Assembly: GCA_003971905.1 (NCBI GenBank)
Contig: RSEE01000059.1
Span: 186,001 to 250,000 of the forward strand
Source of the DNA: Moniliella sp. 'wahieum'
Taxonomy: Eukaryota
Direction: 5' to 3'
Length of the DNA: 64,000 bases
The stretch's first letter is position 1. Each line of letters starts with the position of its first letter. The notes under the pieces were generated by a model. It saw only the letters and a program-made list of their open reading frames with translations, did not search any database and was not told the origin of the DNA. This document shows positions 1-64,000 of this stretch, piece after piece. A program made the position numbers and the translations under genes.

Positions 1-1328
1 GTGAACGTAGCGAAAGATATCGATCGCATCGGGCGTGCGGATCTCAATTGCGCTAATGTGAAGCTTGTTGATAATCTGCTGGACCACCTCGGGCGACTTG
101 CCCGGGGTGGCGGAAAGAGCGAGGATGCGAAAAGAGGGGTTGAATTGCATGAGCATGGCGACAATCAGTGTAAGCGTAGTTCCCCGTCCCGCGGTGCGCT
201 TCATCAATCACCAGGCACACCACTTCGTGCGGCTTGAGCAGTCCCAATTTCAGGTCGTTGGCAAGGGTTTTGCGGGTCATGTAGAAGATGCGCTTTTCCT
301 GGTAGTCTGCCCTCCGCATTGTGCTCTTCGTCTCTCCGGTCAGCTCGACCGCTACATTCCACGGCAGGCCGCAGATACGATGGCAGGCCACTTGTTGCTG
401 GGCTACCAGAGGCCGAGTTGGTGCGACAAAGACAATCTTGCCTTTGGGATACCAGCGGAAAAAGTTGAGCATCACGACAGCTGCAATGAATGTCTTGCCC
501 AATCCAGTGGGGAGGGCAACGAGGACGTTACTGGGAGCCAGAGGGTCAGTCGAAACAACACCCAAAGTGGGGCATAAAGGTCCAGAAAAAAGAACTCACT
601 TAAAGAGGGCCTTTTGAACAATGTTGAACTGGTAGTCGCGAACGGGCATGTTAGTAGGATACACCCAGGTCAGAGCCGCTTGACATCGACCGCGGGGGGC
701 ACGAATTCCTGAGCGGAGTTGCCATCAAGGTAGTGGGAAAAGGAGGCGTCCGGAAGGTTGGAGTCGATATGCTCGACGATCCACGTACACTGGCCCAAAC
801 AGACCAACATGGGCCAAGGGGTGGTTGGCCCGGCCCGCATCCCAGTCTTCCACCTCGTCTTCGGCTGGGGCACCCGGCGGGGGCATGGTCCGGCGGTTGC
901 GCAATGGGCCCGAGGCAGCAGCAGCTTGAGACTTATCCCAGCGTTTCCCCGCTGCCTCTGGGTGGGGGATGTATTTTGGATGGAGAGAACGCCCTCGTGG
1001 CGTGGGTCGACGCGGTTGCCGTGCAGGTCCACCTGTCTGGAACTGCGCGTTGGGCATCGTTGGGTGTAGGGATGGTTCTGCGAGGGAGCGGAGCAGGCGA
1101 GGGGCGGGTCAGCTGGCGCTGATCGATGCCAGCCATGATGACGTTGAGATCGTCGTCGGTGCCAAATCATCGTCGCTGTCGACGAGGACGAGGGGAGTGG
1201 TGGTGGAAGAGGGGGCGGGGCGTGGGCGGGGCGGAGGTGGGGTTGGGGAAGTGGCTGCGCACGCAGATCCAGGTGGGCCATCAGCTCGTCGGCTGAGCCA
1301 AACTCGTCGTCGAGTGGGCGGTGGACAT
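1..1328 (-). CDS. MPH1: Mph1/FANCM-family DEAH helicase, 5' part (runs off window start)
   Basis: YPTNMPVRDYQFNIVQKALF/NVLVALPTGLGKTFIAAVVM (motif I), VFVAPTRPLVAQQ, VIDEAHRGTGNYAY (DEAH). Intron 599..531 (GTGAGT..ACTGAC..CAG). Start approximate because of indels. Confidence 0.9.
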
Positions 1329-2119
1329 GGGCAGGACATGCCCCAGGGTGTAGGCGGGAGCGACGACGCAAGGAAGGCGGTGGTGGCGCCACAGCGATAA
1401 TTATGGCGCGTCTTGCGTTGGAGCTTAGCTTGAACGTTGAACGAACGTTGAACGCGCTGCTTGCGCGCAGCCATGGCACATCACGTGTGACATCACATCT
1501 CACAGTGTCATCACAGTGAGGCCGCCCAGCCATCGCTCCCAAATCCCATGGCGCGTGCGCCCAGGAATCGGAGATCACGTGAACCCCCCCTGGGAATCCC
1601 CGGAAGCCTGAGCCATGTTGCACCGATTGGGGCCATGCTTTCAGCGAGTGCCAAGCAGTCGCCAAGCGTAAATAAAGCGCTAATGCAGCTGCCGCGCGTG
1701 CGCGTGAATATTGAATCCCGGATGCCACGGATCACGTTGTCGTCAGTGTTGCTTGGGTGCTGTCCCAGGCCATCGCAGGGCCATCCCCTTGGAAATTGTC
1801 GGTGACGATTGGCGGCAATGGCGAGTCCAGGGGCAATGCCAGCGATCCCGGCGTCCCAGTCGCCGAATCCAGGCTCTTCGCTCTTAGATGCGTTCTTTTC
1901 TCGCACCAACTAGGGTGAAAGAGGGAGAGCAGGCCAGCATACGTACCCCTTCGTTTCGCCCTGCCTTGTGGCTTGCATGGTGCACGCAACACTCAACCGG
2001 GTGGTTAAAACCTTTTTTCTCGTCTGCATCTCCGACCGTTCCACCGCCAGTCTGTTTTCCCCAGCTACCACAGTTGCCGCACCTTCCACACTGCCCTCCC
2101 GTCCGCCACTGTCATAGCC

Positions 2120-3417
2120 ATGTCCGTTCCTGCCCTCAGACAGGTGGCCTTGCAGCTTTTCCCCACGCCGTGGCGGAGCGGGAGCTGCTGTACGTCCATG
2201 CCCCTCCCGACTGGCCCCTGCGCTCTGTTATGTCCCATTCTACTAACCGCCTCGTCTTCTGTTGCCCAGCGAGTATCAGCTGACTCTCTGCGAACCCCCT
2301 CAGCATGCCGTCGCGTCTGCCGGACCGGCTTGTACGTACGATCCCTCCTGATTAGCCTCTTCAGCTTCAGTTGCCTCTGCGACAAGCGATGCTTCCTCCT
2401 CCCCTTCTGTGTGCGACAGAAGCTAACCTTATGCCCTACGCGCCCTTTTTTTAGCTCAGATGGGGGCAATCCAGCCACCCCCAATGTTGCAGCTGCACGT
2501 TATTGCCCACAAAACAAGCAATGCGTCCCCGCCTCCGCCTGCTGTAGGATTTTCTGTCACACACGGATTGTCTTCCGCTCGCTTGCTGCCTCCGGCCCTG
2601 GTCGAGAATGGACCAAGACCGAGGTCGGTGATGGCTGGGAGGATCCAGCGTGGTTTCTCGCCAATCCTTCTCTCTTTGTCTTTGCTTCAGTCGCATCCGA
2701 GCAAGACAGCACTGTGCCCCAACCCTTAACGGGCGGGACCTCGGTCTCATCTCTGTATCACCTCAGCGATGCCACCTCGCACGAGACCCAAGGCGTTTTC
2801 TCTTCCCCTCTCTCTCCATCCAGGCCGGGGCGGCACCGACTCGCTTTCCATCTGTTTGAGATCATTGGCCGGACAATGTGCCATTGCAAAACCGTTTACT
2901 CCCCCTCGTTCCAGGTCGCCCCCGCTCCCGAACCAGTGACCCCCGTTGAACCGCCCGCCTCCTTTTCCCACTCCTCCCAGCCTGCAAGGGAAGAACGTCC
3001 GTTGCGTAGGAAGAGTCACCAGCGCACCACAAGTTTCTCCGACGACCCCCAGGGCGGTACGGGGGGCAAGCGACCCCGAGCGTCCACTCACCATCCCTCG
3101 TCGTCTCGCCGGGCAGTCTGCCGCCCCAAGCGAGCAGGACAGCCTCCACCTTGTCCCCAGCCGCAGCACGTACCTCGGGACCAAGAATCCCACCTTCCCC
3201 CCATTTGGGCAGCTTGCCTACGCCCTACCGCCCCTCTGCCTCTTCCCCCCTTCTCGATCCGCCCCAGCGAGAAGCTGAGGCCGGCCAGAGTGCTCCACCA
3301 GACCCATTCCCCGACTCGGATCCTTCTCCCGCTGGACGGCACCTCAGTCCACGTCATCTCCCTTGGCCGGGCGGAGACTACCTCCTCTCCCCACCTCACC
3401 TCCCCGATCCTCATTGA
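2120..3417 (+). CDS. Velvet-domain protein (divergent)
   Basis: Removing introns 2190..2269 and 2332..2454 gives in-frame EYQLTLCEPPQHA..GAIQPPPMLQLHV. Downstream FLANPSLFVFAS, LTGGTSVSSLYHLSD, FPSLSIQ, HRLAFHLFEI, VYSPSFQV follow the order of velvet consensus blocks. Pro/Ser-rich tail; end approximate. Confidence 0.75.
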
Positions 3418-3857
3418 AGCATACCGAGCTGGGAAGGTATACCTTGTCGCGCGAGGAGGACCCGCCACAGTGACGGCCACGTTCACGCCCATGCACATGC
3501 GCACATGCACACCATATGTTTGTTCTTTGCTTATTATTCTCTGTTTTTCTACGACCCCTTCATCGGCGGGTGGGGGACAAAAGGGCATAGCATGCGCAGA
3601 ATTGGCAATGCAAAAGTGGATGCAGGTTATGACCAGAAGTTCGGTATCGCCGGCAGCGAGACAGATGGTATGTAACAGACAGCGTGTCGACCATAAAATG
3701 GTGGAACGTGGGATGAGCGCGTCGGGGGGGTTGGGTACCACTTGGGAACGCACTTGACATTTGAAGTCGTCTTTCTCGCCATCCCATTTCTGTGCCCCCA
3801 GCTTAACTCTATACCTCTCATGCACGGCGTTTTGGAGTGTCACCCAAGGCAACGTAC

Positions 3858-4869
3858 TTAGGAGGACTGGTCTCGCCTCTTCAGCGCAAAGCGAAATCCC
3901 TCGTAAGTCTGACAAGGGGTCAGCAAAGCCCTTGAGAACAAAAGAAGGATGACGTACCAGGAAGCACAGCGCATTGGACGGTATGTAGGTCAACACACGA
4001 GGTGTCAACCCGCGAGTCAAGCCTTTCATCCCCTCACGCTGGAGGATGATCGGAATGCCTGGGTCATGCCCGAGGCCTGACGGATGGCTGGGTCGGAGGA
4101 CGTGCCCCGGGTTTGAAGCAGCGTTTTGGCCACATCCAGAGGGGTTGTGAGCGCAGCAGCAGTCCCTCCTGCAAACCCGCCGGCCAGAATGTGGGTCCAA
4201 GGGTCGTACACTTCTGTGGGATTCAACACCTTCTTGGCCCACTCGTAGGCACTAAACTGAAGCGCAGTAAAGGGGACGGTCATGGTGAGAGTAGTGGGGT
4301 AGGAAAGGTAGAAGGCTCGGATCCCCTCGTGTTGGTAAATGTGTTGGGCAGTGGAAAGGAAGGTACGATGGATTTGACCATGAATCTGCATTCGTTGCTT
4401 GATCACTGCGTGAGTAACAACGTTAGCCGTCCAATCAACCGAGAAGGGGAAATCGATGCTCACCATCAAATGGGTTCATAAACGCGTCCGCGGCGATTGT
4501 CGCAGCGGCGCCGGACACGGCGGTTGAAACAAGCCTGTGTCCTTCTTGGTTGCCCCCGGTAGCGTCCTTGACCAACTCGTAGGTACTAAAGTAGAGTGCG
4601 TGAGCTGGCCCGGCACCAAGAATGACGCTCGACACGCCCCTCCACAGAGCGCGGGCCCCCTCGCGGGTGGTAATGCTGCGGAGCCCCTGGCCGACACTCG
4701 AGTAGGTCGCGGCAGGAGCGGCGGAGAGGACTTGCATCCGCGTCCGCACGACATCGATGGGGAACATGCAGGCGTGCTCCGAGATGCCAGCAGCCGCGCC
4801 AGCAATCATGTTGATGTGAAACGGAACCTCGCCGAGGCCTTCGTAATCGGGTTCTTCCTCGGCCATCAT
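3858..4869 (-). CDS. MRS3: Mitoferrin (Mrs3/Mrs4) mitochondrial iron carrier
   Basis: EPDYEGL, MIAGAAAGISEHACMFPIDVVRTRMQ, GAGPAHALYF, NPFD/VIKQRMQ, SYPTTLTMTVPF, TTPLDVAKTLLQTRG. Introns 4463..4406 and 3957..3909; stop at 3858-3860. Confidence 0.9.
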
Positions 4870-5310
4870 GGCGCCGGACATGATGGGCACGTTGGAGGGT
4901 CAAAGGGAACCCGGAATCGGATGACTGGCCGCACCCCCAGATTGTTCACTTAGATCCTAAGAACAATGCTCGCAGCAGACACGAGAAGTCTGGCGGGTAG
5001 ATTGACAACCCTACTGCCCTCCATGCCCTGGACAGGCCGTGCCCTTGTCGATTTCAATTTCTGGGGCACGTGATCCCGGGAGGCGCATTCTATCATCCAT
5101 CACGCGTCACCCATCATGTGACTGACGAAAGGACCGTGCATCGACGCCAGCCAGATCTCCCGCCCGGGACGGGTTCCGAGTCCCCCGAGTGGGTGTGCCG
5201 TTCGCCTTGTCCAGCCGCCCTTTGCATGTTCTGCTCTGTAGCCTCCCACCAACTTCTTTAGGCGCCAGCCTTACTCCTCACCCCTCTCCCCCTCTCCTAG
5301 TCGTATCGCG

Positions 5311-5841
5311 ATGAGCAAGTCGCCCATCACCTGCCACATTCTTGACAGCACCCCGCGGCCGGCCGGTGGAGGGAGTGCTGTCCGCCTACAAGCTCTCTGA
5401 TGACCCCACCTCGGTCGACGCTCAGGCTACTCCAACAATCCTGGCATGGGTACGCTCTCTTGAACCTTGTGAAGACCAAAATCCTGACCTTTTTGCGTTT
5501 CCAGCAAAACCGACTCGGATGGCCGTTGCCTTACCCTCTTGCCGGCCACTACGCCGCTGACGGGAGGCGTGTACGGATGCACTTTGCGACCGGCCCTACT
5601 TTGCTAGCCAGAATCGCCCAACTTTCTATCCCTTTGTCGAGGTACGTGTCTCCCTTTCACTCTCTTCCAATGCACTGTCCACCGTATAGGAGGGTACTGG
5701 GCCATCTGCGTCGTCCTGGGGCTAACTAACCCCTCGCTGCACGGTCAGATTACGTTTTCGACGCCCGTTTCGCCCGACCCCCACTACCACATCCCACTCC
5801 TTTTGTCCCCCTTCTCCTACACCACCTACCGCGGCTCTTGA
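5311..5841 (+). CDS. 5-hydroxyisourate hydrolase (transthyretin-like)
   Basis: N-terminus MSKSPITCHILDS..GRP; C-terminus HYHIPLLLSPFSYTTYRGS* with the diagnostic YRGS end; two GT..AG introns; several indels. Confidence 0.88.
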
Positions 5842-6711
5842 TAATCTCAATGCAATGCCGAAGACGGTATTTCCTTCCCCGCAACGATAACTTTCACTGG
5901 CCTTGCCCGTCGAGGTGCTCTGCGTTTGTAAGTGGGATGCATTTGAACGCGTGCAGGGGATTGATTCGAGTGTTAGTCGCGGAGATGAGATGCGACAACG
6001 CACACAGGCCTATCTGGCAGGTTGATAGTTTAAAAGCGACATGAAGACTACGAACTAATCAGCAGGGTATGGACAGCCGAACAGAAGATGTGTAGCAGAA
6101 GAATGTATTCTAGCCCCGAAGAGCAAGAAGAAAAAAGAAAAAGTGAGCCCCCCGTCCCAAGAGCAAGGCGCCCGTGAGGGCACATCGCCACAAGGGATGA
6201 GGAGCAAGGCCTTGCACCCCGAAGAGAGCAAAGCCAACCGAAAAGATTAAAGCGAGCTGCGCCCCGTAAGGAACGCAGCGGCCACCGCGCGCCAGTACCA
6301 ACGACAAAGCGGGTCGGGCGTGCAATGCCGGCCACACGATGGTCGAACAGAAATGCTTGAGCTCCCTGTCCTTCGCCTAGGTAAGTATGAGGTGCAACAT
6401 TTTTCGTCCTGACCCCCTCCTTTTATACCTTTCGACCCGGCTCCTTCTCCTTGACCCGCCAACATGGGTCAGGGCACGGGGCAGCGATTGCAAAGACCAG
6501 CACAGCGCCTGTCAAGCGGAATTGGATGCCTCCACTTGAGCCCGGCAGCACCCACCCAGTGTCTGCTGCTTCCGTGACCTTCTCCGGGTGGGCAAGCACA
6601 GGGCCAGTGTACGTGCTGCCCACTCTGTGGCCCCAATGCCCGCCCAGGCGCAGGCGGGAATCACTGTCCAAAGCCAAACCCACAGCGGCCCCGTGCCGCC
6701 GTCACGCATTG

Positions 6712-6805
6712 GCACGTCATGCACGTCATGCACGTCATGCATCATGCATCATGCATCATGCATCTTGTCCGGTGTCGGCTGGCCCAGCCGGTAGCCGGTA
6801 GCCGG
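6712..6805. repeat. Tandem arrays (GCACGTCAT)3, (TCATGCA)4 and (AGCCGGT)n
   Basis: Read directly from sequence; intergenic. Confidence 0.9.
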
Positions 6806-8854
6806 CAACCGCAGCCACTAAATCTGAAATCGAGTTCTGAAGATGAATTGGTTTCAAATTGCTACTCGCGCGCTCAGATCTCAGATTTAGACCGCTAGCG
6901 GGCACGTGACCTGCAACTTCTGGTGGCGTCTATTGGATCACAGCAAGTACACTCTTGGAATGGGAGAGGTTTCTTTGGCGTTCAACTCCTCTCTACGACC
7001 GATGCCGCGTCCGCTCGATACTCGGGTGGTTCACCTCCGAGCTTTTGTCCAGCTCCCTATCTCTTTCGGTTGGTCGGCGCAATCTGACTGCGACCGTTTG
7101 GTCCCGATGCAACCATCCAGCTACCCACAACAATCTCGCGCTTCTACGACCGCAGAGCGTCTCCGGAAGAGCCCCCCACGCACCACCGTTAATATGTGAT
7201 CGTATCGCGATTGGCCAGGTACGAGGAAACACTACGCTACCAAGCTGGGAAAGGAACACAGCGGTAGCTGTTTGGAACTACTGCTGCTTCATTAGTCTGG
7301 CACTACGTTGAAGAACAAGTTTACATATGGCTACATCCAGCGTCGGAGGTTTTGGGGGGGATGGCCGACAGATGCTAATCTTACCTTCGGCTTTCTTGGC
7401 TGGTAACGTGTGGCGGATTGAACCTTCGCAGTTGCTTTTTTCCCAGGGGGCTCAACACAATGGGGTTTTGGTAGTAACACGCTGCCGAAAACCTCATCAC
7501 ATCGGTGCCGCCCCTCTGCTTATCGCGTGCACGTCTCGTTTAAGTTCCCCTCCACGTGCCACTTATATGCATGTGCTGGAAACCAAACTGACGTGTGGAG
7601 CTTTGCCTCCCTGTTATTTTAACCGGAGAAGTCTCCTATCCGACCCAGTAGCAGGTGCCCATGGCGTGGGGGGCTGCCTGAGCGTAGCATACACATTGCG
7701 CGGGCGCAAGAAGCAGGATTGGATTATCGAGCGTCATCCTGAGATGGCGATGAGTTGGAGGAGGGGTGTGGCGGTGAGATCTGAGGAGCTGAGAGGAGCT
7801 GAGAGAGCTGAGTTTGACTTGTTTTTGTTGCGGCTGAGGCAGAAACATTGGTGTGAGGATCGCAGCGCTCGAATCAGGGCAGTGTGGGTGTGAAAGGGCG
7901 CCATGCGTGGCGATGCCTGGGTGCGCCAGCAGATGTGGTCTGTGCGCATCGGACTCATCGATGAGCGTCGGCAGGTAATCTAGTGGGCCCAGTCTGACAT
8001 GGGCAGTTCGTTCGTTTGTTACACGTTAACCTTCGCTCTGCTAGATCAACCGGCGTCTGCTGCGTTCTTCGATTGACGGCATCACCCGTGAGCATCTGCA
8101 TGTGCCTGAGGACTGGGTGGGTTATGGTTATGCGGCCACCGTGACGCATGATGCTCGACGGGGGACCGGGTGAACCCCCATGTGCACCGAGAACTCACAA
8201 CTCTTCGCAGCGGGTACTGAGATCTGAGACGGAGTGCGTATATCCTGTACGTACACAGGCCGCGTCCCAAGTGCTGGCGTTCTCAAGATCTCAGGCTATG
8301 AGCTAGCTGGAAGCTGGAAGAGCTTGGAGCTTGAAGAGCCTCAGGCCTGATGCGCTCAAGCCCCGCCTTGTTCACCCAGCCATGACCCGTCTAGCAGCGT
8401 ACCACAGGCTGGGCACCAGGTCAGGCGCCAGGGTGCGATGTGTGAGCGGTCGGCTCCGCGCCAGCCTCGTGCCGGCGCTGAGATCGGAGACGCGACAGCA
8501 GAGCGGCTGGCCTCGGCCTCAGCAGCGTGTCCCAGCTTGCAGGGCTCTGGCTGGCTCTGGTTCAGCTGGTTCAGCACGGTTAGCTGCCACGCTCAGCTTC
8601 GGGGTTTGGGGCTCCAAGTCTCGCGGCTACGCGCTGGCCTCGGCCGGCCTACGCTGCCTGGCTCGACCGCACATCTCGGATCTCAGCCTGCGGCCCCACG
8701 CACTGGGCCGCATGCGCACGGCTTGGTTTGGTTCAGCCGGCAGTGTGCCTGTCTCTGCCGCTGTCCAACTCGTTCCATTGCCGTCATCTGCCTCATCTGC
8801 ATCATCCGCATCATCGCCCCGACCCGGCGCAACCCTCATCTCAACTGCCTCTGA

Positions 8855-8862
8855 TATAAAAA
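8855..8862 (+). promoter_or_regulatory. TATA box of PDC
   Basis: TATAAAAA about 100 bp upstream of ATG 8954, followed by a pyrimidine-rich leader. Confidence 0.6.
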
Positions 8863-8953
8863 CGCCGCCAGCTCCCAGCAGCACCATCTTGCTTCCTCCC
8901 CTCCCCTCAGCACATCTTCTGCTAGCTCCTCTCTCACCCACCTCGCCTCCACC

Positions 8954-10954
8954 ATGGCTGCTGTCAAAGGTACCATCACTCTTACCGAATACCTCTGCGA
9001 GCGGTTAAAGCAGCTTGATGTCGAGTTCGTGCAGGGTCTCCCTGGTGACTTCACCCTGGCCATGCTCACCCGCTGGCGTGAGGCGGGCCTCGGCTGGATC
9101 GGCAACTCCAACGAGCTCAACGCCGGGTACTCGGCCGACGGCCTTGCCCGTGTTCTCTCCGAGGGCCACCCGCGTCCTGCTGTCCTCACTACTACCTTTG
9201 GCGTCGGTGAACTGAGTGCCTGCAACGCGCTGGGCGGTAGCATGGCAGAGCGCCTGCCCGTCATTCACATTGTCGGCACTCCTTCAACCAAGGCTCAGGA
9301 CGAGGGTCTTTTGCTGCACCACACACTTGGTACGTTCCTCTGTTCCCTTGCTGTCGCTTGGTTTTTCCGAGTTCTAACCTTTTGATGTTCTAGGTGACCA
9401 CAAGTTTGACGCTTTCGTCAACATGGCTCGTCAGATCACTGGGTCCCAATTGGACTTGTACCAGATGCACCGTGAGGGCCGTCTGCCTTTGATCCCCAAG
9501 GGCACCAAGGCTGAGGACATCACCACTGGTCTCGATGCCTGCCGTGCGATTGACTCTATCCTCGAGGCCTGTGTCGCTCGCTCCGTGCCTGTCTACATTG
9601 CCTATCCTTCCAATCTGGTCGATCTTCCTCTGCCTGTGGCGGCGGCCAAGCGCTTGGAAGAGTACAAGCTGCAGACCACTGTTACTGCCAACAATGCCGA
9701 TGTTGAGGCCAGCGTGCTGGAGGAGATTCTGGGCCGCTCAAGCAGGCCACTCAACCCATTATTCTTGTCGACGCGTGCGCCTCGCGCCACAATGTGGTGG
9801 CTGAGACTCGTGAGTTTGCCCAGGTGACCGGTCTGCCTGTTTTCTCCACGCCCATGGGTAAGACAACCATCACGGAGCTGGACAACGTACAGTTTGGCGG
9901 TGTCTACCTCGGCACCCTGACCAAGCCGGCCGTCAAGGACATTGTCGAATCGTCGGACCTGATCATTTCGATCGGTGCGCTTCTTTCTGACTACAACACG
10001 GTTCTTTCTCTTACCGCACCAAGCGTACGGCGACGATTGAGCTACACTCGGACCACACCAAAATTGGCTATGCCGTCTTTGAAGACATCAAGATGAAGTG
10101 GCTGCTGCCCAAGCTGACCAAGGCATTGTCCAGCGAGCCGGGCAAATACCTCGAATCGACCAAGGCTCTCCTTGCTCCCGTCCGCTCCTCAACATCAACG
10201 CACTCCCTTCCCCCGAGCAGAATTTGCGGATCTGGATGAAGTTACGGCTTCTCGCCTCGGTGGCGCCAAGGGCTTTGCCGCCCATGACGTGATTACCCAG
10301 GGCTACTTCTGGCCGCGTATGGGCCACTTCTTTGAGGAGGGTGACACCATCCTTGGCGAGACTGGTACCTCTCGTTTGGTCTGATTGACGTAACGTTCCC
10401 CAAGAACACGAAGCTGATTGCGCAGATGCTGTGGGGCTCGATTGGATACACGGGTGGTGCTGTGCTCGGGGCGGCGCTGGGTATGCGTCAGCTGAAGCAG
10501 CACAACCCCCAGCGCCCTGGTCGTACGGTGCATTTCATTGGTGATGGCTCGCTTCAACTGACGGCGCAGGAGCTCGGGACGGTCTTCCGTCACGGTCTGA
10601 CGCCTCTGATCTTTATCCTCAACAACGATGGGTACGAAATTGAGCGCCAGATTTACGGCCCGGACGAGTTCTACAATGACATTGCGATCTGGAACCACTC
10701 TAAGCTGATTGACTTCCTCACGCCCGCCCCGACCTGGGTCAAGCCCAAGGTGCCTCCCACGACGCTGACCCGGTACCGGCCAAGACACAGTACCACGCCG
10801 TTCACACCAAGAAGGAGCTCGAAGCCTTGTGACCGACGCAGAGTTCAAGAAGGCTGACAAGGCTCATGTGGTTGAGGTGTTCTTGCCGCGTGGCGATGCC
10901 CCACCAGCCCTGAAGCGCCAGGCTGCCCTGTCGGCTGCCAACAATGCGGCTTAG
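8954..10954 (+). CDS. PDC1: Pyruvate decarboxylase family TPP-dependent 2-oxo-acid decarboxylase
   Basis: GLPGDF, NELNAGYSADGLAR, TTFGVGELSA, LLHHTLG, LWGSIGY, TPP motif GDGSLQLTAQEL..NNDGYEIER; one intron near 9330-9392; several indels. Confidence 0.9.
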
Positions 10955-12103
10955 ACGATGGATTCATCTCGATCGAACAGCCCCGCGTTGTGATGCTTGC
11001 TTGTTCGACGTTAGTTGCTTCTTCCCTCATGCTCACGACTGTAATTCAGCACCACTTGTCATTTTCATGGGCCGTGCGCCTCCCATCTCATTCACAGTAT
11101 ATGCATAGCATTCTCAGTTAATTGTTGTGAGTTGGTGACATTTTTGCGCATTCAACCGCGGAGGACGGAAGCCGTATATGGCGCCATACAGTATCATACC
11201 AACTTTGCGAGTTATTTGACCGCACATTTGCAGCATGGACAAGGGCAAGACATTCCGGGAACTGGATAGCGTCAGCCAGCCGTGAGAACACTGGAACGGG
11301 ACTTCTACCATCGGTTGGGCAACACCCTAAAGCCAGTGGCTGCACAAAGACGGTCATGTGTTTATCTCTGTAGTTAAGTGTACTATAGCTCAACTACTAA
11401 TACATGGCAAAACTTTTGTAGCTTCTGTGAGTGTGGCTAACTTCCATTGTGACAAGCGACAAGTGAATAGTAGAGTTGTATTGTCTCGATCGCGTCTGCG
11501 TCCTCATATGCGTCGTCGGCTGGCGAGGACAGTGACAATTTGGCTCTGTCCGAAGGTCATAATGCCACACCATAGTATGTTTGTGAGGACGACTGGGGTC
11601 GCAGTTAATACTGTCAAGCCTCTTCTATGATAGTCTCAACCCCGTATACGGCCGGCTTTTTCCATCGCGAAGCTTGTTCACTCTCTGCACTCGCCCATTG
11701 CTTAGTACTTGGCGGCATCTTGCATGCCACTTATTTTGCTTGTTTGATGCTGCGATCAGACCTGCCAGGCTTGTTATTTGCCCAAGGGTGCCCTGACCAT
11801 TCTTCAACCACCTGTACGCGCTGTGCTCGCGCTCAGACGGAACACTCAGAACACCCACTGACTATGGAGAGGAAGCCAGCTCGTTGGATCCGCGCGGCAT
11901 ACCTTTTGCAACTGAAAACTACTGTGCCCGTTCCGGTATCAGTCAATTCTAGGAAACTATCCATTCTGGTGACGAACGAGAACAGCCGTGACAGCCAGTA
12001 CACGACCAGAAAGGGGGGTGGTGGCAGGGGGAAAGGGGACACAAACGAGAGTACAGGTATCTTCCGCTGTGACAGGGACGAAGCAAATGGGACAGAGAGG
12101 AGG

Positions 12104-14328
12104 TTACCACCGACGGTTGTTGCCCATCGAGTAGGCGTTCGCACCCGAGCGTCCTCCACCCCGACCACGGAACCCACCCGCGACCGACCAAACCGGCGAC
12201 CACCGCCGCCGCCAGAGTAGCGCACCATGCCTTCCAACTCGGCCGGAACCTCCTGCTTGGCCTCGCGAAGAATCTTGACCAACTCACGCGCCGATTTCGA
12301 GTTGTCAGAAGTGAAGAAGGTGATCGCGGTGCCCTTGGCCCCGGCGCGGCCAGTACGGCCAATCTGGTGAATGTAGTCCTCCACGTTGGGCATGTCGACA
12401 TTGATCACATACGCAATGTCCTTGACGTCTGAAATAGCAAGGTAGGTCAGTAGAAGCCCTCAGGGCCCCATGCCCCTCCCACCCTGGAACCGAACAATCG
12501 GGCCAAAAGGAGGCGGGGCAAGAGAAACAGAGAACGGAAGCAAGGTCCAGAGCCGCACGCTAAGCCCACTCCCGGAAGAGCAGACCAAGTGCAGTCCGGG
12601 ATCAACCCTCCTTGTGCTCGGGCACAGGGGAGGGGCGAGGACCAGGTCCTCGTCCCCACCCCAGCCAAGCGGACCACATGGGAAACAAGCGTGACCCGCC
12701 AAAGAGACGGGGCCGCCTTGTCCAAGCCGCCATACCAGAACCAATCGAAGCGACACAATCGTCGCCAGTACTGCGACCCCCCGTGGTGCACGAAACATTA
12801 GGGGAGCCCAGCACTCAACAAGAGGCTCGAAGCACAGTCGGGTGGCACAGCGCCTTTTCTCGAACAAGCACACGCTTCCCCGCGCAACCGCTGGACCGAG
12901 GTCACAGAGGGCAGGGAAACATGGCTCGTACACCAGATACGACAGTAGGCAGAACATCTGCCGCCTGGTCAAGAAAGAGGAGCAAACAAGGTAAAAGAGA
13001 AGAAATCGGAACAACAAAGGACGCTTGCAAACGATTCAAAGAAATGGGGACATACCGAGACCACGCGAGGCCACCGCCGTGGCAACGAGAATGGGCGACG
13101 CACCCGATTTGAACTCGCGCAAAACCCAATCACGCTCACGTTGTTCCTTGTCGCCGTGAATGGCCAATGCAGGCCAGCCGTCCTCACGAAGGAACTTGGT
13201 GAGCTCGTCCGCGAGACGCTTCGTGTTGGTGAAAATGATGACCTTGGAGTTCTCTTGGCTGATCTTCTCAAGGTGCGTGACAAGCTTGCCCCGCTTCTCA
13301 AAGTCGGAAGTGACCTCGACGACTTGGGTCACGTTGTGGTTGGCCGACAACTCGTGGCTGCCAATGTTCACCTGGTAAGGTTCCTGAAGGAAGTCGTGGG
13401 CCAAGCGCTGCACCTCCTTGGGCCAGGTGGCGGAGAACATGAGGGTTTGCCGGTCGGGGCGGACCTGCTCGAGAATCTTGCGGATCTGCGGCTCAAAGCC
13501 CATGTCCAGCATACGGTCCGCCTCGTCCATGACAATGTACGTCACCCGACGCAGGTTGGTCTTGCCAATCTCGATCATGTCAATCAGACGACCGGGGGTG
13601 GCAACCACAATCTCAGCCCCGCGCGACAGCTCGCGAATCTGCTGCCCCTTGGGCACACCGCCGTACACCGCCGTGGTGCGAATGCGGCTGGAAGCACGGA
13701 ACTTTTCGCACTCGCCTTGGATCTGGTTGGCCAGTTCACGAGTGGGGGCAAGGAAGAGGGCAATGGGACCGTCGCCGGGCTTGAGCAAAGGCTGGGCATT
13801 GACGTGCACCATGGCGGGCAACGCAAAGCCGATCGTCTTGCCCGAACCAGTCTGAGCAATGGCGACCAAGTCGTGGCCGGACATGGCCATGGGCCAAGCC
13901 TGGCACTGGATAGGGGTGGGCGAGTCAAAGCCCATCTTCTTCAGCTCCTTGGTAATGTAGTCGGGGAAGCCAGCCTCGTCAAAGGTTTGAATCGGACGGG
14001 GCACGTTGGCGCCTTGGATAGTCATCTGCTTCTCATCACGGTACGCCTTGATCTCAGCATCCGAGCGGGCCGTGACAGAGGGAGCCTCGTGGTAAAAGTT
14101 CTTCTCAAACGAGGGCAGCTCTTGGCCAGACCAGTCAACAGAGCGGAGGTTGGCACCGAGCTGAGCCATGCGGTCGCCACCGCCATAGCTATCGGCGCCA
14201 TAGCTGTCGCCACCGTAGCCACCGCCGCCATAGCCACCGCGGCCACCGCCGTAGCCGCCTCCATTGCGGCTGCCATAGCTGTCGTTGCCGTAGCCGCCGC
14301 GGCCAGAGTTGTAACCACCGTAAGACAT
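12104..14328 (-). CDS. DBP2: DEAD-box RNA helicase Dbp2 (p68/DDX5)
   Basis: Gly/Tyr/Arg-rich N-terminus, [60 protein letters not shown], ends ..NNRRW*. Intron 13055..12429. Confidence 0.95.
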
Positions 14329-14505
14329 GTTGGAGATGAAGGACGGGTGTGCTGGCCGGGTCGAGGGAAGATGGGGGGATGAGGACAGACGCGAGGGCAC
14401 GGCTGGCTGGCTTATTTATGCGACGTATCGGTGCCCTCACTCCTGGAGGCGGGGTGTACAGTTGAAAAAAAAACACGCAGCGCCCGGCCAGTGTGTAGGG
14501 CGGGT

Positions 14506-14515
14506 CAAATTTTCA
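14506..14515 (-). promoter_or_regulatory. RRPE-like element upstream of DBP2
   Basis: TGAAAATTTG on the minus strand about 180 bp upstream of a ribosome-biogenesis gene; resembles yeast RRPE TGAAAA(A/T)TTT. Confidence 0.35.
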
Positions 14516-14774
14516 ACCCGAAAAACTTTGGCTGATTCCGCTGCGCCCATTCCGCCCGGGTCTCAAGCGCAGCGCCGGGCCGGTTTGTGATGGTGATGTG
14601 TCAGAGGGTTTCAACTTTTAAACTTTAAGCTTCAAAATCTGCAACCTGTCACCCGTGGCTGTCACGTGTGACGCTCGTTAAAGAAATTGTGAAAGTTACA
14701 AAAATAACCCCGCCTGCTCGCAGCAGGCCCACCCGCAAGTGCATCAATCAGTAGCACCCCAGGACAACAACTCC

Positions 14775-15666
14775 ATGCCCGATCCGTACACGCGCCGTGG
14801 CGGACGTCTCTCGTTCAAGCCCTCCCATCGTCCCTCTCCACCGCCCTCTCCGCCGCTCTTCTCCCAACAGAGTGCCATCCCCTCTCCCTCCTCTGCATCC
14901 TCGTCCCTCCCCCCCCGCTTCCGCCACCACCCGACACCCGTCGATCCATGGGCCTTTGACGAGGACTCTTATGCCGACTATCTTGCTGCCCAGCAATTTG
15001 GCGTGGGTCGCGAGTGGATGGCACAGCAGCAAGAGCTCCATGCCCAACAAGAGAGCAGGAACAGTACCTAGAGGAACGCCGCCGTGCCCACCAACGCCAC
15101 AAAGACGCGGAGGAACGCCGCCGTCGACGCCACCAAGCCGACCGGGAACGGCGACGGCAAGAACGGAAGCGGCAGCGACGCGAACACGGAGCACGCCAAT
15201 CAAAACCAGGAGGGGCCGCCCCGCGAAGTGGCTCCTCTCCCCCCGATCCACTCCCAGACACACCTTTGCATCCCAATCCCGATAAGACGGGGCTCTCGGA
15301 CCGAACCCGAATAACACCTGCTCAGGTTGACCTGGCTCGACAAGTCTGGGAGGATCGATGGTCGTCCCTGCCCTCCCAGATTGACAGAAGTGGACGTTCC
15401 CTGGCCCTGTGCGCGGGAGCTTCTTTCACCCGCCTGCCGGGCTCCTTTGATGCTCGATTCCGAGTCGGTTGCGCACTTCTTTTTGCCCCTGGCCAAGCTG
15501 GAGCTTCACTGGCGCAAGGCGAAGCAAGGCTTCGCTCCGCCTTGCTTCGCTACCATCCCGACCGCTTCTTTGCTGCAGACGGACGCAGCACCGACCTGCG
15601 TCCCGCCATTCTTCACGTTACCCGCTTGCTGCACGAAATTCGCTCCGCCAAGGCGGCATGGCTTGA
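14775..15666 (+). CDS. NFKBIL1-like protein with C-terminal HPD (J-domain-like) motif
   Basis: Charged R/E-rich segment, DVPWP motif, LRSALLRYHPDRFF; frameshifted, end approximate. Confidence 0.5.
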
Positions 15667-16593
15667 ACGTTTTTGGTGCATGAAGCAGCATCCAGTACAG
15701 CTATTACCGTTTGCTCCGCCCGACGTTTGGGTGGCACCCAGTTTGGCACGGCAACGTGTTTCTCTTTACCTTCCCCGCCTTGTTAGCACAAGGATGGGCC
15801 AAACACGATGACACTCATGTAGAGGCATGATGCAAGGCATCTTCCTCGATTGCTATTTTCTGCGTCGGCCTCGCAAGCACATCTTACCTTGTAGCCAAGC
15901 TGGCGGGTGCAACGCTGCCCAATATGTGAAACCCTGTACATCAGATGTTGACATTGTTTAGGGCAAGGAGGAATGAGCGAGGAGCCAATGAGCGATAAGT
16001 AGTATGATGATGGGCAAATAATATGGTATCTCGGCTTGTAAGCTCTGTGAAGGAATTGCCGGTTACCAAGAATGATTCTTTCCCGCGCCCAACGCTGGAA
16101 CCTCTCGCGAAATGGCCCTAGAGCCTAACTTAGAGACATGAATGAGCATGTCGATGACCGACACTTGCGCGCGACGCAAGCAATTGAAGCCTTTTATCTT
16201 ATTGTTACCAGAGGAACGTTTTAGACTTGCGGGACGACCTCATCAAACGTCTACCCCCCTAGATGTGGACAAAAGGAAAAGCAATGAGTTCGTGAGGATG
16301 ACAACTCACTAGCCTCAACCTGGAATGCTAAGGATAGGTTTAACGACCTTGCACTATGTGACCATCAACCTATAGCTGTCTTTGCCCAGTTCCGCAATCA
16401 GCACGCTTAGTAGTCCTCCCCTCATTGGTGAGGTTGTTTTCATGGCGCTTGTTACCTCCCACCTGTTCCCCTCCTGTCCGATGGTCCTGGGCCACTATGA
16501 TTGCTTCAGAAGGGAACATGGAAGAATGGGGCGCGTGGATAGACAGACGAGACGTAAAGAAATGCGAGAGATCATCGACAGTTACAATTCCAG

Positions 16594-17128
16594 TTACTGA
16601 GCCAAAATTTGGCGAACAAATTGCTCGTAGTTGATGTTGCCGTCGCTGCGCGTTGCGGGCAAACGGGGGGGGGGGGGGGGGAGGGGGGAGGGGGTCAGCG
16701 GGGGTTGTGGCATGAAGTTTGAAGGCGGAGCAGAACAAGGAAGGGAACGTACGCAGATACAGGCACACCCTTCAGCAACTCATCCACCTCTTGGTCGGTC
16801 AACTTTTCTCCCAACGACGTGAGCACATACCGCAGCTCCCCAGCGCCAATAAACCATTGCCCTCCTTGTCAAAGACTTGGAAGCCGCGGATGAATTCATC
16901 GGGCGTGCCGGCCGGCTTGAAGCCATTGGGCCGCTGCAAGATGGAAACAAAGGTAGGGGTAGTCAATCTCGCCCGGCGGAGGCACTGTCGCAACCAGTCG
17001 GCTACTTCGGCTTGGGTCGGGTTCTGGCCGAGCGCACGCAGCAGGTCGCCCAGCACCGAGGAGGGAATCTGGCCAGTGCCGCGCTTGTCGAACAGGGCAA
17101 AGGCCTCTTTGAACTCGGCGTCGGACAT
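16594..17128 (-). CDS. CDC4: Myosin light chain (Cdc4/Mlc1, EF-hand)
   Basis: [54 protein letters not shown]; last exon [16 protein letters not shown] after an intron. Confidence 0.9.
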
Positions 17129-17899
17129 GGGGTGAGAAAAGGGGAGAAAGAGGAGAAAGGGATGAGAGAAGGGATGTGGGGGTGGTGGCAGTGCGCCTAC
17201 AGCAGGCGGATGGGATGGTGACACTTACCTTGCCTTTCCTTGCCCCCCGCAGGTTGCTGGTGTTGTTCATATCGCCACATTGCCCCCACACTCGCGCTGT
17301 GCTCGGGCTGGTGTTGGTTAGGACACGCGCCGCGCCGGCCGTGCCTCAACCCACCATTCCGCCCGCCCACGTGAACGGGAATTGGAAACGTGCACGTGAT
17401 GCGGCTTCGATCGGTAGGGTTCTGGGAAGCGGGTTGGCTCTGCAACCAGAACAGAAATTTGGCCAAACCCCACAGCACCTCCCCCCCCCCCCTTTGCCCC
17501 CCCAAAAGCTGTATTACAGAGAGGCGCCTCAATAAGCCATGGATGGACGACACAGATTCGAGGCATCATGCCTGAGCCCCAGAGACAGTTGGTATCCAGG
17601 AATGCACCGATATATTATGCACAGCCAAGAAAGAGCGTCCTCACCCCCGTCCCTCCCTCTCTCTTCCTGCCACCCAAGCAAATCAAAACGCACGCCAAGC
17701 AAGCACTGGTGCGGCAGATTCACTCTGACTGTTTCATGTCTCGCCGAAACCCATTTGATGCCGACGTGTTTTGGCGTGTGAGGCTGATGCTTTGCTAGGA
17801 TCCAATCCATTCCAAGGGGGTGATAGGGGTATCCTCGAATCTATAGTAGAGAGCAGGAAATGTAGAGCAAAGAAGAGAGAGCGGATGGGGGCCGGATTA

Positions 17900-19099
17900 T
17901 GTTAGTGCCTTCTTCAAAGGTGCTGCGGTAAGCGAGTCGGACTTATGATAAACCGTTCTTCCCGCCGCGCTCAAGGAGAGAGATCGCGTGAGGGACTGTG
18001 CGGTGGCTGACACGAGCTGGCAGCCTGGGAGAGGGAGCGGCTGACGGAAACAGATCGGCCCTTGCCAAGGTCAAAGGGGGATCGTACCGAATGCGACGCG
18101 GGGGCAGAGAAGGTGGATGTGCCCACCAAGCGGCCACGGTAGTGTCAATCGGAATAGGTACAATCCCAATGTCCAAGCACCCATGCCACCGCACAGGAGC
18201 GTGCAACCATGGATAAAAAGGAAGGCCAGAACGACGGAGGGCAAGGGTGACGCCTTCGAGGCTAATGCCAAAGAAGATCCAGGGGTACCCATTCGATTCC
18301 ACAGAGGGCGGGTGTACTGAGTGACGCTGTACTGGCTGGTTATGATTGGGGAAGAGGTGGCCATATATACCGTAGGCACGAGGGTAATGTAGTATTGGAA
18401 AACTTGAAAGGGGGCCACCGCTATCGAACGGGCCCCGTCTAGGGCACAGGCCGCCCGGGTATCGCAGGTCCAAAGGCGAGATGATGAAAGATATGTGTCA
18501 AGTTCATTTCTGCGGCTTATGTTAATCTCGTGCATCAAAAAGAGAGAAGGGTCGAGACACGTACGCTGTGCTTGGCATGGGCTGCCGGATGTTCTGGATC
18601 AAAGTAGCCATGACCTGCGGTGGTGAGTTGGAGCGAGCCACCGATTTGTGCCAGAGAGAATTCTCCCGAAAGCCGGCAGGCCTCGTCATGCCTCCTTTGG
18701 ATCTTGTCCACTGGCGGGGGTAAGCCAAGGGTGGCAGCAAAGGAGGCGGGGGTGCGCTGGAGGAGCGGTGAGGTGTACCAAGTCGTCCTTGGCATCGTGC
18801 CATTCGAGACTGAGCAGTTCGCAGCGCATGGCTACCGTCATGTCGAGGGATAAGTCCACGGTGCTGGGGAGAGTTCGGTCGAGTACAAAGTCATGGATCG
18901 TTTCGCTAGCAGTAGCCAAGCGGCAGACATCGACCAGGCACAGCAGCGTCACGGCGCACACGAGGAGTACCGACCATAGCCCGCCGGCGCGGGTGGTGTG
19001 GGAGTAGAGAGTGTGGGTCTTGGGGAACGCGTCGAAGGAGCGGAGCGGCCGGGACGAATCAAGGCGGGCCAGCAACGAACGAGACGCCTCGCTGCCCAT
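17900..19099 (-). CDS. ERV41: ER-derived vesicle protein, Erv41/Erv46 (ERGIC) family
   Basis: LRSFDAFPKT, TM segment GGLWSVLLVCAVTLL, LSLDMTVAMRC, CRLSG, AGHGY, FQYYITLVPTVY, TSQYSVTQY; many indels, end approximate. Confidence 0.75.
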
Positions 19100-19552
19100 C
19101 GAAGCGTGGACTGACAGGTGGTACGGGCGAGAAGGCAGAGGCACCCAACCAAGGCAGGCAGCTAGCTACCGTCCACCAGCCGCTGCCATCGCTGCTGCTC
19201 CACTCGGCGGGAATCGGGATGAGACCCAGGGAGGCAAGACTGTTCCTGTACTGCGATGGGCCCGTGGGCTGAAAACAGTGGCGCTATGCCGGGGACAGTG
19301 CCTCGCGCGAGCCGAACGGGTGTGGTGCTAGCGAGCCGCTACCTTGGGGGGCTTGCCAGGGCCTGCCAGGGCTTGCGGGGGCTTTGCTTCAAGAGCTCCA
19401 AGCTTCAAGCTTCATCACAATTGGACTCCTCCCATGTCACACGTCACGTGATGCCCGCGACTCAAATTGCAATGCATCTCAGCGCCCTTTGCTAGTCAAG
19501 CCTGCGGTGATACCAGTCTGTCGCACTCCTTCCTCACCCCACCACCTCGGCG

Positions 19553-20324
19553 ATGCCATCTTCCTCCGACAGCGACTCGTCTGACGAAGAGTTTGTCGTC
19601 TCCAAACCGACGCAAGGAACTTGTACGCCTTTCCTCTTTCCGTTGAAATCAAGCTGACACGTTACAGCCTCGGACGACTCTGACACCGACGCGCCCACCA
19701 AGCGCCAGCCTGACCCTACTGGTCTGAGGAGGGGGAGGCAGCTACCCTCGCACAAGACGCCGGGGACCTTCACTCCTATGGACGGGGAAAGCGACGAGCG
19801 GTGCTGCAGACCCGGCACTGCACAACAGGCAGCTCCCCCTCCGGGTCCAGTCAGGCCGATGCCATCTGGGCCGAGATGAAGAGTGCACCTGCTGAACTCA
19901 AGGCGGCTCCGGCCATGGTCAAGGTCATGCGTACCTACCAGTTTGCGGGGGAGGAGTGCATGAGGAAGTGGACCTGCCCGCTGACCATCCGGACGCCGTA
20001 GCGCAGTCCCGGACAATTGACAAACCCCTTCTGCCCCACCTCCTTTGCGCCCACGGCCAAAGCCCGGAAGGAAACGCAAAGCGGGCCTCGCGAGCTTGGC
20101 GGCGGCTGCTACGGCGAAAGTGCCCAAGCTCAACACGGTGGAGAAGAGCAAGTTGGATTGGGAAGCTTACAAGGCCAAGGCATGAGTCAGGAGGAAGTGG
20201 AACAGATTGAGGCGCAAACACGCGGCACGCGCGAAGGGGCAAGATGGAAGGGTATTTGGATCGGTCGGATTTCTTGGATCGGGTGCATGCTCGGCAGGAG
20301 GAGGAGCTTGCTCGCAAAATATGA
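19553..20324 (+). CDS. SWC5: SWR1 complex subunit Swc5 (BCNT/CFDP1 domain)
   Basis: Acidic N-terminus DSDSSDEEF, VKVMRTYQFAGEE, KLNTVEKSKLDWEAYK, GYLDRSDFLDRV (assembled across indels). Confidence 0.85.
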
Positions 20325-20459
20325 TCTCGCAAGAACGATTCGTCTGTGACTCGGGCTATGAGGACAGGACCGGGAAGTGAGAGTGAACTACATATTGGTG
20401 CGTGAGTGTTAGAGGGCAGAATCGCGTACACGTGCCTGGTGCTGGGACAGAAACGTAGT

Positions 20460-22128
20460 CGACTTGCGATCCCCATGCGAGAGGAGAGATGAAAATGAAA
20501 CGGTCTCGGGCCTCCATACTGAAGTCCGGAGACCGGGGGGTGATGGTGCATGTGCTGCCGGGGCTACCTCTGGCATTCAACAGGAAGCATTATGCATTGG
20601 CCAAACACCCTCACCCTCTGAGAAGAGGTGAAGGGCACTTGCATTGATCATGAGCAGGTAGGGTAAAGTCGGTATCTTTGTGCAGTGCGAATCTGGTGCA
20701 GAGGAGCACTTCGTTCTCCTCCACCATGGGATGCGAAAGAGGAATGGGCGTAGGATCCCATTCGCCAGGTATGGCCGCGTTGTCTCGAGAGCCGAGAGGG
20801 CAGAGCGGATGGATCCAGACGGCACGGGAACAGCGTCAAACGAAGGTGCATGTGAAAACGTAGGGAAAAGAGGGCCAAGATCGAGCCTGTACCACGGGAC
20901 GTACAGCGGGCCAGGACCGCGCCCGGGGGACCCATTGGGATGGTCGCGAGCACCTGCAACACGTGGGAGGGGCGCGGGCGCGTCTTGCCCCTACCGTCCT
21001 GTGAATGCGGGCGTCTTCTCCACGTCAAAGATAGACGGGCGGGGTTTGATGGAATGCGCGGCGGAGCCGGCGCATATTGCTCCTCAGCCCAAAAGATATG
21101 CTGGGACCGAGCATGCTGCAGGGCGGCCATGGCCTTCTCCACTAACCCCCAGAGACAGGGCGCGCTTTGCGAGCGCGGGCACGTGCCTGAATGATGCGCT
21201 GCACAGTGGTCATGCCCTGCGCGGCGGTTCAGCCGAATCGGCCGCAGAGGGCGCAATGCGCACCGGAGCGGGCGGGGGATGTTTTGCTGGTGACGAGTGG
21301 CAACCGGGTGCTCCCGTGGGCGAGCATCCAGGCGAGAGAAAGGGGTCGTCGGTTTGGGCACCATCGCTACGGCGGGGACGGAAATGCTTGTCCACATCAG
21401 GTTGTTCCAGGTGGTGCACCAGGGCAGTAAGGTTGACTCCGCGCGGACGAGGTGGAGCAACGCGAGAGAGGGGAAGGTGACCGTTGCCGCTTGCGCGTAG
21501 ATGGCGTGGGAGAGGCCGAATGTGCAGCCTGTGGGCGGATTAGGGTCTGGAATGGGGGGTGGGGCAAGCGCGCGTTTGGGGACAGAGCTCGGGGTGACAA
21601 TGTGTTAGATGAAAACGGGACTGGGGCGTAGAGCGTGAGGAACGTGGGGGGTGGGGCACAAGCGGTGCGGTGCGCATCATTGTCGTCAACTCTGACAGGG
21701 ACAGTTTCGCTTGCGGCGGTCGGGGCGGGCGGAGGAGGAGGGACGCGCATTTTGCCGTGCAGGTGTGGTGAGCTTTGGGTTTGGATTGGCTGCGAGCGAG
21801 GGACGGCGCCAGATGAGTTTTTGGCGTTCGCGTTCGGCGCCACGGGAGAAGAGGAGCGGCTCCTGATCAAATGCGAAGGAGGGGGCTTGCTGCGGTTGCC
21901 TCGGGGCGGGAGGGGGGCAGGACACGTGGGCTGCGGCCCAGACGAGCGGCGGGGCGAGGGGTGCCCCTGCCATGGGTGGGCGGGAGAGGGTTGTTCTCGT
22001 CGGCGTCGGCGTCGGTGCCGGAGCGAGCGGGGCGCGGGCTCGGAAGCGGACGCTTCGCTTCGTTGGGGAGTCGCTGGCAGCGGAGGTTGGGGCGCAGGGC
22101 GGGGACGTGTGCTGCGGGTGGGCGCCAT
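20460..22128 (-). CDS. Hypothetical protein, Pro/Arg/Ser-rich N-terminus
   Basis: Overlapping long minus-strand ORF pieces from ATG 22128 (MAPTRSTRPRPAP); no family recognised; bounds approximate. Confidence 0.4.
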
Positions 22129-23062
22129 GGAAGAGGGAGGCTGTGGCCGTTGGACGTTGGTCGCCAATGAGGCCTGAGGGAGAGTGATAGGGAGGAGTGA
22201 GGCTGAGGCGCGGAGCCTTAGCCGAGGCACTGCATCATCCTTTGGATGATCGATGATCGATCGCCAGTGGCGGAGAAGCGGCGTCGAGGAGCAATGGCTA
22301 AACGGGTTAATGCAATGGCAGACAATGGCCGCCACGCGTCGCGGGTGTCATCGATCATCGATCATCGGTGAACATATCGGCCATCTTCCATCTTGATCGA
22401 TCTGTGATCATTGAAACGCGGCGCGTGATGTGCGGCGCGTGACGTGTGACGCGACAGGTGGCTTCTTCTCGGTTACCGCTTTCGCAAATTTATGAACGCC
22501 GCCAGGTTGCCATTTGCATTCTCAAAGCCACCAGTGTGGGCAGCACGAGGCAGCACGCAAAAGAGGCACATGTGACGCTCTGCATTTCTGGGTTGCATGA
22601 CGTGTACGTTGTCGCGCAACTCGGCAACGCAGGACTCAGGCAGTACTCAGTTACTCTCAGCCTGGTCTCGGATCTCAGAGTGCAGAATCCACAATGCATG
22701 CCATGCATGATCAACAGCCGATGAGATCGATGATCCCCACACCATGGTGTCTCTCGGCTTCGGACTTGGCCGGAGTTATGCCGACAAAAAAAAAAACTCC
22801 TCGGAGCAGCCATGCACCGTGCAACACAAGCGGTGTCGCTCCGCTTTGGCCGTACGCTTTGAAATTTGATACCGCGTCGCTAGTAACCAAGTAACCGGGT
22901 AACCGCCTGATTTGCGTGTTCCTTTTGCAGACGCAGGGCAGACGCTGGTCTACCCCAGCGTGCCCCCCAATATACGGTTTCTGGTGAAAAGCTTCAAGCG
23001 CTCAGTAGCTGCTGATCGATGACCGTCGAGGACCCCAGCCTTGGCTTGCAACTGGCTGGCAC

Positions 23063-23278
23063 TGTTGGACCCGTGGTCCCGTACTTAGGCCAAGGCGCCT
23101 CATCACCCTTCACCCCTGATTTGTCCTCCGAAGCCTCCACGTGTATACTCAGGCTTGTCTGAACCCCTGTCTCTAGGTGTGGCACAAGGCTTAGACCTTA
23201 ACCACCACCATCGCGATTGCATTGCTCTACATTTCCAGAGGTTCTTCACCCAATCCCTTGGGTTCCTCCGGTCTTACA
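23063..23278 (+). repeat. 5' LTR (216 bp)
   Basis: TGTTGGACCC..GGTCTTACA; identical to the 3' LTR except one G in a homopolymer. Confidence 0.97.
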
Positions 23279-23317
23279 GAGTTACAATCCTCTTGACGCT
23301 CAGCCCTGAGCCTTCCA
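23279..23317 (+). promoter_or_regulatory. Multipartite primer-binding site complementary to the 5' half of mature tRNA-Tyr(GUA)
   Basis: GAGTTACAATC (tRNA nt 40-30), TGACGCTC (29-22), CTGAGC (15-10), CTTCCA (22-17), compared with the tRNA gene at 50729-50822. Confidence 0.85.
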
Positions 23318-23384
23318 CTCTTACACTCTTCGGTCCTCCGCTGCCGGCCCTATCCACAAGCGCTTGCTCGAACTGCGTAAGCTA

Positions 23385-26300
23385 ATGGCAAGCATCATGA
23401 GCTCTCAGACTCAGGAGTCTTGGTTCAACTCCTCAACCCCTACTTCACCAACTGCCGGAGCAGAAGAGAGCACCACTCCCGTCGGAGTTGACCACGCCTC
23501 CCCGCCGCTGACACCATCGCGTGAATCTACCCCTACACCTCAACCCACCCCCGTGGGCCCCGACAACACCGCGAACGACGTCGCCACCCTCGCCGACCGC
23601 ATTCGCAACATGTTCAAATTGTTTCCCGAACACATCACCCTCAAACAGCTACAGGACACTGGTATCAAGCTTGGGTACAGCGAAAAGACGACCACAGAAG
23701 CCATTGTCATGTTATCATGTGAGAATCCACCCAATGCTAGCAAGAACGAAGGTGCCTTATCGTCAACTCCGGCCGTCGACGACAACCCGTGGGCTTTGAC
23801 TCCCGACAAGCTCCTCCGTAGTGCCACTCGCAGCAACGTGCCGTACCACGAGCGTTTCCACAACAACAGCTCGTTTTGGTTATGGACCCGGATCTTCCTC
23901 CCTCGTATCCAGATTATCCCTGGAGCGCGTGAGCATCTGGAACAGGGCAAGGCCCTGGACGGGTATAACGCAGAACTGGACGCTCACTTGGCCAACATTC
24001 TACTCCCGTGGATAGACTCCGACGTCGTCCAGCAGATCACCGGCGATGGCACGCCGGCTCTAGGGTCTGCATACTATCATGCTCTGCGTGATTTGTACGG
24101 CACCGTTTCAGACACTGAGATCTGTGATATCCTCATAAAGGTTCTCACTCTCAAAATGGGCACCAAGTCGGGCCGCCAATACCTGAATGAGTTCACTGTG
24201 GCGGTAACCCAGTACGAGATGACGTCCAAGTCCAAGCTGGACGAGATTGGTCTAGCACAGATGCTACGGAAAGGCGTTACTGATCAGGGGTGGTTGCACC
24301 TCCATCCATCGTAACAGCAGCTACGCCGAATTGCGCCGAGCAGTGAGCGAACTCAAAGGCTCCAACTACGGCAGTACCTCCAGTTCAAGCCCAGCTCCCT
24401 CCAGTACGGCCCCTTCGGAAGCCACGTCGCACAGCCAAACAAGCAGTACGGTGACAGGCCGCGGACGAGGCCGAGGTGGCAGCGGGTACAGAGGAAGTCA
24501 CCGTGGTGGCCAACGTGGCGGCCACTTTAGCCGGCCGGCTACGACAGCCCAGACCACCTCATCTGCCCATGCAGTAACCCCTATGGCAGCCACTACACCA
24601 CCCAAGCCAGCCAACCTCCCTGCGCAACACGATTCAGGTGCGAGACCATCCGTATTCAATGAACGAAGTGCGTTTATCAATCTTCGTCCACACCGCGAGC
24701 CCATAGCAGTGGCAAACGGACAGATCGCATACACTGAAGGCATTGGCACCATCTCTATGTACATTCAAACCCAGAACGGAGCCCCTATCCGCATCCACCT
24801 ACCCGGCAGCTTGTACTGCCCCACCTTCCCGACCAACCTGCTCAGCGCTTACCATCTATCTATCGCAGGCATTGGCAGCTGGATCCCTCCAGGTGGCCAT
24901 GGTCTCTATCTCGGACGACACGGCGAACCTTTTCGTCTCGCCGCCGACTCAAGCTATTCCCTTACTCTGGCGCCCAATACGACAGCCACAGCCAACAGCG
25001 CCACTTCGCTACTCAACCTTGATGCAACCCTGGTCAAGGTGAAAAACGCCCACATCCGATGGAATCATGCACCTCTAGATCAACTTTCATCCCTCACGTC
25101 GGATGACCCAGCATTCGAACGGGTCAACAGTGGCGACATCGCTTTAGTCCGGTCCTCGTGGCACTGTGCACCATGCGCATTAAGCAGAGCCACTGCCCCA
25201 CCCCACGCCACGACTGGACGCCCAATCCGAACCATTCGCCCTTTCTCTCTCCTCCACCTCGACGTCCTTGACATATCCCGCCAAGGCGGCGGGGTCATAC
25301 TTACGCCCTTATCATTGTCGACGACTTTACGCGGTATACCTGGACGCTACCCCTGGTGTCCAAGGGTGATGCCACAGCCGAACTTCAAGCCTTCATCCGG
25401 CGCGAGCATCGCCAACATCCCGACCGCCCCCTTCAGACGGTCCGCTCTGACAATGCGCCTGAACTCACCACCGCAATGGACGAGTTTTACTGCGAGCTGG
25501 GAGTAGTGAGCGAGCGCACCAATCCTGGCGAAAGTGCGTCCAATGGGGTCGCCGAACGCGCCATAAGATCGATTACGGATCGCGCTCGACTCATGGTAAT
25601 CGCCAACAGATTGACTCCCGACGAGTGGTGGGAACACAGCTTGTTGGCGGCCACATATGCACACAACCAGTCGCCGCCGAAAGCACTGGGTGGGGACAGC
25701 CGATTTGTCCGGTACCATGGCTTCAAACCCTCCCTTCGCATGCGCGGTTTTGGCACTCTTGCCTACCTGCACCTATTGCCCAACCAACGCGAGGGCGGCA
25801 AACTTGGTCCGCGGGCCGTCCCAGCAATGTTGGTGGGTTACGGGCACGGCCGCGGTTCGAAGGGGTGGCTCTTTGCCATCCACCAGGACGACGGCCAAGT
25901 TGGATTCCGTTGGAAAAAGCCGTCCACCTGGACGCATGTCCCGTACACCACCGAATATCCCACGCACTTTCATCTGGACCCCCTTGTCCCTGCTGGTGGC
26001 GGAGAGGTGCGGGGGGGCGGAGAAATGGGTGCTGGTGGGAAGTCAGACAGCTCCCCACCCCGGCGTGTGCGTTTTGCGATAGATGAACTGACCCGCGATA
26101 CTAATGGTAAGAAAGACAATGCCCCCCATGGAAAAAGAAAATTAAAAGAACGAAAAACAGAGGCACATCGCCCGGCTCAAGCCAACGAAAATGAGAATTC
26201 AGAGCCTGGCCCCACTCCCACCAACTCCAACCCCCCACATGTATCCCCCCAACCTGTTGCATCTGACCCCGCAGGCATGGCACAACGCCAGGCAAAGCAA

Positions 26301-28343
26301 GCCGAAGAAAATGAAACTATCACAGAAGATGCCGTTGACACTGGCCACCAAGTCCTGCTTTCCCCTCCCTCTTCCACTTCCCCTTCCTCTCCCGCCCTAT
26401 CCCCCTCCCCTCTCTCCCCCACCGACACGCTCGCCCCCGTGACCGTGCCCCTGACCGATACAGCCGTCCCCGCACTCGTGCGTCGCAATCCCGTTCGCCA
26501 AGCGCGTATCAACGCTCCACCCCTCGACCTGTCCATTCCAGCCAACGACAATTTGCGCGATGGCACCTTTTCCCTGCTCGTCAACAAGGCCCCTAGCATC
26601 TTTGGCAACCCGGCCGCCCTCTCCGCCCTAGGAATGCAGGCTTTGGTGAGTATTTTCGGACCAGCGCCGGACACATCCATGCTACCTGCTTCGGAGCCAA
26701 GCTCGCCCCCCATTGCACTCGCAATCGAATCCGCGGCAAGTGACACCGAGGTCATACTGACCACCGATGGGGTCCCGGTGGCCCCCAAGAACATCAAGAA
26801 GTTGGTGGGTCACCCTGCCTTTGATGGCGTACTCGAGGCAATGCGCCTCGAGCTTCGGCGTTTTGACGAGCGTGACGTGAAGGAAGTTGTACCCATCCCC
26901 CCAGGGATCAAACCCCTTCCCGGCATGTGGGTCATAGGTACTAAGACGGATGCGGATGCTAACTTCCTCAAGTACCGTGCCCGCTACGTTGTGGGAGGGC
27001 ACCGGCAAGTTCCTGGCACATGGGCGAAATCTTTTGCTCCTGCCGTTCGTACTGCTGCCGTCAACACGCTAATTGCGTTGGCCGAAGCTGATGGCCTCCA
27101 CTTATTTTCTGCCGATGTGGAAGCTGCCTACCTCTATGCCGATATCAACGAGCTCGTCTATGTTCGACCACCCCCCTTCTTCCCAGAAGCGCCCGGTCAT
27201 TGCTGGAGACTCAAGAAAAGTCTCTATGGCCTGCACCAGAGCGGGGCCAACTTTGGAGATTGGCTCCGCACTTTCCTTTGCGACCGACTCCACTTCACTA
27301 GCCTAAAATCAGAGCCTTGCCTGTTCATACGTCGCACCGAACCTCTTGGCCTGATCCTAATCGCCGTCCACACTGACGACTTTTTGGTCGCGTGTCGGTC
27401 CCAAGAAGCGTATGATGAATTCTTAGTGGAATTAAGGCGCAGCATCCAAATTAAGTCCAACGGCCCCCTACGTTTCCATCTCGGCTGCCAATACGACCGT
27501 ATCGATGGACGACTGTACATCAGCCAACCCAAATTCATCGCTGAGACGCTTGCCGCGCATGACATATCACCTCACCGGCCCCGCTACCTTCCAATCGGCC
27601 ACCAACTTCCGCCTCCCAAGCGACCCGAACACGAAAAGCGTGCCACTCGAGACGAGCACCGTGCCTACCGTTCTATTGTCGGATCCAGCTTGTGGGCGGC
27701 TCGTATGTCCCGGCCTGATGCCCTCTTTGCGGCTACCTTTTTAGCGCGGTTTATGGACGACCCGTCCGCCGCCCACCGACGCGCAGCGGAGGACCTATTA
27801 CGTTTCTTCGCCGGTACGTCTGACTACTCTTTGTGCCTCACACCCAACCGATCTCGCCCTCTACTCGAGCTGCACACCGATGCCTCCTTTGCATCAGACA
27901 AGAGCAACTCTCACTCCGTTTCGGGCCATGTTGTTTTTGTTTTCGGTGTGCCTGTATCCTGGGGCTCCAAGTCCCAAAATCAAGGTGTGAGCAACACAGC
28001 AGCATCTGAATACCTAGCCATGGGAGATGGCCTTCGAGATGCTCTATTCATTCGCAACATACTGTTTGAACTTGGTGTCTGCAAGGCTAATCACCCGATT
28101 GAGCTCTTTGTTGACAACACCGCTGCCAAAGCGTTGGCCGAAAAGCTCGGCAGCCTAGGCAAAATACGGGAGATTGACGTCTCGTACCACGAGGTGCGGG
28201 AACGCATCCACCGAGGCGAAATTAAAGTCCACTACACTCCAGGTGCACACCATCTCCCTGACTGGTTCACCAAACCTCTTTCTCTTCCCAAGATCATTTC
28301 TGCGCGTAACAATTTCGATTTGGCTTCTCTTTCTTCGCGCTGA
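23385..28343 (+). CDS. Gag-Pol polyprotein of the copia element (breaks near 24300 and 25300 probably sequencing indels)
   Basis: PR HDSGA; IN HIRWNH..CAPC, LLHLDV, VRSDNAPE, SNGVAERAIR, KLGPRA; RT YRARYVVGG, ADVEAAYLYA, LKKSLYGLHQSG, VHTDD; RH HTDASFA, SEY, VDNTAA, DWFTKPL. Confidence 0.93.
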
Positions 28344-28408
28344 TCCCCTTTCTACTTTTCTTTTGTTGATGGCCAACGGGCTTCTTTCGTTCCCTTGGCC
28401 CGGGGGGG

Positions 28409-28625
28409 TGTTGGGACCCGTGGTCCCGTACTTAGGCCAAGGCGCCTCATCACCCTTCACCCCTGATTTGTCCTCCGAAGCCTCCACGTGTATACTCAGG
28501 CTTGTCTGAACCCCTGTCTCTAGGTGTGGCACAAGGCTTAGACCTTAACCACCACCATCGCGATTGCATTGCTCTACATTTCCAGAGGTTCTTCACCCAA
28601 TCCCTTGGGTTCCTCCGGTCTTACA
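28409..28625 (+). repeat. 3' LTR (217 bp)
   Basis: TGTTGGGACCC..GGTCTTACA, preceded by the PPT and followed by the TSD. Confidence 0.97.
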
Positions 28626-28731
28626 GGCACATTTGTTTTCTTCCAATTCCCCTTCCCACCAACACCCCATCTCCTCTATCCACCCCACCGACCGTGCACA
28701 TGACGAACGGCCGCCCGGCCTGCTCACCGTC

Positions 28732-30663
28732 ATGACCAACATCTCCTCTCCTTCTACCTCGCCCATTACGGCACCCCCAGCAGACCTTGCTATACCTGAC
28801 GCTGAGCGCGCCTCCCCAAACTCCAAGACTAAGAAAAGGGTGAACCCCACTGGCTCACCCTCGAGGAGGAGCAGGCTTTGCCCGACAACAACCGTTGGGC
28901 TGTGTTCAGCTCCCTCATGCTTTGCGTCTTCACTGCGGCCCTTGACCAGTCAATTGTTGCCCCTGCCCTTCCCACCATCGCTGCCGATCTGCATGCCAAT
29001 GCCGCGGGCTACTCGTACGTCTCTAGCTCCACAAGATGCCCAGGCAATCTGAAAGCGTGGACGAGCTGACACATCTTTGGCATAGGTGGGTTGGCACAGC
29101 CTATCTCGTAGCTGCTTCGACTCTTAACCCTATGTATGGGCGCTTGAGTGACATGGTGGGGTCGCAAGCCACTCCTGTTCTGTGCAATCGGTCTTTTTCT
29201 CTTGGGTAGTGCTCTATGCGGTTCCGCCCAATCCATCATCTGGCTTTGCTCGGCGCGTGGCGTGCAAGGCCTTGGTGGTGGTGGTATTAGTCCCTTGGCC
29301 AGATCGTATTGGCCGACCTCACTACGCTGCAAGAGCGGGGCAAATGGACGGGGCTCTATGGCTTGGTCTGGGGGTTCGCCAGCGTGATCGGGCCCCTAGC
29401 TGGTGGAGCTTTGACCACCAAGGCCAGTTGGCGTTGGTGCTTTTTCATCAACCTTCCCATCTGTGGTTTGGCAGGTGCCATGCTCTTCTTCTTCTTGAAT
29501 CTCCCCGCTCGTCCCCTCAAGTCGTTCAATGCCGTATTGAAAGAATTTGACTTTATTGGTCTCTTCCTCATCTCGGGTGGGGCAATCCTGTTCCTCGTTG
29601 GTTTTAGCAGTGCTGAAACCGGGACCTGGGGCGAAGGCAACACCATTGGCCCCATCGTCTCGGGCGCCGTCATGATGGTCTCATTTGGATTTTGGAATGC
29701 CAACACAAAGCGGACCCCGATCATTGCGCCCCGCCTGTTCAGACTCCGAACGACCACAGTGCTGCTAGTCATGGTGGCCATGCATGGAATCACCTTTATG
29801 AATGCGACCTACTATCTACCCAACTTTTACCAGGTCGTCAAGGGCGCCAACGCCCTCATGTCGGGGGTGTACGTCTTGCCGTACCTCGTGCTCTCCTCCA
29901 TCGTTTCCGCACTGGCTGGAGTAGCAATCAGCAAAGCTGGCGCGTACCGATTCATGCTCTACTTGGGCTTTGGAATCATGACGCTTGGATTTGGGTTGAT
30001 GTGCATGTTGACCTCGAAGAGCAGCCTTGCCGAGGACCTGATCCTCCTGCCGTTATGGGATTAGGAGTGGGGATGTTGTTCCAAACACCTTCCATTGCGG
30101 CACAGGCGGCCATGCCCGCTGCCGAGGTAGGTTCGACGATTGCCGCCCTGATCTTTGTCCGCCAATTGGCTACTACCATGGGTATCTCGATCGGCGGGAC
30201 GATTCTCAACTCGGACTGGAAACGGCGGGCGGGACAGATCGAAGGGCTGCCTCCGGGGATAGACAAGCTGGTCGTCAGCAACGTGCACATACTGCGTACG
30301 TTGCAGCCACCCGAACTGTCCAAGCGGGCAATCTATGCCTACAGCGAATCGGTCCGGCTGATCTGGATTGTCAACACTCCTCTGTGTGCAGTGGCGTTCT
30401 TGCTCTGCCTCGCGGTCAAGGGATACAGTTTCAAGCGAGCCCCCAACACTGGGGCGCAAGCCGACACCGAGGCCAATGCTGCGGAAGATGCTGCTGAGGA
30501 CACTAAGACGGACGGCTCCGTCCAGGAAAACGCCTCCGACACGCTTCAAAATCCTTGTCCCAAGATGGGGAAAAGGCACAAAAAGACGACAAGATTGGCA
30601 ATGAGACCTCAGAGGAGTCATTTGTCATCCCACAACTCCCGAAACCCACTTCTTAAAGCTTGA
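28732..30663 (+). CDS. MFS drug:H+ antiporter, DHA2 (14-TM) type
   Basis: FTAALDQSIVAPALPTI, GRKP, ARGVQGLGGGG, ADLTTLQERGKW, GPLAGGALT..WRWCFFINLP, YYLPNFYQVVKG; intron near 29015-29086; indels. Confidence 0.9.
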
Positions 30664-31663
30664 TGCTCGGATGAACTTGCACGCTGGAGTGTCTGTTAGC
30701 TTGGCTCACAACATGCGCAGCGTAATCTTCTCAGGAATGATGTCATGGTACCTTCAACACGTATGCTACTCGTGCCCCCCCCCCACTGCCTTCAACACGC
30801 TGCGGTATTTTTGTCAATGCACTCTTCATATTATTCCCTTTAACGTCCTTAACCGATTTAGTGATCCTTCAGTAACTGGAATAGTAACCTGTAAGAGGAG
30901 CTCCTCAAAGCTCACAGTGATTTGATCTCTCTTCAGCACCAGAGAAGTTGTTTCCTGTGGCCCTACAGTTCCTCTCTTTTGATCTCGGGCCTCAACAAGC
31001 CATTCAATCTTCGACACTTCCCACTGTCTAGGTTTGACGTTTGGATTGTTGAGCTGGGATCCTGCGTAGCGTCCGTCGTCACCCATGCCGCCCACTCTTT
31101 CAGCTTGTGTGGGTAGTCAGTCGACTGCTACGGATGGTCACGGATTGGGGAATGGGTCTGATGCATGATGCAGGACTGACGCGTCGGAGTGAAATGTTCG
31201 ATTTGCACGACGCGTCCTCCCGCCACGCGCCACGCACCGACATGGCCACCAGCGAAATTGAAATCATCTAATTAACAGGGTCTCGACGCGCATGCGGCAG
31301 CCACCACCACCACCACCAGGGCAGCCGCCGACCACAACCACCATTCGAACCCAATGGGGACGAGGGTTACGTGCTGACCTCGGACCCCGAGGAGATACTG
31401 GAGGCCGCATTCAGCCTTTCCATTCCTCCCTCCGATGCTGCACTGCCCCCATCTTCCTCGCCTGCTCGTGCACATTCACAAGCCCAGCTGGCCCAGCGCA
31501 TCCGCACACGCTACGCACCCACTTGCCCCGCAGCTTCCTCCTCGCCCCACCAAACCGAGCCACCGCACGCCATCACCGCCCTCGTCTACACCGCAACGCC
31601 TGGGCTGGTCCCCTTCGTGTGCGGGGGACACGACACTTCTCACCCACGGCCGTTGCGTCTTCG

Positions 31664-34600
31664 ATGGATGCAGACCCTAAGACGTCCACCGTCGCGCCTC
31701 GGGCCGCCTCCTTCTTGCCGTCGCCCGGTTCGCCACACATGCGGTCTCTTTACAAACGCAAGGTCCGCTCTGTCTCCCCTCAGATAGGCCGATCCGGATC
31801 TACATCCACCACTACGTCGCCTGCGCACAAGCGCGCTCGTCTGCGGCGGCATAGTTGGGATCACATCCAAATCCACACCTCCCAGCACTTGCCCACACCC
31901 ATGAGCGAGAGCGATGATGACATGGACCTTTTCCGTCCATTTCCTGTCCCCGCATCCAGCTCCGTCATACCCCCTACCCGCCAGAGGGTGCACCCACCCC
32001 AGTCACGGAACGTCCCGGCACCAGCGGATATGGACACTGCATCGCCCGACCCCCTCGCCTTGCTCGCCACTCAACCTGCCGGTCCACAATCGCCAGGGAC
32101 GAGTCATTTAGATGTTCTGTCTCCCACCATGCCTACTCCACCTTCATCTTCTTATGGGCCAACACAGCTGCATTGTACGTCCTTCCGCATCCAAGCAGCT
32201 CTTATTCTGACCGTTTTCCAGATGAGGGCCCTTCTGGTATCGGCACTGAACCGGCCGCTCTGGGTCATGATGCGCATCCTACAACCCCTTCACCCATCCG
32301 CTCCCCAATTCACGACGAACCCAGAGTTCGACTTCTGATCCACCCACCTCCCGCTTCCAGCCCTCCACCTGCGCCTGACCCTCCCCAGCCGCAGCGGAAA
32401 CAGCGCTGGAAACTGACCCGCCTGCAGCCAATGGATCTCCTCCTCACCCTGCAGCTGAACGGAAATGGACGCGGCAACACTGGCTACGCTCGCGGCACCG
32501 TCGCCTCCACACCGCTCTTTTCGCACTCGCAAAGCCGCCCAACTCAACCCGTTCACATACGAACAGCAGGCGTATCAACGCACTCTCTATGCGCGCGACT
32601 GGGAAGACGCAGTCGTCACTACGCGGGAGCAGCGCTGGAGGCCAAACGGCGGCACGCCTCCAGATGGAGGAGGTGCGCCGTGCGGAAGAGGGGGAGGAGT
32701 GGATGGTACCAGACCAAGAGTCTCAGGAACCTCCGGAGGAGATGCTCCCTCTCCCCCGTCCTCCTTCCGCAGAACACCCACCCCCTCACCGTGCTGTCCC
32801 ACATTCGAATGGTAAGCGCAAGAAGAAGCGGACCCAAGCAGGACCAATGCTCAAGGGCGAAACCTACCCCGCCCCAACCGGGAGAAACGGAGGAGGAACG
32901 AATCCGGCGGATCAAGGCGAACCGCGCCAAAATCCTCTCTTGGTTCTCGAGTCCGAGTCGGAGTCAGAGGGTGATATCCGCAGAAAGAGGGCGATGAGGG
33001 TGTCACGACTCACACTCCAGGGGACAATGAAGAAACCCAAAGCCCTCCTCCGACAAGGCGAGCAACGGTTGTTTCAGAGGGCTCTGACGCGAGGGTGGGG
33101 GCGGGTCTGGACCCGGAACTTGAGGCTGAACCTGAGCCGCAGAGAAGGACACAGCACGACGAAATGGAGGCCGAGCTGCGGCACCGCTACCGTCTTCTGA
33201 TCAAGGTGATGCCCAAAGTACAAGCCAGAATCTGCATTAACGATCGCGGCGGATGATGCAGGGCAAGCCGTATCACTCGGATGGCATCGTCTGATTCTCC
33301 ACCCCCGCCCCCCAGAGAAGAAGACCTTCTCCTGAACCGACGACGGGACACCGGTTCCAGGAATTGCTCATCGACGTCGAGCTCGCCAGGAGAGACCCAT
33401 CCCGCTATGAGATTGTGGGCGATTCGGACTCGTCGTCATCGCCAAAACGAGTTGGTCATCAGTTCGACGAAGGAGGGAGCATCCGTTCCGAGGATGAGAT
33501 GCCCACACCGAGGACAAACTCGGCCGAGGGAAGACCTCATTGATCGCATGCTTTCTCGCACTAGGAGGGCCCCAACGACACGTCCCAAGCCTCGTACCCG
33601 TCCTCGCCACCGAAAGGAAGGCACTTCGATTCTCCTTCCTATTGAAGGCCGAGATTCCTCCATTCCAGGGCGACGATTCAGTCGCACCCCTTCCTACTCC
33701 AATACTCAATTTGTGGGTGGGACAGTTTGGGACGATGAAGCAGAGGAGGTGGGGCAGGATGAGCTCAACTGGCGGGAGGGGGAGCTGGGGCGGGAGCCGG
33801 GGAGGGAGAAGGCAACCGATCACGGCATCGGCAGTCGTGGAAGTGGGGGCACGCGGCGCAATGGTCCTCGGCTAACCCAGTCCACCCTCGCGGTCCACCA
33901 CGTACCCCCGCTCGCCACGGGAAAGAAGGGAGGGTCGGGCAACCCCTGGGATACACTTTTCATTTCCCGTCGTCCCACCCACGCAGAACTGCAACGTCCT
34001 CCTGCTCGCCCTTCTTACCATAAGGGTATGGGGGCTAACCCAGACCCCGTCTCACCTCGCCGCATTCGATTGCTGGATGAACGGCTTGACCAAGAACTCT
34101 TCACCGACCCGCGTGGGCGGCGGGAACTGCCAGCCCCTGCCGAAATGCCAATCCCGCCGCCGAACTCACCACTGCGGCCGAGTAGCGCTGGCAGAGCGGA
34201 ACGTCATCTTCCCCCTTTCGTGCTACATCTCTAGTGGAGGAGGCATCGTGCGGTCCAACAGCGGGAAGCCAGGAATGCAAAGACCAGGCCTTCGGCGGTG
34301 CGTCCGCCTTGTAGTAGAAAGGCAACCAGAGCTACAAGATTGGTTCCAAGTGCAACCAGTAGAGGCACCTCCAAAGGCGGCACTGGACGAAGCGGAGCTC
34401 GAGCGGGCAAATCAATGGTCCGGGTTGGTGACCATGCGACCGAGTCTAGGGGTTCCCTTACTTCCCTCGCATGCGCGGGTAGAGGGTTGCTATGTTGCCA
34501 AAGGGCAGTTGCAAAAACTTATCCTTTTCCTGTCGATCTGGACTCTACCATGCGGATGAGGAAGATGAGAACGAGCTAAGTGGAGTTCCTCTCCCTCTCT

Positions 34601-37562
34601 CGCTCCACGCGGCCGGGGGTGGTGGCCCACGGGTTAGCCGATTTTTTCGACACACTACGAACGGACTGTCGTTCAGCTTCGGAGGATGGATTGGCCGCCA
34701 TTCAAACCCGATTCATCGCCTTGGAGCAGTACATCATCTCTCGTTTCACATGGGGGAGAAGCCACGGGGAGAGCGAGACGGCGATTTTGGTTAGCCTAGG
34801 GGAAACGGCAGCGACCAAGATGGAGCACCTGCTCGAATTGGTGCAGAGGAGAGCAGCAGAACAGCCTCAGATAAGGACAATACCCGCTCTGCCACTATCT
34901 TGACATTGATGGTGGGTATGGCCCATTTACGCCTGCTTGTTATCGCGCGTCACTCGCCGGAACAGGCTTGAGGGACATAGGCACATCCCCGAGATTGCAT
35001 CTTCCGCAGCCGGAGTGGTACGAAGCTGTTGCAGTACGGGCTGCATCATACCATGGCGTTGTGCGGGCGGTCAGCGTCCTCCTCCCGAGGGGGGAGGCGT
35101 AAATGATCTAACTGTGGATATGTGGGTTTCGCTCATTTCGCTTTTGGGCTCATCTTCTGGCCCACGTGGAGGAGGTGGTCATTAGCTGGCTGGGCGGGTT
35201 GGCAGGGAGCACTCTTCAACCTGGCTGCATGGGGAGCGGATCTGGTTTGTTCTGTTGAGCCTGTTGTGCCTATCCCAACTCAATCGAGACGGGCTTGCAT
35301 CCCACCCAACGAAAGCCCATTAAAGGAGAATTGGTCTCTGGTGGGCTCAGCTGTTTCCGCTTCGTGTCCGCTACTCCGCACCGGTCGAGACTCATATGAC
35401 GGAGTACGCCCTGCAGCAAGGGATGAGTATATCGATATGACCTTTCGTCGTATCCTCCTCCTTCTCTCGCGATGGAATTGGAAACTCTGCTCCGAGGGTG
35501 GGGAGCAGCTACTTCGTCAATTGGGTAAGGGTATCTTTGAGGCAAAAGGATATTCGTTCCAGTCCCTACCTAGCCAGACTGGCAACGACTTCCCTCCCTT
35601 CCTGCGGGACTTGAACAACCATTCCATCCTCCCATTGGAGGATAGTGAGGAAGGAGGCAATACGTTTCACCTTTATCTTCGTCTCTATCTGCCTACGGCC
35701 TCGAACGGCAAGCCCCCGGAGGAGACTTGCGGGCTACTCGGCGTCTCTTCTACCGTCTTCTCCCTGTACAACAACTACGCTTCTCCGTTGCGCAACCTCC
35801 CACTGGAAGCGAGTTAAGCCAACTTGTCAACCTCTATTCCTTGGCTTTGGTTGCACTTTACCTTGCCCCCTCCGACGACGGGAGAGAAACGCTTTCTCAA
35901 CTTCGTCGTGTACAGGGCTGGCTCGACTTTCGCGCAGCCGATCAGAACTCCCAGCTGATCTGCATCCGTGCCGTACAGTACTTTGGATTGTGTGCCAAGA
36001 TCAGCACCTGCCCTTGGAGGATGTGGGGGAATGGTTTGCGCAAGTGGTGGAACAGCTTCAGGCAGGTTTCGCGCCTACCTTGTCGGGTGAAGTCAGTCTG
36101 GGGGGGATCGAGTCGGAACGGGTACGTCGCCGACGCCAGCGTGACGCACGATTGCTCCTCATGGCTTCGTTGCGGGCTTTGCGATACGTGATTCAACACC
36201 CTTCCCTTTCTCCTCGGCCAAGCCCGACCACCTTGTTTTTCCAGCGCAGTACTCTTGAGCCCAAGTACGTCTTCCCGTCCCCTTTTGTTTCTCAATACTA
36301 ACTAGGTGTGTCTAGTCTCGGATAGCCTACTTACCACATTGCGCTGGCCGAGGTGGACGTGGGAAAGGAGGCGCTAGCATGTATCCAAGCCTTCTTTGCC
36401 CGGCGGCGACAGTTACTTCAGGCTGTGCGTGAGGGTGAGCCTGCTCCTGCCGCACATTTGACCGACACGAATTGGACAGTCAAGATCTTTGGGACAACGA
36501 CTTATGGGACGACGCAGCGTTGATGAACGATCCAGGCTGAATGCCTTGTTGGGTGGAACAGCGCCAGCGCTGCGTTGGCCGCAACAACGTCCCAGCACCG
36601 CCGAGACCGAGGGTCATGACCCTGGCACGCTTCACTGAGCTCGACGAGCGTTTGGCCCGAGATCGACTGGTTTGCACTCGCCAAATCCTCTTGGCTGTTT
36701 TGGTCAATGCTGTCTCCCCTACCGCCCGTCTGGGACAGCTGGGTCCGATCACCTCACTCGCGGTTGAGGACCAGTCGCCATCGCACTTGCGCGATATGCC
36801 GCTAGGTCGGCTGGCACAGCTGAGCGAAGGACGAGAACTGCGCAAGCTGGTGGAATTGGTGGTGGACACGTTGGTGGAAACAGCGGGGATTCTGGTGAGC
36901 AACAAGGTGCTTTCGTGGACCGAGGTTGTTCTTCGTGGGGACATGGCCATCTCGTGTCTTCCGCCCACAGGTGGGCACGCGCGATGTGATTCTGCGTTTT
37001 GAAGGGGGATGGCGCGTGATCCGTCCTGCCTTCCAACGATGGGACAAGAGCTGATCAAGACATGGTTCCGCACCGTGGCGATTCGCCATCTCTCGGTTCA
37101 GGGGGAATTTACCTTGGCGCTCACCAAGGCCAATCCACCACTCCCATTCTTCCAGGGCGCGGAACGGGTCTGGTCTGTCGATGCGGGGATAGAAGCATTT
37201 ACAAGGCTCGAACGGCTATTCTCCAGGTCATTCTGGAAAACATGCGAGAAACGGGAATGCGTCGGCCGCAGGACAAGGGGCTGATGTTGGCCTACTTGCC
37301 CCACCTCGTTTCTACCCTGCGGGAGGAGGTGACGGCAATCCGTGCGCCAGGCCATGTCGACTCCCCATCGACAAGGCGTACCTCGCATTTGCTCAGGAGA
37401 TCCTTGACATCTTCCCGGACGCGATCGGTCCCACCATCTACCACGCTGATTTTTTCCGCTACATTCCCGAACAGCTTGCGTTGCTTAAGCATCAGCTCCA
37501 GCCTGCCCCTGCTGCGCCAGCGGCGCGTGATTGAGGCATTCTTGGACTCTCATACACTTTGA
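31664..37562 (+). CDS. Mus7/Mms22-like DNA repair protein
   Basis: About 5.9 kb of plus-strand coding pieces; RSFRTRKAAQLNPFTYEQQAYQRTL and DLIDRML resemble fungal Mus7/Mms22 N-terminal motifs; helical C-terminal half; heavily frameshifted. Confidence 0.55.
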
Positions 37563-38474
37563 TTATACTTGAGCGAACTATTGTTGAGCGTGGGGAGAGC
37601 TTGTAGGCAGGGAATAGAGAACGAACGACACCGGCCATATGGCCATGGATGGAGGATATAAATGTGTTTGACATTGATGAGGATCAGAGAAGTTAGGGTA
37701 TGAATAAAAGCCCTCTGAATACTATACTATAGTAGTATTCCAAAGGAACTGGCCTCGTTATATACTCTTTGATACCGTTGTTGGGTGGATGGGTAGGACA
37801 AAAGGTGCCGGAACGGCCTACCGCGGACGCCAAGCGAGAGAGTTGCCGTCCCAGACTGCAATCTTCTTGATGGGCGAAAAGATACATATGGCAGCCGTTA
37901 TGATAATCGAGACGGTGGGCAAAGGGCGCGTTTATAGGTATACAGTAGCACTATGGAGATACGAAGATCGGAGCATGGCACCATGGAAAGGGTTATCGTC
38001 ATCTCCATATGGTGAACGATAGTAATGAATGGCCCCGTGCCGCTGGATAAGTGTATTTTGGGGTCGGACTATAGACTTGTAGGAAACCACCTGGGGAAGC
38101 CAACAACACATCATCCATACTGTGGTCAAGACATCAAAAGCGCCGCAAACCAAAGAAAAAGAAAAGCGATCATGTCGACCATGAACGACGTCACACAACC
38201 CCATTCTCTACATCCCCGATTCCAACCAGACTGTCGCTACTCATAACAGCCTGAATATAGACAGGAGGGAACACGCAACGGATACTAATACATCAGTATG
38301 CGAACGTAACCGCCCGATCCGTAACAAGCCGGGAAATGTATGAGGGGGAGCGAGCAATAGGCGAGGACCCCTCGGTTTGCAACCGACCAACCAATAAACG
38401 ACAAAAAGGAAAAGTGAGCGAGGGGGAACATAGGATGCAAATAGCGAGGAGGCAAGGGCTAGGGGAGGGGGGAG

Positions 38475-40464
38475 TCAACGTCGGCGAAGAGAGTAGATGC
38501 AGACATCAAACTCGATCCGAGCCAACGGTTCGTGGGAGGGAATATCATCGATCCGGCTCTGGAGCACATCGTAGAGTGCATCCAGGGTATAGGCCACAGC
38601 GCCCTTGCTCAGTCGCCCGCGATGGGAGAGGAGCTGACGCCAATGCGCCTCATACAAGTTCTTGGTGAGTGCAATAATGTGCTGGCCGTAGGCCTCGCGG
38701 CTTAGGTGGCCAGCATCGTAGGCGACCCAAGCCGGATGAGGGATGCGCAGCGGACGAGCCTGACTTTGCGGTCCAGAGCCGTGCGGCAGCTCGCCTAGAC
38801 CACACGCCCACTCTACCGTCCACAGCGACGCTTGGTCACGGAGAGTGTGCAAGCTCTGCTCCTGCCTGCGCGGGTAAATGGGGAGACTCATCATGGCCCG
38901 TGCCATGTCGGCCTTGAGCATGTTACAAGACAAGGCGTTGAATGGAAGGGGTTAGCAAGGAGCTAAGCACACTCCACACTTCCTCCTTCTCTGGACGGAG
39001 TGAGGGTGAGCCAAAGGCAGTACGCGCTCCATCGTCCCGTGCGATATAGGCAACCACCAGCTGCCCTCCTGGGCGCACTTCACTTGCTCGGGCCAAGAGG
39101 AACCGACTCAGTTCCCGTTCCTGCTCGAAATCAGTTACGGGAACGAAGGAGGCCGAGGTGGAAGTGGCGGGCGAAAGGGGGGAGAAAGGGGACGTGTCAG
39201 ATGATGGTGGGGCCGGGTGGGCCCAATGAGATCCATCAGAGACACGCCCAGGTCAACGCTTTGACGGGGACAGACGGGCGTCGCAAAGGGTCGCGTGGTA
39301 AAGTACGGGAACACATGAGCCGAGGGGTGGGCACGAAGAAATTCCTGGGAAAGGTAAGAGGTGGGATCGGTATCAAGCGCATCCATAAGATTGCGAAAGT
39401 CGGTTCCGTCGCTATAAGTATGAAGGATAATCATGTCTGTACCTTCATCCTGGCGGGAGAAGCAGCCGACAAGGCGTCAGCCAGGGTGCCGATTAAGTGT
39501 GACAACAACGAGAATGCGCGCCCATGCACCGATCCGTATTCCACCCACTCTCACCGGGCGTCAGGGCAGGAAGCGAACCTCCTTTGACCAAGGCCTCGAG
39601 GGAAGAGAAACTTTCGCCCTTGCAGGGTCAATTTCCTGTTTCTCATCGGGCAGAGCCGGATCGTTTGGATCGGACGCAGGCATTTCAGTCCCGAACAGGG
39701 CACCGAGCGCAGGTTTGGGCTCCGACCACCCGGAACCGCCCGGAGTTACGGACAGGCTCTCTGTGGAAGTACGGGTAACGGAGGTAGGGCTAAATGGAGA
39801 ATCGGGGGAAGTGAGCTTGTTTCCATACGAGGGTTGGCGGTGAGAGTCTTCTGAAAACGTCGAAGCAGCGGGAGCGAGGCTATACTCGTCCTGGCCCGAT
39901 GGGCGGTCGGAGCGCCCCGGGGACCACGCAGGGGGGGACCAAAGAGGTAGCTTATATCTTCGGACCGCGGACGCGGGCGCCCATCAGGAGGAATAGGCCT
40001 CAGCGAGGAGGTAGGCGAAAAAAGGGAGCTGGGCAGGACAGTGGAGCGGGAGGCGGCACGCTCAGCTAAGGAGGCGAGTGCTCTGGGTTGGACCTGACTC
40101 GGACGGAAGAACTTGAGGTCCCCCTGCCCTGAAGGATGGCCCAAACCAAGCTCCAAGCCAGTGCTTACGGTGGGAGAGATGTTGCCAAGGAAAAGTAGTC
40201 GTCCGATGGGATGGAGGGGCGAGGAGACGGAGGGGGTGAGGACGAGTCTTCCTCGTCCAGGACGTTGGACAGGTCCACGAGGCGGGTGAGAGGCGAGAAG
40301 GAACGCTGGACACTAGGAAGGATGGGAGCTGTGGCCACACCTTGGACGCGCGGCATGCCTCGGACGGGCGGAGGCAGCTGGATGTTCCGTGGCCGACGCC
40401 GAGTTCCCACCGCGTGGTTCGAGGCTCCCGCCGAGTAAGGGACACCAGACTGGGAAGAGCTCAT
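38475..40464 (-). CDS. SAM-dependent methyltransferase-like protein (SABATH-like) with long disordered N-terminus
   Basis: VEYGSVHG, DFRNLMDAL, EVRPGGQLVVAY, MMSLPIYPR follow the block order of Methyltransf_7-like proteins; Ser/Pro/Arg-rich first part. Confidence 0.5.
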
Positions 40465-40526
40465 CGGCGCACATATCCCTGCAGATGAAGGAAGAGATGG
40501 AGAGGTGATAGGAGAGGGAGGGCTGT

Positions 40527-40685
40527 TGCGGATGCGGATGCGGATGCGGATGCGGATGCTGCGGATGGGAATAGGGATGCGGATGCGGATGCGACTGCGA
40601 ATGCGACTGCGGAGGCGGAGGTGGAGGCGGTGGTGGAGGCGGTGGTGTTGGTACTTGGGTCGTGCATCATGCATCATGCATCATG
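40527..40685. repeat. Compound microsatellite (GCGGAT)n/(GGAGGCGGT)n followed by (TGCATCA)n
   Basis: Read directly; lies just upstream of the minus-strand ATG at 40464. Confidence 0.9.
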
Positions 40686-41132
40686 GCTGACGGAGCAGCT
40701 GGCGTTGGGCCGCAGCGGCTGAAATTAAAGTTCAGTTGCCGCCGTGTTGAAACGGGAGCCGCATCGGGACACCGCACACTGCTTCCGTGCGCCGCCCGGA
40801 CGGAGACAACGGCCGTCGTAGATTGCGTCTTGCCTCCTCCAGCGCGGGGGCAGTCAGCGCAGGTCAGTATCAGTGCTCGTCTTCAAGCTTCCATTCTGTT
40901 CGCAGGCCGCCCCTGCCCGAGAGCTCGAGCGTTCGGGAGCGCTGCTGAGTGCTCCGCGGCACTCGGCCGCACTCGGAGCTGGCTGCGGCGCACGGAGGTA
41001 CTGCGGAACGCGTAATGCAAGGCACAATGCATCCTGTCGCAGATTCCGCAAATCTCAGATCGATCTCAGATGCGCGCCGGCCGATTCAGAACGAGGAAGT
41101 GCTATCGGATGATCGATGACTCCGCTTGCTTC

Positions 41133-41388
41133 TGTTGGAGGGGTAGTGCTAGGCTTCTCCTGCTCGGCCCTCAGTGGATCGGTGAGCTCTCGCTTAGCCG
41201 GTCGGAAGAGTTCCGCTCGCAGGGCGCGCACGCCCTGCTCGCTCCATCTCCCTTCTCTCTCTTCTCTCTCCTTCCCTTCAGACGTTGCTTGAAGACTTGG
41301 GCTCACCACTTTGCCTTCACGCCTTGTCTGACGGCTGCTTTGCAGCTGATCCATAGGATCGCGAGTGCTCCCAAGTCGCTCTCTAGCA
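41133..41388. mobile_element. Solo LTR, family B, copy 1
   Basis: TGTTGGAG..CTCTAGCA termini; TSD GCTTC at 41128-41132 and 41389-41393; homologous to 55769-56038. Confidence 0.88.
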
Positions 41389-44300
41389 GCTTCGTCTGCT
41401 TCGCTCTGTTAACATCTATACCAGTGCGATGGGGCTTGGATAGGAGGGGGTTACCAAAAAGGGGTCAACCAACAGTCAGCATCCTCGATCAGTGGAATCC
41501 ATTATCCCACCTTCCATTCTCGTCCCTTCCCACCTTCTGACCGTTTCCAGCCAATTGATTGAGTAATACAGGCAACCTCTCGTCTCCACTTAGCTGCCTC
41601 ATATTCACCATCCAACCTCGTCCTCCAGCTTTCACATCCGCTCAGTCGCGCGAGCCTTCCTTCAGCGGCGTCGGTTCCGCGTACCACAGCATATCGCGTG
41701 GGTTTCTTCCACAGTCACTGCCCTGCCTCAGCTCTGGCAGTGCTTTCCCTCCACTGCATCTACCCGTCCCTAAGCCCCGGAGGCTTCAGACGCGTTACTA
41801 CCTCCAAGCCCTTGCCACGCGTACGGCCGCCTCGGATTCCCAACATTGCTCCATCCCCTCCCTTGTTCCCCGATCCCCTTTGTCCACCTTGTCACCCCTT
41901 TGCCCCCCCCCCTCAATTACTCTCCGCATCTCCTCCTGCTCCACCACTCCGCCTTGTGCCACGGTTACTCTTTGCACCACCGCTCCCCTTTTAAGGTATG
42001 GGAGGGACGCGTCGACGCGACTCTTGTCATATGCCCGATGGTTGGCGCAGCCAGCCCCCCCCCCGTCACGTGCAGGTCGGGGAGCAGTAGGGTTGCTAGA
42101 GTTTTTTGATGGACCCTCGCGTATGGAACACTAAGAGATCAGATCTCAGATTCAGATCTTCACCACCCAAATCTCAGATCTCACAATCGCCGCTTTCCAG
42201 CTCGGCACTTCCTTCGTCGCCATCGCCGCCAGCATCACCACCACCAGTCTACGCCCTCCCCAGCTCTCCACCGTGGGTGTTACACGTTATCTGAGATCTG
42301 ACCTCACCTAGTCCGACCTAGGCCTAGCGCCTATATGAGCGTCACGCGTCACGCGTCACGTGCTGGGCGTCACACATCACGCTCCATCATCATTTCATTG
42401 CCTTCATATATTGGTCACACGGAAGCGAAGATGACGATGATAGATGAATGGCATTGCAGAGACAGTCCACAGACTACATGAAGTGCATGTGACGGCACTC
42501 TCACTCCAAGCTCCATCGCTGGCCTCGGCCATCCATCACCCGATGGAGAGCGTATCACATATCAGGTGATGGAACGTATGGATGGGCTAGTACCTCTTGT
42601 TGAACAAGAGTTGATGCACTGGTGAAAAAGATGTGGCCGATAATCGGGGTATAACCGGGGTAGCGCGTAACGCGTAACGCAGTAACGAACGGCCAAACAA
42701 GTCGCACGGGACTGAAGTTCCCTGGTCCAGCCAGGTTCTCAGGGCTTCATGGCCCCGGCCTGCCGTCACTAGCGTCACTAGTCACTTGACCGCACATTGA
42801 AGCTTAAAGGCTGATGAGATCGAGGAGATCTGGAGTCCAGATGGTCCTCGAGGGTGATGCAATCGCACTAGTGTGGTGGTGGTGGTCTAAGCCAACCAGC
42901 AACGCCTACAGAGGAACATCAAGCAGCGAGTCGCCACCAGGGGCTAAGCTGTGGAACAAGGAAAAACAGGAAGAAAACAACGAAACTCCTAGGCCTGAGG
43001 AGGAACTGAAAGGACATTGGCCAAAGCACGAGCCACCTGATGGCTCAACAAAGGCTAGTCACTAGTCAGCAGAGCCAGCGCCAGCACTCAGCGAACTACT
43101 CTCAACTCTAATGGACAGCGCCAAGGCCACAAGGGTCAGATCTCAGATCTCAGAGAAGGGGACCGTAATTAGGTCGAACAAAGTGGGTGGCATTACGTTG
43201 TATTAGCGCTATCAGCAGAGTGGGCACCGCTTGCGCCTGAAAAAGCTTGTAAGCACTTGCACACTTCTGGCCCGCAACCAATGCCTTGAAGCTTGAAGCT
43301 TGACCACCAATGAGGGCAGGTGCAATTTGAACGGAGATTCTCTTGTGGCCCGCTTAGTTCGGGTTTATGCGTGCCAGGGGAGGGGAGGAAGCAGCTGATT
43401 CACCCCCCTTTTGAGTTCACACGTTCACAGGAGAGAAGGCTATTGAACTGTGAACTGACACCGTGGTGTGACCGAGAAAAAGGAGGTGTTATAATACGCG
43501 AGAGATTGAGCTGCAACAGACCCTTCAGCCGTTCGCGCCCACGGCTCTTGAGGTAAAACCCATAGATAATGAGGAAAAGGGGGGGGGAGTGCTAAAAATA
43601 GGTACTGTGATCTTTAGATCCACAGTTGAGGCGGGGGCAACGATATAAACATGCATACACACGCCTCGGGAAACTCCCCCAAAACCATGCAGGCCCGCAT
43701 GCACTTCTTGTTCGCCCCTGAAGTGTAAATCCATTGCAGTCACCTAGTAAACGAGAACTCCGACACACAGGTCAATAAAAGGGGCAATCAACGCATTTTG
43801 TCCATCCCCGGATTAAGGGTGACCCACCGGATGGCTCGTGCGTTTGGCCAAGGTCTCTCCGTCTTTCATCAAGTCTAGTAGTTCTATTTTTTCTCGCCCT
43901 TCTGTTGTTTTCCTTGTTCCGCAGAACCAGGTCCAGTGACGATGACTGGCTCCTTCTTGTCCCTTTCTGTAGGTGTTGTTGCTTGGCATAGACCAAAACC
44001 ACCATCATTAGGACGAACTCTACGTCTCTGTTAGGGAGGGATGATACCAGGATGTACACTCCTGTGCGCACTGGTATGTCTTTCGGAGAGAAGACACATC
44101 GCAATGGATGTAAAGCAGACTGTGAGTGCCTCTATGTATTCCCAAAAAAGGAGGCCATGCGCTGTTGTCTCTGGTACGCGCAATTAAGGAGTCAAAAGAC
44201 AGTCCATGATGGACAAGCAGAGCCGCAAAGGTTATGAAGCTTTCCGTTTCGACGGGCTTGAGCGTGGGTGCTATCGACGCTATGGCGGTCCTTGCAGTGC

Positions 44301-44461
44301 GTATACACGCCGCCGAAGTCCCAAGGGGTTTTCAGATGTGAGCGCGTGAGCACGGAAGATGCCCAGAGTGGGGGCGACCAGCGGAATTGGAGCAGATACT
44401 TCCGCCAGTTTGAGTGGCCAAAGGTTCGACAGAGCTAGAACCACAAACAAGCAACTGTTAC

Positions 44462-44556
44462 TCACTAGCACTAGTCAAGCTAGTCACCGGGTCACCGGTC
44501 ACCAGTCACTAGAGTCACTAGTCACTAGTCACTAGTCACAGGTCACTATAGTCACG
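44462..44556. repeat. GTCAC-anchored array with CTAG/CCGG spacers
   Basis: TCACCGGTCACCAGTCACTAGAGTCACTAGTCACTAGTCACTAGTCACAGGTCACTATAGTCAC. Confidence 0.9.
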
Positions 44557-45495
44557 CAGTGAGTACTTGGAAATACTCGGCGCACTCAGCTGCTCTGCCC
44601 GGTCAGTCTGAGCACTGTAGCTCCGCCTGAGCTACTGAGTGTGCTCAAGCGCTCAATTGCCGACACCGGGCTGTGCAGCCAATGCGCCGAGCGCGGTGGC
44701 CGGTGGAGGGTGGAGGCCCATTGCGCATGCAGCAGGGATGCACAGACACGCACACGGCGCAGCCTGCAATTAGTACTGTCACGCGTCATGTGTCACATGT
44801 CACGCGCACGCATTATGCATTATGCATCACATGCATCACACATCTTGGAGCATACCGTCACACGTCATGCATCATGGCGTCATCGCGTCATGCTTACTGC
44901 AAGCATGCTGCAAATGACCCGTGTTTCCCTCCGCCACCGCTTTACCCACACCTCTCTCTGCCCCCATTGTTGCTTGCTTTCTTCGCTTCCTTCGCGGCTT
45001 GGCCGGGCCTCCGACCCATGTTCAGACCGAAGGAGGAAGGGCTATGTGGGTGGAATAACGGGAGGCCACACCCGTTCAAGGCCCCCGCCAAGTCCAGTTG
45101 GGGCCAGCGTCAGGTTCCGCACGGTTGCACTCAGCAGACTCGGGTTGCGGGGAATCGCGTCTCGGCAGGCTCGAGGCCAGGGGGCGCTGGTGCTGTGTAC
45201 TGACGCTGCAGAGCCCCAGTGCCCTGGAGGGGCGCTTCGAATTGCTTCTTCCGCAGCGCAGCCCAGCGGGACACAGGCCGGATGCCGGGCTGATAAGCCC
45301 AACTGCCCCGCTGCCCAGCCAGCCACGCGTCCGCCCGTTCAGAGTGCACAGGCGACACTGCCCGTCTGCGGTGCCGCGTCACGACGAAATGGCGCACGAC
45401 ACTGGCCTAGTGGCTGCCACCAGGATTGGGTCCGTGTCGAGCGCGCCCGCACCTCACGGGTCAAATCCGTAGTTGACCGATGATGAGAGCGAACG

Positions 45496-45502
45496 TATAT
45501 AA
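45496..45502 (+). promoter_or_regulatory. Candidate TATA box of the TBP gene
   Basis: TATATAA about 270 bp upstream of ATG 45769. Confidence 0.45.
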
Positions 45503-45768
45503 GGGGAGCGCCTGCCGCTGCGCACCACCCACCGCCACAGCCCGCCGCCCCCTGTCAGGATCACAGGGCCACAGCCGATCCCCTGTTTTTGAAATTGCAA
45601 CGCGTGCCGGTTCTCAATAACCTCTGCTTCTCCTGAGTGACCAACAGCCCAAAGGAGGCTCAGCCCCGTGCACATACAACACAGTCTTGGCACCGTTGCC
45701 GTTGCCGTCGCCGTCTTCACCAGCGCCGTTCTTGTCAATACTGCATCTCCACCAGACCTCATTCTCCG

Positions 45769-46528
45769 ATGGTTAGTCTTGCCCTTCCTGGGGCGGGTGC
45801 GCCTGGTGCCGACCTCGCCCCGGTCCCGGCTCCGGCTCCGGCTCTGGCTCTGCCTAAGCAACTCGCCTCCGCCGCACCGACAGTCGCCGCCACCCCTGTC
45901 ACCCCGGCTGCCCCACAGCACGAGGTTTTGCCCACGCTGCAGTAAGTCGGTTTTTTCCTTGTCCTGAGCGCCTAAGCTCACATGGTTCATGTTGCGCAGA
46001 AATATTGTTGCAACAGTGAACCTCGAGGTGCGCTTGGACCTCAAGACGATTGCTCTGCGTGCTCGCAATGCCGAGTACAACCCCAAACGGTTTGCTGCTG
46101 TCATTATGCGTATTCGTGAACCACGGACGACAGCGTTGCTCTTCGCATCGGGTAAGATGGTGGTGACGGGTGCCAAGTCCGAGGACGACAGCCGTCTGGC
46201 CAGCCGCAAGTATGCGCGCATTGTGCAAAAGCTGGGCTTTGAGGCCAAGTTTTCAGAGTTTAAGATTCAAAACATTGTGGGATCTTGCGACGTGGGTTTC
46301 CCCATCCGCCTTGAGGGGCTGGCGTATTCGCACGGCCCATTCACATCCTATGAACCTGAGCTCTTCCCTGGGCTCATTTACCGCATGGTCAAACCCAAGG
46401 TCGTTCTACTTGTGTTCGTCTCGGGCAAGATTGTGCTCACGGGTGCCAAACATCGTGACGAGATCTACGATGCCTTCCGATTGATCAAGCCTGTGCTCGC
46501 CGAGTTCCAGGCTGCACCGAAGACTTGA
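45769..46528 (+). CDS. SPT15: TATA-binding protein
   Basis: [57 protein letters not shown]; intron 45942..45999. Confidence 0.98.
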
Positions 46529-47465
46529 TTGTTGTCGGTTATACATGGTGCGTCTGCAAGACGCTCCCCACCGTCATACGCGCGTTATTTCTCTCGCGGG
46601 CCCCGGCCTTTCGTTCACTTACATTGGACCTTCGGAGAGAGGACTTGGTTTCATCGCATACCTCTCTCTTCATTTTCACGTTTCCTCTTCCTTTCCTGTA
46701 CCCATCTTCCCTCTCTCCCTCTCCCCTTCAGCACTACATTGTACAGCATGTAAAACAGGTCCATCTCATCCATATCATCAAAGTGACCAATCATTTTGTC
46801 GTTTGGTGTGCAGATGAATATAAGGACCGTCGCACAGTTTATTTGTCCCTGCAGGTTTGGCCACAGTGAGATTTTTTGCCAAGCAGCAGAGCGCTTTTAG
46901 CGCGTAGCGGTTATACCAGCGAGACCCATTATGCATTACGTGATCAATAGCGCCTACGTTTCCTATTACTGGCGCATTTATAATCTTCGAAATGGAGGCA
47001 CTACACCTCCACACCAGGCTGGCGATGCATGATGCATGATGTGGGCTGAGATTCTGAGACGCAGCAGCGGTGGGTTGAACTTCAACGTGGAGACGTTGAG
47101 TCGAAGCTGATCGTGGGAGCGGAGGAACTGGGAAGCGGTCCAGGTCTGGGTCTATTCGGCCCTGTCGAGCCGGAAATAGCCGCCGGGCGGGGCCTGGCCT
47201 GGGCGTATTTCCCGCAGCTGAGAGAATGCCTATCGATTATCGATGATGCCGATTATGTACGCCCCCTCTTTTCCCCGGTCACACCGCCAGCGGGTCACAT
47301 GTCACGCGTCTTCAGGCGGACAAGTTGTGTTTCAGCTGCTGTTTATGTGAGGCAAACTGCAACAGCAACCAGAAGCCAGAGGACCAGCACGTCCTGGCTG
47401 AAGACCCTCTTCTCTTCCCACCACCTCAGCCTTCGCGCGCCGCACTCCGCTCTTTTTCCATCAGC

Positions 47466-48566
47466 ATGTCTGCTCCCTCGCCGTCGGCGCCCAAGCGTAC
47501 GCTATCTCCCCCTTCCTGCCTCCGTCTTTCACTAACACCCATCCCTACGCCCCTCAGCACTGCCTCTTCTATGCCCAGTTCTCGGCTGGCGCCATTGCTG
47601 GTGTGACGGAGTTGCTCTGCCTCTATCCGCTTGGTACGTCCCTCCTCCCCTGTCCGTGAGTCTGCCTGCGTATCTTCATGCTGACCTGAAACAGATGTGG
47701 TCAAGACGCGGATGCAGCTGCAGACTGCTGGCTCCGGCCCGCAGTACAAGAACATGTTTGACTGTTTCGCCCAGATCATCAAGACGGAAGGGCCCCGGAC
47801 GCTTTACCGTGGCTTGGGTGCGCCCATTTGCCTCGAGGCACCCAAGAGGGCAGTCAAGTTTGCTGCGAACGACTTTTGGGGTGCTCAGTTCCGCCAGTGG
47901 ACAGGCGCGACGCACATGACCCAAGGGCTGGCTTTGTTGACGGGGTGCGCCGCCGGTGCGACGGAAAGCTTTGTGGTGACGCCCTTTGAGCTGGTCAAAA
48001 TCCGCCTGCAGGACAAAGCTTCGGCCAAGCTCTACTCGGGCCCCATTGACGTGGCCAAGAAGATCATCCTGGCCCACGGGCCGCTGGGGCTGTACAAGGG
48101 CATGGAATCGACTTTCTGGCGGCACGTGGCTTGGAACGGCGGGTACTTTGGCTGCATTTACCAAATCAAAGGTCTCTTGCCCACCGCGACTGTACGTCTG
48201 CCTTCTTTTTATGCGTGAGAGTGTGCTGAGTGTTGACCGTTCCTTTTCCAGACCAAGACGCAAGAGCTGACCAACAACTTCATCTCCGGTGCCATTGGCG
48301 GCGGTGTCGGCACGGCAATCAACACCCCCTTTGATGTGGTTAAAAGCCGGATCCAGAGCTCCAACCCTGCGCCAGGCGTGGTGCCCAAGTACAACTGGAC
48401 CTTCCCCTCGCTCGCTTTGATCGCGCGGGAAGAAGGATTCAGCGCGTTGTACAAGGGCTTTGCGCCCAAGGTCCTCCGTCTCGCGCCGGGAGGTGGTGTC
48501 CTGCTTCTTGTAGTTGAGGCAGTGCTGAACCAGTGGCGCAACCTCCTGGGCCCCCCTTACAAGTAA
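47466..48566 (+). CDS. ODC1: Mitochondrial 2-oxodicarboxylate carrier
   Basis: AGAIAGVTELLCLYPL/DVVKTRMQLQ, LEAPKRAVKFAAN, PFELVKIRLQD, WNGGYFG, PKYNWT, GFAPKVLRLAPGGG; three introns. Confidence 0.92.
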
Positions 48567-48851
48567 TCCGCCCCTCTCTCGTCCTATTGTCGATCTCTCC
48601 TCTGGTATGAAACGATGTGCTTTTCTCTTCTGGGTATTTTTCTCCGTTGCAGCTAGAAACAGGTAGGAAGACTGCATGCCTTGGACACTCTCAACTTCAC
48701 CCTGGCCGGCGCGAGTGTGTTTCCTATCAACAGAGTAATGCAATGTTTCTGCATCAGACGCCCCTTCCCTTAGCCAGTGTAGCTAAGTACGGCTACTCTG
48801 TTATACAGAACATAGGTCCATTGGCAAATAGCCCCGAATCTGAGCTGAGGC

Positions 48852-49287
48852 TTAATGCTCTGCGTGGATCTCAATGGGCTTGGCAGCCTCTTTGAGGTAT
48901 TCAGAGATGGACAGGCCCGCGTCGGTCGCGCCCTCCGTCTTGGGAGGTTCAGCATGATCAGGCTCGGCGGCTGCGTACGCATCCAACTCGCTGGCCAAAT
49001 CGGAAGACGAAGGCAACTCAGGAGGGTGGGCGCCTTGGGCGCAGCAAACTCACGCACCACACCCACGTGTGCATCGGCGGCCTACGAAGCACAGTCAGCA
49101 CATCATGTTTGTTGTCCACCAAGGGAGAGCAGAGCAAGACGAAACACACCTTGGGCGCCAGCTTAAAGTTCTTCAGGTTGACCACGTACAGGTCCTGGAC
49201 AACGTCGCGTCTCGGCGCCGAGGTGGCCAAGGTGCGCGATCCCCGCAGGGCGGGCGCGGCCGCACGGACAAGCAGACGCGCAGACAT
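48852..49287 (-). CDS. ATP14: Mitochondrial ATP synthase subunit h
   Basis: Presequence then TSAPRRDVVQDLY..LKNFK, AADAHVGVVREFAAPKAP, acidic tail; intron 49149..49082. Confidence 0.82.
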
Positions 49288-49898
49288 GGCGGCTCAGACG
49301 GGTCGAGGAGCAGCGGTGGAGCAGCACAAGCGGCGTTATGCACTTGCCGCTTCAATTTGAAGTTCAAGTCAAGTGTGATGTCACTGTGACATGTGACTCG
49401 GGACATGTGACAGTGTGCCAAGTTGAAGCTTGCAGCTTCAGTTGAACGTTGAACGTTCAAGTTGACCATTGAACTTGAAGCTCTTGAAGCTTGAACGTTG
49501 AACCGTTGAGGCCGAGGCGCTGACGCTGAGGCCCGAGGCTTCGGCGTCTTCAATTTCAAGACCGACCCGACCCGCCCATCCAGCCTAGCCGGGGGAGAGG
49601 CAGCGGCACCGGCATATTCCGAGCCTCCTCCCATAGCACTGCCCCCATGCTTCCTGGGCTTTCCCGTGCCAGCTGGCGCGATCCGGCACAGGGGTAGTCC
49701 TTTCCGAGGTTAGCTAATCGCCATCAACCCTACTGCGTCACACCCGAGGCTGGGCACCAGAGCGCTCTTCCCCCGAGCAGGTGGGCTTGGCCTGTGCACC
49801 GATCTCGGGTGCTGATGGCTGGGCAAGCCAGCAAGGCCACTCTGGGTCCCGCCAGGTCAATCCACCCCCACCACTCCCCCTTGCTTCCGCCACTCACC

Positions 49899-50438
49899 AT
49901 GATTGCTCCCCTTCGCCGCGCCACCCTCGCTGCCCCTCGCATGTTCGGCCAAGTCCGCTTCGTCTCCAGCCCGGCCGGCTCCTCGTCTGGTGCGACGGCC
50001 AACTCGGCGTCCTACAAGAACCGCGAGCAGGGCGAGGAGACCGTTTACGTTAAGCAGCACGAGGCTGAGCAGCTGAAGAAGTGTACGTCCTTCGTCGTTT
50101 TGACCGCAGTGATCGGTCTCCTGCCCGCACTAGTTACGACTAACCTGTCCACACATTCTCCCCCTACACAGACAAGGAGAAGATCGAGGCCCACAAGAAG
50201 GAGATTGAGAAGGTACGTAACCCATCCCCTATTGCGCTAGCTGGCTCTTCCCCCCTGCTTGCATCCTCTTTTTGGTCCAGCATGCCGTCCTTTTCACGTT
50301 TTCTTTCACGGGGCGGCATGACCATTGGGCGGGAGGGAGTGGTTGGCCTGTGTACTTGAGTGATTGCCGTAAGGATGACATGTCTGACCCCTTTTTTTCC
50401 AGCTCGAGGCCGAGGTCAAGGACATCGAGACAAAGTAA
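49899..50438 (+). CDS. INH1: Mitochondrial F1Fo-ATPase inhibitor (IF1/Inh1)
   Basis: Presequence, GAT..SYKNREQGEETVYVKQHEAEQLKK/YKEKIEAHKKEIEK/LEAEVKDIETK*; introns 50083..50171 and 50213..50402. Confidence 0.82.
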
Positions 50439-50728
50439 ACCAATCTACAGCTTGCTCCAATTCATCTTGCCCCATATGTGTTCCTTGTCCAACACACATC
50501 CACCGATCTTTTGGAGTGTTCTCAGTGACCTCTAGCAGGAACCCCTTCCGGACCCGTAAGGACGAAGGGGCTTTGGATCCGCAAATCACTCAGTAGTGTA
50601 GATGGCTTGAAAGGAAAGGTTACGCATGTATGGCAACGTCAGTCGGGTCAAAGTGGATGAGATAGTCATTTTGGGGCGAGCCAAAAAGCACGTCAAGCAA
50701 GCTGCCCATTCCGCAATCAAAAAATGTT

Positions 50729-50822
50729 TCTCCCCTCTGGGAGTCGAACCCAGGACATTCAGAGCGACGATAGCCGCGTGACCGATTACAATCTGACGCT
50801 CTTCCAACTGAGCTAAGGAGAG
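50729..50822 (-). tRNA. tRNA-Tyr(GTA) with 21-nt intron (50785..50765)
   Basis: CTCTCCT/AGGGGAG acceptor stem (C1:G72, A73), A box TAGCTCAGTTGG, TCAGA/TCTGA anticodon stem, GGTTCGACTCC B box, T-run terminator. Confidence 0.95.
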
Positions 50823-51665
50823 GACTGTGTCATTGTTGACTCTTCTTCCCGTCAACCGTTAGGGAACATGGTCTATCCCTCAGCCTCTCATTTTCCGTAG
50901 CAGTGTTTATGGTAGCCTTCGAGCATCCCCATCAAACGCAGATCCCTCTTGCGACACCACACTGCGATCGCAGCGCAAATAGGCCAAACTCGGGCCAACT
51001 CTCCAATGCATACAGCTTCCCGGAGAACTGCGTTCAATCCCGCACCAATGCACAGATACGTGCAGTGTCTAGCTTCTCTGTAATGCAGTCACTGATTGCT
51101 CTCTGGTCTCTAAATCCTTTCTCATTTTCTTCCACATACACTGATGGAAGATGCTGGGACCTGTTGGGACCTCGCCTGCACCCGGCGTGACCCTCTCTCA
51201 CATCGCTTGAATTCCTGCCAGGTGGAGAGGCGATGCCGTGACGGGCATCGTCTCTTACCACCCTTCTGAATCCTTTACTGCGTCCCCGTGTCATTAATTG
51301 CTATACTCCCAAAATGGAGGTTACGATGCAGTTTTTGCTAATGTGAAGAGGAGAATGTGGACTCCGGAAATGTATGTGTAGGCTATTAATAGAAAAGGGG
51401 GCATACAGGGCTTTTTATCCATATATACCCAAAAAGAACACCTCGGAACACAAGAGAAGAGCATCCGGACGGATATGAGCCGGTCAGGCCAATCGCCCTC
51501 GTGCCGGAAAGATGGCGTATAAAGGCATCGCCGCAGTAGTTCCTGGCGATGAAACACTATATATGCTCCAAGGGAGCACATATAGGTCGATGCATGCTCG
51601 GGCAAACCGCTGGCTGTGGTCAGGGGTCGCCGGTCACCGGTCACGCGTGACGAACGAAAAAAATG

Positions 51666-51751
51666 TTCCCCAACCGGGAGTCGAACCCGGGTCTTCACGG
51701 ATCAGCGAATTGCTTGAAAGCGTGACATCATAGCCGTTGGACCATTGAGGA
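51666..51751 (-). tRNA. tRNA-Glu(TTC) with 14-nt intron (51714..51701)
   Basis: TCCTCAA/TTGGGGA acceptor stem, TCACG/CGTGA anticodon stem, CTTTCA loop, GGTTCGACTCC, T-run terminator. Confidence 0.93.
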
Positions 51752-53001
51752 CTGATTAAACAAGGCGCTTGTGAAAGGCTTATCAGCTTGCGGCTGGCAG
51801 GTCATCGCGTGTACAAGGAAAATGAAAATATCCTTCACATTTGTTCTTATCCCCTCAGACAACTCGGTTCACGTAGGACGACCTGAAGCCAGGCCCAGTC
51901 GCAAATCGGGCGTCTCCACCTCTTGTGATACCACTTCTCTCATTCTAAAGCGACGCAGTTTTTGCCGTGGTGCGAGAGGTGGTGATTAGCGCATTCTGAC
52001 TGCTGCGGCTGCCTCACCTCAACCGTGTCCTGACTGGATTTGACATTATTGGGCACCCATTGTCAGCGCTTGGCTGGTCTTTCTCCCATTTCCAATTTCT
52101 TCGTCCTGAGCGTCTCGCGCTTTCTCTGTTCTGCTGCGTCTCGTGCCATATGTCCTCTGTTCTCGCTTTTTCTCCACGAACGATTGCTATACAAAATCCT
52201 TGACCTTAGTAGTAGTCTCGACTCTGGTTTCCCTCACCTTACTAGTCCCGACTGTAGTGTGCAGCTCATTTCACCCTGGCTATCCGCATACGTTGGGAAA
52301 TGGGAGAGACATAACGTAGTGGGCTTGTCAATAATGCATAGTCGATCATCTCCTTCTCTCTCGGACATATATCTATTGACAGCAACACAACCACCTCCAT
52401 TATGTCGCTGATGCACATGTGTTTGCTTTTTGTATAATGTAGCAGAGAAGACCTCTCAGAATTCATCAACATACTGTATAGGTGACAGAGCAGGGGGGGG
52501 CAGCTATGGTTGGTGTAATGGATGATCTGTGCACGTTCAGTGTAGGTGCACTCCGTTAGTAGCTACGATATCAAATCTATATTGTTTTGTCTACTGTCTT
52601 TTTCTCTATGAACGCATGTATGCCTGGGCTGTAATGATCGAGAAAACGACGGTCTGAGAGCTAGTACCATTGGTGAAACATAAAAGCAAATTGTTCGACA
52701 AAAAAACAAACATCAAAGACTGTCACCAAACAGGGAGATGGGCGGGAGTATACAACAGAGGAGAGAGACACAGGATGAGGCGTTACCTCACAAAAGAAAG
52801 GCCCAAAATGACGCAGGACGGTGGCGGCCACATACGGAAAAGGGCAGATGTGTATGTAAACACATTTTAGAGAGCTCGTCCGTATGACGCGCATCCTTCG
52901 TCCCGAAACAGAAGAGAAAAAATGGAATGTGGGTGTGGTAACATACACACACACAGTTGATGCAAGTCGCGCGCAAACGCGTGAATTCCAGATAAAGCAG
53001 A

Positions 53002-53640
53002 TTAGTTGAAGGAGACGATGCGCACACCGTTAATCACCCCCTTTTTGAGAGGCGCAAGGGCAGAGAAGACAGCCTTGGTTGCATCAAGGTGCTTCAAAAG
53101 AGAGAGAGAGAGAAATAGATGTCAGTATATTGTGTCTAGAAGAGAAGACCGAACGCATATACTTACATGAGGGCTACATCCCTCACATTTGTCAACCACG
53201 GTGGCGCGCACCATCTTTCCGTTACTACACGAAGGTAAAAGAGTTAGTATACCAAGTGCAAACGGGTATCAGGTCGTGAGAGATGACTGGGAGATGAAAA
53301 ATGGAGACTGGAAGATGAAAAATGGAGACTGGAAGATGAAAATGGAATGGTGAAGAGTATAGATGTACGTACGCGTGCAGTTGGACCTTAGCCCCGCAGC
53401 GATAAGGCGAGTTTTTACCAACGGCAACAACAAGGTCCCAGTCGTGGGGCTTGGAACCACCGCAAGCCGGATTGTCGAGTGACGAACCAGAGTACCAAGT
53501 CAACTTTCCATTTTATAGCTGCGGAAGCCGCGCTTTTCCATGGCATCAGCATCAGTGTTGGTTGAGGCGTTGGGGATTACAGCAGCCGAAGCAATGGCGG
53601 CCATGTAGGCGACCGTGGCAACGATGGTCGAGAGCTGCAT
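53002..53640 (-). CDS. Secreted RlpA-like double-psi beta-barrel (loosenin/expansin-like) protein
   Basis: Signal peptide MQLSTIVATVAYMAAIASA, Kex2-like EKR, TWYSG..PACGG..DLVVAV..CGAKV, ATVVDKCE(G)C, HLDATKAVFSALAPL; introns 53372..53225 and 53166..53092; TATATATAA at 53735-53743. Confidence 0.85.
53283..53348. repeat. 21-bp minisatellite (GACTGGAAGATGAAAAATGGA, about 3 copies) in DPBB intron 1
   Basis: Read directly from sequence. Confidence 0.85.
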
Positions 53641-55768
53641 GGTGGGAAGATGGAGTGTGTGAAAGTGCAGAAAACGTAGGCGAGAGTTGGGTATGTGGGG
53701 GGAAGGAGGAGAGGCGGGTGAGTTGCGACGTAGGTTATATATACGACCATGTATTCACTCCAGATCTGGGGATACTTGCCCCCTTCTCACCAGAAGACAA
53801 AAAATATACCATCTCCCCCTGCCTCGGATTATACCAGTAAGTGTGCGGTGACCGCATATGAAGAGAGTGGCCTAGAGTGGCTTTCCTTCGGTGTTTGTGA
53901 ACAGAAGGGGGGGTATACTGTGGTGCACAAGTACTAAAGTAATATAGTAAGAGACTTTCCTAACGTCGTCAGCCCCTCCCCCTGCTTTTTTCGGAAAGAG
54001 GGGGGTCACGGGGTCTCACCCGCCGCCTCGGTTGTCTCTCTCTCCGCCCGAAGACGATCTTCCCCAGTTCCTGCCCCTTGGGGGCGTATATACATGTTCG
54101 GTTTAAGGTTCCCCAGTAACCTATAACCGGTAACCGTTCACCGTTCAACGTTCACCCACTATTAACTATTGTAAAAAACCTGTGCGCGTTGTTATTTGCT
54201 TGCACGCAACATCTGCATGTCACATTTTTGTCTCACGTTACAACTAGAGGAACGCGCGGGCCACAGCTAAAGCGGGCGGGGGGGTGTCTTTGGGCGGGTT
54301 ATATAACCGACTCCATGGGCGCAATGCAAATCAGGGTGGTATCACATGTCACATGTCACAGTCACCGTCGCGGGCTATAGTCGCCTAGTCCCGAGCTAGT
54401 CCCTGTTAGGCACCAGGGACCAGGCACCTGTCAGATACCAGGTCTCAGATGTCACATGTCATGCATGTCACCGGTCAGGCCCAGGTCTCAGGCCTCTCAG
54501 GCTGGTCAGCACAACTCAGTCAGACCCAGGGCTCAGGCTCTTCGGCCGAGCTAAGGCGCTCAGGCGCTCAGGGACAGTCAAGGTCTATAGACTACAAAAG
54601 CCGCCAAGACCAGTATGTCAAGCTTTTCAAGAGTTTTAAGCACTACTAATAACTACACTTTACCAGTATCATATACGCCGTGTGCACTTCACGGTTTGCT
54701 TTTTTTTTTGTGTTTCGGTAACGTAAATGTTCCGAATTCGAATGGATGCTGTGGCGTTCAAGTCGTGAACCAATAAACCCTCAATGTGTTCAACCTTCGC
54801 CGGCCTGAGGTCAGTGACCGGCCTGGCTTTTCTTTTGTTGTACAAAAGAATGATGAAAGGGTGACAGGATGTATTTTTGTAATGGCCTTCCCACATATGT
54901 GTATGCACAGAATCATCGAGGTCGCCATATACCTCTGTGATTTCCTTTTAATTCATCTACTAGTCGATGACCCCAGGTTTTCTTTGCAATTCATCGTGAA
55001 GTGCTGTTGAGAAACCCCCCGAGATCGGAAGAAACGCATAGCGGCTGTGTTGCTGCTTGTGCGGCATTGTTTCGGGACTTGTTTTGCCACACAAAAACTT
55101 ACAGTGCACAGCCTCTCTCTGTGATAATAACAGAAGGCGTAGTACTACGTTGCTTCAGTCTTTATAATAACCGTAAAACCTTCTGTATATACCCATAGCG
55201 GCTTTCGGTTACCCCGGTTACAGTTTAGTACCGGTCTTAGATCTTACCCCTGAAAGCGTGACCCGTCCAAATTGCTGGGGAGATAGCCTTTTGGACAGTA
55301 TATATTACCTCTCTCCAGATGCCAGATGAGCTTTGCATTCATCGCTATCCCTCTATATCCCTCATCACTAGTCGCTTGCGAACGCTTCTCCTATAGAGCC
55401 AACAACTGATGAGGCCCGGGGGTCTATCATTGCTCCATCCACGCAGAACATCCTTCCTTTTCACTCCCTCTCTCTTGCCTCTTCCTTCCTGCCGGGCGAG
55501 CGGCAATGATTAATGATTCGCAGGTTGCCAATATATATGACCGGTATGGCCGGTTGTACTTCATATTGAGCACATTACAGCACCCCCGTTGCCTGTGGTT
55601 GCGCTCTCGCCCAAATGTGAGATCGATCCTCGAGCGCAGGTGAGCAGTCCTCGGTCTCTCTTTCCCCTGTTTTTTTTTTTTATTTTGTCTTAAATTCCAC
55701 ATTCGACCCCGCCCCCCACCATGCATCAGGCCTCCGGTATCATATATCATCGACCATCGGTCATCACC

Positions 55769-56038
55769 TGTTTTGGAGGGTAGTGCTAGGTAGAGTTCCC
55801 CTGTACGGCAGTCTACTTCAAGTTGGTCGGTGAAGCTTGATGGTCGCCTAGTTGGACGGATGAGTTCTGCTCACAGGCTTCGCACACCCTAGTATGCTCG
55901 CTCCATCTCACTCTCTCCTGTCTCATTCCCATCCGACGTTGTTTGAAAACTTGTGGCTCACCACTTTGCCTTCACGCCTTGTCTGAAGGCTGCTTTTTTC
56001 ATGCGATTCCGAGTGCTCCTACAAGTCGCACTCCAGCA
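55769..56038. mobile_element. Solo LTR, family B, copy 2
   Basis: TG..CTCCAGCA termini; TSD TCACC at 55764-55768 and 56039-56043; shares GGAGGGTAGTGCTAGG, TGCTCGCTCCATCTC and GGCTCACCACTTTGCCTTCACGCCTTGTCTGA with copy 1. Confidence 0.88.
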
Positions 56039-56399
56039 TCACCTTTTGTGGGGAAAGGGGAATTAAACATCAACAATTCTTTGGTTTTACCAAGGAGGGT
56101 ATATATACTGAAGGAGTACTTCACTCGGTACATTTGTGCGAAGTCGGCGCTGAATCTATAGTTCACATAATATAAGAGAACCCTGTTTTCGAGCCCGGAC
56201 AGTATATTATTGAAGACGAGATGACGAGAGGGGTGTGAGCCGTCACATAAACCATACAGCTCAAACATTGTGGGCAGGGTATATCTTTGGGAGATAAATA
56301 CTTCTCATTTCTCCCACCCCCAAAGGATGTGGATGCTCTGCTCTCTGTGAACAGAGGGTGCTAGAGAAAAGGTAGAGGGCATCTATTCCCGATAGTCAC

Positions 56400-57800
56400 A
56401 ACGTCGCTACAGATATTCTCTGTCACCGACGGGCAAGAAGACGGGCCGGCGAGACCTTAGCCGAGACTTGCGCACTCCGCGGGAGTAGGCCCCCTCCGTT
56501 TTCATATGAGTCAGCCGACCCAAAGCGATGCAATTATCTCCTCCCACAGATGGAGTAGAAATGAGGAAACTCCGCACCGAAATGCGTAAAGACATGCCTT
56601 TTGTGAAGGGGAGCGTGATGTTCAGGGCCTTCCCTCGGGTCCAATCTGTGTTGATAAGGCTCAAATGGGCTGTGCGTAACCTGTTGGCGACGAGAACAGT
56701 CACCCCTTACCTTTCTATATTTCCGTTACCCACACGTTTTTGTTCTCGCTGGTGACGGAGCAAAGCAGGTCTGCTTTTCCTGTTTTTCCCTGCCCGGGAA
56801 CAGTCTCCCGTGTGGCGACTGTTCCCAAGCTAATGTTTTCTAACCTCTCGTTCTCCCTCTCTACTGGGTTGTTTTCCCAATAGTCCCTTTCCTGTGTATC
56901 CTATGATGCTTCGTGGTTTTCTTCCACGATCCCCATTGGCGTCTCCACACCTTCGTCAATCCACAACCGTACCGGTAACTTCTCCTCGTCGTTGACTCAT
57001 TTTCCCTCCACCACATCGCCTCTCAACTACCCATATATATCAACAGCTATTAAGTTTATCAGCCGTTCAGGGTTAGTCTTTCCTGTATCCAATCCGTGGT
57101 AGCTCCACTGCAGCCCTAACTTCCAGTCTCAGCAGTACCAATTCCAGTTCCCGCGCCAGTCCAAGTTGTGGCAGTGTTGTCTCCGCTGCCTTTCCACCCG
57201 TCCCCGGTACGAACGTCTTTGGGCACTTTGCTACTGCCTAGGTCTGTGCCTTTACCTGCTTCTCGCCATATAAGTCTCTGCCATGCGTCGATGAGCCCCA
57301 GACTGGGACCCAGCCATGACATTCTGTTTCATACATATGTTAAAACTATATCAGTCTCGATTTTGTCATCAATCGCGGTACGAGAGGCACCAAAGCCTCA
57401 CCATCTCATTCCTATTCTCAATGAAATGAGTATGCATCGTATTGGGCCGTCCTTCGCAGCCTAGAGTAGATTATGCTCTCATTTTTGGGTATAGTCAGCA
57501 CCACACATCATTTATCCACGGATAAGGACCAGAAGAAAGATGTATATTCCAAGAAACAATAAGACCTACGCACTGATAGTACGTAGAGTGGTTGTCCACA
57601 GCAAACTGTGATGAAGCCGCTATTCACCTTGAATTCAACGAAAGTGCCGAACGAACAGCATCTCCCGCAATGCCTATACGTCATTACACTCTATTTTACT
57701 GTCATAAGGTGCTTTGGAATGCTCCTGGAAGACGCGCTACGACCCCACAACATAAGTGGGCAAAACCCTCCCACACCTTGTGTTTTATTTTGACGAAACG
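56400..57800 (+). mobile_element. Possible highly decayed copia pol relic
   Basis: SPPTDGVEMRKLRTEM resembles integrase SPQQNGVAERKNRTL; SKKQ near 57548 and RT..IRHY near 57650 resemble RNase H blocks. Weak. Confidence 0.3.
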
Positions 57801-58634
57801 CTAAGGATTCCCCCCACAAATGAGATAAAGCCAATGTACTCTGCTGTTTTCAAATCGTTTTCAAACGCATTATACATCTCCCCTTGCAGTTCCCCAGCTT
57901 TCCAGCTCTCGAGAGTCCTTGGTGCTTTTCGAACACAACCATCACCATAGTCCTGCACTTCTTCCGATACATGTGATGCTAACGAGGCCCACAAATCCAC
58001 CACACTTTTGCTAATGAGAGCACCGTTGTAGCATTTATATACTATGCACACTCTGCCATGGGTGGCATATGGTCAGGACTATGATGCCAGCGAACAGAGC
58101 CACCCCCCTTCCGTCGTCGAGAGCATAGGGCGTACAAAAGTACATATGCAAAGAGAACACGCGAATCATGGAGGGCAGTCCTCATTGAAACCTATCAGCA
58201 GTATTTCCTTCCTCTTCTGTGTGTGGAGACGCTCTTGTTGCTGCATCTGTCCAGCGTAGTGTGTATATACACAGCAGTACATTTTTTATGAATCCCCACT
58301 ATATACGCTCAGGGGGAAGACGAACCATAGCTGCTTATCGCCCCTGATGTACTGCAGCGATTTATCGTTGGGCGCGCTGTGAAATGTTGAAGCGGCGGTG
58401 TTGAAAACGTTTTGAAACCGCGAGTCGGCCCGGTGGCACAGTTCGAAGCCCGCATGGGGCCACTGTAGAGCAGCAATGACATCAGTGTTGTGTGAAAGCG
58501 GGAATTAGGTCAGCATGCGGCGCAGCTGCTCCATGGAGGGTTTGGCTCGTTCGATAGCCTCATGCTCAGCCCGCCACCCCTTGTCTGGCTGCTCCCATCG
58601 TCCCCGCCTTATCGGTTTACCCATGTGCATCACC

Positions 58635-60363
58635 ATGGCCCCCGAACCGACCCCAGAGAGCGTCTACCCACTTCGACTACAACCCCGGCCCAGAGCAGAG
58701 CTCCCCTGACAATGAGGAGCCGACCCAGTCGTCAAGATCAAGTCTCTGTCGGTTATCTGAAGAAGGTTGTCGGCGTCAAGGATCTGGCGCCATGTAAGTC
58801 CAACCTCCTCTTGCGACCGCCATGTTGTCTGACCCTATCCGTGTCTCCCCAGCCGGTTCTCTCTCCCGGCCAGCTTGATGGAACCCATTGTGCGTTTTCT
58901 CTCCCTTGCCTCTAATGCGCAAAACACTAACTCGTCTCACTTCCACAGCCCACCTCGAGTACTGGACCTATCGACCGGGCAGACCTCTTCGCCACGATTC
59001 CGACTTTGACCAGCTCTGGATCGAATGCTGGCTGTTCTACGCTTCGCTGACTAAGACTGAAGGTGATCAAGAAGGGGTCTGCAACGTACAATTCTATTTT
59101 AGGCGAGCATTTCCAATGCCACTGGGACGTGGAGACCCCGATTGTGCATATAAAAAGTCCGGGCAGATTGTTCCGGTGCAGAACTTGGACAACAAGCAGC
59201 CTACGCCTATGCCCATGGCCCACACCAAAGGAGAGAAGGACGGGCCGTCCTCACCTTCCACGCCCAAGCGCGGCTTTGCCCAAGCTGCGCACCGCAGGTT
59301 TCCACCCCCATGAACGGGTCTGAGGCGGCGCTGGATGTGCTCACCAGTGACTCGGCCCAGGCTGGGAGCAAGATGCCCTCGCAGAAGCGGCGCATCGTGT
59401 TTCTTACCGAGCAGGTGTCTCATCACCCCCGTCTCGACCTTCTATGGCTAATCAGTGAGGCTGGGATTGAGATTTCTGGGGTGGACCAAATGTCGGGCAG
59501 GCATCAGGCACGTCAGTGCGTATCTATGCCGGATCGCTGAACCGGGGCAGGTTATTAAGCTCCTCCCCACCGCAGCGGGCAAGGAGGTGCGGGGGAGAGG
59601 TACCGCATCTCACCTAGCTTCGATCAATGGACTGCTTCGTGGCAGCCTGTGGGTGAGCATGGCCGATGCGACGGTGATGACTCTTATGGTGGCTCGCGGG
59701 GAAGTGATCGCCCGGACAACAGCGGTGGGACTCGGCTCCGCGCTCTGATCGAGTACAAGGAGGAGGGGTGGCTAGGCAAGGCCAAGTACGCGGTGGAGGG
59801 TGTGATTTACGAATACGACTGGGTACGTGGAGCGGGTTTGACTGATGAGGAGGATCTCCCGGATGGCGAGCAGACAGGGCCTGCATACTGGACCAAGGTC
59901 AAGCAAGTGCCTGCGGACAAGGTTGTGGCTACCTTCGAGGGTCAATGGAACGGAAAGATCATGTTCAAGATCAAGGGAGACAAGGTACGTACTCCACTTG
60001 TCCTTCTTCGTCTCCGCGGGGTACAGTACTAACTTATTCTTTTCACAGGAGTCACGTCTCTTGGTCAACCTGGCCGATCTGAACGTCACGCCCAAAACGG
60101 TGCGGCCGGTGGAGGACCATGGCCCACTCGAGTCGCGGCGGATCTGGGCGCCAGTGACGCAGGCGATCCAGACAAAGCAATATTCTGAAGCGACCAAGTC
60201 CAAACAGGAGATTGAACAACAGCAGCGCAACCTGGCCGCGGAGCGCAAACGCGCAGGACAAGAGTTTGTGCCGCAGTTTTTCTTTAACGAGTACTCCTCG
60301 GGTCGGCCGACGCTCTCCCTGGCGGGCCGCAAGGCGTTGGCGGAGGAACAGGCACTGCCCTAG
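58635..60363 (+). CDS. Oxysterol-binding protein homolog (ORD only)
   Basis: GVKDLA..RFSLP..LMEP, LEYW, YNSILGEHFQCHWDV, signature FLTEQVSHHP, FEGQWNG, ESRRIW..VT, KQEIEQQQR; three introns. Confidence 0.9.
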
Positions 60364-61380
60364 TTGGGCCCAGTGGCGTCCTTGGATTTCGCTGGCCCTA
60401 CTACATCTGTGGTTGGACTATTATCGTGCTTCTCTCGGTCTCGTGTCATACTTGTGCTCCCGCTCTGCTCCCTTTGTGCTCCCTATCTCTCACTGCCCTG
60501 GGACGAACACTTTCGCATCACTCTACTTGTGACCCATTGACTTCTAGATCCGCTTCTTGGTGTGGCGAAAGAGGTTGTCCTGTGTGTTCCTGGGAGCTGT
60601 AGCACTAATAGGTGTAGTATAGTGCACATGCCGACGCGCCAAAGACTCATTATTGCCTTTTTGTTTTTGGCTTGCCTGCCCACTGCATGTCAACTGGGAG
60701 CTACATTCCTGTGTTTTTGACAGGTGAGGGCCTGAGGACAGGTGAGGGTGTTTGGCCGAGCAGCTGGACTAGAATGATTAATGATTAATGAGTACTGAGG
60801 TTAATGAGGTCGGTGGCCGGTGGGTGGATGGGAACCACCTGGAGATCTCCGGCCAATCATCGAGATTAACTATCGGTTATCGACGCCTCTTGAAGCTTGA
60901 TTTTTCGCCATCCAAGAGCCGGCGCTTGCCACAGCCTGGCCAGGGTGGCGGCACGCAGACATCAGAAACCCCACACACTGCCCGCGTGCGTCGCACTGAG
61001 CTGGTCCCTGGCGGGCGGGGCGCAGGCCAGCGAGGCGGCGGTCGGGCCCAGCGCCCAGGCCGAGACCGGAACACTGGCGAGGAGCTGCGCGAGGGCAGAG
61101 CTTGGGCGCGATCCGGTTTAAACGTTAACACAGGCGCAACATAGCAGGTGTTACATGTTAATGCTACTGGCACCAACGCAGAGCGCTTGTTTGGGTTTCG
61201 ATCTCAGATGCAATTGTTCCCCAAACAATGGAGGCCTCGTTGATGCTTTCTTGGTTACTAGCTGCGCGATTCAATATTCATGCCTGGTACATGGTACGTG
61301 TTACCCACCATGCCTCTGCCCCTTCCCACCACCACCCCCTACGTGGAGCGCAGGAAGAAGGAAGAGGGAAACCATTCTCG

Positions 61381-64000
61381 ATGGGCCACACATCGTCCAA
61401 GCCAAGAACCGCTGATCCAACCCATAATACAGCTGCGCCGGCCGTGGCCCGGGGTTCAGCGGGGCCCACTGAATCTCGACCATCTTACCCTCGCACGCCT
61501 CCTCGCCCCCGCCCCCGCCCCCACAATCCATCGGAACCCAACCTCCAGTCCAACCCCAAGCCAACTTCCAAACCCAAGCTTACATCGAAATCAAAATCCA
61601 CCAAGTCGCCCTCACCGCTACTTCGCCCCTTGCTGCTGATGCCGGACAACTTGTCCCAGAACGTCTCCCGCCATTCTGTGCCCCCTGCAAATGGACATGC
61701 AGCGCAACGCATTGAGCGTCCCCGCTCTGCCCCGGGGAGGAGCGCAGCTGGCCCCGCGTTGCAAATCACAGCACCTTCCCCGCATGACACCAACCACGAT
61801 GGCGGCAACCCACCCGTACCGATTCTTATAGCAGACCCGCCGACGACCGTGCTTACTCTTCTGCGCCATTGCGGCCACGATACCTGCAAACCGTCTCTCC
61901 CATCCTTGAGACGGAGGACGGGCAGGGTGAGGAGAGTGGGTCCTGGGGTGCACAGATCGCTCCCTTTCCCGCCTTGCCTTCCGTTCCGGCCCCACACCGG
62001 CCCAAAGCCCCTTCTCCATCCTTCGCAGATATAACAGCAAACCAGCCTTACAGCCCTTTCCTCACCGCTGCCCCCACATCCATGTTGCCTCGATGCCTAT
62101 CAGCCCCTACCCACTTGCTTCCCCAGGATTCGCCTCGCTACTTGCAGCCTGATCAGGTGCGTTTTTTTATATATCTCTGGCCCGTTAGCTGCTGTTCGTC
62201 ATGTATTGACACACTTCTCACTTTGCATAGCACATTCCTGCGGAATCAAGTACAAAGATCCAGACTCCAGAAAACAGGCCCACCCGGATCCACCCGCGCT
62301 GGCAAAGTGTCCCTCCCCTCTCTCACTCCGGCCACCGCAGAAGAAACCGGTGTCATGGTCTGGTTACGAGATACCACGACACCTATTGGCCGAGGCAGAA
62401 CAGAGGGTGGGGGAGTCTGGGGGCGACATGCGGAGTCCATCATCGTTGGGGATGCGTTCTACTCCACTGGAAGTCAACGGGTTAGCTCTAGAGGCCCATC
62501 CTTTGGTTCACACTGGCGAGGAGGGTTCAACCCAACCTAGCCAATATGACCGCTCTCGTATGGCCGTCACATCGACCCCGTCTAACCTAAGAGCTCATCC
62601 GGCCGCTTGGAGCACAAATGCAGCGTCCCACGCGGGACTCGGGTTGTTTGATCCAATGGGGGTACGAAGGACCAACGCCAGAAGCGCAAGCGGTCATGGG
62701 TTTGGATCCTGAACGCTTCCCTTTCCAGCATCTGATGGCAGGAGATCATCCCGAACAGGAAGAGATGACGATACACAGAGCACCAGCTCCTATGGAGAAG
62801 TCCGCACCATTGTTGACAACTCAGTGCGCCTCTGGGCCAGTGAGATCTTGCCTACATCTTCCCCAACCTCCACGCAGCCAGCGTTCACTCCTGCTACGGA
62901 GGAGCAGCTAAATCTGCTCACGACGTTTCATGCCTCATCATCGACTCCGCACGTGCTTTCAGATGCGTACGAAAAATACCTGCACGCCATTGGGGGGAAG
63001 CCCCGCCGCAACGCAGATGGGATGCGGTGGGACCATCCTGTCCCCCCACCGCGGAGTGCAAAAAGAGGATCGGTTATTCATGGTTCACCCATGACGTGCC
63101 ACAGAGGGAAAGAAAGATATCGCGGCCTCAGTCAGATGTGATGTCGTCCGCTGCCTCACCCTCCTTTGGGGTGAGCGCCTTGCCCAATACATTGGAACAC
63201 CCACTCTCCCTTGCTTCCACTCCGTCTCTGGAATCGCCCTCGGGACTCGTCCGCCCGCTCAGTCCTTCCTGCTCCGCCAACGCTCCTTCACCGTGCCTTG
63301 CACCCGCGATGCATCTCTCTTCCTTCGATCCAGTGCAATCGCCAATCTCTCCACATGAGGAGGGCGTGGTCTTGCGCCATGCCAGACCGAGCCAGGCCTC
63401 CATCACCTCACCGCTTCGCACTTTTGGTCGCACTACCCTTCCCGTACTTGGAGTTACGCCGTACTTGCGTCACACTACCTACACTTCCTCCCCCTCGCTG
63501 TGCTCTTCAAACAATCATACCAGCCACCCGACTCACCTGCTCCATCCGCTCGCAGCGGAAGTTCAGAGGGCTCTCCTCCACCGCCACAGGGCACACAGGC
63601 CTCCCTTGCCATTCTCCGCGCAATGGAACGAAGCCAAGAGGAGAAGAGGGGGGATGCACCGATAAACCGCTGACGCTGAACGCGCCTTCTTCCATGCTGG
63701 CATACCCACCGGGGCCACTAGAGGGTCAGTAATTGAGCAGCATTCTGCAGCGGAAGGATCCTCAATACGACCCAGCTCAGACCGCTGTCTCCTCCTTGTC
63801 ACCGCGCAAGACTGCGCCTGTGCCTGCGCTTGCTCCAAACCAAGTTCACCACCCTGGAGGCGGAGGAGATTGGACGTCTGCTCCAGACGCTGGTGGCACA
63901 CAAGAAAGTCAAGCGTCTGCGCCGCGCCGCGATTGCCGCATTGGCGAAGAGCGAGAGCGACGATTCGGACGAGGAGGAGGCGCGTCGCCCGAGGCCGGCG
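61381..64000 (+). CDS. Hypothetical low-complexity protein, probably continuing past window end
   Basis: Chain of Pro/Ser-rich plus-strand ORF pieces from MGHTSSKP; no domain recognised. Confidence 0.4.

Follow-up and report, generated by a model that had tools for sequence, protein, structure and literature searches.

A very young Ty1/copia element that probably primes from a 5' fragment of spliced tRNA-Tyr(GUA): a further instance of a known primer type, in an apparently new host lineage

Which primer starts the minus strand of an LTR retrotransposon whose internal region does not open with TGG next to the 5' LTR? The question is raised by a Ty1/copia element found in the window, that is, the whole 64-kb stretch of DNA that was analysed. 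No TGG start is present at its LTR junction, and when the first 52 internal bases were searched for a primer-binding site (PBS) that could pair with the CCA end of a tRNA, no match of at least 6 nt was found outside tRNA nt 10-40. An earlier note on this DNA had proposed that a half tRNA-Tyr, about nt 1-40 of the mature molecule, serves as the primer. The analysis supports this as the most likely answer: the element would prime its minus strand from a 5' fragment of the mature, spliced tRNA-Tyr(GUA), held by a PBS directed at the anticodon stem-loop and not at the CCA end.

The element is 5,563 bp long and occupies 23063-28625, with LTRs of 216 and 217 bp that have TG..CA ends. It is composed of the following parts.

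23058-23062, + strand: 5' copy of the target-site duplication, GGCAC (5 bp)
23063-23278, + strand: 5' LTR, 216 bp, first bases TGTTGG, last bases TTACA
23385-24314, + strand: presumed gag open reading frame, ATG at 23385, no Pfam family
24256-25506, + strand: first part of the Pol frame (+1 relative to gag), with an RGG-rich stretch, Pol_BBD in the protease position and the N-terminal part of the integrase
25272-28343, + strand: second part of the Pol frame, with the integrase core (rve), an SH3-like domain, the RVT_2 reverse transcriptase and the C-terminal region
28402-28408, + strand: polypurine tract G7, adjoining the TG of the 3' LTR
28409-28625, + strand: 3' LTR, 217 bp, beginning TGTTGGG and ending TTACA
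28626-28630, + strand: 3' copy of the target-site duplication, GGCAC

The LTRs were first signalled by direct repeats of 213 nt (23067-23279 and 28414-28626), and their limits were set by reading the ends and by blastn of the LTR against the window. The two LTRs are 99.5% identical; the 3' LTR has one additional G close to its start, and this is all that differs. This difference, TGTTGG (23063-23069) versus TGTTGGG (28409-28416), sits right after the G7 polypurine tract, and the extra G may have arisen by slippage at plus-strand priming. The Pfam domains follow each other in the order Pol_BBD (E 6.7e-9), rve, SH3_retrovirus (2.7e-6) and RVT_2 (1.4e-37), the rve match (E 6.6e-6, 26.8 bits) lying under its curated cut-off of 32.6. 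Since the integrase is located upstream of RVT_2 and the target duplication measures 5 bp, the element is assigned to the Ty1/copia type. The presumed gag reading frame matched no Pfam family at E values up to 0.01, and visual inspection of 23385-24700 revealed no CCHC zinc knuckle. The pol frame has, upstream of its protease-like domain, an RG/RGG-rich stretch that could act as a nucleic-acid chaperone for the annealing of a structured tRNA half. The stop of gag at 24314 lies 58 nt inside the pol frame, which is open from 24256 in the +1 frame, and expression of Pol from this overlap would require a +1 frameshift or some other route. Neither a further copy nor a solo LTR was detected within the 64-kb window by blastn with the LTR and with the whole element.

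The age of the element was approached through its LTRs and its relatives. When the 1,023-aa frame was used as a protein query, 8,000 candidates were scored and 39 of them were hits with E values of 1e-3 or lower. One relative, P0001, is 93% identical and consists of an unbroken Pol of 1,210 aa encoded on a contig of 5,549 nt, while the remaining hits show 23-37% identity, mostly 25-30%. The near-identical LTRs together with this unbroken relative indicate that the family was active recently. When P0001 was compared with the window by tblastn, its residues 2-230 aligned at 24607-25293 and its residues 231-1210 at 25293-28340 in another frame. Judged against P0001, a frameshift is thus located within the integrase at a short G-run near 25290 (25285-25296), and represents an inactivation of very recent date or else an assembly error in the homopolymer; given this frameshift, the window copy itself may be dead. 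In bacterial and archaeal contigs, from which little is to be expected for a fungal element, a scan with the P0001 protein produced 44 pattern matches with none confirmed, and the PBS pattern had no match.

Two tRNA genes are carried by the window, both on the reverse strand.

50729-50822, - strand: tRNA-Tyr(GUA) gene, called by ARAGORN; Rfam tRNA, 55.6 bits
50822-50786, - strand: 5' exon of the tRNA-Tyr gene
50785-50765, - strand: intron of the tRNA-Tyr gene, 21 nt, after nt 37
50764-50729, - strand: 3' exon of the tRNA-Tyr gene
51666-51751, - strand: second intron-bearing tRNA gene; Rfam, 45.9 bits; missed by ARAGORN

ARAGORN called the tRNA-Tyr gene without an identity, and the Rfam alignment contains an insertion of 22 positions in the anticodon loop. 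After splicing, the tRNA has 73 nt with GUA at 34-36, and its minimum free energy fold is a clean cloverleaf of -25.9 kcal/mol. This gene, physically separate from the element, is the putative source of the primer. The second gene is located about 850 bp away on the same strand; in the cmscan alignment its anticodon reads as UUC (Glu), some 14-16 nt are inserted, and the D-stem has one mismatch. The G+C content is 48-50% at 52001-58000 versus 55-62% elsewhere in the window. As a rule, tRNA-Tyr genes in eukaryotes carry an intron, so that any primer derived from mature tRNA-Tyr is a spliced one; the earlier suggestion that such a primer would tie transposition to tRNA splicing therefore adds little.

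The complementarity begins immediately behind the 5' LTR with one uninterrupted block.

23279-23289, + strand: PBS core GAGTTACAATC, complementary to nt 40-30 of spliced tRNA-Tyr(GUA)

All 11 of the 11 bases of the core are complementary to the tRNA, and the contiguous match grows to 13 nt (tRNA 30-42) when the terminal CA of the LTR is included. The LTR ends are fixed by the GGCAC duplication and by TG..CA, hence the match sets in with the first internal base. The unspliced tRNA-Tyr gene matches no more than 8 nt of the core (TTACAATC, nt 37-30), beginning 3 nt past the LTR, and the 11-mer thus spans the 37/38 splice junction. In these respects the earlier note had read the sequence well: the junction is not TGG, removal of the intron is needed for the match, and each of the four blocks of complementarity that it had listed was found in its place opposite the tRNA positions given for it.

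How far this match exceeds background was assessed by Smith-Waterman alignment of 45 internal bases with the reverse complement of the spliced tRNA-Tyr, which gave a score of 34. Shuffled sequences scored 12.3 on average (sd 2.2, maximum 24), and 0 of 5,000 reached 34. The window was also scanned on both strands in 127,440 windows of 45 nt, with the tRNA-Tyr gene left out. Scores of at least 34 were obtained by 23 of these, including those starting at 23257-23279. Those with scores of at least 22 merged into seven loci outside the tRNA-Tyr gene, among which the PBS was the best with 38, followed by the homologous T-arm of the neighbouring tRNA gene with 30, the other five scoring 26 or less. 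Outside the tRNA-Tyr gene, six exact 11-mers occurred, of which the PBS and the T-arm of the neighbouring tRNA gene had three each. By arithmetic, the chance that an 11-mer at a fixed site matches one of the 63 positions of one tRNA is about 1.5e-5.

Two competing sources of priming named by the earlier note were examined and rejected. The first was a better-matching tRNA; the comparison covered the two tRNAs of the 64-kb window, and the second of them scored 13 when unspliced, a background value, while none of its 36 splice variants reached 16. The second was a self-priming structure of the Tf1 type. For self-priming, the transcript must carry, close to its 5' end, a sequence able to pair with the PBS. 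Tf1-type elements lack a CCA-end PBS, as the window element does, and have this complement near the 5' end, whereas no complement of the core of at least 6 nt is present in the 5' LTR of the window element.

The primer itself turned out to have been described. As reported in the available portion of Kojima 2024 (PMC10886601), tRNA-Tyr's anticodon loop is assigned as the primer to the rust-fungus element Copia-50_PHord (Puccinia hordei) and to the Helenus TRIMs of the tRNA-Tyr-GTA group, contrary to the statement in the earlier note that this primer was not known from described elements. According to the same portion, the tRNA-Tyr-GTA genes concerned have their intron downstream of the anticodon and the PBS implies the mature, intron-less tRNA; usage of Tyr-GTA as primer arose several times, and Helenus was found in Pucciniales and a few Agaricomycetes (PMC10886601). 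In the DataS1 file of that paper, as far as it was available, gatttacagtc constitutes the first bases of the internal portion in all ten of its occurrences. The anticodon complement TAC stands at internal positions 5-7 in the window element and in each of these ten Helenus leaders, and the shared register implies the same tRNA position as the primer end. The PBS strings of the window element itself gave no hits in the available supplement. The rust PBS and the window PBS differ at two of 11 positions, 3 and 9, which lie opposite tRNA nt 38 and 32, and the window tRNA-Tyr has C38 and U32, matching positions 3 and 9 of the window PBS. Provided that the rust PBS and its tRNA are complementary, which is what the paper says, these two positions would represent co-variation between PBS and tRNA, and co-variation at U32/C38 is what a working PBS would be expected to show.

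Could the complementarity have another cause, such as a non-priming role in packaging or in silencing by tRNA fragments, or mere chance, with the element priming by some other route? The case for priming in this element is drawn from its sequence, and tRNA fragments are known to target PBS sequences, as stated in the available extracts of the literature. Against such a reading, the match is located exactly at the LTR junction, where TGG, a CCA-end match and a self-priming complement are all lacking; chance is excluded empirically (p <2e-4); and the arrangement recurs in independent rust families, judging from the available rust data. A function other than priming is hence given next to no probability.

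In the preferred reading, tRNA-Tyr would be cut to yield a 5' fragment of about nt 1-40, whose 3' end falls in the 3' strand of the anticodon stem, and this fragment would anneal to the 11-nt PBS directly after the 5' LTR. The primer would end at nt 40 if no bases are trimmed at integration, and trimming of 2-3 bases by the integrase would place its end at nt 38 or 37 instead. The existence of the fragment, its cutting, the priming and the importance of the extension blocks described below are all what we infer from the analysis.

A primer of the latter length would correspond to the 5' exon (nt 1-37) released by the splicing endonuclease, or to a 1-38 fragment, with the 2-3 bases after the LTR CA being those lost from the other LTR end at integration. 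It would agree with the 8-nt match of the unspliced gene, which covers nt 37-30 and begins 3 nt past the LTR, and with the gap of 2 nt between CA and PBS that is usual in retroviruses and Ty3-like elements. In copia-type elements, however, a PBS flush with the LTR is usual, and the GAG that would have to be left over matches nt 40-38 of the 3' exon and continues through the LTR CA to make 13 contiguous nt. A freshly cut 5' exon, moreover, ends in a cyclic phosphate and cannot prime. The rust Helenus leaders, in the available data, begin in the identical register. A primer ending at nt 37 or 38 is therefore regarded as very improbable, and since nt 38-42 are matched and the same register is found in the rust elements, nt 40 is favoured as the primer end.

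The core is followed by a spacer and by three shorter blocks complementary to the same tRNA.

23290-23293, + strand: spacer CTCT, 4 nt, an unpaired bulge in the predicted duplex
23294-23301, + strand: block 2, TGACGCTC, complementary to tRNA nt 29-22 (5' strand of the anticodon stem, G26 and 3' strand of the D-stem)
23306-23311, + strand: block 3, CTGAGC, the complement of tRNA nt 15-10 and the one preferred by the predicted duplex
23312-23317, + strand: block 4, CTTCCA, the complement of tRNA nt 22-17 (D-loop), which could pair in place of block 3

With a fragment of about nt 1-40 as primer, a second helix of 8 bp with tRNA nt 22-29, formed past the 4-nt bulge, would probably stabilise the duplex, and further pairing of 6 bp with nt 10-15 or of 5 bp with the D-loop could be added. 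Taken singly, block 3 and block 4 are colinear with block 2; together they cross, which allows only one of the two to pair. When the core was excluded and 23290-23330 was aligned with tRNA nt 1-29, a score of 20 was obtained, a value that 42 of 20,000 shuffles and 255 of 127,262 natural 41-mers also attained (p ~0.002). Block 3 taken alone is not significant (1,147 of 20,000 shuffles, p ~0.06). The tail of 29 nt has two separate 6-mer blocks, as had 79 of 50,000 shuffles. Among 18,278 natural 29-mers, a set that still includes the tRNA gene and the PBS, there were 69 such cases. The earlier note had spoken of a multipartite PBS; this appears plausible from the sequence for block 2, while block 3 does not stand by itself and blocks 3 and 4 exclude each other.

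In stepwise calculation, the predicted duplex energy falls from -14.5 kcal/mol for the core to -27.9 with block 2 added and to -35.8 with block 3 added as well, as compared with -29.8 when block 4 takes the place of block 3. Free cofolding predicted a duplex of -39.6 kcal/mol with a net gain of -26.9, which was reached by none of 1,000 shuffles (best -18.9) and by none of 2,120 natural 42-mers. One natural 42-mer attains a net gain of -26.8, very near the observed -26.9, and the energy control is therefore weak on its own. In eukaryotic tRNAs, G26 is commonly dimethylated and the D-loop contains modified bases, and blocks 2-4 would be the weaker for it.

The element itself has a complement of block 3, at 23298-23303, and the agreement of this block with the tRNA may be a by-product of the complementarity within the leader. 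The resulting inverted repeat GCTCAG..CTGAGC (23298-23310) is the same in sequence as tRNA nt 10-15 and their complement, which makes the hairpin of the leader a mimic of one D-arm strand of the tRNA. Leader RNA alone showed no significant structure (-9.1 kcal/mol, z -1.0, with 33 of 200 shuffles folding as well), the small hairpin forming only weakly in it.

It is quite conceivable, although not the reading preferred here, that the functional PBS consists of the 11-nt core only and that the downstream blocks are relics without a role in annealing. Such relics could have originated when reverse transcriptase read further into the primer during plus-strand strong-stop synthesis, followed by the 4-nt insertion and rearrangement. 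The chance level of block 3 alone (p ~0.057), the fact that blocks 3 and 4 form a permuted reverse complement of tRNA nt 10-22 and are unable to pair together, and the -14.5 kcal/mol that the core is worth by itself all speak for it, as do the cores of 11-12 nt described in the available portions for FunCo1 (PMC5445492) and, in our own reading, present at the starts of the Helenus leaders. On the other hand, the extension as a whole is unlikely to be due to chance (42 of 20,000 and 79 of 50,000 shuffles) and nearly triples the predicted stability of the duplex, and extended PBSs for internal tRNA regions are known from the Candida gamma/Tca2 elements in the accessible part of PMC4139406. Furthermore, in our own reading of the available DataS1, GCTC follows the 12-nt core at a distance of 2-4 nt in seven of ten rust Helenus leaders of the Tyr type, where it would be the complement of a D-stem strand. 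A core with a second helix that probably stabilises the duplex is the view preferred here.

A more far-reaching model, unlikely as it is, would have the leader pair with nearly all of tRNA-Tyr nt 10-40 through three helices (11 + 8 + 6 bp, predicted -39.6 kcal/mol). Annealing would then exchange four strands, with the leader hairpin (GCUCA/UGAGC) and the D-arm both being opened, as a built-in annealing switch particular to half-tRNA PBSs of the Tyr type, and the GCTC of the seven rust Helenus leaders would be its conserved trace.

The host can be placed through its own genes. An open reading frame for a DBP2-type DEAD-box helicase, recognised by Pfam, is present at 13036-14412 on the - strand. 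Its best two hits are 93% and 88% identical, and the nearest named ones belong to Violaceomyces (77%), Tilletia (76%) and Testicularia (76%), followed by Ceraceosorus and Acaromyces (75%) and by Cryptococcus and Rhizoctonia (73-74%). By these sequence likenesses, the host is a basidiomycete, probably near Ustilaginomycotina, and none of the named fungi among the hits is closely related to it. The locus offers a clean and very young example of what is most likely half-tRNA priming, with the element and the gene of its presumed primer inside one 64-kb window, and the tRNA-Tyr type published for rust fungi apparently occurs, through it, in a further lineage of basidiomycetes. Primer class, tRNA species and the connection with the spliced tRNA are already in print, and no new question is opened by them; among the features of the site, only the bulged, extended pairing with the D-arm may be worth an experiment.

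Half-tRNA priming has been reported for a range of elements, and the comparisons that follow draw on the available portions of the papers cited. The copia-superfamily elements copia of Drosophila and Ty5 of yeast use a tRNA-iMet cut in the anticodon region (PMC5371799, PMC10886601), whereas the window element would use tRNA-Tyr. In Candida, families are described with short or 'extensive' PBSs for internal tRNA-Arg and also with PBSs for internal tRNA-iMet (PMC4139406). Among them, Tca2/LTR gamma of Candida albicans likewise has an extended half-tRNA PBS but for tRNA-Arg(UCU); in the accessible part of PMC4139406, neither a 4-nt bulge nor permuted D-arm blocks like those of the window element are described for Tca2/gamma. 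The fungal Copia element FunCo1 has a PBS of 11 nt for internal tRNA-Lys right after the LTR (PMC5445492). In plants, Osser, Bryco and part of Gymco-II are assigned 1/2 tRNA-Met and Bianca 1/2 tRNA-Ile, a half-tRNA cut in the anticodon stem being handled there as a standard primer class (PMC6317226). FunCo1 and the plant elements differ from the window element in tRNA species and in host group. Published half-tRNA primers include those of Met, Arg, Lys, Ile and Asp. As for tRNA-Tyr, bivalve TRIMs show a similarity to the 'central part' of tRNA-Tyr beside the 5' repeat, left unresolved by the authors in the available text of PMC6934838, and an LTRdigest table, in the portion available, gives Tyr-GTA as the primer tRNA for Max-element and GATE.

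The closest parallel remains that of the rust fungi. In the available portion of Kojima 2024, Copia-50_PHord and Helenus are members or dependents of the Copia superfamily with target duplications of 5 bp, like the window element, the likeness to Copia-50_PHord being one of PBS type and description rather than of protein comparison. A Helenus TRIM has a non-coding interior and tRNA-derived sequence in its LTRs, whereas the window element codes for gag and pol; its LTRs contain no tRNA-like sequence, the Rfam tRNA matches in the window being those at 50729-50822 and 51666-51751 only. The host, by its DBP2 homologues, is apparently of a lineage other than the rust fungi and resembles Ustilaginomycotina. 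In conclusion, the element does not bring a new primer but looks like a new instance of the tRNA-Tyr type known from Copia-50_PHord and Helenus, in an apparently new host lineage.
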